A stretch of 63,286 nt of DNA, the filler included, from Rhabdomonas costata (Eukaryota), in assembly GCA_019059605.1 (NCBI GenBank). It is 37 parts of 37 records of this genome, joined end to end, with 100 filler letters (N's around TTAATTAATTAA, not from the genome) between each part and the next. Parts side by side here need not be neighbours in the genome. Positions count along the whole stretch, not along the records: positions 46,268 to 47,882 come from JAHMHO010011990.1; 36 more parts are not named here. The stretch is one strand, 5' to 3'. The notes beneath the pieces are model-generated. The model was not told the origin of the DNA. It worked only from the letters and a program-made list of their open reading frames with translations, and ran no database searches. The position numbers were made by a program, and so were the translations under genes. Below are positions 1 through 63,286 of this stretch, piece by piece. How positions within the stretch are numbered: position 1 is the stretch's first letter; every line of letters starts with the position of its first letter.

Positions 1-1323
1 GTTGTGGTGTGGAAGGGATGCCAATATTCCGCCCGAGTCTCCTTCGCTTCAGTCCGAGTCCTGCACGCTAATTTTGGGTTACTCCACTCCTATTGTCGAG
101 GGTGTACTGCTTTCGGACGATTCTTCCGCTCCATCGTTGCTATGTCATAGTACCCTTGTTGAATAGATCTCCGAACACTGATTCATGTTTTTTTTGTGAT
201 AGTCACCTATGCTCTCACCTCAGCAAAACTGTGAGAAGGGAACGGAGATGTTTCATTTTTTTCTTTCTTTCTTGCTTCTTCTTTTTTCTTGCTTCGTTGA
301 CCGCGTGGCGTGAAAACCAAGTCTCAAAGGCAGTCTTCCATTTCCATTCTTCTGGGCGCGGATGATGCATTACCACTTACTTTGGTGCTCCGCCTTGTTT
401 GTGCTGTGGGTGATGATGATTAATTTTCTGTACTGTACGTTCTGGAACAGTGGTGTCCATGACCAAGGTTGTGCACTGATTTATTTTTGTGTCCAGTCAG
501 AAGAATGAGTGAAACTGATTTGCTCGGTGGAGTACCTATGAAACAGTCACAAGAGCGCATTTAACTCTGTGGCCTGTTTACCACGTGACGAACACGTTTT
601 CTGTGATAATCATCATAATCATCGGGTCGGCTGTATTCGAAAAGAGAAAGAAGCGTGATATTGTTATGTTTGGCTTGGGTCGCTTCATATTGCTTTCACC
701 AAACCGCATCCGAACTGCACCGAAAAAGGCGTCTGTGAAAATTGCACGGGATTGCATGGCTCCAGCGGTTTCCGCATCGCGAAGGTCGGGAGTTTTCTGT
801 CATTATGGGATGACATTGAGCAAGCAATCATGTGTTTGGACTGTGAAAGTGTGTTACCAAGTGTGTCCTCAAGAAGCCGTAGCCACAGTACAGGTGCACT
901 AAAACACCTGGAGATGGTTCTGTTTGTTTCTTTTTTACTTTGTCTTTTTATTTCACCACAATCGCCGGAAAGGTAACAATTCTGGCGTACAGTAAATGTT
1001 GCGGCACGTCGGCGATGGAATGAGCAGAAGAGTGTGCCAAGGTTTGGCAAAAAGCTGCTGCGCATTAAACTTAGAAGATAATCCCCTCCCCCACAAAGAG
1101 CAATGCACCGTCCTTCATCAGGCAAATGGGTCTTTCCTTTTTCAGATTTGTTCCACTGCAGCTCTCTTTTCACACCTACTTGCCGAGTAAGACCTTTTCT
1201 TCCTTCCTTTTCTCTCCCCTCCCCCTCCCTTTTGCATACCTTGGAGGTGCGTGCGTTCGCGTGCGGATGTGTGGTTGGTGGCTGGGTGTGTAAACGGTCG
1301 CCTCTTGCTTTTGCCCCTTTCCC

Positions 1324-1590
1324 ATGGCGTTCGCCATGTTGAGCTTGGCGAGCTGTCTCGCCCTTCTGGCCGACGCGGCGGTGACCCTGATCTCGCCCTC
1401 CACGCTGAGCGGCGCCGGCTCCACACTTGTGCAGCCCCTTGCACAACACCTCGCCACGACTTTCATCGGGGCCCCGTTCACCGTCTCCTACACGGGCAAT
1501 GGCAGCGGGGCAGGCAAAGCCGCCCTGGAGGCAGGCCAGTATGACTTCGCGTGCTCGGAGGCGGCCTTAACCGCAGAGGAGATCCACACA
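1324..1590 (+). CDS. Secreted PstS-like phosphate-binding (PBP) domain protein, N-terminal part (3' truncated)
   Basis: A hydrophobic signal-like N-terminus is followed by LSGAGSTLVQP...VSYTGNGSGAGK...YDFACSEAALT, which matches the PstS pattern GAGxT...Y...GSGxG...DFxxSxxxL. Confidence 0.8.
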
Positions 1591-1615
1591 CACCCAAACA
1601 CACCCACCAACAACC

Positions 1616-1715
1616 NNNNNNNNNNNNNNNNNNNNNNNNNNNNNNNNNNNNNNNNNNNNTTAATTAATTAANNNNNNNNNNNNNNNNNNNNNNNNNNNNN
1701 NNNNNNNNNNNNNNN
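1616..1715. other. Artificial contig linker N44-TTAATTAATTAA-N44 (first of 36; recurs about every 1.71 kb)
   Basis: The same 100-nt spacer, with stops in all six frames, separates size-sorted contigs of about 1.61 kb. Confidence 0.99.
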
Positions 1716-3076
1716 ATGCGTTGAGAACCCAACCTGCATCGAGATGTATCAGTGCGCCCTTCGACTTGGCCTCCGCGCGACTCTTGAGGTTTCCCTTTCT
1801 GCCGAAACTTCCAAAGAAAAACGGAATCTCGAGCTCCGTTTCTTTTTTGGTATGGGCCAAAGTGCGGAAAAGTTTGCTGAGTTTTGAAAGTAACTAAGTT
1901 TTGGTTTTAAATGGGGTTTGTAATTTTCATGGTAAATGGAAAAATGCAAGAAGTTTGAAACGAAACGAACAGAAATCATATGCCCGTTACTGAGTCGACG
2001 TTTAACCTTGCTTAGATGCTTTTTGCATATGCCGCAATGAGCCATGGTGTATTTAATTCCACAGGGTGGGGGTTAAAACATCAGCGAGTTGCTGGCAGGC
2101 CTCTCTTGGCCTCTCTTCTCTTCTCATGCTTTCTTGCGATTTCGTGTCTATTGAAGGGTAGGGAAGCTGGAGTCTGATGGCCTGCATTGCATAGATCATG
2201 CCTTTCCCACCCCCCGAGCCCACATTCCGGTACTCCTTAAATGGAAATGGTTTTCCCTGGAATCAATGAAACCAAAACTTTTGTCTTCTTTCCTGAGAAA
2301 GTGGTGTCTCCTCCCCAACCGCAGCTCGGCGGTGGGGAAGGCGGAATATCAGTAAATGGCAAGCGGGTGAGCGGTTCCCAGCGTTATCACTGTGAAGATT
2401 CAATGAGATCTTTGATTTTGGTTTTCATTATTGCATTTTGGTCCATTTGATTCTGTGTTTGGAAAATTGTTTACACAGAATATGTCATTTTCTTTATAAA
2501 AAAGAATTTCTTACCAATCAGTATGGTGGTCACATTTCTCGGTATGCTCTCGTGTTTCTTGTTGGGGGAATGTGCTTGTAAGATACAGAAGAAGTACCCC
2601 AGGGACGCCTTCACCACCCCCGGGCGGATTCGCGTACAAATCAAAGACTCCTCGAAGCGCATGATCCCAAAGAGCGAGTTTGACACGGCCAGACATCCTC
2701 CCATGAACCCGGAATTCCCCACCAGTATGCATCTGCAGGAGGGCAACCTGCGTGGATGTTCTCTCTCATTGTGCACTTCTGTGTCGATATTTTGTGTTGC
2801 CAAGCCCGGCCCTTGTTTTGAAATTATGCCATTGTTGAGCTGCAACATGCATTTTCGAATCCAACAAAGGCTGTTGAGTTCTCGTGCTTCTCGTCCTTGT
2901 GTGGGTGTTCCTTCCCAGAGGATGCGGTGCTGGGCCGGATCGCCTCCCTGATCCCCCAACTGCGAGCCTCCGCGAAGACGGAGGTGACGTCCTCCTCTGC
3001 TGCCGCGGCTACTCCAGCTGGCTCCGCGGCAAAGCAGTCCGCAAATCCCAAGAAGGGGAAGAAGAAGGGGAAATGA
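1716..3076 (+). CDS. SRP19: Signal recognition particle 19 kDa subunit, 5' partial; exons 1716-1788, 2589-2724, 2919-3076
   Basis: The spliced translation CVENPTCIEMYQCALRLGLRATLE|KKYPRDAFTTPGRIRVQIK...EFPT|KDAVLGRIASLIPQLR...KKGKKKGK* matches the SRP19 motifs VENPT, KxYPRD and GRxRVQ and its basic tail. The GT-AG introns are in compatible phases. Confidence 0.93.
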
Positions 3077-3821
3077 GGCGTAGTCTACTTCCGTGAGCCG
3101 CAGCCACAAATGGGAGGTTCGGGGATTAGCTTGTAGAACGGTGACGCTTTTGGGCCATCGTACTGTGGACAGACTGTACTTGTGTTGTCGCTGCGACCAT
3201 CGTTGGTGTGACGTTTGGGGGTTGCTCATCTGCTAAACGTTTTCGCCTGCGCTTTTGTGTTAACGAAGAATTGGAGGTATTACAGCTATTTTTAGTAGAA
3301 GCGCTTCGACATTTTGTACCCCCCCCCCACNNNNNNNNNNNNNNNNNNNNNNNNNNNNNNNNNNNNNNNNNNNNTTAATTAATTAANNNNNNNNNNNNNN
3401 NNNNNNNNNNNNNNNNNNNNNNNNNNNNNNGGTTGGGGGTTCATGTACTGTAAGAGAAAGACAGCTCATCCGTAAATGAACCCCAAACCGCGAAGTTTCA
3501 AAGTGGTAGGGCACACATCACCTTAAAAGTGACAGAATATGCAAACATCAAACAGTCAAAACTTTTAGGAAAGTTTTGCATCAAAAGGAACAGTTTCCTT
3601 CAACAGCCTTGAAGCAATCACATTCAGCATAATATGGGGGATCCAGAGAAGCACAGCTGTTTTTCCGGTACCAAAACGGTACCCAGCCCAATATCTGACA
3701 TTGGTGACACATATCAAGGATGTCGGCGAACCTGCTTGGGGAAAAACCGCAGCAAAAAGAGAACTCCAATTTTGTCCGCATCTGCACTGAGTGTCCAGAG
3801 CGCGATGTCAAACAAAAGAAC

Positions 3822-4418
3822 CTCCAAGATTGCCTTGGCGTCATCTCTTTGCTCAGCCTTCAGCTTCTTGGTCACCCCCAGAGCCTCCCCAGCTTCGCAT
3901 ACGTAGTACTCCAAATCCTCGTTCTCGCCTGCGACACGTAATAAAACACACACATAGAGGGTTTGGAGGAGAAAACAAACATGCACCATTGCGTGCGAAG
4001 AGACAGAGAAAAGGTGTACCCGTGCAAGCTTGTCTGTCATATCTTCAGCATTGTTAACTCATGCATTGCTGGCTGTGCAGTTTTCACTTGGTATCTCCAG
4101 TTTGGGTTTGTCCAAGAGTCAGAGAGGTTCGCAGAACAGAGGAGTTCGCAGAACAACTCAAAAAATAAAGTAACGGGGAACCAACACAGGAAGCTCGACG
4201 CACGTGCAGCCAAGCGTTGAGGGGGGAACTAAGTTGGAAAGTGGGTTTCTGCAAAATTAGAAGCAGAAAGCAGCACATTTGTTCGTGAGGTAAGCCAGCC
4301 TAGCCTTCTCCGTTGCGAAGTGCTCATCCAGGTCGAAGAGGTCCAGGGCAGGCGGAGGGGGCTCGCGGTGCGTGGGCGGAAACACCGACGGGAACAGTGG
4401 TGGCAGCGGGGTTTCAAA
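3822..4418 (-). CDS. IFT52: Intraflagellar transport protein 52, C-terminal exons 4418-4277 and 3928-3822
   Basis: FETPLPPLFPSVFPPTHREPPPPALDLFDLDEHFATEKARLAYLTNK|CENEDLEYYVCEAGEALGVTKKL...DAKAILE is the conserved IFT52 C-terminus. The intron is a phase-1 GT-AG. Confidence 0.93.
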
Positions 4419-5492
4419 CTGCGAGTGTGCGTAGGGTGAATACTTGAGGACTAACACACACAAACGCACACGCGTTAGCACACGCAGGTGTCCACAAGAG
4501 AGAAGGAGAGAAGGAGAGCCTGGCTTCACGCTCACTGGGCACAGAAAACTGAACGGGTTGCAAAACAGGTAGCCCAATGAATGGGGCGGGGGTTTGTCCG
4601 CAGCATTGCTTTCCATTGGACACACACGATAAAAATGATGCGCCGCTCTCTTGGACCACGTTTCCACCACCATCCACCGGTCCGGCGGCTTCACCCAGCC
4701 GAAGCGCTCACCTCCGCTCCTTAACGCTGCTGTGCTCGCAGTCAGTCAAAGCCCAACAAAAGGCCACCATTTAATTTTTCTCCTTCTTAAACCAAAAAAG
4801 AAGGAAACATCATACACAGTCAGCACAACACCCCGATATTTGCATTATTTCGAGAGCGATGCCACAACCCTCTTCTGGTTGTCTGGTGAAATGACGACAA
4901 CCCCCCCCCCTCCCTTGTTGAAATTTGGTTGCATTCCTTGGCCTGTACGCCTGTGCGTGTTTGTTAGCATTTCCTTTCTTTCAGAGAAACCGTTGCGGAG
5001 GGCGTTAAGAACAGTAATCAAGTTGCGTTTTTCGTTGCAAACCAANNNNNNNNNNNNNNNNNNNNNNNNNNNNNNNNNNNNNNNNNNNNTTAATTAATTA
5101 ANNNNNNNNNNNNNNNNNNNNNNNNNNNNNNNNNNNNNNNNNNNNGGTTTGTGGTGTTACAAGTGGAGTTGGGTTGCTCAAGGCTATGGGCTTTGTTTCT
5201 CGCCTGTCCGAAAACGCAAAGTTCCGGGGTTCAGGAAAAGACGGACCTAATGCCTAATAAGGCGAAAGAGAGCTTTACAGCGCAGAGATCCTGCCCTTGG
5301 AGTAGAAAAATTGGCAGAGGGGTTGCATTGCCCAGCGATAAGTCCGGGGGGGGGGGCTCGCCACGATCACGCCCCAGCCGCCCGCTCCAGCCGTTGGCAA
5401 GTTGGCCAGTTTTCAGGGTGTCAGTGGTATCAGTTGCCCCTTCCCCCAAATGTCAATCGCCCTCATTCATAAAGTGCCGGGGAAGAGTCCAA

Positions 5493-5675
5493 ATTGTGGT
5501 TGGAGTCCGGTACAAAACGATGCTCAACAATGTCTCGTCCCCGAGTTCGACCTGCTGGGCATCCCGCTAAACCGGGTCTGGTTTCAGCAGGACGGGGCAG
5601 CACCACACAAAACACGTGGGGTGCTGACCCGTTTGAGGAACGTTTCCCACAGCGTTTTCAGCTTGGATTACATGG
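5493..5675 (+). mobile_element. Degenerate Tc1/mariner-superfamily transposase fragment (frameshifted)
   Basis: VVGVRYKTML is followed in another frame by LVPEFDLLGIPLNRVWFQQDGAAPH, the WFQQDGAxxH motif around the second catalytic Asp. Confidence 0.7.
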
Positions 5676-8580
5676 TGCATGTAAAGCCGCAGCAGCCTCC
5701 ATCTCGATTTCCGTGTGCAGTCCGCCGATGTGTTCCGCCACAGTTGCTGACCAGTTCCGGTCAGCGACCATGGAACCCTGGCTCTCGGTTTGCGCTCGCT
5801 CGTCATTGCAGGGGCTTCTGCGGGTCCTGCAGGGGGCGGGTATGCCCTGTCTTGTGCGGTTTCCACGGCTAGCCCGGCAGGGTGAGCGCTTCTGCAGTGG
5901 TTCTTTGGGTTTGAGGAATGGGGTTTGGAATAAATCCAACGGGGGCCGCAGCACTTCCCCTTTTCCCTCTTCCCGCCCTTTCCCTCTCTTGGAACGCAAC
6001 CCCTCTTACGGTGCACTGTGTGCTTTTTGGGATGAGAGGTTCTCTTTTGTTCGCGTAATTCTGGCTGCCGGATGTATTTATTAGGGGTTCTATTATAATC
6101 TATTTTATGGGGAAAGTACACGTTTTTCTTTCCCAGGCATTTTGGAGGGGTGAGAATCTCGAGGGAAGGGGGGGGGACCTCTCTCTTGCACATGTCACAG
6201 ATATGTGCTTGGTGTAAGGGTGGTTTCTTTGCTGCGGGTTGGGTTTGTATTCCTTCCTTTTTCCTTTCTGGGGCTCTGCACACTTGCAGTAACCTGCAGT
6301 GGGATGTTTGCGCGGGGGGGGTGCCGTGGTGCCCCCCCTTCCTTTATGTGCACTCTCAACTAATCGCCCTTCTTTGGGTTCCACCAGATGGCGCTGGGGC
6401 GCTGCTTATTGGGACGAGAGTTGTTGCTGACTGTTGCGCAGTGTCCAAAAAAATTCCAACGCTGCTCTACGCTTGAGTATTTTTCCGCTTCCACACGCAT
6501 CCACACTTCTTATTATCAGCTCATCCGCAGCTTGGGGACCTTTCTTCTTTTGTTCTGAAGAACGCTTTTGCCCCCAAGTTGGCGCAAGCCCCCCCCCCTC
6601 TCTCCCTGATTCTGACCACAACCATACCTTTGGGGTCAGCCTTGCAACCGTGGGTGGTTTGCAGAGAGAGAAGAGAAGACGCCTGTACTCGTGTTCTCGG
6701 TTCCTTTTTTCTTACCAGTGTTCATGGCGTGAGACGGGGTGGTCAGAAAAAAACAACNNNNNNNNNNNNNNNNNNNNNNNNNNNNNNNNNNNNNNNNNNN
6801 NTTAATTAATTAANNNNNNNNNNNNNNNNNNNNNNNNNNNNNNNNNNNNNNNNNNNNTTTTTGTCTGTTTGTAGCTCGAGTCGCTCCACCTCTGGGAACA
6901 TCGGCTCCCGTTTTCCAGCTCGCCAACACGTTCCCCTTCTTCCCTGCGGGACGTGTAAAGCCCTCCAGTGCGGCTCCAGCCTTTCTCCATTCACCATCGT
7001 CCATCGTTGTTCCGCACTGGGAATGTCTTCCTGACCTTTCTTCTCTCGTGCGGAAATCTCCATCCATCCCGATTTTGCCCCCTCCCTCCTCTCGGACATG
7101 TCACTCCCGTTTCAGTCATTTAGATTGCTTTCCCCTTCCAATCTCTAGCGTCCCTTCTTGTTTTGTTTGTTTGTGCGTGTTTCAAGTTTCCTTTCTTTTC
7201 CGTTGCGTTTCTTCTTGTAACATCGGTCTGTTTGGTACTGACTCTGCAACTGCAAGAACTTTTGCATCGCGGTGCTGTGATTTGTTGGTTTCAAAAAAAA
7301 AACTTGCCTTGTGACACGACTGTTCGGTTGGCTCCTCCGTTTAAAGCGGCACTGAATGATGAGCACTGCGAGGGAACAAAGACAGCCACACCGCATGTGC
7401 ATGCGAAAACAGATAAAGTGGAGCGAGCAGGTTTCCCAAAACCAGCCTGTGATCACTGCGTTGCAAAAGAGTTGGTTGGCCATACTTCAGAGCTCCAGAG
7501 ACACACGGACAATTCCCTTTCAACGCTTGGATCACCGCAGCAAATCTATCTTTCTTTATTTTGTTGCCGCTTGTAAGTTACTTTTATGTCCATATCGACC
7601 TTTCTCCGCATCCTCCTATTTGAACCCTACACTTATCAAGCGACCAATATGTTGTTCCTGGGACACGGCCCGTCTGTGCCACGAACCATGCTATAATGCA
7701 AGCCACAGGCTGGCGACACTGGACAAGTCCGAAACAGAGCCATCCGCCCTCCCCCTTCGAATGCTCGGAAGAAGCCACTCCCATAGCAACCACTGTAGGA
7801 CACATACACGGACATGTAAGATTACCTTCCACAATGAAGCTGTGGACGCCCCATAAGGGCCCCACTCACGAACCAACCGCAAAGGGCAAGGGCTAGGCTG
7901 GGCTAATAACTCACAACCACAGAGACGTACAAGATCCCTGAAAAGCCCTCCCCCGATAAACCACGAAAGAAAAAAGAGCTTCAGAAGGGCTTTCCGGAAA
8001 GCACACCCGAACCGTGAACACATTTCCCCAGAGGAACCAAGAAAGTGAACGAGCGAGAGATTGAGCGGGAGTTGCACAGGTTCCCATCGCAACAGCGGAC
8101 CACACAAAGTTCTGAGGAAGCCATGGGTCAGAGCCCATCGAACGCCTCATAGAGAGCCCGCCAGGGTTGCCAGGCCGGGCCGGACGATGTGAGAGGATCT
8201 TGAGGCGGTGACCTTAGGGAGGGACTTCTCTGGGGACCTCTCCAAGCTGCCGTCAGCCCTCGCCGAGGGCTCGGTCCGCGGCCGTATGAGGTACCTAAGG
8301 GGAGAAACATAGACCCCCACAGCCCCAGGAAATAGAGATGGGTGGACAAAGGTTACGTTCTCTGGGGTGACCCCAGAGGAATAGTAAGTTTTATGCAGGC
8401 CAGCAGTCACGGCTGCTGAAAGGCCCCCACTCACTCTATCAGTCCCGCACAGTTTCAGGTAACAACCAACAANNNNNNNNNNNNNNNNNNNNNNNNNNNN
8501 NNNNNNNNNNNNNNNNTTAATTAATTAANNNNNNNNNNNNNNNNNNNNNNNNNNNNNNNNNNNNNNNNNNNNTGTTTTTG

Positions 8581-8741
8581 GGTCATTCGCGTGTGCTTTG
8601 AAGCAGTATTTGGCGGATTGTTTCCCCTGTTCCCACTTTCACTTGTTCTCCTAACAATTATACTAAAATGTGGTTTGCATTTCAGCAGTATTTTTAGGTC
8701 ATTCGCGTGTGCTTTGAAGCAGTATTTGACGGATTGTTTCC
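8581..8741 (+). repeat. 45-bp direct repeat (8581-8625 and 8697-8741, one mismatch)
   Basis: GGTCATTCGCGTGTGCTTTGAAGCAGTATTTGRCGGATTGTTTCC occurs twice, 116 bp apart. Confidence 0.85.
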
Positions 8742-10466
8742 TTCCAATGCGGTCCTGTCCTTCACCTTGAAATCCTCCGTCAAAGCCGTGCGGAGTACAT
8801 ATGTAGTTCGTGTGATCCCGCAATGTCGTTTCTTCCTCGAATTTCATTTTCTCCATGCGAATTAAGACTTATTGTGCGTTGCACCCGCTTCGGAAGTTTG
8901 TTCAGCGAATAAATCGATCATAAAAAAGAGGCAGACGAAAAACTGGGGGGGAAGCTGTGAAAAAGCCGTGATGAGAAACATGCGGTCTGATGCATTGGGG
9001 GGGGGGTTAAACGTTTTACCGTTGTTTAATCGTTTAGCACCCCTAAAAAATGCATCGGACCCTAACCACGTGTGCGAGGAAGCATGAAAAAACCGCGATA
9101 TGCATTGCAAGGTTGCGTTCACACGGAGTTCTGCTCGAGGGTTGTGTGTTGGCACCTCTCCCTGCTGACGTCTCTTCGCCTGTCTCGAAAAAGTCCTCCG
9201 CACCTCCATCCACACACGCACACCAAGAGAACAGCTTCGCATCAGCCAGATTAGCCAGCGCTCACGCAATAGCATTCCCTCCCGCATGTTTACCATTTGC
9301 TCTGCGTGGTTGTGGTGGCTTTAGTTATGGACACCTTCTACATCACTGCGGAGGAGATGGCAGTGGTTGAGCAAGAGAGCCCCTCGCCAAGCCCTCAAAC
9401 GCAGGCCAGCCCGCTCACCCCTTCTCGAATGCGCCACAATTGTCACGACAGGGGGTCGAAGCATTGCGTCTTTGTGGAATTCACCCCTGGGACCAGAGGA
9501 TTTGCAGGTTGAAAGCGAGGCACTTACTCTCGGTAACCACAAAAGTCACCGAGAAAAAGCAAACGCGGAAGGAAAACGGAGGTGAATGTTGTGTAGCTTG
9601 TCCTCATCCGTTTATGGATGTATATGCCCGATATTTTGCGCATAATAAGGGTGCGCGTAGAAGATGTTATTAACAAATTTCAAATTTCAGCGATTCCCTC
9701 TTCCATTTTGAATTCAGAAAACACGAAGAAAACACAGGTTTGGCGGCTCGACCCCTTTCATGGCGCAAAAGCGGCGCAATATCTCACGTAACCCTCTTTC
9801 GTATTTCTTTTTTGATGCTCCTAGATGCTTCGGATGCCATCTCCGCTGCGAAAAATGGGTGGAATGGGCTCTCCTGCAATGGGTTACTCTGGGAAGGAGA
9901 GCGCTCCTGGGTATTGCTGAATCTGCTGCTTTTGTCAACTCCCACTGCTGTCTCCCCATGCACTCCCAAATGCTGACACGGCTTTATATTCTGATGAATC
10001 CATGGATGGCAGTGGTCGTGAAGCTAGGGCGACCCGTGGACCTGAGGTCTGATCCCAACCCTCACGGTTGCAATCACCGCTGCACATGAGTATGCAGCCA
10101 GGTTCCAGAAGAAATAAAATATCGAAGAAACAAGAACCCATCGGTTGTCATGGAGCCCCACTCCGGCAGAAAAAGTGAGGGTCAAAANNNNNNNNNNNNN
10201 NNNNNNNNNNNNNNNNNNNNNNNNNNNNNNNTTAATTAATTAANNNNNNNNNNNNNNNNNNNNNNNNNNNNNNNNNNNNNNNNNNNNGGGATTTGGTACA
10301 TCCAGGGCATCCCTCGCCACCCTGTGGATCCAAAAAAAACCAATCAAGGGGAGACTTGTGAGGCGGGAGAGGTTTAGGGGGCCAGGAGTACCGAGATATT
10401 AACAAACGCTCCACGCCAAGAAGGGCATAGTACACGCCAATCCATTTACGACCCGAGAGGACCGAC

Positions 10467-11900
10467 CTGAGCATAGGTCAACCTGATTGACTGCAACAGC
10501 AGTGTCGCATTGAACGAGGAGAACAGCGACGGGAAATGGAGGCGGGCACGATTAGCTTCATTGGTTGATGGAGCATATGGCTAACAGCAGGAGGAGTGAG
10601 TCAAAAAGTAGCTGAAGACACAGCTACCCCCCCCCCCCCGGGGGGGGGGGGAAGACAACTTAGAAACGTGTGTGTGTTTGCGCAAAGGATGGTTATATAA
10701 AATGAGCCACATGGCCCATCATGAAAGCAAAAACCTTTGGCAGTGGGATGGCCACCTAGCTCAGGCACAGGCGCATATACCGAGACGTGGGAGAGGCTGG
10801 CGTTGAGCTGGATCTGCTGGAACACCATCTGGGTAATCTCAGCAGCGTTCAAGTCGAGTTGCAAGTCGCACTGGCCCCCTTGACTGCTGCTTCCCATGGA
10901 CTCTTCGGAAGAGCTCGAGTAACCCTGCTCAGAAGAGGAACCTTCACTTGCATACGATGCGCTTGACTCCAAAGAGCCCTCGCTTTCGCTGGAGGAGACC
11001 AGCTCTTGAGAGCTAAGACTGCTGGCAGAAGAGGGCTGCTCACCGGAGCTGACGCTGGCGCTGGGCACGCGTTGAGAGCTGCTAGATTCCGAAGTAGCTG
11101 AGCTGAGCTCTGAGGAACTGGAAGCAAGCGATTGGCTTGAGCTGGCCAGCGAAGCCCTGCTAGACGATTCCTGGTTGCTACTGAGGCTAGAGCTGGCCAG
11201 CGAAATGCTCGGAGCAGAGCTGGACTGCGCCAACGAACTTTGGCTGCTACCTGAACTCAGGCTTGACTCCGGCAGATAGGAACTGCTGCTACTGCTGCTG
11301 CCCAACCCACGCGAGCTAAGACTGTTGCTGTTGCTGCTTGATGAAAATTCGGGTGGTGTGTGGGAACTCTCGCTTCTGCTATTGCTGCCCACACTCGAGC
11401 TAACCATGGAGCTCTCCAGGGAGCTCTCACCACTTTCGCTGCTGCTCGCACTGTAGAGCGAGGGCTCGTGGGAGCCCGAGCCGCTACTAGTCGAGCTCGA
11501 CTGCGATGGCTGAGGAGGAGGCACGCTGCTGGATTCGGACGGAACGTTCCCTGAGCTTTCGGACTGAGACGACACCTGAATGCTGCTGCTCGACTGCGAG
11601 GGTACATGAGGAACAAAGCTTGAGCTCGAGGTGGACTGAGACGACTCGGGAGGAGACTGACTACTGCTGGAGAGAGACCCTGTCGTAGAGCTACCGCTGC
11701 TCGAGCTGAATTGAGAATTCTCATGAGAGCTGCTGCTTTCACTGGCGCCTGAGCTTGACTCCGATGGAACTGGAGGAACAACAGTGCTGCTGCTTTCATT
11801 CGCACCCGAGCTTGACTCCGATGGAACTGGAGGGACAACATTGCTGCTGCTTTCATTCGCACCCGAGCTAGACTCCGATGGAACTGGAGGGACAACAACC
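10467..11900 (-). CDS. Ser-rich mucin-like low-complexity protein, internal fragment; long exon from the contig end to about 10780 and a probable next exon 10580-10467
   Basis: One frame is open from 11900 and is very Ser-rich, then gives way to the non-repetitive QCDLQLDLNAAEITQMVFQQIQLNAS. A phase-0 AG/GT-bounded exon follows. Confidence 0.65.
11727..11898 (-). repeat. About 3 tandem 60-bp units encoding a 20-aa repeat close to VVPPVPSESSSGANESSSNV
   Basis: GACTCCGATGGAACTGGAGG recurs at 60-nt spacing. Confidence 0.85.
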
Positions 11901-12711
11901 CNNNNNNNNNNNNNNNNNNNNNNNNNNNNNNNNNNNNNNNNNNNNTTAATTAATTAANNNNNNNNNNNNNNNNNNNNNNNNNNNNNNNNNNNNNNNNNNN
12001 NTGTGTTAGGTGAGTTTAGACTTCGGGGGCGAGGTGCCTGCACCCCATGAACCCCATGACTGACTGAACACCCACCTATGCATACCTTTTGGAATGTTTT
12101 GAAAGATCAAAGTGCAGAGATGTTCTGGGCTCCACACAGAGCGATTTGGATGACAGCATAAGGAAAAATTTACATCCGAGAGCTGAAAAGATGAGTTCAT
12201 AAGAAGCAGGTATGGCACGGGTAGGAGAGGAAAAGAGCGTGAGCAGAAGGAAACAACGGGTGAGAGAGGGAGCGAGGGAGAGGGAGGAATAAAGAGGGTG
12301 AAAGAAAATTTGAAGAACTGAGGAGGACTGTGGGGAAAGAGGGAGAGAGAAGCGGTGGTGATCGTAAGAAGGAAACAGTGGATGATAAAGTTAGGAAGGA
12401 GAGGCTGAAGACGTGATGTGGCGATATCGCAGAGATGTTGCAGTACTTTGCGCGAGCTAGTAGTACCGATCGGGGCGGGTCAGGTCAGGACATCTTTTAA
12501 GTGGAGGTAACTCTCGAGTTTTTCGATCAAACGGGCGCGCACGAAGGTAGCGAAAACATGTGAGCAGAAGGGGCCCTCTAGGTTTCAGTGAAACGAACCT
12601 GCACATGACAACAGCAGCAAAAAGAAATGCTTGCAGTGTTTGCCTTCGAAAAGCTTCGAAAACCTCAAAATAATTCCCTTCTTCTTTTCTCTTTTTTCTT
12701 ATTCTGCACAG

Positions 12712-12928
12712 GACCTTGTCCCTCCCATCCCGTCGCCACTTTGCAGCCCCATCGCCCCGGCCGCCCCAGACCGTGTCCAGGCAGAAGCGGTCCCCTCAGC
12801 CGCGGCAGCTGCCCTAGCTGAGGCTGAGGCTGAGCTCGCGCGGCAGCAGCGGAGGGCAGAGAAGCAACCACGTCCCTATCACCACTCTCCTTCTCCACCG
12901 GGCTCGCCCCTGGAGCAGCCCCGAACAG
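12712..12928 (+). CDS. Probable internal exon of an unknown Pro/Ala-rich protein
   Basis: A polypyrimidine tract with CAG acceptor, a GC-rich open frame (DLVPPIPSP...AEAEAELARQQRR) and a CAG|GT donor. Confidence 0.4.
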
Positions 12929-14660
12929 GTGGGCAAGGGTGCCTTTGGGCACAGAAAGGAATTTCGCAACGGGTGGGTTCGGCAGAAATCAAGAAATCAA
13001 GAAGAAACGAAGGATCTGGGTGAAAAAAAAGGGCACACAAATCGGTGGGAAAGTGATGTGGATGATGAGGGCGTTTGGAGCAGAAAAAGTGTGATGAAAA
13101 CCAATGAGTAAAAAACGTCGATGAAAGAAAATGAGGAGAATCGGATAGATGGGAAAAAGAAAGAGAAGATAAACCCAGGAGGAAACGGAACTGCGCAGCG
13201 GCGGAGGACGGTGAAGACACACAAATGGAAGGGAAAGGGCGGAACTAGAAGCACTGTTCACATGGAAGAAGTAACCCTTTATGTAGAATACTACTAGAAT
13301 TCTTAGAAGGAAGTTTTATTGCCACCGATCAAGAAGGTTAACCGGCCAGAGCTTGCCAACTTTTGCGAACTCTTGCCAGCTCTTTTGCGCTCAAAGAATT
13401 TTTATCGCTTTCCCTCAATTCGAAATTTAGAAAGGTTTTCCTCAAGTGAATGGTTAGACGAACAGTCTTGGAGGTTCACGACGACTGGACCGCACACTTA
13501 AACCTACATACAAGTACGCACAACCGTTTCAACGTATGTTTAGGTGTCAGACTTCGATGGATCAAGCAGGATCACAGATGAAATGTGATGACATTAAGGC
13601 ACGAGTGCTTTATGCGNNNNNNNNNNNNNNNNNNNNNNNNNNNNNNNNNNNNNNNNNNNNTTAATTAATTAANNNNNNNNNNNNNNNNNNNNNNNNNNNN
13701 NNNNNNNNNNNNNNNNCGCAGCTGGCCTAAGAAAGAGGCCTTGTGAGAAGTGCGGAAGTAAAGCCCTGTACGAAGAGTTCGAGGCTCCCTCTATTCATGC
13801 CCAAATTCTTGATTTTGGGTGGCAAGGGAGGGGCCAAAGAATCACCTTTGGGATCACTCATTCGCTGCGGTGCCGGATCCCGCAGAAGAGCCAGTGGAGA
13901 ACATGACCCCTCGAACAGGGGGACACACAGAATAAAAAACGGCGAAACCAGAGCAATGACCTGGAAAAGTTGGCAGTTCTGACAATATTTCGCGCTCCAG
14001 CTTGAAGAATACCCGTTAGATTCAGTGTGGTCAAAAATGGGGGGAGAAGAATTTTCCTTCCCCCGCCACCCCACAAGCCCCAACCGAGTTTCAGGGTGTG
14101 TGACGAATACTCGATTATCTTGTGAAAAAAAACCACCAGTCCAGCCCAGCCCTGCCCTGCCTTGCCCGTCCCCCCCGCCTCCGTCCAAAGTCAGCACAGG
14201 AAGTGCAGACTGTCACAGAGCTCAAACTGGTGCCGAGTGGCATTGGGGTTCCCAAACACAGCTCAAACAAGGGGAACTGCCTGGTGGCATAACATTCGCA
14301 CCCCCAGTGACAATCACAACGCAAGCGATCTTCACGTGCAAACATCTCTCAGAACCTTCGGCACACCAAGTGATCCCTTCGCACGAACACCTCGAACTCC
14401 CCACAACTTCACTGAACACCCTTCTTTGTGGCATTTTGAAAAAGCCACGGCCTTAGCATCCATCCATCCATCCATCCATCCCACCCATACATCCGTCCGT
14501 CCATCCATTCATCGATTCGTTGATCGATCGATGCAATCATCCGTTCTCAGTGCCCAGGGCGGGAGCAGCGGCAGCCTTCCTTCCCTGACGCCTGTGCAGC
14601 AGCAGCAGCAGCAGCAGCTAGCTGCTCGGCTGTCACCTGATGGTTCTGCTGGGAGAGGTT

Positions 14661-14983
14661 TCAGGTGCAAGTGGCCTTGCCCACTGCCGCGCAGACCTCA
14701 GAGACCACCGCGGAGAGGTTTCCTGCCTGAACCTCAGAGTACCGAGAGCCTGTTCCCCACAGCACTCGCACCCGCATCCCCAGGGCCCGAGCCAGGAACT
14801 CGAAGTTCTGGTCGGGGTACCCGCGGGGCCGGATCTCAATCATGGTCGCTGTCGGGGGCATGAACAGCACCAGGGTCAGCCCCGAGCCATGGGGCCCAAC
14901 GATGACCTGGGCGGAGGCCAGCTTGGCCAGGCCCGCTCGCGCGTCATTGCGGTACACTCCCAGAAACTCCTGAGTGGCCTCAC
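14661..14983 (-). CDS. Glycosyltransferase family 61 (DUF563) protein, last exon
   Basis: AQVIVGPHGSGLTLVLFMPPTATMIEIRP...FEFLARALGM matches the GT61 pattern vGxHGAGL..LF....viEi.P. It ends at TGA. Confidence 0.85.
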
Positions 14984-17900
14984 CTGGGGGCACGGAAACC
15001 AGCACAGGAAGGCGAACGGAAATCATAAGAGACAGCGAGAGACAGGCAGGTATTTGCCTCCACAAAATCGGATACTTGTGCTTGTGCGCTTTCGGTTGTG
15101 TGTGTAATTCCTTCACTTACTGGAGAGTTAGCAAGTGTTAAATGTCCTCACCGGGAGTAGAGGGTGGTTAAAACGAGTTCACCCCGAGAAAGAAAACTGT
15201 CCAACACTGAATACAAGTCAACACCCAGAACCCGCGGCACCTCATTAACACCCATCCCACATCCACTTTCAAACCCACCTGGAAAGATTGTCCTGAGCCT
15301 TCGGAAGAGCTCACCGTGCTCCCACAACCCNNNNNNNNNNNNNNNNNNNNNNNNNNNNNNNNNNNNNNNNNNNNTTAATTAATTAANNNNNNNNNNNNNN
15401 NNNNNNNNNNNNNNNNNNNNNNNNNNNNNNGGGGTGGGTTGAGCTACCACCCCCACTCGATCTCCTTAGATTCCGTCTTCCCCAGTGAGAGTTGTTCTCA
15501 CCAGCGGTTGGCTTGTGGAGGTGCCCTCCCCTTGTGAGCTAAGTGCTGGCTGCTGTGCCTGTAGCCGTGCTGGTCCCTTGGGAGCTCCAATTTACCCCGC
15601 ACCTCTTGCACCTCTTCAGGATTTCCTTCGGGTTTGAACTTTTTGCTGCCCTCCTGCCCAGTTTGGGTATGCGCCCTATGTACTTCTCCTTCGTGCGTGG
15701 CTCGGGCGGACTGTCGCTGTCAGGTGTCTGGGGGTTACTGATCCTCCGTTTTGAAGTTCCCAAGAGATGGGGTCAACCTCTGAGCCGGCGAAGAGGGAAG
15801 GGGCTCTTGTGAAGCGTGGTGCCCGGAACCCACAGTGGTGCTCGAATGCAGTGCAGCAGTATAAGTTTTCAACTGAGACAAAGCACCTGAAAATTTGGGG
15901 CCGCGAAACGCAGGCAAGCGGCCTTGAAGCATCCGGCTTGAGGGCTTGAGGACACTTCATTGGCCACAACAGCATCCAAAAAAAGTTGGCATCCGTACCA
16001 AAGAACTTTTTCGCGAAGTTCCCCCGACAGTTCCGGGGACCAATACCCGCTCTCCCCTCTACGACTCCAACGCCAGCCTACCCGTTACTTCTCCACGTAA
16101 TTTTTTTCAAGTTTGTGTGAATTGGTTGCAATGCGTGTAATTGACGAATAGGAGTTGTAGAGTGGCGGAATGCCATCGGTCTTCTTTCGAGAGTCCGACG
16201 GAACATCGTTCAGTCGTACGTTTAGGTCTGATCGCTGGGAGCTATGTGCCACCCCCCGTCGTAATCTCTATTTCTCTATTTCTCTCTTCCCCGCAGGCGA
16301 TGCTTGCTCTGCCCCGAGTTCTCTGCCTACCTTTCTTTCGATCCTTCCCCTCGTACTGCACAGGGCCCCACTTCGTGGGCGCACGACAGGCCCTCTCTTC
16401 GGCCCCTTTGCAACAGAAACAGTCGCTGAGATCTACACGCCCAACTCCATTAGCCTTCTCCACGGTTGTCGCATGCCTCTGCAATTTGGGATGAGACATC
16501 CCATTGCTTACCGCTAGCAGCAATGCAATAACGAGAAGAATAAATCATCTGATGATTCTTATTCGGATTGGAACCGGTGAGAACCCTAGACTCTAGTCTG
16601 ACTCGAGAGTGCGTGACTCGAGAATAGCCCAATAGGTGTATTACGGTTTCCAACAACTCCGGTGTCGCTGCGCTGTGTCGTTTTTCGAAGGCCCCTGAGA
16701 CCTCTTGATGCGCTTATTTTTGTGCGTACTCTTGATCCGTGCCAAAACGCTTCCGACAGTGCATTTCAAACACGGTCATCAAGTCAGCATGCTTTCATTT
16801 TCCTTTAACTCCAGGGTACATGGGAAAGTCTGTTTCTGGTCTGCTTTCTGTGACATTGCTTTCTCTGACGCAGTCGTTCGTTTTCGTCTCGTCTGGGTAA
16901 ATTGTTTTCTGTGGTGCTGTTTCGCTGAAGCGCCTTTGCCGTTTGCGCAGATGGCTGCAACCGTGACCCCTGCTCCCTCGCTGCGGGTGTCCGTGGGCGA
17001 CCCCTCCACTCTGAGCTCTCCTCTGGAGCTCACCACAACGCATANNNNNNNNNNNNNNNNNNNNNNNNNNNNNNNNNNNNNNNNNNNNTTAATTAATTAA
17101 NNNNNNNNNNNNNNNNNNNNNNNNNNNNNNNNNNNNNNNNNNNNGTTTTTTGTATTTGGGAATATTTTTGTTCAATTTCATAATATTTCTTCCAATTCAG
17201 TTGCCGTGATTGCAACCGATTCCTCACCTACTGAGAAAACATTAATCTTTCACTTCGAATTTTGCATTGCCGTTTGGAGCTCACGCAAAAATTTTTATTT
17301 TGTTTATACTGGAGCTACCAAGCACAATGAACTGTAAGTTTTGCATGGTCATTTCATTTTCGAACTCAATAAATGAAGCTTCAGTTAAAAAGTAGCACCT
17401 ATGTGGTGCATTAGAGCTCCTATCTACTACCGTGGCCAGCATCAACATCAACATCAACTGAAAGCAGCGGTTACAAAAATAGGAATGGACAATCCTGACA
17501 GTCAAAGATGCCAATAATTTGCAATGGATAAAAATCTGGCTGATTATCGACTATCACTATGTACGATTTTGGATTAGTTTGGTAATATGGTTACTCCTGA
17601 TCAACTGCGGATATTCTTTTGTGCACTACTGTTGGTGCTTTGAAACCATTTCATTGTTTTGCTTCTGACTTTAAAATAGGTTGTTCATTCATAGCAACTT
17701 AAAAAGAGTTTGTTATGGAGAATTATTGCGCGTGTTATGTTGATATAAAAAATAACTAAAGTCTCAACAATTTCGTATACAATAGGAACCAAACGTTAAA
17801 ATTTTATCACTCATGTGGCAGTAAACAATATGTTACAGATGAGGTAGCGTACGTACCTTACTGTGTAGCTATGTGTTGGTGTGTAGGTGTGTTGTTCCAA

Positions 17901-19359
17901 TAAAATGAATTGCATATTGTGGAAGTCACTTCTATTTTGTTCATCCCAATTAATCCACAATAGTACAGTTTTCAAAATAGGCCGCATTATTAAAGTTTAA
18001 TTTAACTCCAATTTCAACGGCTGCTATGACTTGATTCGTACCAAGTTGCGTCAGTATAGTTCCTACTTACCAACACAAGACCATGCAGAGGACACAGTTG
18101 CACAGTCCTTATGCACTGATTTCACATTGGAAGATGACTGGTCTTTTACTTTTTTACTAATCTTCTCTCCAAGATGATTGATGTATATACATAGCCTGAC
18201 CCATGTCTTGCAGATGACTTTGACCAAATGGCACTCAGAAAAATCTGGAAATGTCTGTGTAACACGCACGTAACTTTACAATCTGTCTGTTCATGTAAAA
18301 CACATGAGCAATCTGCACCGTTACACTATCAGCGCCAATAAGTAGGACGTCTACAGTAGAAGACCGAATACCGATAATCCAAAATTTTCGCCTTGTGAAA
18401 TCCACTTTCCACTGTTGATGTCTATTCCTGTAAACACTAGTATATATAGCAAGATATCAGGATAGTAGGAACATGGAATGAAGTTGCACTAACTCTAGAT
18501 GAGAGGGAAAAAGCAACTGTGGAATGGATCCACACACCACAAACCTTACACACCTTCACTACATGCAAAGATGCTGATACACGCCACAAAACCACACACA
18601 ACACAACACAAACAACGCAACACAACACAAATCACAAACCACACTCGCAAAAGCATAACAGATCTGACCAACAACCTCACACAACCCTGAAATTCCACTG
18701 CTTTACCTCTTAATATTTAATCTGTTGATGTAAAACATATGTATGAAACTACCAAGCANNNNNNNNNNNNNNNNNNNNNNNNNNNNNNNNNNNNNNNNNN
18801 NNTTAATTAATTAANNNNNNNNNNNNNNNNNNNNNNNNNNNNNNNNNNNNNNNNNNNNGTGGTGGGTGTGTTTGGGGTGTTTGGGTCCAGTTCTCCTCGC
18901 GTAGAGTCGCCCCAATGACGGTTTCCCACGTCCGAACGAGGATCAGGTTGAAAATTGATCACTGAGTGGCATATTTTTTTTATCCCCGCTCGCACCCTTT
19001 TTTGGGGATCGTACAGGTCGCCCAAGTGTCATCGTTGTTTATTTTTGCAGCAGAACCCAGAAAGAATGTCCATTCTTTTCTCCCTTGCTTTCGTGCCTCC
19101 TTTGGTAACTAACTAAGCCCATAGCTTGGTGATACACGCACATATGCTGTGGTGTAGTGTCAACTGGTCGCATAGGGCCTTTTGACTTGTGCCAACCTGC
19201 GGTTTGCCACAATAGCTCAGAAGCGAAGAAGAACTGATACCCACCATCCAACCCAAGTCCCAACCTATACCACCAAGTACGAGTAGATAGCCACTCCTAC
19301 TCCGCTCATGTCCACTACGTGACCTTTCGCTCGTTACGAAGAGAAAGAGCAGGGCTGTT

Positions 19360-19775
19360 AGCGCGTTGCATACAAAATGGACCGGGCAAAACTTTGGCGT
19401 GAAGTGCACATTTTTATTTGCATTGTTTGCATCGCATTTTTGGTGTCGCCACTTTGCAATTTTTCTCCCGTCCTCAGAAAAATGGAACAGGGCAAACGAT
19501 GCAGCGGATCATGGGAGTTTCCGTACCACCCAAGGGGGTACCCACTTTGGTGCTTTGCCCTTTTTATAGTGCGGGCTTCCAGGAGCCCTACAACCACTTT
19601 GTCATTCCACATAAACTAGTGCGAGAAAAAAGAACGGGGGAAAACCGGGGACTCAGCCAGCGTGAAGGTGGCCTTCGGTGTTGATGTAACCTTGGCTTTT
19701 TCTCTTAGACTGCATTTGGCACCAGAGCAGCTTGCAACACACCTCGAACTCTCCAGGAAACTGCTTTACCCTGGT
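19360..19775 (-). mobile_element. Possible highly decayed hAT/CGGBP1-like transposase relic
   Basis: Short patches in different frames, RVKQFPGEFEVCCKLLWC (like the CGGBP zinc-finger start) and VHFVCNA (like HxxCxAH), interrupted by stops. Confidence 0.25.
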
Positions 19776-20605
19776 CAAGGCTTTTCAATTTATCACGTAT
19801 TCGACAGTTTTCTTCTCTGCATTGCCGGAGTTTTGTCAGAACCTTTTCCCTCCGTAACAACGCATTCCAAGCCAAAAATTCCGGAGAGGTCGAAAATGCA
19901 AATTTTGCTGGTTGCTGGTCCCAGCGCGAATGTAGCGAACGTTGTCACTGGGCAGGTTGGTGCGTCATCCTCCCGCATCCTCCCGTCTGCCGTGCCAAAA
20001 GAGTCGGGAGGGGCGCTCAACAGCGAGTCAAGAGGGGCCTGGGACGTTGGGGCGCGCTGCTCGTGCCGTCTGCAGGATCGTGTTCTTTTCAAATTGGCCT
20101 GTTGCTCACCATTCCCACCCCTTTTTGCGCAGCAATCAACTCTTCACTTTTGCTTTGCCTCTCCCTTCAGCTTGTGCTACAAACCCTTCAAAAGAAGAAA
20201 CTGCCCTGAAGAACTAAACCACTCTATCGCATTCCTTTTGTTTTCCTGATCACCCCACTTTCCCCCTCCCTCCCTCCCTCCCTCTGCGAATCCTGGACAA
20301 GAAAAGAGACCACCACAAACCTTCACAGATTTTTTGCACAGACCTTTCGTGTATCTTCACTCCTCTCTCTCATCTCTGTCTCTCTCTCTGTTTCTCTCAC
20401 TCTGTCTCTGTCCTCCCGTCTTTTACGCTATCCTGTACTCGGTGCTTTCGACGCCTTTGTGCGGGAAAAGTTNNNNNNNNNNNNNNNNNNNNNNNNNNNN
20501 NNNNNNNNNNNNNNNNTTAATTAATTAANNNNNNNNNNNNNNNNNNNNNNNNNNNNNNNNNNNNNNNNNNNNGTTCTGGACTTTTTGGTTTCTTTGCCCA
20601 GCTCT

Positions 20606-20700
20606 CCTCCCATTCCGCCGCCCATCCCTCCCATGCCACCGCCCATGCCCATTCCACCGCCCATGCCGCCGCCCATGCCACCCATGCCACCGCCGTACAT
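20606..20700 (-). CDS. Start of a protein with a Gly/Met-rich N-terminus (MYGGGMGGMGGG...), truncated by a fold-back
   Basis: An ATG at 20700 is followed by GGM repeats that use varied synonymous codons. Confidence 0.5.
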
Positions 20701-22498
20701 CTTCCCGAGGAGTGAGTGGGAAAAAGGGAGAAGAGCTGGGCAAAGAAACCAAAAAGTCCAGAAGCAACTGAAAACAGATTTACTCTGCATGAACTGGCAA
20801 CTTAACGGCGCCCAGTAGTTAGCATGAAAAAGGCAGGCTTCACCCGAAAAGGTCCATCTTTGGGAAGAGTCATATGGCCACTGAATATACGCGAGGGGAA
20901 CTCAAATTAGGCAGTCTGCCGCTGCAGTTTACAGCGGAAGTGGCCCAGAGCAAGGGTCTACTAATGGGGAATGTTTTTGGGGAACTCTTTCCCCACGCGG
21001 TCTGCTCAACCGTTCGCAGTTCAGCGTTTACGTTTGCAATCGAAATCCAGATATCAGCGCCGCTGGCGGCGCCGTCACATTTGGTTAGTTGGTTAATTCT
21101 TGCGACGGCGTCCATTTGCGTTCGAGGTAATCTTTCCACCCTTTCTCTTGAAGGAGATAACCCCCCCCCTGAATCCAGTCAGAAAAGTGCCCATCGCACC
21201 GAAAGACGCGGCGGGGAGTGATAAGAGCTCCAACCAGTTCGTGCTGAAACACAACACGAAAAAGTACGGAAGAGAAGTAGATCGAACCGCCCACGAAAAG
21301 CATATCACTGGTAGAACTTAGTCCCGCTCGAATGCACGTAGTGAAGAGCGGAGCAGCACTTTGTGGCACCGAAAAAGATGAGGCAGAAAAGACCCAAACC
21401 CCACGAATGGTGGTGCAAAAGTCAGCATGGGTGAGCAACTGCAGTGCTTGCGGCCAACCAAGGACGCGCACTCTCACTGCGGAGTGGCAGAGGTGAGCTC
21501 CGGAACGGGGGAATAGTAAGGTACCTCCGTGGCACGAATCTACAATCCACACGCAAAAAAATCAGAAAAAGCAAACTGCGTCGTCGTCTACTTGTACAAA
21601 GCATATCATGCCTCTTTGCCCCAGTGTAACACCAACCGATGCCCCATTCTTCGCTTTCATGTATTCAATTCCCGTTCTGATTTGGTGTGGACAGGCTGTC
21701 CTGATGTCCTGATGTTCTGAGATCTGTTCTTATGATGGAGTCTGTGCTTCATGCTCATCTTCCCGCATCCCTCTGCATAATGTGCATACTATTGCTCCGA
21801 TGCTTGGTTGCCCAGCGTCTTCATTACCGCCCCGAACTCCAAACGTTTCGATGAAGCTGCAACTTACCTGTGCAATCCTTTGACTCAAGTGATTAGTGTT
21901 GGAAAACAAGAAAAATGAAAACAACCAGAAAGCAGTGCTTGGAAGGCAACCGCTCCGCCTCCGCACAACCCTCGTTGACCCTCGTTTTTACTTCCCACAA
22001 GCGCCCCCCGCCCTTCCACCGCCTCCCTGTCTTCTCCAGGCTCTTCTCTCACGTCGTGGCATGGGGGGTGGCTCAACACCGGGGGCCCCATGAATAAACA
22101 CCTTCTTTTGTCAGAGCCATGGAGTGATCTCTCCCACCACACACCATGATAATCTCTTTGCCTTCCAAGGCATCAACCTTCTTCGGNNNNNNNNNNNNNN
22201 NNNNNNNNNNNNNNNNNNNNNNNNNNNNNNTTAATTAATTAANNNNNNNNNNNNNNNNNNNNNNNNNNNNNNNNNNNNNNNNNNNNTTGTGGTTTTAAAA
22301 TTTCTAGGCACCGCATGTACACTGCAATATTGCAAAGATGCGCAGCGAAACATCAGACCTGGAATAACCAAAAAGATTACATACTCAATTCAATTTCGAC
22401 ATTAAAACAACAATGCGCAGAAACCGTAGAAGAGACAACCTCTTGGCGTAAAGCCTCGCATCTATCCATCCACCCACCCACCCACACACGCCGGGTAC

Positions 22499-23529
22499 CG
22501 CAGCGTTCTTGCCCTCCTCGTGGTGCACAAAGACGGTGTCCCACTGCAGGGGCTTGCCAAAGCGGTCCACCACCACAGCCTTGGCCCCGGTGCGTAGCCC
22601 AGGATCCAGCGCCAGCACCACCTTGGGCCCCGCGGGGGGCCGCAGCAGAACCTGCCGCACATTCTCCGCAAAAACCTGCGGCCAAAAAGAAACAGAATCA
22701 ACAACAAAACCAAGAAATATGCAAGGTGGGCAAAAAATCACTCCGCTGGGGAAAATAACATCGGATTAATGGGAATCACTCGGTGTCTGGTAAAGTACAA
22801 TTTCTTATGAGACTTCGGAGAAGGAGGGGGTGGGACCGGTCTCGCCGTGGGCGCCTCTGGGACTCAGATACCTACCCCATAAATGTCCATCGCCCAGCTC
22901 AGCCGTAGAGATTTGACAAAACCCGGGCCATCACTGTGGAAATCATGGACAACAATTCGCGCTCTCGCTTGCAAAGGCCCGTCAGGTGCAGTTTTCTCCC
23001 GATTATGAAGGATTATCACGGAGAGTTTCGAAAAAAATTTCCATTCCATAGCCATATTTAGACTCATATTTTTTTGCCTGGGTTTGGCCCATATTAGGAC
23101 ATTTTAACCGAAAATTCGACCCCCTGGACCCGAATCATCATTGTTGAATTGGAAACTATGATGGTAGTATGTCGAAATGAGTACACGCGGGTACAAAGGT
23201 TGACGAGAAAGGTTGTCGTCATGCATTAAACGTGACGCCAAATGATCTGGACCACCTAGTGCATGTGCTGGGCACATAGCGACACGGAGGAATCCATAAG
23301 CGCAACCACAGCCAGACGCGCGGGTGTGCGCCCCCCACCCCCCTCACACCTTCACGGCAGGCTCTTCTGCGGTGTGCTTGAGGCGGGCACGCAGCGGGTT
23401 TTGGGCCCGTGCCAGCACCGCAGCCCAGGCCTTGGGTAGGGCTTCGCGCAGCCCCTCGCAGTGCGCCGCCGCAGGAAAGTGTAGCAGCACCCGAGCCATC
23501 CCGGCGGAGGAGGCCACACTGATCGTGGC
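22499..23529 (-). CDS. Tex/SRBD1-family RNA-binding protein (YqgF-like domain), exons 23529-23350 and 22675-22499
   Basis: The spliced ...KAWAAVLARAQNPLRARLKHTAEEPAVK|VFAENVRQVLLRPPAGPKVVLALDPGLRTGAKAVVVDRFGKPL matches the Tex pattern VFAxNL..LL..P...LDPGxRTGxK. The intron is a phase-0 GT-AG. Confidence 0.88.
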
Positions 23530-24274
23530 CTGGAAAAAAAAGGATACGGTGCCAACTGCATCGTTTGGGGAGAGGTTGGTGAAAATGTGAAGATGTGAAG
23601 ATGAGATTTGTCAAGATGAATGCATCGGAAGGAAACCTGCCCTTGCACAAAACAGCCGCAACCACTTTTTACGTTTTCCAAGGGATTCCAATTTCTCACC
23701 CTAAAGTCATTCCCAATTCCACGGGAAGCTTTCAAAAGCTTTCGAATCGGCGGGGGGAACTGGGATTCCATTCTTCATATGAGCCTGCAACCTGACATAC
23801 ACTGAGCGAGTGTGTGCAGTGTTAGTGTACGGACGGGCAAAACCTTCAGTGCACCCGCGCGCTCGCCCCGCAGCACGGCCAGAACACAACCAAAANNNNN
23901 NNNNNNNNNNNNNNNNNNNNNNNNNNNNNNNNNNNNNNNTTAATTAATTAANNNNNNNNNNNNNNNNNNNNNNNNNNNNNNNNNNNNNNNNNNNNTTGTG
24001 GGTTGACACGGAACTTGACTCACTATTCAGTGGACAAGTTCCACGTGCTTGCAGCGTCCAAGCAAAACGGACGAAGCTGCGTATTGCCCACGGAATTCAA
24101 CAACAAGCCATTGCAAATTCGACTGCACAGCAAACGTAATTCTACTGCCGCTGACAACTGCAAGCATGACAGATAATTGATTGATAAATGATTGATAAAT
24201 GATCGAATCCTCAGTCCAGAATTCACATAAGGCAACCATTTAAAAAAACACCCACAAGAATGATGAACATACAC

Positions 24275-25063
24275 GCCTGATCACAAAGCAGCAGGTGTAC
24301 TGCACCAAATTTGGCATTCCGGACATCATTGACCGCACCAGCTGTGTGTCCGCGGAAAGCCGCGACGACAGCTCTCCGGACTTCGTGGTATCAAACCAGC
24401 CCACCTCCTGCCGCAGCACCGCCGCGAAGAACTCCGTGCGCAGCCTCCGGAGCTGGTTCTCCCCCGCAACGATCCAGAAGGAAACCCCAACCGAGGCAAG
24501 TACCCAGCACCCCATCCCAAACAGGACCATCAATAAGGACCAGTTGGCAACCTGGATGAAAAGTCAACCACAAACAAATGAGAACGATAGAAGCATCGCT
24601 GTGAAAAACAGACTTTTCCCGAAAAAAGCACAACAGCGGAAAAGTACCCTCTTGCAGTTCGCACCTGAGAGGACAATGTCGCGGAACTTTTTCCCAGACT
24701 GTCCAGTAGCTCTCCCCATGCAAACGCAAAGGCAGGCAGCCCACCACCCATCGCTCCGGAGGCAAGACTGCCGACCACCATCAGGACCCAGTCCCACGCC
24801 GTGGCAAACCGGAACAGCTGGCGGAATGACACTCGTTGTCCCTCCGCACTGGTGGCCTCATTTTGGTTTTTGGGGGTCTCCGAAAGGGAAGAGCACTCCT
24901 TCGGGACCGAGTTCGAAGGTTCCACGGAAGCTTCGAAGAAAGACTTTGTCGTGGTTGGTATGGAGAGCGCAGACTCGGGCCCATCCAAGATACGGCTGGT
25001 TTCAGGCCCCAATTCCAAGCAAACAGCTAGACGAGCTGACACCCCCGAAGCCACGGTTGACAT
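24275..25063 (-). CDS. ABCB/MDR (P-glycoprotein-type) transporter, first two exons
   Basis: VSFRQLFRFATAWDWVLMVVGSLAS...LPAF is followed by AGENQLRRLRTEFFAAVLRQEVGWFD...GELSSRLSADT, the canonical ABCB TMD1. Confidence 0.92.
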
Positions 25064-25746
25064 TGAAAAAATGGTGACGGAAAAACTGCACAAAGAGCAA
25101 AAAATGAGATGCTAACCCTAGGTACCCTATAAATGAGTCTTTGTTAGGTCCGAAGGCAAGGACGACACCCGAGATTGTTCGATTTCTTCAAAATTTTCCA
25201 GAGGGTGTCTCACGCCAACCGATGGGCTCATCGTCAGTCCAACTACTGCAGCAATGCTGAAGTCAGCGTAAAGGTATGAGAATGGTCCAGATTACTGATG
25301 GTTCAGCTCCGTATTTTCGTGAAGTAAAACAAAAAAATCTTCATCTTTGAGAGATGGGATTTAAAGGAACATCAAATGAAGGATCAACTTCCAGCTGATT
25401 TGAATCCATACATCATTTACTAATGCACGACTAACATTTCAACAATTTGCCCGAGAAACTGAGAAAAAATTTAAAAGCATCGCGAAGCCCACCCAACCCA
25501 GACTCGTTCAACGAAAAGTCAAAGAAACAGACCAACAAAAGAAACTTTGTGTCACGGAATCCATGCACGCGCAACTCCACAAAGGTCAACGAAGCCGCCC
25601 CCCCCACAANNNNNNNNNNNNNNNNNNNNNNNNNNNNNNNNNNNNNNNNNNNNTTAATTAATTAANNNNNNNNNNNNNNNNNNNNNNNNNNNNNNNNNNN
25701 NNNNNNNNNGGGTTTGGTGGTCTGCAATCTCCCTGTGGGTTTTCAG

Positions 25747-26031
25747 GTAATGATGCCACAAATGGACGGGCTGGAGGCCACGCGGAGGATCCGCGCCGAC
25801 CCGCGGTACTCCGGGGTGCTAATCATTGGGGTCACCGGGCACTGTGGGCGGGAGGCCTTGCAGCAGTGCCTGCAGGCTGGGATGACCGCGGCGATGGGCA
25901 AGCCCGTGGACACCCCGGCTCTGCTGACCCTGCTGCGGCAGCACCCGGGGGCCCCAAACCCCATCCTTTCCACGCCCTCTGTGGATCACCCCTCGGGCAT
26001 AGCTGCCAGCACCAGCACCTCTGCCCTGTAA
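25747..26031 (+). CDS. Response-regulator receiver domain, last exon (probably a hybrid histidine kinase)
   Basis: VMMPQMDGLEATRRIR...IIGVTG...CLQAGM...KPVD follows a CAG acceptor and ends at TAA. Confidence 0.88.
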   Translation, partial: VMMPQMDGLEATRRIRADPRYSGVLIIGVTGHCGREALQQCLQAGMTAAMGKPVDTPALLTLLRQHPGAPNPILSTPSVDHPSGIAASTSTSAL

Positions 26032-27622
26032 CCGGTGTTGTTTATGTCTCTCTGCGAGAAGTGCAGAATCCCATCCAGTTACACCCCTGTATTTCTGGTC
26101 GACGTCAGGTCGACACCTGGCCCTTCCTGCTCGTCAACGGCTGGTGTACCCAGTGTTTATGGGATGTATAGAGCCAGAATTTCCTCTTTGTACCTCTGTG
26201 AAAGATTGCAGTACGACTGATAATGCCCAAAGGACTTTCCGCGGGGCTGGCGAGCGAGGTGCGCTGCTTGCACCCCTCTTGTGTACCACCACATCCCCCG
26301 CCCCTACGCACCTTGCATGCAGCACAGTGGCCGCATGTGATGTGTGTCGGTTGGGTTTGATTATGCCCTCTCTTAAGAGTATGGCATGGATGTTCCTCGT
26401 AACGCCCATTGTGTTGTCTGCTCTTCTTGATCAGACAAAACATGTATTTGGGTGTTCCCTTACTCCCCAATGTTTGGCTGGAGGTCAGTTTTTATTGCTT
26501 TGCGCTTCGCTACCCCTCGTAATCTTTGGTTTGAACCACATCTAGAGAAGAGGAACTGAGGCCAAAACATTATGTGCGGCAGAATTTAGGGAGAATTTTT
26601 TGTCTCGTTTGGATTGACTCCTTCCGGGCTTGGAAGTACGGTGCGCATCTGTTTTACTGGGAGATGGAGGAATGGGAGGGGGTTGTGCCGGAGTTAGCGC
26701 CAGTCGTGAGGCGCAGAGGTTTGGCTTTTCCTCTGGAAGGTGTGGCTGTGGTGCTGTTGCAGTTTTGTGACGCTTTGTGAACCTTTTTTGTTTTTTTTGC
26801 CCCGTTTGTTCCTCATCGGTTTTGACCACCATCCCACAAAGGATGGGGGAAAGTAGATTGATCGAGACACGTTTCACTACTAAGTTGTTGAGGTCACAAC
26901 AGGCACCGTCTTGGTTTCCACGTTTGAAGTATGCAAGCCAGCAGTGCCACGCGTTGTCGCAATGGACCAGCAGTTATTAAGTCCAAGGGTCGTTTTGAAA
27001 GCGTCGCTTTCGTGTGACAAATGGTATGAGTTTTATGTTATGGCATTCATCGACAAATGAATCCTTCACATGCAGTCAGTGGCAGCACACCCTCTACACC
27101 ATCCCTCCCTTTGGGACTAAATCTCAGATATTCTTGCTATTTAAGCCGGCGTTGTGCGGCTTGCTTCAGCGGCTGCTTACTAAACCCCTGCACGGGAAGC
27201 TTCGGAGTGGACATGCTGAGCCGCAGCAACTGCGCCACATTACACCAAATGAGGCATATGAGGTCGGGCCAACGCATCGACGCAGTCAGTCAATGCCTAC
27301 GATACCAGACCCCCCACACACCCNNNNNNNNNNNNNNNNNNNNNNNNNNNNNNNNNNNNNNNNNNNNTTAATTAATTAANNNNNNNNNNNNNNNNNNNNN
27401 NNNNNNNNNNNNNNNNNNNNNNNGTGGTGGGTGTGTGTGGTGTTTGTGGTAGTGCCCGTGTCTTCGGAGTTTTGTGAGCTTCCACCGCACCCTTCACCTT
27501 TCGCAACGAGTGCGGGCTGGAAACCTGTTAATTAATTGCCGTGAAACGAATTCCGGCTCTTAACCTTTGTCGTTTGCAAGCGGCGATGTTGATTTTGTTT
27601 GGGGTGGTTCCTGCTTTGTCAG

Positions 27623-28785
27623 GGGTGGCGCACTCTCGTGAGCGCGGGGAGACCTTTGGGCGAGTCTTTGAGCAACACCGGCTTCGGGAGCGCATGCTTG
27701 GCTTCATTCACGGCGAGCGCGGGCGGGCTCAGGAGGGGTTCACGGCTCCTATGGATGTGGTGAAGAAACCCCGCTTCCGCTGCCCCGTCTTCCCCTCCTG
27801 CGGGGAGGCCCAGTACAATGCCACCTACGCCCGGCAGGTCCTCTATTTCCCTTGCGCGTTTGCTACAAGCGGGGTAAGAGGAGACGTTACAGGCGAGTCG
27901 GAGCTGTAGCTCTGTTCACAAAGCCTATTGGCATATGCCACACGCCTTATTGCTGACTTATTGCGTTTCTATCCGCTCAACCACGCGCTTCAAGAAAATG
28001 AAGCAAAATGAAGAAAATGAAGCAAAGGTCAGATGCCCTCGATCCATCCGGTGCAGTGATTGACGGAAGTTCCCTGAGGCCGGCCTTGTACTGTGCCGAA
28101 CTCCTCCTCCGTCCCCCGCCCTTTGCACCCGCCTATCCTGTGGCATTGCTGTTGCTGGTTCCATCTGTTCTTCTTTCCTTCTGTTCTTCTCCTCCACCAC
28201 TTCTCCTTTACTATCGTTCTTTTTCTCTAAAACTGTTGGCAAATGCTGAGTGTGTAGGATGACGTTGTCCAGCAGAGCTTGAAGCCTTCGTGGGGCGGTA
28301 ATTCTGGTAAGGTGGGGTTCTTTGTGTTTGCCAGTCGTGCCAAGTCAGGATGGCTTCGGCTGGGCTGGACGGCTCAACCCCCTTCCTTTTCTGGTTGCTT
28401 CTGCTTTCTGATTCCTGGCTGCTTTGGTGCAGATGTGGTTTGTCCTGCGACGGTGCATGACGGTGTACTGGAGAAGCCCTGGCTACAACCTGATCCGAAT
28501 TCTCATCGTCGCCGCGTTTGGCGTCATCTTCGGCACGGCCTACTGGAGGCTCATGTGGAACGTGCAAGGAGTCTTTCTTCACCTCAGCTGGGCCTACACC
28601 ACAACCTATTACCTGGGTTTGACCTTCATTGTGGCCGGGCTTTCCGTGCACATTGGGGAGCGCGGGGTGTTCAACCGGGAGCAGGCCTCGCGGACGTACG
28701 CCCCGTGGGTGTATGGGCTGTGCTACCAGATCTCGGAGCTGCCCTACGTAGCTGCCATCACGTCCATGTTCCTGGGCATTGTCTG
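27623..28785 (+). CDS. ABCG/PDR-type transporter, exons about 27623-27837 and 28433-28785
   Basis: QYNATYARQ|MWFVLRRCMTVYWRSPGYNLIR...IFGTAYW...ERGVFNREQASRTY...YQISELPY matches the PDR second TMD. Confidence 0.9.
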
Positions 28786-29139
28786 GTTTGCGCCTGTGTG
28801 CGTCGATGCGTGATGGAGGCAGTTCATTGGACAAAAAGTACCATGTGTTGCAGTCATCGGGTTCTACCGGGGCCTTACAGTTAATTGGGCTCATTGTTGA
28901 CTGTACTGGTCGGTTGTGGGACGTTAGGCTGCTAACTATTCAGAGGATTGATAACCAACCCGATACCAGGCCTAATCTGCATCACTCTTTTGCATCCAAT
29001 GAACTGCCTCCATCACGCATCGACGCACACAACCACANNNNNNNNNNNNNNNNNNNNNNNNNNNNNNNNNNNNNNNNNNNNTTAATTAATTAANNNNNNN
29101 NNNNNNNNNNNNNNNNNNNNNNNNNNNNNNNNNNNNNGT

Positions 29140-29872
29140 GGTGGTGGGGGCGTCGGGCACGCGGTGCTGCGGCACCACGGCCTTCCTGCCCCACCAGAGC
29201 CTGTGCTGTGACGGAGTGTTGCGCAATGCCACCACCCCAGGTGTACCGTCACACAGGCCAGATATTTGCACGGTTTGGTTTGGGTGGGCGTGAGTGAACC
29301 GAACAATACGAACAAAACTGCGTTTTCGGAAGTGGAGGTGCACCCTGCATTGCGAAAAAATAGAAGAAGCCACAAAAATAACCATCATGGATATGTGGTG
29401 ATTATCTTTGTTGTAGGTTGTGAGTTGTGGGCGCCTCCGTCAAACCCTCCGGATGCAGCGGGCAAGAAGCGGCACAAGATTGTACAATATACATGAGCCG
29501 CCAAAAATGGAAGTGACTGGCCTGGGGTGCAAGGACCTGCGCGTAGCCCTTTCCTTTTCTTCGGCTTAAGCCCCAGTGGGTGAGCTAACCTTGTCGAGTA
29601 TTTGGGTGCGGACTTTTGTGAGCGCCATTATCTTTGCTGTATCTCTATGGGTGCACATACTGAATTTGTTCATCTCTCTGCCAGGGGTGGCGTGCTGCGG
29701 TAGCTCAACATTCAACGCTAGCACCCAGTTGTGCTGCGGCAGGACTACAGTTGGAATTCCCACCACGGGAGGCCTTCTCCACGCGGCCTGCTGCCAGAAC
29801 AGGAGCTACGACACCCTCACTTCAGTGTGCTGCACCAACGGCAGCGTCCGCCTAGCTTCGCAGGGCTGCTAG
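29140..29872 (+). CDS. Galaxin/usherin-like di-cysteine repeat protein, last exons (about 29140-29240 and 29685-29872)
   Basis: Three units of CC-x9-11-CC: RCCGTTAFLPHQSLCCDG, ACCGSSTFNASTQLCCG and ACCQNRSYDTLTSVCC. A GT-AG intron separates the exons and the frame ends at TAG. Confidence 0.7.
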
Positions 29873-30944
29873 CAGTTTGGTGGAGATTAGTTGGGAAAGG
29901 CTCTTGCGTGTGTACAGTAAAGCGAGGGCGGGTAAGCATCCATGCGTGTTTGTGGAAGCTGTATATGCCTGTCATCAAGTCTGTAGCTACTTTTGTCTGC
30001 GCAGCCATCAAATATCGCACTTTATGTGCTGGCGACGTTCACAAATGCATGCAGCGTTCTTGGTGTCAGCTGACGATGGGTGGATTGAAATTAACCCGCG
30101 GTCTCTTTGAACGTCACTCTCTTGAGCTCTCGGTAGCGTTCCACTCTGCGCTTGTGCAGATATTGGGTAGGTTGCCTTGCCAGAGTTACTCGGGCTGTTG
30201 TGCATGATCGGCTGAATTTCTGGGTGAGTTGGTTCTCCGCAATAGAAAGCGTGGGATGAAATTGTCTTCATGCCGGCGTAGATGTCCCCCCTCAAGGACT
30301 GCCTCCATGTGGCTATGTGACTATGAGTCAATGGCAACGGGGCAACTGGTTGGCAGTTGCCACCACGCGGTCGGCGATGAAATTGGGCACGCCTGCACCG
30401 CAGTCAAAGCAGAAAAGAACGAAAAGAAAGAAGTGGTGGCACACCCACCCGAAGATTACACGCGCCTACCGCCCACCCGAACAGACGCAGGCGCTTTGGA
30501 CGCATTTCGCCCCCCACCCTCTGCCCGCAGATGCTTAATTGTGCCCATTTGCGCCTTCCGGTTGTCTTGCGCGTGGTAACGGGCGGGTCGCGCTGAGGGG
30601 GACGTGGGTTGGTGCCCGCGAGCCCGGAAGGTGGAGGCCTCTGGGGCGCACGGGGGTGGGAACCGTGTGTTCAGGTTCCCCCGCAGAGCTCCGGGGTGAG
30701 GCGGTGGGCGTTGGTGTTGGCTGGTCCGGGGATGGGGCAAAACCAAACCCCNNNNNNNNNNNNNNNNNNNNNNNNNNNNNNNNNNNNNNNNNNNNTTAAT
30801 TAATTAANNNNNNNNNNNNNNNNNNNNNNNNNNNNNNNNNNNNNNNNNNNNGTTCGCTGCGGCCTTCCATCTGTGGGTATAACCGCTGATTTAGCTCCCA
30901 CATCAACGGGTTGAGGCTTCACCATCTGGACATTTTCACCAACC

Positions 30945-31642
30945 GCAACCATTGAGCTTTCTGATTGACCTCTGTGTTTAGCTTCACTGTGGACTGCGCC
31001 CCATCTTTCCTCGAGGTTGGCTCTTCTCGTGCTTGTTTGAAGTCTGCAATGATTTTAGACAACTCTGAAACTGGAGCTTTTGGCTTAGGTTGTTGGGGTG
31101 GTGTCTTTATCCATCGCCTGGTCTCCGGAAGGTACTGTTGATGTGGTTGACCCTGGAACTTTCACCGCAACGCTTCATTTAGCAGAGACTCTATCCGCTC
31201 CCTCTCATGTATCAAGGGCAAACCTGGGTTATTCAGCTCTTCCACCACCTGCAGCACGTACGTAGCTACTGTGTGCTCCTGGAAACCTGGAGCTATAGCT
31301 GTCGTTCTACACCTCTAATGCTCTCTTCGCAGCCTCCATGTCCTTGCAACCTGCTTCAATCAAACCCATCAACGCACATATATATGTGGTCATTCTTTCT
31401 GCTGCAACTGCAAGGAACGTGAGCAGGTGCGTCGACGCACTTAGCTAATTCTCACAATTTCCCATCACGCGCACAAGCGCCTGCTGTTGTTGCTGAATCT
31501 CCTGTCTCCTCTTTAACTCCCCTGCTTGTCCTAAAGATTCAAGCCACGTCACCACTTTATAGAACGCAGGCTGTGTGTGGTGTAGTATAAACGTCTTTAG
31601 CTTCGACATATAGCTCTCGTTTTTGAGGTTGGGAGTGGCCAT
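30945..31642 (-). pseudogene. Decayed ORF of unknown, probably transposon, origin downstream of the methyltransferase
   Basis: MATPNLKNESYMSKLK... continues as protein-like helical sequence through in-frame TAG/TGA codons and a frameshift. Confidence 0.4.
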
Positions 31643-32032
31643 ACTGGAGACACGCTATCCACCTCAACTGAAACACTGAAAAGTAGCGAAGAGCTTGAAA
31701 AGGCTGAAGCACACCACAGAGCTCTCGACTCGCTGGTACTAAGCTCGTGAGCTACACTCTGACACACTCTCAAGCTGCAGCTTTGGAAGGAAAGAACGAA
31801 GGCACTTACTTTTTTCGCAGCTACATTGAGAATTAGGTAGTGAGGGAGAACCAACTTTTATCCTGTTTTTAGCCTTCTTCATCTTTAGCTGTGCTTGTGA
31901 TGCGCAGGGATGGTTTGTGGAGGATATAACCAGGTACCAGATATAACCAGGCCACGTGCACCGGGAAGCTCTTCGTCAAAAGTATTCTCTTGCGCCTGCG
32001 AGAGTATCAACAGAAAAGAATTAGCAACAAGG

Positions 32033-32463
32033 TCACAAACCCTGTACCTCATTGCCAACCACGTAGGTGAACAGTGTAGCCCACTTGTGTCTGGGTCTCA
32101 ACTTCCCAGATTTATCCAAATATAGCCTTCCTTGCCACTCCACACTTCTAACCGTGAGATCCACGAATACCACGTGGCATCCGGCCACAGTGGGGTAACC
32201 AGCATCAATCTAGCTTTATCGCGACATGCTTTAGCCAAAACGTGAGCTATAATGCTCCACGGCGGGTTCGCAAACAGACATACTTCTGGGCTCCACACAA
32301 AACCAAACGCATTATATCCAATCGAGTCTTTATCTTGCTCTTCTAACGTGAAGTACCTCTGAAGCTGATGATACTTTGCTGAGGCAGAAATGTCAATGCA
32401 TGGGGTCACCATCAAGTTATAGCACATATCCATGAAGATCGTTGGCTCCACATTTACCACCAA
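32033..32463 (-). mobile_element. DIRS/retrotransposon-type Dam-like N6-adenine methyltransferase domain, frameshifted near 32150
   Basis: PCIDISAS...RYFT...D....NAFGFVW...LFANPPWSIIAHVLAK...ARLMLVTPLWPDATWY. The C-terminus continues in a shifted frame (RSVEWQGRLYLDKSGKLRPRHKWATLFTYVVG) to TGA at 32033. Confidence 0.8.
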
Positions 32464-32669
32464 CCNNNNNNNNNNNNNNNNNNNNNNNNNNNNNNNNNNN
32501 NNNNNNNNNTTAATTAATTAANNNNNNNNNNNNNNNNNNNNNNNNNNNNNNNNNNNNNNNNNNNNGGGTGGTTGGTCATGGTCTCTGCATTTTGAGGCCG
32601 TCTCTCTCTGCGTGATCTCTCTGGTGTGTTTGTGGGTGTGTGGCCTTTTTTCATTGCCGGGCTGCCTTC

Positions 32670-34172
32670 TATGCTCGACCTGGAAATGCTCCGTTACCGT
32701 GGCTCCTCGCTGATGTGCGCCGTGCGGTACTACCGCCTGCACTACGTGTGCCATTGCCTGGCCGCCGCCGCGGTAATTGTTGTGGTGGGGCAAGGCTCCT
32801 CGCTGCCGCGGGTCAGCAGCCGCGAGGGCTTGCTTCACAACGGGCCGGGCTCCCCACGCAGGGAGCGGTTCCGGCTCTACCCCAAGTGGGTGCGCCAGGC
32901 TGTCCGGGTGGAAAATTACACTGACTTGGCAGGGGCTCTGGATCGCCTGCCGAAGCATGTGAGGAAAATTGCCAAGGATATCTACGACGTAATACTTTTT
33001 TCTTTGCGCCAATGCCTTCCTCTCTTGTATGTCAATACATCACAACATGAAATTCAGTGATTGGCAATCCGCTCCCTATGTGAATCCGATTCGAATAATC
33101 GGAGGTGGGCAGGTTTCTCGACAAGAGCCGGTTCCTGCATCAGCGTTCTGGGTGCTGAAATGATTCGGAAGAAGCCTGCCTGATCCACTTTGGAACATTT
33201 CGTTTTGTTTCGTCAGACGCATTCATGAAGTGGCTTTGCATCTTGCTGTAGGGTAAATGCCGTGAGGGTGCACGCCTCAGACATGTGGTTCCTTGCTCAA
33301 AAATGCTGGTTCTTTTAGGTGACTTTGACTTGCAGGCTTTGCTGCTGCTATTATGTGGTGGTTTCTCTCTCTTTTGTCCCACTCAAGCGGGCACGTGAAG
33401 AGAGAACATGGCGCAAAGGGGGTCAGCCTCAGCACAAATACCTGCACACGACAGCAATTGTTCAAAGCGTCATGTGCGGATTGGTTTCTGTCCCCAATCC
33501 ACACACAAGAACTGTACAACGCGGAGATCAACCAATTTTGCACCCGTCTATCCTATTACCACTCACCGTACGGCCTCACCGCGTTCGCTTCTAATACTTA
33601 CAAATAACTTCTCATATTCGACCCGGTTTGAATTCGGACAAGCGTCCACAGGTACAACCCCCAAAATGGCTTTGGACAAGGCTTCCAAGAAAAAGGCGAT
33701 GCACTCGTCCCCTGGGATTCTGGGATTCCGATAGAAGCTTATGCAGGGACCGACCCCTTTGCTACTCTTCTGAGTACTATCTATTCCTGTGTTTCTGTTG
33801 CCTGATCATGTGCGGAACCTTATCCGGAGTCGTTTACCCGGGTTGAACGTGTAGAGCCTTATCCTAAACCTAAGACAGGTCCTATTCTTTCCTTTCTTCG
33901 GCTCCTTATTGGAGGTGGAAGTGGATGGTTCTCGCAGGTTGAGGTGCGGACGGAATCGATGGTGCTCCCCGCGGGGTTCCAAGCTAAGGTTCGCCAAATG
34001 TTCTCGGCCTACCCCGGGGACAAGTCCGACCTGGGCTTCATCAGCACGCAGCACGTCGTGGTGGTGCTGAACCGGTATACCTTTGAGGAGACCTTGTACA
34101 ACCCCATCCGGGCATACCGCCCTGGCTTCCTTGTGAAGCTGCCCCCAGAGAAGCAAAAGCTCCTCCGTACCA
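32670..34172 (+). CDS. Membrane-anchored protein with a putative HIT/GalT-like domain; exons about 32670-32988 and 33938-34172 (3' truncated)
   Basis: A phase-0 splice gives DLAGALDRLPKHVRKIAKDIYD|VEVRTESMVLP...QHVVVVLNRYTFEETLYNPIRAYRP, with a hydrophobic segment near the N-terminus. The family call is from memory of the NxxTxExxxNxxRAxRP motif. Confidence 0.5.
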
Positions 34173-36021
34173 ACCACCCNNNNNNNNNNNNNNNNNNNNN
34201 NNNNNNNNNNNNNNNNNNNNNNNTTAATTAATTAANNNNNNNNNNNNNNNNNNNNNNNNNNNNNNNNNNNNNNNNNNNNGGGGGTTTTGTCTGGAGTGGT
34301 CCGACAATATTTTTGATAATAGTTCAGGAAGCTGCCTTGGTTAGTTTCTGTGGATGATTGAGGCGACGGTTTTTCTTGGGCAGTGTTTTGCAGTGGTCTG
34401 ACGATGGACGTTTCAGCCTTGTTTGGTTGCTGTTGCAGTACAAAGTGTGTTGTGGGGCAGCTTCAAGCACCGTCAAGTGTACTTTCGCTGAATTACTTGT
34501 GATTTGCTTGATTGCTGTCATTACCGTTTTTTTGCACAGGCGCGAAGAACGTTTTTAATGGCTGGGCTTCTGTCAACACACCTCTTCCTGGGAATCGGAC
34601 TATTGGTCCAGAACAATACAGTCAATAAGATGCAGCTGCTACTGCTCTCGGGGTTCCTGTCCACGGATATTGGCCATGGTTTGGACCACAGCGAAATACT
34701 AGCTTTTTGAACCGTGGAAAGAACTTGCATCATAAGGGCTCCATTCTTCCGTGGGGTCCTTGTTATTTACACATATTACAGTTCTTTAAAAGCCAAGAGT
34801 CAGTCGCTCACAACCGCGGAGTTCATGGCTCATTGTGGTGGGTCCTACCCTGTCTCTGCGAGAAGTGCTGAGGTCTGCGATATCTATCTTGGGAACCTGC
34901 AATGCTACAAAAAGGGAACAGTATTTTTGGGAGGATGCTGGAATAGGAAAGTTCGGCTTCAGTGCCACTCATAAAAAATTCATGAAATGGGTTCAGTAGG
35001 TCTTCACATGGCAGCTCCGCAACTACGCCCATATCTTAAAACATCTTACAGCACAATGCAATTACTCACACGGAGCATCCGTAGCACTCGGACTGCACTT
35101 AGTGGCACAGTTTACTTCTTCAAACCAGAATAAAACGTAACCTGTCACAGTCAATGTGTGAATTAGAAATGGGTCCTGTAGGTCCTGGATGATGTCCACT
35201 GCTAGTGCCAATTTTGTGGTCTGTTGCGCACATCGATACATCACGTTTGGAATTAGTTAGATTCAGAGGGTCGGTGATAAGATGACGCTTTCTTTCAGTT
35301 TTGGCGCGACGATTTTTCGTGCAACAAGGACCTGGATCACGAGATCCAAGTTCTTTGTGACCCGAGATTTGTGAAGGAGTAAAGGACATCCCTGACGTTT
35401 CACTTGTATCGTGGAACGCTCTTTGACTTCTCCGCTGGACTTTTGACTACTCCGCTTTGACTACCGCTGGTTTCGTGAGTATTGGATTTCGCATCAGTCA
35501 TCGGCTTTCAGCAGAAGTGATGTGTGCTCATTGAGAAGTGTCTCCGAAATCTATCGAATGTTTGCGGTACACCGGTTAATTTGACGGCGATTACACTGAA
35601 ACTGGAGCTCTCTTTGTGTTTGTCAGCAAAGTACTACACTCATTAGCATCTTGGAATGATGGCATTTTTGATGTCAAAGCATGATGTCTTGTCATTTAGC
35701 GTACTGGAGTACGTCCTCTGTGAGTCATTTGAAATCTCCCCCAAGAATAAGTTTGCACAACATTGGAGACAGTGGGCGAAAGCGCGGCGCTGGTCGTTTT
35801 ATTCCGGGATAGATCTCGTTCAAGTTTTCTCTGGTGCTGGTGCGGATCTATTCCGGAATAAAACGACCAGCGCCGCGCTTTCGCCCACACCCCNNNNNNN
35901 NNNNNNNNNNNNNNNNNNNNNNNNNNNNNNNNNNNNNTTAATTAATTAANNNNNNNNNNNNNNNNNNNNNNNNNNNNNNNNNNNNNNNNNNNNGTTGTTG
36001 TGGATCTTTGTTTTGAACTAG

Positions 36022-36633
36022 GGTAACTCAGTGGTGCACGCGGTGATGTACTCTTACTACTTCACAACCGCCTTGGGAATAAAAGTTCCCAGCAGCCTGA
36101 AGAAAAATCTGACCTCCCTGCAAATGATTCAGGTCTTCGGTGTTTATGTTTGTGCACTTTTGTGAATATAAGTGAGTGTTCTCCTCATTCAAACCGTCTC
36201 TTCCACTCAAATCATGGTCGGATGCCCCTACGCTGGCCTGCCCTGCCATCGCGGAATGGTAGGGCTCTGGTTTCGTTAAACCCAGGTTTACACCGTGAAG
36301 TGCTGAATTGCCTTCACAAATTTCCTAAGGTCAATGTTAAGGCAAACCGAGTTCTCCTTGTCATTCCCTTTTTTTCTTGTTTTTGACCTTCTTGAGTGGG
36401 TGGGTGGCATGATGGGTGCACAGTTCCTGCTGATCTCGGTGCAGTCGTTGTACATCGTGTTCAACTCCCCCCGCCGCCACGCGCGATACCCAGTGTGGTT
36501 TCAGGCCTCCTCCGTGCAGCTGTTTGAGATGCTCTCTCTGTTCCTCCTGTTTGCGCTGTGGAGGAAGAAGCGCTACCGCACCATCCCGTACAACCCCACC
36601 AGCCCTCTCTCTCCGCTCCTAAAGTCAGCCTGA
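36022..36633 (+). CDS. ELO/GNS1-SUR4 fatty-acid elongase, last two exons (36022-36132, 36424-36633)
   Basis: GNSVVHAVMYSYY...KKNLTSLQMIQ|FLL contains the NxxVHxxMYxYY and TxxQxxQ motifs and ends at TGA. Confidence 0.92.
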
Positions 36634-37837
36634 GAGTGGTTGTATGTGGGGGTGGGGCGTGTGTGTGTGGTTTGGGGTCTTTTCAGAGCAATCCTCCGAG
36701 AAGGCGTCGCCATATATATATCGCAAAGGGGACAGATTGGTATGGTCTTTTGCCGTGTGTACGTGTGTACGGTGAGGTATTCTCGTGTAGCGCCACTGTT
36801 GTGTGTGTGTGTGTGTTGGTGAGCAAAAGACACTGTTAGTTTAGTCTGCCCCTGAGGTACCCTGCGCTGCGGTGATGTGCAAGCTGCTCAGCGGACGCGA
36901 AAGTGGTTTTTTGCCCACTGCAATGATTATTCCGAGTGTGGGGTTGGGAAGAGGCGATGGGGACGGCCTCGGGTGTTCCGAGCATCCCTTCCTTTCTGTG
37001 GGCTGTGCAGCCGCGTGACTTAACGGTGTCAGCGGTGTGCTCCAGTCTGGTCGTACTGCGACGGGCTACATCTTCCTCCTGCGTACGAACTTTCACAGCG
37101 TTTACTATTGTGCACTGGTTGCATTTGCGGAAAGGAAGAAAGCAGTTGGGCAGAGTTCTGGTGTTTGTGAGGGGAATGCTGGTCGCTGCTGAACGTATGG
37201 CAAACGCGATTGAGGTGGGCGATGCGCACCCGACCCGTTGAGGAGCATCCCCTCGTGAGAAATTTCCTCCTCTTGCGTCCATAACCTCCCCTCCCACGTC
37301 ATGTCGCAAGAACTGTAGTTTCAATGCCTTCACCCATTATATGGGGTTGAGCGAATGGTAGCGGGATGGCAATCGAGTTCTTCAGAGGTACGAAAGCAGC
37401 AACCTGCCAAGTGGTACTTCTCATTTGGCCCTTTTCTCTCGTAGAATGGGACCTGCACCTAATGCATACGCCCGTGTGGCTCCCTCAGCTTTCTTGTCTG
37501 GAGTTGGGCGGGTTAACTAAGTCCTGCTCTGTCTAAAAGACCACCAGCGTGCATGAGAACCAAAAAGAGAGTTGGAAACGTTGTGACAACATGGTTCACA
37601 ACGGGANNNNNNNNNNNNNNNNNNNNNNNNNNNNNNNNNNNNNNNNNNNNTTAATTAATTAANNNNNNNNNNNNNNNNNNNNNNNNNNNNNNNNNNNNNN
37701 NNNNNNATACTGGTTCGAATCAGACTGGCCGAAAGCTCAGGCTCGGTATGAAGTATGGTGCAATCAGTTTTAGTGGAAGACCACCCTAGAAGGACTGGGA
37801 GAATTGATGAAAAAAAATGAGAAATTGCTGATACTAC

Positions 37838-38714
37838 CATGGAAGGTGGTGTACTCCGTCAACCACGGCAGGGCCAGCATGTTCCCAGGGTGACTCACCA
37901 ACACTGCGTCGACGGGCCGCGCGGCCTGCAGCCCTGCCAGCTGCCTCACCACAGCTTCTCCCACTGCCAATCCCGCCCCACCCCCACACATTTTTGACAT
38001 TTGGCGAAAGGAAGACCCAAGACTCTCTGACGCCGCCATTGACTTTCGACGGAGCATAGACGTCTGGGCCGAGACCCATTCTCTGCGCATTTTGGGTCTC
38101 ATTGGGTCCCTTGTCGCGCCAGGTTGGCCACCCCCTGCACAGTGGACACTGGGGCCTTGAGCCCCAACTGGCTCCTTTAGAGCAGTTTTTGTGGGCGCTC
38201 CACCTTCTGCGCTCGTGCAACTCGGTGCACACACTCTGCATAATTGTGGCGCATGGCATTGATGATTTGCAACATGGCCGATACGCAAAAAGTGTGCACA
38301 AAAAATAAGCGTAAGGCATGGACGCAGGCTGCTTTTGGTTAATCAAACGGTTCGCTTGATTTCATGGAGGTGGTGCACTTGCGCCCCCCCCCCTTGCACA
38401 CAGAGATTTGTGCGGATTGTTGGCATATTTTTGCAGAGTTAAGCACGGGGACTGCTCGCACACATTCCGCGGAAGTCACAGTACACCATCAAGAGCGGCG
38501 AGAGGAAGGCAGAAGGGGAGGGAGGGGGGCGGGTGCAACAGACACCACTGGTTCCCTCCGAAAGGTAGCCCAGTTTCCCCTGCAGGGTCGCAGGGGGCGA
38601 AGGTGGCGGAAGGGAACAGTCCAACAGAAGGCTGATCCCAGAGTCCAGCAGAGCAACGGGGAAGCACGGCAAGCTACCATCCAGGGAACAACCCCACAGG
38701 CTTCGCAGCTCCAT
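37838..38714 (-). CDS. INTS9: Integrator complex subunit 9-like (inactive metallo-beta-lactamase), first exons (38714 to about 38548, and 37963-37838)
   Basis: MELRSL...LPCFPVALLDSGISLLLDCSL and VDAVLVSHPGNMLALPWLTEYTTFHG match the INTS9 patterns LPC....IMLDC and VDVILISN...MxALPYITE..xFxG. Confidence 0.82.
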
Positions 38715-39418
38715 CTCGGGGGAGGGGGGAGGGGGGAGGCTTAAGAGTGTTTCACTAACTCAGAGGCCATGCCAAAGCAATAAGCAATAAGGACTTCTCT
38801 CTCAACGGAACGAATGGAAAGAATAATCCGCGCTGAAGCTGTGAGGAATTCTAAAAGGGGAGCCCGCCTTCAATTGCCATCCGATAACCCCGAAACCCAT
38901 GCATTAGAACATCCTATCGCCTGCGAAACACAGCCGATCACAATAACACGCCAATGACCGGCAAACAGGAAAGAGTAGAGGACACAGGAGCATGACCGTT
39001 ACACAGAAGGATCTTTATAGCAAGCAATCGTTCTTGCTCAGAACAGTTTGGTTGTGGGTTCAGCATTATTACCGAAGCAGTTTATAGATGCTGAGTAAAG
39101 GGAATACAATCCCACACGGCTTCGCACAATAGGGGGCGGGTGCGAGTGCGACAGATCCAACGGAGCTGCACACCAGATCCTATTAAGCTCACTTCAAGGC
39201 TCCTCCTAAAATCAGATCTGGATAGATCAGATCAGGACTGCAGACAGGGTCCGGGTTCGTCGGACATCGGAGAACTTGGGTTGTCCTTCGGCCTCAACAG
39301 AGCCTCCTCCACCACACANNNNNNNNNNNNNNNNNNNNNNNNNNNNNNNNNNNNNNNNNNNNTTAATTAATTAANNNNNNNNNNNNNNNNNNNNNNNNNN
39401 NNNNNNNNNNNNNNNNNN

Positions 39419-41032
39419 GTTATCAACATATGTAGGAATTGTTACATATGCATTTTGAACAATACCAGATCCTCCCATTCCTCCGCCAAATGCTCCATAC
39501 ATCTGTGTTAATGTTCCTGCTTCATTTGTATTTAAAGTCGTTGTTGGTGTATAATTTACCCATTTTGATAATGAAGAGCTGTATTTTAATAATTGACCTT
39601 CAGATGCTCCACTGATTGAACAGTCTAATAATGTTGAAATATATACTGGTACAGCTGAATTTACCCATTTTGAACTGGTTGAATTATACACAAGAACATT
39701 ATTATTAGCTGGGCTTGATATGTTAAAATCTGATAAATATGAGCTTGATAATGTCACATTAACCCATTTTGTGCTTGCTGTATTGTATACAAGAGCTTGA
39801 TTATTTGCTAATGTACCTAATGTAACGTCTGATAATGATGATATGTGTATTGGAGTTACATATAATGAAAGTGTTGACCAGCCTGTGCCATTATAAATAT
39901 AAGATCCATTATTTGTAGATGTTGAATCATTTGTTACAATACATACATCACCTTCATCTGCTGTCAATGCGTTTCGTTGTGCTATAGTGTTAACAGATGT
40001 TACATTTGTGATAGAAAGAGAAGGAATTTGAGATGTATTTAGCTTTCCATTTGAATCTAATGATGCTAGACCATTTGCTTGAGCTTTAGAATTTATAAAA
40101 GTATCCAAATCTGGTATATCTGATGTCAATAATGCTCTATTTCGCCATTTATAACCACCAGCCTCAATATTTCCTAGTGTATAAACAAGTACATGACCAA
40201 CAGCTAAATCAGAAGCTACAACATCTTGTAATTGTGTAATTTTATAACCACATGCTGTACTTGTTAAAGTTACCGCATTTGTCCCATCAGTAATTATAAT
40301 TTTATTTTGATCTCGAATAACAGGATATAATCGTCTGTATGCTTCATACAATAATAAATTCAATTGATTGTATAATATGTTACCAAAAACTTTTTGATAG
40401 GTAACAAGAGGATAACCAGAAGATGAATCAGTTGTGACTGTAAAATCAGTACCAGCGATATAACGATTTTCATAAACCCAATCATCATAGATTCTAGCAA
40501 AAAACCCAGTATATCCAGTTCCTAATGAATATGAAGCTGTATCTGCTGATAAATTCCATACATAAATAATTAGATATCGATATGATATTGTTGCAGGTAA
40601 TATTATTAATGATTTTGTGGAATCCAATACACCATAATTTAAATATATTAATGTTGATGATGGTGAAGGTCTTGTAGTAGCATTATAATCAGATGTTGAA
40701 TTAGAACCGTAGACATCAATATTAAAACTTATACCATTTTGTAATGACGCTAGACTCCAATATAAAGCAGTAAAAAGAACAGCTGAACCATAATCAATAT
40801 TATATCTTGCAAATTGGCCAGATGTAAAAGTATCTGTTGCACCATTACTATTTATAAAATAACTTGTTACAGTGTAGGTTCTAGATGTTCCATTAAATGA
40901 GCCAATAGCTGAAGTTGGACTTTTTAAACTTTTATCTTCGAATATGATGTTTCCTTTGACGTCATCAACAAAATTAGTTACAACTGATGAATTTTGAGCA
41001 TGTGTACCAACTTGTAAAGACGTTGATGACTT
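39419..41032 (-). CDS. Virus/phage-type tail-fibre or adhesin-like structural protein; frame open across the whole contig (about 537 aa, both ends missing)
   Basis: AT-rich and intronless. It contains KAQANGLASLDSNGKLNTSQIP, RNALTADEGDVCIV...YIYNGTGW and three L(S/L)Dxx(I/L)......LxYxxxxxKWVN repeats typical of fibre proteins. Confidence 0.75.
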
Positions 41033-43727
41033 NNNNNNNNNNNNNNNNNNNNNNNNNNNNNNNNNNNNNNNNNNNNTTAATTAATTAANNNNNNNNNNNN
41101 NNNNNNNNNNNNNNNNNNNNNNNNNNNNNNNNGTTTTGTGTTACGTCCCAGCAAAAGAGAGGTCCACACCCCAAAGAAGCAGCCAGGATGCGGAGGGAAA
41201 CTCAAAACGCCATATGGACGCAGAAAGACCATCACAGCGTGCAGTGTTTGTGTGCCACACTCACACAGTCTCATATGGATGTTATCTTCTCTTAGCTCTA
41301 ACTTCTCTTCTCTTCAGCATTCGTCCCTTGTCCCTTCTCGTTTTTGATCTCCCTTTCTGCCCTGCGAGGTCGGACGTGGTTTCTCTACGACTCTGTAATA
41401 TCCCTACCCCGCGTGTCCTTGTGTTGCTGAATCTCATGCATTGTCGTGCCTTTGCAGCGAGGGTAGATCGGAGGGAACCTCTTCCAGCAGCGAGCGCGCT
41501 TGGCTCCGAGCTTATTTTCAGCGTCTCAACCAGCACCTTGCGGCGTTACGTTCTACTCTGATGTTGGATCGTCACTGTGGTTTCTGGTTCGGGTCTCGTG
41601 CTACAGATTCGAACTCGTTGCGCAGCTGGGACCCGCTGGAGGCGGCGTCGCTGCCCGGGAAGTGCCCCACCCCCGCCTCAACCCACGAGGAGCTACCAGC
41701 GGGGTTAGAGTTTGGGTTCCATCCAGCGCGAAGGTACGTTACTGGAAAGTCCGTCAATGGTCTTCCCAACAGCGTGGCCGTCGTGCTAAGTTTCTATTGT
41801 TTTGTCACTGCCGTTCTGCTATTAACGTTGTGGTCCCTCCCTGTCTGCTGTCATGCATTGTGATGAGTGAGAATAGATTGACCGTGCCGTGTTAATTGAA
41901 AAGTTGAAACCGCCAGGTCCCTAACGCACCGCAAAATTATCTGTGTTTTGCAAGGGCTTTTCCCGTCCCTGCACTCTCCAGAAACACTCATACCAACATG
42001 GGCATTTGAGGCATAGTGATATGGGGATCTGATACCGCTCTTATTCTCTCCCTTTTTGGACGTTTTACATTGCAATGCAACAAAGTTTTTTGTCCCAACC
42101 ATCCCTCTCTCACTTTCAGCGTAACTCCCTTTTTTCAGCTTTACAGACCCTGGGGCTCAACAAAGGCGTTGGGGAGGGGGGGGGGGCGAAGAAGGACTAG
42201 TGCCCCTGTCATTTTTTTACAAGGTTTCTGTTTTTAACGTTTTTTCACCTTTTGGTGGGCATGGTGACAATATACGTCTGTCACCAAACCCGTTCTTCAC
42301 GACCTCGTTCTGTAGGATTTTTTGAACCCTCTCTCATCTTTGTTTTCCCTTGCAGGACACGCTCCCCTTGCACTCCTCTGGTGACTGTCACCCCCAGCAC
42401 AGCCCCGGCGGAGGCCTTGCCGCTTCCCCCTGAGGCTTCTCCTCTGCTGCTGGGGAATCCGCCTCGCCGAATCTCTGCGGATTGTTCATGCGGCAGCCCC
42501 CCACTGTCACAAGGGCAGCAGCCGCCGCGATGCGGAGCTAGCCCTTGTCCAGGACCTTCCGCTGGGCTGCCACCGCACCTTCAGGACGGATCGCCTCCTT
42601 CCGCTCTCAAAACAGTGCTCCCGCTACAGGTCGGTTTTCGGTTTTCTGCTGAGGAAGGGCAGTTTTCCTTTTTAAGATTCTGGACGACATAGAACCATGT
42701 CGTCCAGAATCTTAAAAAGGAAAACTGCCCTTCCTCACCAAAAAANNNNNNNNNNNNNNNNNNNNNNNNNNNNNNNNNNNNNNNNNNNNTTAATTAATTA
42801 ANNNNNNNNNNNNNNNNNNNNNNNNNNNNNNNNNNNNNNNNNNNNTTTTGTTGGTGCACCCTCCAGAAAAGAACTGTCTCCGTTGTGCTGTGGTCCCCCC
42901 CCCGATTTTGGTATATCTGTGTATTCGCGTCAATGTACTTGAAGCGGAGCGGGGAAAGGTGAGAACTGCGGGTTTGGAGCCGGAAACCACAACAACTTCG
43001 CGCCCTCCATTGATCAGACGTGCGTCTCCTCCACTTGGAACGTAGCGGCGCGTTGAATCGCTCATACTCGGCTCGTTGTGGCAGGTGAGAGAGGCAGGCG
43101 AACCCAAAGCGAAGCTAGGCATGCCGAAAACAAAAGAAAATGAGAGTCAGAGGGATGGCTTTTTTAAGTTGAACCTGAGCCGTTTTTTTCCCGCAGGCTA
43201 GAAAGCACCTGATCCGTCATTTGTGTTCTCTTCTGCTTTATTTTCGGCCGGTCTTCGACGTGATGCAATTTATCTCCTATCTACCTCCTATCACGCTTTT
43301 TCCATTGTCCGTGTTTTCGTTGTGACGCACGCCACTGCCAGCATTTTCCGACGCATCTTCCGGACTTGTTTTCAGTCGGTCATTTTTCCAGTTCCCCAGG
43401 GTATCATCTCGCAATTCATCATCAGCCTTTTGCGTCCCATGAAGTACTTCCCCCCCCCTATACAGGCACGCAACCTCTCAAAGGCACCCTTCATCTTATT
43501 GTACCCTCTTCGGCCCATTCCATAGGAAAAAACGGAATTTGGTGAGATTGTTTGCGTTTTGGGATAAATTTGGATGCACCATATTTGCAATATAAAATGT
43601 CGCCTCAGGATGCTAATTCAACTCGGATTCAATAAGAATCTGTTACTACTTTTTCTCTCACTACGTTGCTTCCGAGTTAAGAGGGAGGTCGCCTTTCACC
43701 GCTCCAAGAGAACCCGAAAGGTACAGG

Positions 43728-44456
43728 TTAACATACGGGGGGCAACCCATAACCCCTCACGCCCGCTGCTGCAGTGGAGTCATTCGCCAACAGTCCACCC
43801 GCCACCGTAGCTAACACCATCCTTAGCTCGACAACCAGCAGGGTAGGGTAGTGCCGATGATCCGGTGAGAACTCCGGCACACTTCGGTTGGCGGTCAGTG
43901 CAAAGGCATCCACCACCTCTAGCCCCGGCACTCTGGCCACTGCACGCATCTCGCGGCGATGCAGCTCCTCGCTTCCTTCGGTGGAGAACCTGCCCCCCAC
44001 ACAGTATGCCTGGCTGCAACCGCCACTCTGGCACCGCACCGCAGTCTCTACAGGGAATTGAGCCCATGCCGAGGCTGCAGCCTGCCAGGCTTTCTCCGAG
44101 GGAGTGCCTAGGAAATTCGAGGACCGCCAGACCCTCAGCCTGGCCCCGGAAAACAATGCTGCCGTTCCAGCGATCGTGGGAAGCATCTCCGCATCGAAAA
44201 ACGCCGAGCCCAGCCTGGGGCATGGGTGGGCCGGAAACATGTGCAGCGCGTGCAAGCCGTAGTTGAACACCACCAGATCCACCCGGGCGAGCTTGAGGTG
44301 GCGGACCCACCGGGTAAGCCACCGGAGGTACTCCTGGAGGGACCGCCACGGCCACACCGTCGGGTCGGGGTACCACTGCTGGAGCAGAGTCAGCTGCACC
44401 CCTCCGATCCGGGTCCGGTGCAAGCGGGTGAAGGTCCCCCAGTTCACCCCCACCAC
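43728..44456 (-). CDS. SGNH-fold PC-esterase/O-acetyltransferase-like protein, C-terminal part
   Basis: VDLVVFNYGLHALH, RVWRSSN, LEVVDAFALT and a terminal DHRHY (DxxH) motif. Confidence 0.72.
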   Translation of the reverse strand: MVGVNWGTFTRLHRTRIGGVQLTLLQQWYPDPTVWPWRSLQEYLRWLTRWVRHLKLARVDLVVFNYGLHALHMFPAHPCPRLGSAFFDAEMLPTIAGTAALFSGARLRVWRSSNFLGTPSEKAWQAAASAWAQFPVETAVRCQSGGCSQAYCVGGRFSTEGSEELHRREMRAVARVPGLEVVDAFALTANRSVPEFSPDHRHYPTLLVVELRMVLATVAGGLLANDSTAAAGVRGYGLPPVC

Positions 44457-46267
44457 ACNNNNNNNNNNNNNNNNNNNNNNNNNNNNNNNNNNNNNNNNNN
44501 NNTTAATTAATTAANNNNNNNNNNNNNNNNNNNNNNNNNNNNNNNNNNNNNNNNNNNNATTTCTACCACGTGAATTTCTGGAAGGCATAGACAGGACGAA
44601 CTATTCAGCGTTCGATGGCAAACTACAGGGTACTTTCTCGAGAATTTAACACCAATCGCGCAAGACGCGGAGGGTCGACGTTTCCTGACAACCACGCCAA
44701 CAGCGAAGGGCCAAGGACCACTGGTGGGTACCGACACCCCTTGCCATATCTGCTCCATAAGCGGGAAGGTGCGAAGTGTGGTGCGGTTAGGGGAGGTCAT
44801 AAGGATGCTGAGAGAGCTGAACCAACCAAAACCGCCGATACGAGAGCTGCTGCGTTTCTGGAGGCCGATCAAACAGGGGAGAGAGGGGTAAATGCCCGCG
44901 AATCTTACACGCGGGGCGGCAGGAGGACGGTGCCAAGCCGCGCGACACGTGAAACAAAAGAGCAAAGGCAACGCGCCCACCTCCACAAAAATGACCCAAA
45001 CCCCTCATTCATCTGACACGTCTCTGTCTTCAAGGAGAGGAAGAGGGGCAAGACTCCAGAGAGCATTGAGGACAAACTCCATGAGAGATGGGGGAAAACC
45101 AGAGACACAGCGAATACGGACGCGACGCAGCGAAAATGTTCCTGAAAAAACCTTTCTCAAAAGCCGATCGCTCGGAGCAAAAGGTGCACAGCGCGCACAG
45201 ACTTACCTCGCTCAGATTCAAATTTTTGCGAAGACTTGAAGCGGAGCAGATCATTAGTGAGTGCAATTCGCCGTTGCAGTGTTCGACCCATGCGTTTCCG
45301 TTCGTCTTAAGCACTTCCGGATCTTGTTTCCGTCCGGAGCATACCCACACCGCCACGCGGTTGCAGTTGCCAGTTGCTACAGAACTGCCCTCGAAGCAGT
45401 TCCGAAACGCTTCAGGTACAAAAGGTTGTCTCCTCCATAATCCTCGCAGACATATATAACCGGCCTCGCGAAACGCTGGAGGCCCGTCACCGCGCCTGCA
45501 CCAACACGGAAGTACCCACCCCTGCCTTTTCCAAGTGCCGCTTCGCTTCTTTGGTTTGGTTTGGCCCTGGCTAGAGAGGAGGGATTACGGGGTGCCGTGC
45601 AGAGCAAGCTTGGACACATGGCGGTTCGGCTGACATCCAAGCAGTATGGGCCCACCTGACGCAATTTGAAACTCTCAGGCAGGCAACTGGTCGCTGTTGG
45701 TGTGGTTGTCAGAAAACGTCGAGCGTCTCTCGTTCAGAAATTTTCGGTCCCAGACCCCTGCTGCCACTGGAGTTTGAGTAGCAGGTCTGCAGCCGCGCCG
45801 TCTAATCTGTTGCCAACCAACGCGCTCTGAATTTTTTTTGGTCCCGTGCGTTTCGGCGGACATCCGTGACAAGAACACAGAAAATAAAGGACACCTGCAC
45901 CCCACCAGTCGGAAAAAGAGAACCTCAAGCGTCCGAGTCTTTCAGTCGTACATCCCACCAAGGGCTTCCAACACAAAACTCACGCAGCGGAAAAAAACAA
46001 GACGAACCACTCCGACGAATCTTGGTCGTTTTGTCTGCAATCCAGCATCTGCACAAGCTGGAGAGCATACTGAAAGACCGGCTAAAGTAAAGCCATAAAA
46101 CCAGGAAAGCTCCTTCCGACTGGAAGGAGAAACGAACGATTGCTTTTGCTGAAAAGGAAGTCAGCGANNNNNNNNNNNNNNNNNNNNNNNNNNNNNNNNN
46201 NNNNNNNNNNNTTAATTAATTAANNNNNNNNNNNNNNNNNNNNNNNNNNNNNNNNNNNNNNNNNNNN

Positions 46268-46470
46268 GTGGATGTCATTCATTGCTATTCTGTTCCGGCT
46301 CTTGGTGTGAAGGTTGACGCCATTCCTGGCAGGGTTTGGTGGGTCTGTGTTGGTGCTTTGTGTCCTGGGTAGTATTCCGGTAATGCGCTGAGCTTTGTGG
46401 GTCGGGTCATGGTTTTATGCCTTGTGGTGTCATTGCGTATTCTGATGTTGCGTCCGCTTTCATGGTTTCG
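46268..46470 (+). CDS. cox2: Cytochrome c oxidase subunit II, CuA-binding C-terminal part (mitochondrial type), interrupted by TAG at 46370-46372 and one missing base at about 46382; 3' end undefined
   Basis: The frame from 46268 reads VDVIHCYSVPALGVKVDAIPGRVWWVCVGALCPG*YSG. After the 2 nt 'aa', the frame from 46384 reads CAELCGSGHGFMP. Spacing is identical to canonical DVxHS..VPxLGxKxDAIPGR-x10-PGxYxGQCxExCGxxHxFMP. Confidence 0.9.
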
Positions 46471-46596
46471 TGCCTTCCTGATGTTCCTTCCTATCCGGCT
46501 TTGTGCTCCCAAGTTAGTATCCAGGTCTCGTGTGTGTATTCTTATGGTGTGTTGGTGTCGAAGTGTGTCGTTGTGTCCGTTTCAGAGGTCTGTAGC

Positions 46597-47450
46597 AACC
46601 ATGCTCTCTGTGTCAGTCAACCATGCCGTGTGTCAACCATGCCGTGTGTGTCAACCATGCTCTCTGTCTCCGGTTCTGTCAACCTTGCTCTCTCTCTACC
46701 ATGCTCTCTGTTGCTGTGTGCTTGTACTGTAGGGGTGTTGGTGTGGCGGTTTGGTATTGCGTGCTGTGTTTGTGGGCTTTACTTCGCGTGCGTGTGCGTT
46801 CTTCTTCTTATAGGTATAGGTGTAGGGTTAGGTATAGGTATAGGTATAGGTATAGGTTCTGCTGTAGGTGTAGGTGTAGGGTTAGGCTGTAGGTGTAGGT
46901 GTAGGTGTAGGTGTAAGGGTTAGGCTGTAGGTGTTGTGTCTGTGTTCTGTCTCAACCATGCTCACTGTTAACCATGCTCACTGTTGTTGTTGTGGAGTCG
47001 GTGCTGTAGTGCTGTCAGGATGTGGTGGTGTGGACGTTGGGTTGCTGTGGGTGTCGGTGTCCGTGTCAGTGGTTGGTGGCGTTGCTGGTGTCGTAGTCGT
47101 AGTCGTTGTCGTAGTCGTAGGGTGTTCGCGTCTCTGTTTCTACAACCATGCTCTCAACAACCATGCTCTTATGCTTCGTAACCATGCTCTTTGTAACCAT
47201 GCTCCCTCTGTTCCTGTCTCCGTAGTGTTGGTTTAGCGCGCTGTGTGTTCCTGGCTGTTGTGTTGTAGTGCTTGGTGGTTGATGCGTTGGGTTGTCGTGC
47301 TGTTGGTTGTCAGGGCTTGTGCTGTTGGTTGTCAGGGCGTCTGGTGTTGTTGGGTTGATGCGTCTCAGTCTCATGGTGTCACGGTCTCAAGGTCTCATGG
47401 TGTCAGTCTCCGTCTCAGTCTCTCCAACCATGCTCTTTCTAACCATGCTC
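46597..47450 (+). repeat. Dispersed AACCATGC(T) motif, 12 exact copies plus 2 variants in 4 clusters, within G/T-biased DNA
   Basis: Exact copies start at 46597, 46619, 46635, 46653, 46954, 46970, 47144, 47159, 47180, 47195, 47426 and 47441. Variants lie at 46681 and 46697. Confidence 0.9.
46810..46932 (+). repeat. Degenerate hexamer tract (TAGGTA/TAGGTG/TAGGGT)n
   Basis: Tandem hexamers are directly visible. Confidence 0.85.
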
Positions 47451-49196
47451 TCAGCCTCCGTCTCATGGCCTTCCTGTTTCTGTCTATAGTGTCATGTCCT
47501 CTGTTAGCGTATGGTGTATGGTGTAGGGTGGTGTCATGGTAGTCGTAGGGTTGGTGCTGCTGTTGTTGTGTCGTAGGGTCGTGTTGGTAGGGTCGTAGGG
47601 TTAGCGCTTGTTGTGTTCTTGCTGTCATGGTGTTACGATCTGTGTTAGTGCTTAGGATGTGTCGATGCTGTTGGGTTGAGGGCTGATGTTGGGATGTTGG
47701 GATGTTGGGATGTTGGGTTCGTGTGGATGGGTTCGTGTTGATCTTTCTTTCTTCGGTGGGTTCTCTTTCTCCCCTACAGTCATGCTGAGTTACTGCATTC
47801 TTCACTCATAGTCATGCTGATACCCTTACCCTTACGCCGAACTCAACAACGACATCCACCCTACCACTCCAGAAGCGCGAAGNNNNNNNNNNNNNNNNNN
47901 NNNNNNNNNNNNNNNNNNNNNNNNNNTTAATTAATTAANNNNNNNNNNNNNNNNNNNNNNNNNNNNNNNNNNNNNNNNNNNNTGTTGGTTGGAAACTCTC
48001 ACTTTTGAGATGAAACAGGTCATATCGTGTAACGTCAATATACCGAGCGTTTATACGGTCATAGGCTCTGAATAATATATAATGGCTGTCGTACTCGCTG
48101 GTAATTTTTTTGGTGATGGGAACTAACTTTTTGCTGGGCTCAGCTGGGCTCGGGCCGCTGCTTGGTTGACTGATGCGGGGACCTCGCCTTTGGAGCTGAC
48201 TTAGGTTTCATGTGGCGACGCGTTTCCAAGCGAAGAAATTTCAGGAAGGGGGAGTCCCCCCGCATAAATTTCCCTATCAGCGGGGGAAGGAAGGGGATGG
48301 GATAGACCACTCAACGTTGAGCGAGAAAGGCAGCCAAAGGAAGGCAAACACTGAAAGACGAAGATGAATAGTCCAACAGGGATGGAGAGCTGAAGAAGCG
48401 AGCCAGGGTTTCGCACCATTCCGCGACATCTTTTGAACTCTGCTTTTGAACTCTGAGGACATCTAATATCTCAAGAACGGTGTGCAAGTACGTGAAGTAT
48501 GTGCGTAGGTGTGTGTGCGGGCAGGGCAGTGGATGAAAGAAAGACTCATACAGTCGTTTTGTCGGCCCTGGAACTTATCCACGGTCGTAACATGAGCGGG
48601 CATCCCAAAGACTGTGTCCGGGCCACAGCTGTGAATAATGCAGAAAAATGCAGGTGGTGACCGCAGGAGGGAGGGGGTAAGAGGAGGGTATCGGGGAATG
48701 GAAGGTTCGTCGAAACATAAGTTAGAGGAAGCGTATGCAAGCAAATATTCCCTGGAAAAAATGTCTTCCTCGGCAGGCTTGGGGAAAAGCCCCCACCAAA
48801 TCCCGCTGCTCCCATTACGCATTATGCATTGCTATAAAAAGAAAAGCACCGGAAATGCTTTACAAAAATGTCAAAAGAGGAAATATAGGGAGTCTAGGTT
48901 CGCGTTCTGGAGTTCCCTTGCAGTTGAGTGCAGTGAGCCCTGGGCGACTTTCCCCCTTGCTCGTTTGTGCTTATGTTCACCACGGTTCACCCAAGCTCGC
49001 AGTGATTAAGGGCCGGGGGTGGGTTGACCCAAGCGAGCTTGAAAAAAGAAGCTCACAGAGGGAATATATCTCCAATATTGTGTAAACTGAGATCACAGCG
49101 GTGGAAGAAAATATGGCATACGTTCGGCAGTGAACCTTTTTCTAGGGGACACGTGCATCGCTTCCTAACCCCCTGCGAGATCAGGTATATAGAGAT

Positions 49197-49523
49197 TCAC
49201 TGGAAATGTCCATCGCGAATGTGCTCCATCAGCGAAAGAAAGGGGTCCTTGCCATCCAAGTTTGCCTTTAATAGCCCAACAAATGTCCCTCCAGAACGCC
49301 ACCCTTGGCCCTTGATCCATTTCTTCAGTCTGCCCCAGGTGCCATTGGTTGACACAGTCCGTAGACGGCCTCTGACAACCTCCTTACGAGAGTAGACCCC
49401 TTTGCTGTGGTCCACGGTGCATAGAATCAACCCATGAGCTTCCGCAGGCTTGCTATAGGCACGAGCGTCATCAGCAAAGATAGAGCCAGAAGCAACGTGA
49501 TCGAATAGCTGTGAAGCTTCCAA
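49197..49523 (-). mobile_element. Merlin (IS1595/ISXO2-like) transposase C-terminal relic with internal deletions
   Basis: HVASGSIFADDARAY...TVDHSKG...VSTNGTWGRLK...DPFLSLMEHI matches HVxxGSxIxTDxxxAY...VNHS...TNxxExxWxxLK...DPF. The catalytic Glu region is deleted. Confidence 0.8.
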
Positions 49524-50044
49524 GGAATTTGGAGGACCAAACCTCTGCTCATCCGTCTCAGAGTCTAGCTTTCATAAAGTTCTAACACCACCCCCNNNNN
49601 NNNNNNNNNNNNNNNNNNNNNNNNNNNNNNNNNNNNNNNTTAATTAATTAANNNNNNNNNNNNNNNNNNNNNNNNNNNNNNNNNNNNNNNNNNNNGGTGG
49701 TGGTGCCACTGTTTGAGCTGTGTGAAGGGTGACAGGAAGGCAACGCGACTCGAAAGTGCTCCGTATATCCCCACGGTACTTTCAAGCAGGGCCCTAACCC
49801 AAAGCGGTCCCCCTAACCTGCCAACAATGCTCACAGCTATGCTAGCATCCGCCGTGTGAGATTTCGGAGGAAAAATACACAGGTGACATGGGAATCTCAC
49901 TTCCGTCAGAGACGGGACTTGAAAATCAAAGCGGTGCGAAATCGTTGCCTGTCCTCTCCGAGGCACCAAGAATACATTCTTTTGGGGTCACGCTGGGCCC
50001 GGATCTGCACCCAAGGCAGAAAGCAGATTTGCAAGCCAGCTCAC

Positions 50045-50594
50045 CTGGTCGGGGTGGGAGGCGAATTGCTCAAACCCCGTGAGGTCCACCGAGGCCACCG
50101 TGGCCATGCGGCGGGTGCTGGAATCTGCAATTGCGCTGTGCCGGGAGCTTCGCGGTGAGGAGGTTTTCGTGCCCTCCCTCTTGTGCACAGAGGTGGAGGC
50201 CACTGCTTGCGCGAGCTGCGTGATGATACGACCACCCCATATCACACTAAACACCACAAGTCAAGGTCCCCAAACAAGCTCCCCAAATCACCCCTGCCCA
50301 ACCGGCACAAGACGGCAGATGGAAATCCAACGCCCAAATGAAGTGCGGGATGGGACCCTGACCCTCCCTAACGCGAAGGCAACATGATGTGGGAAGACAG
50401 TGATGGGGAAACCTTGCTGCTGGAGCCCGTCCCACGGGGGACAAGCATTCCCTCGGCTGAAGACGCTGACCCCACGTGGGGCAGACTCTTGTCCTCCACT
50501 GTGCTGCGGCGGTCCATCCGCGGGCCTCGGGGGCTCGGCGTGTGGGGAGGGACCAAGTAACCCTCCTCCCCAGGATCCTCGTCCTCACCCTCCT
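50045..50594 (-). CDS. Two probable exons (about 50594-50413 and 50160-50045); the second begins a class III nucleotide-cyclase-like domain
   Basis: AG/GT-bounded GC-rich exons. RRMATVASVDLTGFEQF resembles the cyclase motif vTvlfxDIxGFt. Confidence 0.4.
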
Positions 50595-50769
50595 GCTTCG
50601 TGAATAGGGAGTCGGGCATGTACCTAAGGCAAGCAACACCGTTTGAGCGGGCTACCTACCACCAGCTGGACGGAAGCAAGTGAGAATGGTTCGGGCTGAC
50701 CACCTTTGCGCGACTGCTTCAGCAACCAACCACGGCTAGAACGTGCAACTGGAAACCGCTGGGAAGGGT

Positions 50770-50950
50770 GTGTTGGTAAGGGGAAGGGAGCGGGGCGTAA
50801 TGTCGATTGCTAATCGTCCAGTGGTGATGAACGCGGCGTTCGTGTGGGGGTGGAGCTCGACAATGCCTGGGAATATGTTTCGTTTAGCATTACGAGACCG
50901 AACGGCTGAAACGTTCGAGCATATTGCCGACGAGTTCTTTCGGTGGGGTC
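50770..50950 (+). mobile_element. Second Merlin/ISXO2-like transposase relic (N-terminal catalytic region)
   Basis: RGR...FVWG...GNMFRLALRDRTAETFEHIADEF resembles GR...WVFG....G..F...VxDRxAxTLxxII. Confidence 0.55.
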
Positions 50951-51408
50951 CTGCGAGAACGCGGGGTAGAAGGCTTTTTTGGGGGATCCAGAGGCGCTGT
51001 TATGTTTTCCGTGCAAGGGACGAAAAACAATGGCTGAGGAAAAAAGTGGCTGAAGACCTCCAGACGCGGATTTTGAAATCCGCGGCAGCACCGAAGAGAT
51101 GCAGCACGGTTTAACACAGACAGGCACTTGCCACCAGTAGTACCACCAAGAGATTCAGCAAAGGTGATAACTGACACATAAATGCAACACCTTAGCGCTT
51201 CAGGATGTGGAGAGCGGGTGACAGGCTAATCAAAACCCACAAAAAGTCCTTCCAAGCCTGTGTAAAAGCACGGGCCCTTGTAGGGCCTCTAGCGTGGCTC
51301 TAAACCCANNNNNNNNNNNNNNNNNNNNNNNNNNNNNNNNNNNNNNNNNNNNTTAATTAATTAANNNNNNNNNNNNNNNNNNNNNNNNNNNNNNNNNNNN
51401 NNNNNNNN

Positions 51409-52527
51409 CCTCCTCCCGCCCCACCGCCGCCGGGGCGGCCCAATGAGCCCATCGGGGGCATCCGCGTGGCGGTGACCTCACTGGGGAAGTTCCGAGCGCC
51501 CTCCACAACCCTTTCCATGGCCTCCTCCTGAGAAAGAACATAAACACCCCCCACTGAGTACATGGGCTGCTTTTGGTTTTATATTGAACCCAATAGAACC
51601 GTCCACAGAACCCAGCGGTGAGTACGGCGGGGTTCGGGAGGAAAACGGGAGTGGGGAAGTGGACAGCTCGGTTGGATTCAAGATGACGCTAGACCGTGGT
51701 GTCAACCTCAAGATGAGTGCCGTAAAAAACAAGGAGCGTTTGCGCGTCGTGTATTTCTGTATGCAAGAGAGGAAAGCCAAGGGAGAGCAAAAAAGGAAGT
51801 GCCTCCGTCTGTGGGGCCTTGCCCAGGGCAGAGGAGGAAGCCAGGTCCTCCAAGCTTTGCGCCGTGGAAGCTTTGGCGCTCTCCGGGAGGTCGGTGTACG
51901 CCACAATCCCGCGGCCCCACGCGGTGGCCACCCTCTTGATCGTAAGGAGGGAGTTTTTGGGGATCTCCGAAGTGCCCTGGGTGTACTCTGGGCGAGAACG
52001 CCGCACCAAAGAGAAAGTACGGGAATCTGCATTCCATTTTTGGAGGCCATATGGTGCGCGCTTGTCAGGTTCGCTAATGCCCATATTGGGACGTGGACAC
52101 CAAGGCAAAGAAAGAGGGTCGCGGATGACAGACTCCTCATGCGTGCATGAAAAGAGATGAAGACATCGGACGACAAAGTGAACAAAACAAACAACCTACA
52201 CCTAAATTGGCGCTTTCCTTGGGAAGGGACCACTTCCCAAGATGGCAGCCAGGAAGCTGAAAAAACCGGGACTTTTTGACAAGTATCTGCTAAATGCCGA
52301 GCAGCATACAAAAAACGCCGTGGCATCCCACACTCTGGCTCACTTGGCACACCTTCGTTGGTTTGGGAGTTGCGGACCTCGAGGTCGAAGTCAGTGCTCT
52401 TCATCTTGAGCTGAGTGACGATCTGCTGCTTCAGGTTGGCCAGGGTGATGGTGGGCCCGACAAACTCAATGGTTTCGTAGTCTTTGCCATGACCCAGCTT
52501 GTAGAACATGGTGCTAAGTTCCGCCAT
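51409..52527 (-). CDS. RBBP6: RBBP6/Mpe1 homologue, DWNN ubiquitin-like domain, three exons (3' truncated)
   Basis: FYKLGHGKDYETIEFVGPTITLANLKQQI...DFDLEVRNSQTNE|EYTQGTSEIPKNSLLTIKRV matches the DWNN consensus. Confidence 0.9.
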
Positions 52528-55500
52528 TGTTTTTTCAAAAACAGCACCAACACAAGAGGGTAGTGTGTATGCGAGAAGGGGGGGGGTAGTGAAAACTAAG
52601 ACACTTGGAAAAACAGAGGAGGCTGAGCTGATAATAGTGAACAAAAACAAATGTTAGGATAAAAAGCGCGGAATTCGCGGAGTGATAAACGGTGCGGCAA
52701 GAATAAAACCAGCTCCCCAGCTCCCCAAGTTTCCTGAAAAGCCACAAAAAACCCAGTTTTGATCCCTGTTGCAGCGGCTTGTCCAAGGGCAGGGATAGTC
52801 ACAGGTGGAGTCCTTCTCCCAGCGGGGCTGTTGTACTGTTTCTTTTTTTAGGGGAGGGGGAGGATGTTAAAAGTTTTTGACATAAAATCGGCATCTATGG
52901 TAGAACAGTAGAACAGAAAACCTACCCCGTTTCATAAAAACAAAAAACAACATCATCTAGTTGGATTTCTGAACCTAACCCCCGTGCTCGGAAAATGACT
53001 CTTTGAAAAAACAAAACAACCNNNNNNNNNNNNNNNNNNNNNNNNNNNNNNNNNNNNNNNNNNNNTTAATTAATTAANNNNNNNNNNNNNNNNNNNNNNN
53101 NNNNNNNNNNNNNNNNNNNNNGGGTTTGTTGACGGACGTGAAGGGATGTTGTGACCTCGATGGAGTGCACTTTTGATGGCATTTTTTGTGACAGTTTGCG
53201 TCAATTCGAGATGCAGAGGCTCGAGGGTTGCGGTGTCTGCGTTAGGATGGCACTGTCTGACCAGTGTCCCCCCCTTTTCGCATCCGCGCAGGTTTTGCGG
53301 GACACTACTGCGGTGGACCTGCGGCAGAAGGACGCCGTCCTTTCCAACGAGGGTCTCTTTGCTTTCGCTGATAATTGATATCCTGCTGTGTGCCTTCTGC
53401 TCTTCTGTGTTTCTTATACACCGTGGGTCCCGCGTCCACTGCGTTTTTGACGGGAGACGAAGCGACTCTGAGTTTTTCGAAACATAGGCGGGATGGGGAG
53501 GTAAAGTTGAAAGGTTGAGTTTCCGGCAAACAGTTTCAGGCACAGCTGGAGCGCAGTGGCAGCGTTGCCAGGACGTGTCTGGTGTGGATTCTTTGCGATG
53601 GTTCGGAGGGGCGGCGCAGTAAGTTCCTCTGAATCAGCATCCCGTCTTCCAGCCTCGATGCGATGCAACGTTGACCTCCATCCTGCCAGCTTCTGACCGT
53701 TGGCCCGTCGTTGTTGGGCCCTTCGAATGCACCGACCACAAGCACCTTGAAAGTCGCAGCTTCTACGCGCACCGCACACCTCACTTTGGCTATTTCCTAT
53801 TCCCTAAGGGAGGGATCCTCTGGCGCAAGGGGTCAGGGCTGGGAACTCCGCCGCATCTACTGGTCAAACGTGGGGTCCTACCACGCATCCTCTTCCGAAC
53901 ACAGACGCGCGCGATGGGCTTCTTTGGAGTTACTTTTCCCTCTAAGAGTTTCTCTTTCACCCTGCGCGCACTCACCCGCGCGCACCCACCGTGCCCTCCC
54001 CGCCTGGTTGCTGGACAGAAGGCTAGCTTTTGTGTGCATGTGCTGGGGTGGCTCCGGATTGTTCGTTGGCGACTTGTCAACCGCTCGGCATTGCCCTTCA
54101 ACCTACGCCTTTTTTTTGGGGGGTGGGTCCACGCAGGAACACACGGTTGGTTGTGACTGTGGATTTGTTGGATCTGCAGTTGCAGCTTTTGGTTTTTGGT
54201 GGACCTGAAACCCTGAAACCCGCGCCTTCACGCTAGGAAAGGTAAGGGGGGGGTGACTTTCGCCACTTGCCCACTTGGAATGTGTGCATTTTCTTGACCT
54301 TTGTTGGTTGTTACTAGTGTGTATCCCTTCTTTCAATCGCAAAATCGCACCACCGCCTCTCTCTGCCCTTCGAATACCACACTCGCTTCGAGAGAGGAAG
54401 AGAAAGCCCTGAGAGAGAGGCCTGATCATCACCGAGATCATACCATAAAATAAACAGATGCAAAAGGGGCTGGCTGGCGACGAGAAAGATACTTTTCGGG
54501 GTTGCGCTCGAAGGACCCTCCATCGTGCCGCCAGACCTCCCGCGAGGACAACCTGCAGTGCTTGGCAGGCACCGGAGTGGGCAACCGCAGAACCAGCACC
54601 ACCAGCAGCAGCAGCACAGGGGCAGAAGCAAAGCCAGCCATCCTCACACCCGGCAAAACCTTAAGGGGGCGAAAAACCTCTGCAAGTGCTCAGAAGATGG
54701 AAAGGCAGGAGAAAAATTAGAGAACCAAAAACCNNNNNNNNNNNNNNNNNNNNNNNNNNNNNNNNNNNNNNNNNNNNTTAATTAATTAANNNNNNNNNNN
54801 NNNNNNNNNNNNNNNNNNNNNNNNNNNNNNNNNTGTGGGTGTGTGGTTGCTTCCTCGAGCTATGTCTGAGTTATCATGAAATTGGCCAGTCTTGAAAGTT
54901 CAATTTTTCTGATTCCATCCAGCAAGGCGACAAAAGCAACACCACAGGGAGTTCGAAGTGGGGCGCATGATGGAAAAGAACGGGCAAAGGGAAAAAACGG
55001 AATGCCAAAGAGGAGTGTGTGAGTGGGGGGTAGCTGAGGGAGACCAGGGGAAGTGCGCAAGGTTTTGGTGGTGGAATGGGGTGCCGGGATCGAGATTGGG
55101 TGGTAGAGGAAAGACACTAAATGTTGTTCTGCTGTTCTGATCTTTATGCTGCTGATCGGATCAGGAGGCACCAGCGAGCAAGAAGATAAAAGGGGAAAGG
55201 GAAAAAGATAAAACCTGATGAAGAAATTGCCTCTTGTCCATTCGCTTCAGCGTTGTGTAGAAGTCCTCCAGCGTCTCCTTGACATATGCGATAACCATTC
55301 TCTCAAACCTCTCAAACGAAGGAAAGGAGAAATTACACAGTGAGGCGAACGATCGAGAACACAGCGGTGGAGCTGATGGAGGATTGATTCAGTTCAGGGT
55401 CCCTGCAAACCCTCTCGACGGCAGAGAGAGAGAGAGATTTCGCAACAGCCACCACAGCAAATCAGAATCAACAAGAGCTGCTGACAAAATCAGGGAAAAT

Positions 55501-58249
55501 GACCCGAGGATCAAGAGCGTCATCTTTAAGGATTATTTTTCGTTCGTGTCTGGAGACCCAGACATTTTCAGCATGGATCTCCAGTCAATACACAGTTGAT
55601 AAGATTTTGTTTCTGACTTCAATACTCACAACTCTCGCACACAAAATCTGGCAAGGCGGACTCCCATTCTCTTCCGGCTGCGGAATTTCAGCGATACCGA
55701 GAGGCCCCACGCCCAGAAAGAGAGATTCAAAAGCGCTTCATCGGCGGCACTAACACGGCAAGGACAAACGGAGGCATCACACATCGTGCGACTTCGCACT
55801 AGTGCCGCAGAAGACCAGCATGGCAGTCTGCTCACGAGGGAGCATCTATTCATGAACAAAAAAGGCAAATACAATGAGGACAAAAATTAACAAAAAAAAC
55901 AATGTAAAAAAGCTATGCGCAGTGGCGAGGGAGGCCGTAAAAACTTGCCAGGACTGAAAGTCCCCCGCAAGCAATATAAAGGGGAAAGCCGACAGGCAGC
56001 GCCCACTGCTCATTGCGAGTGAGAGGCCAGTGCAAAGTTGAATTTCGGATTGCCCACGAGACGCTTGATGCTCAGGAGTTGTTGCTGTTGTCCTGCAGCC
56101 AGGTGTGCACTTGGCTCCACATCTGCCTCCGGAAGGCCAGCCGCTCCCGCAGCTCCTCCGCCTCACTGCGGCGGAGCCTCCAGCGCCGAAGAAACCTCAG
56201 GCGAAGCATTCTGAGAAGAAAGTAACTCGAGTACAGCAGCAGTCAGCACAGCTCTCTTGCCTACAGTAATCAATAACATCATATCGTCAAGCAAAAGGAA
56301 CATTTTGGTGAATGCTCTCTCGTCTTCGCACCTGAGCGTAACACGCACGGGCCGAACAAGAATGCACAAGACACTTTCATTGAATCAAGCAGTGTCGAGG
56401 GAAAGGCAGCTTCAGTCCTCGGTTCTGACACAAGAACCACAAACNNNNNNNNNNNNNNNNNNNNNNNNNNNNNNNNNNNNNNNNNNNNTTAATTAATTAA
56501 NNNNNNNNNNNNNNNNNNNNNNNNNNNNNNNNNNNNNNNNNNNNGTGAGCACCGCCGCGGAGTTTTTCGGAAATGCTGGGAATATCTTTGGTTTGTCGGC
56601 TGAGCGTGGAACGACGCCCCGCGCTTTCTACTTGAAGATTGCAAGGTCAGCCCATCCTGATAAGGTTGAGCGTTGAGCAAGAGCTAAAGGATTTTGCAGA
56701 AGAGTTTTTAAAAATCGCGTTTTTGGACTATAGAACGAAGTAGTCTTCGAGTCCAGCCCCGAAAAGGTGACGTATACCCCCATTTTTGGGGTCGTAGAAC
56801 ACGAAAAACACGGTTTGGTGCTTTGATTCGACCATCTTGAGGCTGAAAACGCCGATTTTTGGCCGAATTTAGGACCTTTTCGAGGCCTGCCTCGGTGGTA
56901 GCATGTAAGGGTCGAAAATGGGGTGTCCGGGGTGAAAAAATCGACCCTCCGGAAATCGACCCAACATGACGTTTCTGAGGTCGGGGGTTCCGAAAAACGC
57001 GTTTTCATGCGGATTTGAGGGGGTTCTTTGAGGCTTTGGGGACGGATTTTGGGGGCCAAAAGCCTTGAAAAGGGGGCTTTTTGGCGTCGAAAAGGGCTTC
57101 AAAAGGGGTGAAAATGAGGTAACTTCGGCCGGTTGGGTAAAGTCGTGATTCGGCTGGTTGCAATAGCGGAAAAGTTTGGGGAGGGGTCCCATTCCTCGAA
57201 TTAGGCGGAATTCATATTGGGATAAGCATGCACCCTCGTTTCGTTACGGGACCCCTTAGCGCTGCGCGCAGCGCCCTTACTTGTTATCATGTCTGTTTTC
57301 GTCCTTTTTTTTTTTAAGGTTGATGCAAGCGTTATCGAAACAAATCAGTATACGGACAAGCGAGCTACGGAAGTTGTGGAGCAGGTTCTTGTGTGACCAA
57401 AGCGTTTTCTCCTCCCGACGCTCGTTCTGTGATGGGGCGTGAGGTTTTTTTAACGAGAAAATGGGGTTGGGTGGTTGGCGAGCGATTTTGAGATTCCTGG
57501 GTAATCAGGGTGGGGGATTTGCCCTGCCTCAGACATCTCCCCAAGTCATTGCGAATTGATAAGCAGGCAATTACCGCTTGTCGCGTGTGTTGTGCCGTAC
57601 CTGGATTTTGGCTGTGCTATTTTTTTGCAGTATCTCAACAGCTTTTCACGTCGTTTTGTATTTTAGCTGCCGCACTCTTTATTTGTTGTTGGAGCTGTGC
57701 CTTTTTTGTACTTTTGTGGCTTCCCTGCTTTCGGGGCTTTTAGTTATTTTGTGGGTCGGGAAGGGGTCTTAAAGCCTGCTGTTCGCTGTCCCACTCTTTG
57801 GCCAATGTCCCAGATGCCCAATCCATCTACGGGGCGTGTGGAGCTGAGCCTTTCACCACAATATTACCTTGCCGGATTGTTCATCCTTATTGCAGCGCGA
57901 CGCCTTTCACCTCTCCTTTTGTCGCCTGAGGTTGGAGGGTTGGAGTGGATTCGAGGCTGAGCTCTATTGAGTTTGACCTGAAGTATAGCTATACAGTTTA
58001 AATGTGGACTGGGGACTGCAATTGGGCACCACCCACCCCCTGGACCAAGTTATTTATCGCAGTAGGTTAAGCAACGTGGACTCTAGTTCGACCTGCTGTA
58101 TATATTGTAAATGGCGACAGCGTTTTTCTGCTTCACCCACCACCACAACNNNNNNNNNNNNNNNNNNNNNNNNNNNNNNNNNNNNNNNNNNNNTTAATTA
58201 ATTAANNNNNNNNNNNNNNNNNNNNNNNNNNNNNNNNNNNNNNNNNNNN

Positions 58250-59398
58250 ATCGTCACGCAACAAGGAGGCACTTGAGAAGCCGTTCACGAGATTTGCAAC
58301 ATCTTGTGCGGTGAGCCCCCTGACCACACACACAGCAATGGCTGACTTCGCCAATGCACACCAGAGGTCGTCATTTTTCCGAAGAAACCGGATTTTGGAA
58401 AATCCGTTCACGAAAATCGCAATGTAACGCGGACTAAGGGGCTCTTCCAAGGTTGTCGCTGCCACCGCTAGGGCTTCCCATAAATCGTGGTCATCAGAGA
58501 GATGGTCAACCTTTGAAAACCCGTTCACGCAGTTGGAGAGTCCTTGTGGAGTGAGGCGATCTTTCATAGCGGTCGCCCCGGCTGCTAGACCTGCCCACAG
58601 AGCTTGCTCGCTGAGAACAAGTCCTACCTTAGAAAATCCATTCACACAGTTCGAGACATCTTGAGGCGTTAAATCACCAACTATCCTAGTCCCAGCCTTC
58701 ACCAAGGACATCCACAAAGGTCGACTTTCAAGAACTGACACAGCCTTCGAAAATCCATTCACGCACATCGATAAATCCCTTGCCCTCATCTGCTTTGACA
58801 CAGGGATAGCCCTTTTGGCGAGCATATTCCAGAGCACCGAGTCTCTCAGATGAAGCTGCACCTTCGAGAAACTATTCACCAAAGTAGAAATGAGTTGGGC
58901 ATCAAAATTTGGAGCATCCCCCTCACGCAAACGTCGAACCGTGGCCTTGGAAAGGGCTTCCCACAAAATTGCATCTTCAATGTGCTTCGGAGACTTCGAG
59001 AGAATGCTCACGCACCTCTCCAGGCTCCAAGCGTCAAAGCTGCCCGCTTGCTGCGAAACAATATCCACCAGGGGGGCGAGGTGAGCCTTCTCGGCAGGTG
59101 AGAGGCGATGCGTTCGTTCCTGAATCAGACAGCGAAGTTCCCATGAGACGTTCTCAACGGAAACCTTGCCCGATGGCCCCTTGCTGAATGAGCGCCAGAG
59201 TCGAAGTGGGTGGAAAAAGAGGAAGTTCTGGGCTCTTAAGCAACCCGTCGGTTGTCGAAGTGCACCGTTCAAATGGGAAGCTATGAAAAATCGAAAGCCA
59301 AATGTTGAGCGAAATGACACAGCGGGGACAACAAAGGCGGGCGGTGCAAAGCTGAGCACTGGGGCCAGGCCTTGCTTTCCACAGCAGCGGCTCAACAT
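58250..59398 (-). CDS. Organelle-targeted helical-repeat RNA-binding protein (OPR/HPR/FASTK-RAP-like), at least 6 repeats of about 39 aa, intronless, 3' truncated
   Basis: The repeats read LWxxLAxxA......LTPQxxSNxVNGFSKV. The N-terminus is rich in Arg/Ser/Phe and lacks acidic residues, like a presequence. Confidence 0.8.
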
Positions 59399-60092
59399 CG
59401 TCTAGGCCTTCTCGGCAAAGCCAACAGAATAGCAGCAAGGGGCCGTGTGGAAACAGTATAACAAGCTGAAAGGTTGTGGAAACACGATAACACCTCGCTT
59501 GCCTGCATTCCGATTATTGTCTGATGGACTTTGCGGCCAATTAACTGAGCAAGTGAGGGGTTAATGTCGAATATATCCCTCAATACGATGTGCATCTCAC
59601 TTAGGTGGATTAGTTCTAAATTGGGAGATCAAGCGGCTTAACCTAAAATAATCTAAGCGAAACCATGAGAAAGGGAACCACTACATTGGTCTTGATTTGT
59701 CTTTTCCAGACATTTTGTGGTGGACTATTTTGGCTTGTTAGAGCGCGAAAGTGATACTACACATCTGCGATGAGGTCTATCCCACCCCAACCGCCAAGTT
59801 TCGTTTAACAACGTTCAACGGTTTACAAGGTTTACAACGGTAAACAGTTACCACACCCAACNNNNNNNNNNNNNNNNNNNNNNNNNNNNNNNNNNNNNNN
59901 NNNNNTTAATTAATTAANNNNNNNNNNNNNNNNNNNNNNNNNNNNNNNNNNNNNNNNNNNNAAAACATTTGTGCCCGGGGATTTTAAATTGGATTTCAGC
60001 TGTACTCACTGCTTTCATTGCTTTTCTTTGTGCTCTGCTGTTCTTCAACTCGATCAAACTCCCTTCCATAAAAAGGTGAGTTTGTGGGGCAG

Positions 60093-61373
60093 TGGATAGA
60101 GGGCCGGCGGCGTGGCCCGGGCAGCTTCCAGTTCCTCGATGGGGCCACCCTACGGGCCGATGACTGGGGGGCTGGCGACACAACCAGTGGCGGGCAAGGC
60201 ACCCCTGTTGCTGGGTTTCCCCGCAACGCCACGCTCGCCCTGAACGGCAGCCAGTGCTCTGTGGTGGAGCTCGCGGTGCGGTGCCGTGCCGCAGCGAAGC
60301 TGGTCGTCCTGCCTTCCCCTCCACAGCCGCGGGCTCCTCAGGATGAGGCCCCGCAAGATGGGCAGCAGCCAGCCGAGCCGGAATCGCAGCCGCAGCCGCA
60401 AGAGCAGTCTCCGCCGCGAAGCCAAGGCATGCGTGAGGGTAAGTGAAAAACCGAAGGAGGATTGCAACGGGGAAGCGTTGTGCTTGTTGGCACATCAGCG
60501 ATTGTATATTTGGTCGTTCATGTGATAATGGGGGTATCGCCTCTCAGCACTGCCATTTTGGTGTGTGCTTCTGTGGATGATGTTTTACGAGTGTGATCGG
60601 GTGACTCCCTTTTCCGGGAGAACCACCTTGTCAAATCTGCTTCACTGTTGCAGGGTTGAAGTGGTTTGGAGTCTCGGGGTGATTCACGCTACTGCCATTT
60701 TCCCGCTGTCACCTCCTCGACCCCATTACGTCTTTCTCCCTTCGTGGGCATTTGCATGCTTATGAAGTGTGAATGTGTAAATTGTGCGCTTGTGTGTTTG
60801 TTAAACTACGGTGCCTCGTTTCTTTGGCTATGGGCTCTGCCCCCCCTCCCCCCCCCCGCTGTCTGCTTTTGCGCAGCGCTACTCGCGCAAATACCACCGC
60901 TACGCAAACGCTACGCTCGGTTAAACGCGCCGTGAGTAGCGTTCGCTTATGAATGCCGACGCTATTAAACTCAGCCATGTACACGAAAATGTTTTCTCTC
61001 ACCTTTCATTTCCACCATCTCTCAGAACCCTTTCAAACTTTGAGAGCAACTTGACACAAGTGCATGAGAGAATGTACCCAGCACTGGAATTGCATTTCTT
61101 TGGATTGCGTCGCGCTGCTTTCACATCGGTTTTTTCGTCGTGTATGCGACTGCGGGGGATGTGTGTGCAGAGGAAGTGGCTGACTTCGTGGTGCCAGCGG
61201 AGGTCTTTGCTAAGGCCGTGGATGGCCTTCTGAGGGCCGCGGAGGAGCCCGTGGTCCTTGGGGTGCCCCAGCCCGCGGTCCCTGCGTGCATGGCGCGGCC
61301 CACAGGGTGGGCAGAGTACTGCGGGGAGTGGGTGGATGGGGTATACACCTCTCACACTCTACATCTGCACTGG
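60093..61373 (+). CDS. MORN-repeat-containing protein, exons 60093-60438 and 61171-61373
   Basis: WIEGRRRGPGSFQFLDG and YCGEWVDG are MORN-like motifs. The intron is a phase-1 GTAAG...CAG. Confidence 0.6.
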
Positions 61374-61489
61374 GTAAGGTCAAATGATTTTTGCCCACGT
61401 CCCTTTTCAGGGACGGCGACATAATGTCGGCGGGGGGAGGGGCCCCGGGCCGACAACAAAAAGCTCCGGTTACCCAGCCGACCTGTCAA

Positions 61490-61570
61490 AATCAAAACGG
61501 CCCAAAATCCAATAAAGGACAAAATTCAAAAAGGACAAAATTCAAAAAAGGACATAATTCAGGGACTTTT
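61490..61570 (+). repeat. Short tandem AAAGGACAAAATTCA-like units (possibly transposon subterminal repeats)
   Basis: 3-4 imperfect copies are visible. Confidence 0.6.
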
Positions 61571-61674
61571 TCAANNNNNNNNNNNNNNNNNNNNNNNNNN
61601 NNNNNNNNNNNNNNNNNNTTAATTAATTAANNNNNNNNNNNNNNNNNNNNNNNNNNNNNNNNNNNNNNNNNNNN

Positions 61675-62826
61675 CCGGGGGGTAGCGGTGGGGCACGCAG
61701 GGCTTCGTTGACCTGAGTCCCAAACAGATGCGCGAGCTCCATTTTCCAGGAGCTGTACTGAGAGAACTCGAGCGACCTGGCCATATTTTTATTCGCACCA
61801 ACGTTGTTTTTGAAGGCTTTACACTGAGGTAAGGCGATTGGGGTGTGGTATCCAGGCTGCGCAAAGAATGAGTCCCCATTCGGTTCGGTGCCGACGGTTA
61901 CCGTGTCCTACGTATTTATCGTTTCGGTTTTCAGAAACAAAAGCACGTTTAGCAGACAACACGGGACCACTGAGATTTCAAGGAATGGGACAGCAATTGG
62001 TGTCCACAGAAAGACTCAGGTAAGCTGCACGGGAGTACCAGCGTCAGGAATTCCGAATGTCCCGTGCCGTCTCCATTGGCAGCAATGGGGGCTGCAACGG
62101 GACATTCAATGGGATATTAGGGCGGCATCGAGAGACTGCTGATTATGGGGAGGGCAAATCCTAGCTAGAACCTCCCTCTGTCAAACTGCGACGGGCATAC
62201 TCAAAGCGGAGCGTGACCGGGGGGGGGGGGGACAAGCAATGCAATGCTTCTGATTTCCGCAGGCTTGGAGGCCGTTTAGAACCTACCTGATAGGATATTT
62301 TGGTGGCTATTTTTTTTTCGGCCACTCTAAGGCTTCGGATTCCCGAATGGGAATATTGCACCCCAACTAGCTGTGCGCAGAGCTTATGATTTAGACTGGA
62401 TCCGCTCGGCTCCCCAAGCGAACAGTGCTTTGAAACTCGAAATCCTTGCAAGACAGACCTCCTAACACATTCAGATCGCACCACTAATTTCATTTGGTAC
62501 GTTTTTTGTGTTATTGTAACTTACAATAATCACGGCTAAGGTTTCCGTTTAAAGAACGATGGGAAACAACAGAAGGAAACCATTGACCGATCGAGCGTTC
62601 CGTATTTTAAATCCTTTCGAATCATCTCTCTGAGGGGAGACACGGCGAAGCAATGCACAACAAAAAAAAGAATGCGGATCGCCGTGAACGCTATTGAGAA
62701 ATTTACCCGCCGATAGATTTCGGTTTCCAGAGTATAGGCGTAGGCCGCGGCCACACAGTCGAAGCTAAGGTCGGGAAGGGCATCCTCAGCAGCAGCATCC
62801 AGGCTGAAACTTGCGCCTGAACCGTC
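61675..62826 (-). CDS. ADP-ribosyltransferase (ART/exoenzyme)-like protein, exons 62826-62707 and 61712 to the contig end
   Basis: A phase-0 splice gives CVAAAYAYTLETEIYRR|VNEALR, the YTxE..xYxxxNxALR helix that precedes RSE-clade ART domains. Confidence 0.6.
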
Positions 62827-63286
62827 CTGCACAGAACAAAATGGATTCCCAACAGAAATGCAGATCCGTGGGAACTAAACACATTCGAAAGCGTCTAAAG
62901 CATAGCCATGCCATCATTAGCAAATTACCGAGAAGATTAAGAAGTAGGAATCTGACACGAGAGCAAAGCCGAACCAGGCCCGGTGTCTTTTGTATTTACA
63001 ATGGGCCTGACGAAACGTTGAGCGGCCGGCCCTTTCACCCTCAGGCCGGTGCCCACCACAAAGGAAAAGTACAGGGCAGCAGGGAGAAAGCTGGACGGAA
63101 ACACGAATTTGAATGCAACGTCAGCCAACACGACGAAAGCATAACAACACCTGCAAAAGCGGGCGGTTGCGTGCCATCTGACGTCCTGCTCGACAGAGCA
63201 GCCGCTGCAAACAATGAGAGGAAAAAAGACCTGCACCACAAAAACCAATTCAATTTGCACTGCAAGCAGAGAAAAAAGCAGCAAAA

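Follow-up and report, generated by a model that had tools for sequence, protein, structure and literature searches.

A fragment of mitochondrial cox2 in DNA of Rhabdomonas costata carries two features that look like lesions: an in-frame TAG and, shortly downstream, a reading frame that is one base short. The TAG is a tyrosine codon of a variant mitochondrial code that has already been published. For the gap, the best explanation is that an extra copy of cox2 in mitochondrial DNA (mtDNA), non-functional and probably partial, has suffered a DNA lesion, a reading that we give about an even chance of being correct. We infer that the organism's DNA truly lacks the base and that the fragment does not belong to the expressed copy. 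In the proposed course of events, a recombining, repeat-rich mtDNA would scatter extra cox2 copies, as in Euglena gracilis; a young defective or partial copy would lose one base in a conserved Tyr codon; and an intact cox2 copy elsewhere would supply the protein. The contig would break inside the gene at the branch between copies, which is compatible with a contig start lacking a primer footprint. A young defective copy would explain together the intact look of the fragment, the complex change within one codon, and the primer-free start inside the gene. An earlier note on this DNA had put forward RNA editing or recoding, with a non-functional mtDNA fragment, mtDNA moved to the nucleus (NUMT), and an amplification error as alternatives; these alternatives are favored here over editing, given a gap that is unique to the fragment and eight of eight related loci that are in frame.

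The window (i.e., the whole stretch of DNA that was analyzed, positions 1-63286, 63,286 nt) consists of 37 unrelated contigs of 1605-1615 nt separated by 36 identical 100-nt spacers (44 N, TTAATTAATTAA, and 44 N). The artificial spacer at 46168-46267, for example, stands between two unrelated contigs. The contigs are ordered by descending length, and adjacency across a spacer is without meaning. Because the window is made of 37 separate contigs, the contrast previously drawn between the cox2 segment and the nuclear exons in the window is uninformative on linkage. The window has a GC content of about 50%, and other contigs carry ordinary fragments, including ABC-2 transporter, PBP-like, and response-regulator domains. 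A G/T-only run of at least 8 nt (up to 28 nt) opens 21 of the 37 contigs (e.g., 18859-18886), and a C/A-only run of at least 8 nt (up to 32 nt) closes 24 of them (e.g., 1584-1615). The reversed patterns occur at 0 of 37 contig starts and 0 of 37 contig ends, and 1.7% of internal positions start such runs. We take the terminal runs to be the footprint of G/T-degenerate primers of the type used in PCR-based whole-genome amplification (WGA) kits. The source DNA was evidently amplified with degenerate primers, and, since the runs at the contig ends resemble untrimmed primers, the terminal 10-30 nt of many contigs are perhaps non-genomic. The published R. costata assembly is similar in its description, with about 50% GC, contigs of about 1-2 kb, and DNA amplified with a degenerate-primer kit (PMC8219788), of which the window shows the traces. 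That draft is described as derived from sorted cells by Sigma WGA4 amplification at 10-20x coverage (143,763 contigs; N50, 1194; 51% GC), and its mitochondrial contigs as having required manual curation by read mapping (PMC8219788).

The cox2 fragment lies on a 1,615-nt contig (46268-47882; all features of this contig are given on the plus strand) with a G+T content of 0.68 and an A content of 0.12. The G+T content of the remaining 36 contigs is 0.41-0.58, and that of related cox2 loci from metagenomes (i.e., L001, L002, L006, L007, and L008) is 0.66-0.76. The first half of the contig has a G+T content of 0.70 and the second half 0.66, showing that the composition is of the mitochondrial type over the full length. 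No similarity to this contig was found among the 36 other contigs of the window. Downstream of cox2, the region at 46441-47882 is G+T-rich and repeat-rich, with no recognizable gene and no in-frame stop nearby. The repeats fill the approximately 1.4 kb 3' of cox2 and include tandem repeats of a 6-nt unit at 46809-46929 and further direct repeats, and AACCATGC occurs 12 times on the plus strand of the contig versus once in the rest of the window. No inverted repeats were found in the contig, and an Rfam search of it gave no match at E values of up to 1. The first base of the contig falls within cox2, and a primer-like G/T run is absent at its start.

Homology identifies the segment at 46268-46440 as the 3' end (173 nt) of a mitochondrial cox2 of the euglenid type. 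Read in frame 1, the sequence from 46268 on gives VDVIHCYSVPALGVKVDAIPGRVWWVCVGALCPG, TAG (46370-46372), and YSG, followed by the two bases AA (46382-46383), and the frame from 46384 opens with CAELCGSGHGFMPCGVIAY. The first piece (46268-46381; VDVIH...PG-TAG-YSG; 38 codons, including the His of DVIH) matched the Pfam COX2 profile PF00116 at positions 64-100 of 120 (E value, 2.7e-8; 34.2 bits; cutoff, 22). The second piece (46384-46440), in the shifted frame, contributes the CuA-motif residues C, E, C, H, and M; searched alone against Pfam, it gave no match, and it aligns with residues 178-196 (i.e., the last 19) of the 196-aa COX2 chain 8iuf_C2 (E value, 6.6e-4). The translations thus hold the full CuA set, that is, the His of DVIH followed by C-x-E-x-C-x-x-x-H-x-x-M (CAELCGSGHGFM), residues that we take to be the CuA ligands. 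These two matches uphold the earlier claim that the segment is collinear with COX2 and keeps the CuA ligands. The claimed in-frame TAG and one-base frameshift just before the CuA motif are likewise present, and the reading frame through the CuA domain is not continuous, being one base short at 46382-46383. Third codon positions are T-biased, as claimed, with T at 36, G at 15, C at 9, and A at none of the 60 codons counted. TGA is absent from the 57 codons of the fragment, in which both Trp codons are TGG, and from five related cox2 genes as well. The description of the gene as cryptic is not supported: the N-terminal two thirds are missing through a contig-edge effect, the contig starting at VDVIH. 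Since the first base of the contig already belongs to cox2, it is the contig edge that cuts the gene.

The database proteins that share words with the fragment are P0002 and P0155 only. The closest, P0002, is 76% identical to the 41-aa read-through of the fragment (TAG as X), and its best match among solved structures is COX2 chain 8iuf_C2 (E value, 2.1e-16), whose entry code appears in a paper on the Euglena gracilis respiratory chain (PMC10884005). This E. gracilis COX2 is also the closest solved structure to the fragment, and a short C terminus ending in Tyr is common to both. A HMMER scan with P0002 identified a small clade of G/V/S/C-rich COX2 fragments (P0003 to P0008 and P0017), all from metagenome and run assemblies. 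Scanning metagenomes with an alignment of P0002-type COX2 fragments returned 80 loci, of which L001 to L008 are close relatives; they represent five distinct sequences (L003, L004, and L005 are identical, as are L006 and L007), and P0155 is the ORF of L006/L007. The DNA of P0002, P0004, P0005, P0006, P0008, and P0017 was sought among the 80 loci by tblastn and is not there. L001 to L008 are 69-78% identical to the fragment at the nucleotide level over contig nt 1-163 only, the similarity ending at nt 163. In all eight (five distinct sequences), cox2 runs without interruption for about 199 codons, and neither TAA nor TGA occurs in frame.

Comparison with these relatives assigns a residue to the in-frame TAG. 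The codon aligned to it is TAC in L001 and L002 and TAG in L003 to L008, and the aligned residue is Y in P0002, P0004, and P0005. The next conserved Tyr, which precedes the first Cys, is encoded by TAG in L001, L002, L006, L007, and L008 and by TAC in L003 to L005. Across the five related cox2 genes there are 20 in-frame TAG codons, and Tyr stands at those columns in 66 of 80 comparisons (36 TAY and 30 TAG), with other residues in 14. The ORFs of P0003 and P0008 end exactly before the first of these two Tyr positions and that of P0002 exactly before the second. Soukal et al. (2021, PMC8219788) have published the assignments UGA=Trp and UAG=Tyr for the mitochondria of R. costata, a heterotrophic euglenid, and in the same account UAG is given as not reassigned in E. 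gracilis. On this alignment, the TAG at 46370-46372 is an ordinary sense codon for Tyr in the published variant code, which makes it no lesion and no site of UAG-to-UGG editing. What stands of the earlier interpretation is a mitochondrial cox2 with a TAG read as sense; the TAG as a lesion, or as a site of UAG-to-UGG (Trp) editing, was rejected because the relatives have Tyr (TAC or TAG) there. The occurrence of TAG as Tyr in five distinct environmental cox2 sequences indicates that the reassignment marks a clade, not a single species. A reassignment published for one species is thereby extended to a group of uncultured relatives, which is of modest specialist value. Each of the five environmental cox2 genes has about 9-10 Tyr codons, and between 1 and 8 of these are TAG. 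In L001 to L008, the G+C content varies between 0.49 and 0.65, with A confined to 8-16%.

At the gap, the relatives read GGT/GGG TAG TGT (L001, L002, L006, L007, and L008) or GGG TAC TGC (L003 to L005), and the fragment reads GGT AA TGC, with a two-base remnant (46382-46383) where the relatives carry a full Tyr codon. In each of the seven related proteins that cover the site, the Gly and the first Cys are separated by a single residue (Y in five and F in two), and 8iuf_C2 likewise has one residue (177) between G and C. Because the Gly-to-Cys spacing is exactly one residue in the relatives and in 8iuf_C2, the fragment is one base short. Eight of eight related loci keep the frame, showing a gap that is, in this comparison, unique to the fragment. 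Deriving AA from TAG, TAC, or TAT takes two changes, a deletion and a substitution, and the insertion of a single base restores no Tyr codon unless UAA also encodes Tyr. The earlier suggestion that one inserted C (giving GQC) or U (giving GNC) would restore the protein was dropped: neither Gln nor Asn fits a site with Tyr in eight of eight loci and with Y in five and F in two of the seven proteins. A shifted frame read through TAA (W V V F R TAA C...) was also rejected, since by eye it fits the conserved G-x-Y-x-G more poorly than frame 1 does. Over 56 codons, the fragment and the five relatives share 18-25 identical codons and differ at 21-27 synonymous and 8-14 non-synonymous codons, on both sides of the gap. 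The 16 residues after the gap (CAELCGSGHGFMPCGV) are identical to those of L001 to L008 despite many synonymous differences. The excess of synonymous over non-synonymous differences, both before and after the gap, means that the damage is either recent or not real. The contig also has variants of its own, such as WWVCVGALCPG.

A defective copy in mtDNA is supported by the disabling frameshift on a contig of mitochondrial-type composition, truncation being beyond judging at a contig edge. Since the change from a Tyr codon to AA takes a deletion plus a substitution, a complex mutation in DNA fits better than a single polymerase slip. Short linear molecules with "pseudogenes and short gene fragments" beside full-length genes, attributed to ongoing recombination, are described for E. 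gracilis mtDNA (Spencer and Gray 2011, cited in Dobakova et al. 2015, PMC4700960). The fragment resembles these as a respiratory gene copy that is partial or defective and lies on short, repeat-rich, mitochondrial-type DNA; the mtDNA of E. gracilis is A+T-rich according to the same source, whereas the contig at 46268-47882 is G+T-rich and A-poor. A complete R. costata cox2 is reported from a differently named short contig (PMC8219788). By its published description, that gene is of the euglenid type with in-frame TAG at Tyr positions, as is the fragment, and differs from it in being complete and without a sign of editing (PMC8219788), whereas the fragment lacks one base and is cut off by the edge of its contig. 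What speaks against a defective copy is that, in every respect other than the gap, the fragment has the look of a functional gene, with all CuA residues kept; a defective copy must therefore be young. In addition, protein searches with the 41-aa read-through for a second cox2 copy from the same source gave only P0002 and P0155, which come from other sources, so that no intact copy from the same organism was among the proteins found. The same intactness, with clear purifying selection on the rest of the fragment, would be expected if an amplification or assembly artifact had struck the true 3' end of a functional cox2, the base being lost (and a neighboring base made odd) during PCR-based WGA or at a thinly covered contig end. 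This is a serious rival, because the DNA was amplified with degenerate primers and the gap lies about 115 nt from the contig start, at a contig end, where assemblies are weakest; the primer remnants at 21 of 37 contig starts (G/T-only) and 24 of 37 contig ends (C/A-only) and the low coverage (10-20x) reported for the Sigma WGA4-amplified draft (PMC8219788) add to it. We nevertheless regard an artifact as possible rather than probable. The site is outside any homopolymer, and its position outside any G/T-only primer-like run led us to reject a primer-derived error as the cause of the gap. Reaching AA from any Tyr codon requires two changes and not one, and the stretch of 114 nt from the contig end to the lesion encodes a conserved peptide without a flaw, so this contig end is not of generally low quality. 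Indel errors in the consensus are, moreover, rare in Illumina assemblies.

The two other explanations would place the fragment in the nucleus or its repair in the RNA. A NUMT, that is, a stretch of mtDNA of at least 1.6 kb that moved to the nucleus and is decaying there, would have the look seen here of a frameshift in an otherwise intact fragment if it were young, and nuclear and organellar contigs are mixed in the assembly. Such an origin seems unlikely to us, in that the composition is of the mitochondrial type over the whole contig with no nuclear-type flank, the TAG codon and the G+T bias match those of the mtDNA relatives, and no link to nuclear sequence exists within the window. Even less probable is genuine recoding, in which the gap would lie in the only functional cox2 and either the mRNA would gain one nucleotide at GGU^AA or the ribosome would shift; the models are U insertion, as in kinetoplastids, and "stutter" insertion beside an identical base, as in the heteroloboseid BB2. 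The conserved frame does resume exactly one base out of register with the CuA residues intact, purifying selection is strong downstream of the gap, and mitochondrial mRNAs are edited in euglenozoan sister groups. The cox2 genes of the clade also lack an encoded stop, so some RNA-level processing is likely anyway. Set against this, correction is unnecessary at the site in eight of eight related loci, and one added base would not yield the Tyr codon of the clade unless UAA also encodes Tyr. No slippery heptamer X XXY YYZ was found by eye at TCC GGT AAT GCG, and the RNA at 46360-46480 folds in an ordinary way (z score, -0.19), 78 of 200 shuffles folding as well; a programmed ribosomal frameshift was rejected on these two grounds. 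Guide-like pairing across the gap, sought on both strands of the 1.6-kb contig, was 0-15 nt, versus a control mean of 11.7 nt (standard deviation, 4.8; maximum, 28), and a guide RNA on the contig was rejected, as the pairing does not exceed controls. Editing or recoding of the frameshift, the central proposal of the earlier note, is thus disfavored by in-frame relatives with Tyr and by the lack of a slippery site, a structure, or a guide-like complement.

Kinetoplastid cox2 offers a parallel for recoding, as a euglenozoan frameshift in the C-terminal half of the same gene; Benne and coworkers are said to have reported in 1986 that it is corrected by four inserted U, guided in cis. The frameshift site in the fragment is presumably different from the kinetoplastid editing site, as the earlier note also stated. 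Four bases are missing there versus one here, and in place of a cis guide the contig has no guide-like complement, and intact relatives exist. The heteroloboseid BB2 is likewise a discoban (an amoeba), and apparent one-base frameshifts in its mitochondrial DNA are corrected at the RNA level (Yang et al. 2017, PMC5421314). Single nucleotides are reported to be inserted there at 475 sites in almost all genes (PMC5421314), whereas here one site in one copy is affected and none in five related cox2 genes. The published accounts of the two euglenids studied so far describe mitochondrial editing as absent, for cox1, cox2, cob, and nad4 of R. costata (PMC8219788) and for E. gracilis (PMC4700960). Were the gap to prove real and to lie in an expressed gene, the reports of editing-free euglenid mitochondria would be overturned: Euglenida would have its first case of RNA editing or recoding, and this might tie in with insertion editing in kinetoplastids and diplonemids. 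With the TAG half of the observation explained by the published code and the gap half most simply by a defective copy or an artifact of the amplified and fragmented assembly, a likely false positive for editing is removed. The finding is already known in kind, because both the code variant and the fragment-rich architecture have been published.

The 3' end of cox2 shows a further peculiarity. No encoded stop follows the conserved C-terminal Tyr in L001, L002, L004, L007, L008, or the fragment (46441-46970). Four loci lack an in-frame TAA as far as the contig end, over 178-407 codons, and L004 lacks one for 335 codons; the first in-frame TAA of the fragment lies 176 codons beyond the last conserved Tyr. 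The codon at the final Tyr position is a TAG in both L007 and L008. With no stop encoded 3' of cox2, termination therefore depends on RNA processing or something else. Genes for cox2 without an encoded stop near the conserved C terminus are of modest specialist value.

Several additional observations concern the related loci. L001 (464-1237) and L002 (146-918), which come from one metagenome, are 94% identical in cox2 over 774 nt, and their flanks are unrelated on both sides; either the contigs belong to two strains, or a single gene occurs on more than one molecule of a recombining mtDNA. In L004 (about 800-2000 and 2600-3230), the strand that encodes cox2 also carries, upstream of it, a cytochrome b-like frame identified by eye in the translation, and TAA is again absent between the two. 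The ORF of P0006 (88 aa) departs from the COX2 alignment before Gly-Tyr-x-x-Gly-Tyr-Cys, its residues 79-88 being unrelated, and P0006 could be another broken or recombined cox2 copy.

Elsewhere in the window, two contigs are GC-poor. The contig at 39419-41032 has a GC content of 31%, versus about 50% for most others, and its minus strand is a single end-to-end open frame of 538 codons, rich in N, S, and T and without a Pfam match; this contig may be foreign DNA, either a contaminant or viral. The contig at 17145-18758 is likewise GC-poor (37%). On the minus strand at 58250-59401, a 384-codon open frame without a Pfam match encodes a repeating motif of about 36-38 residues (...NCVNGFSK...).
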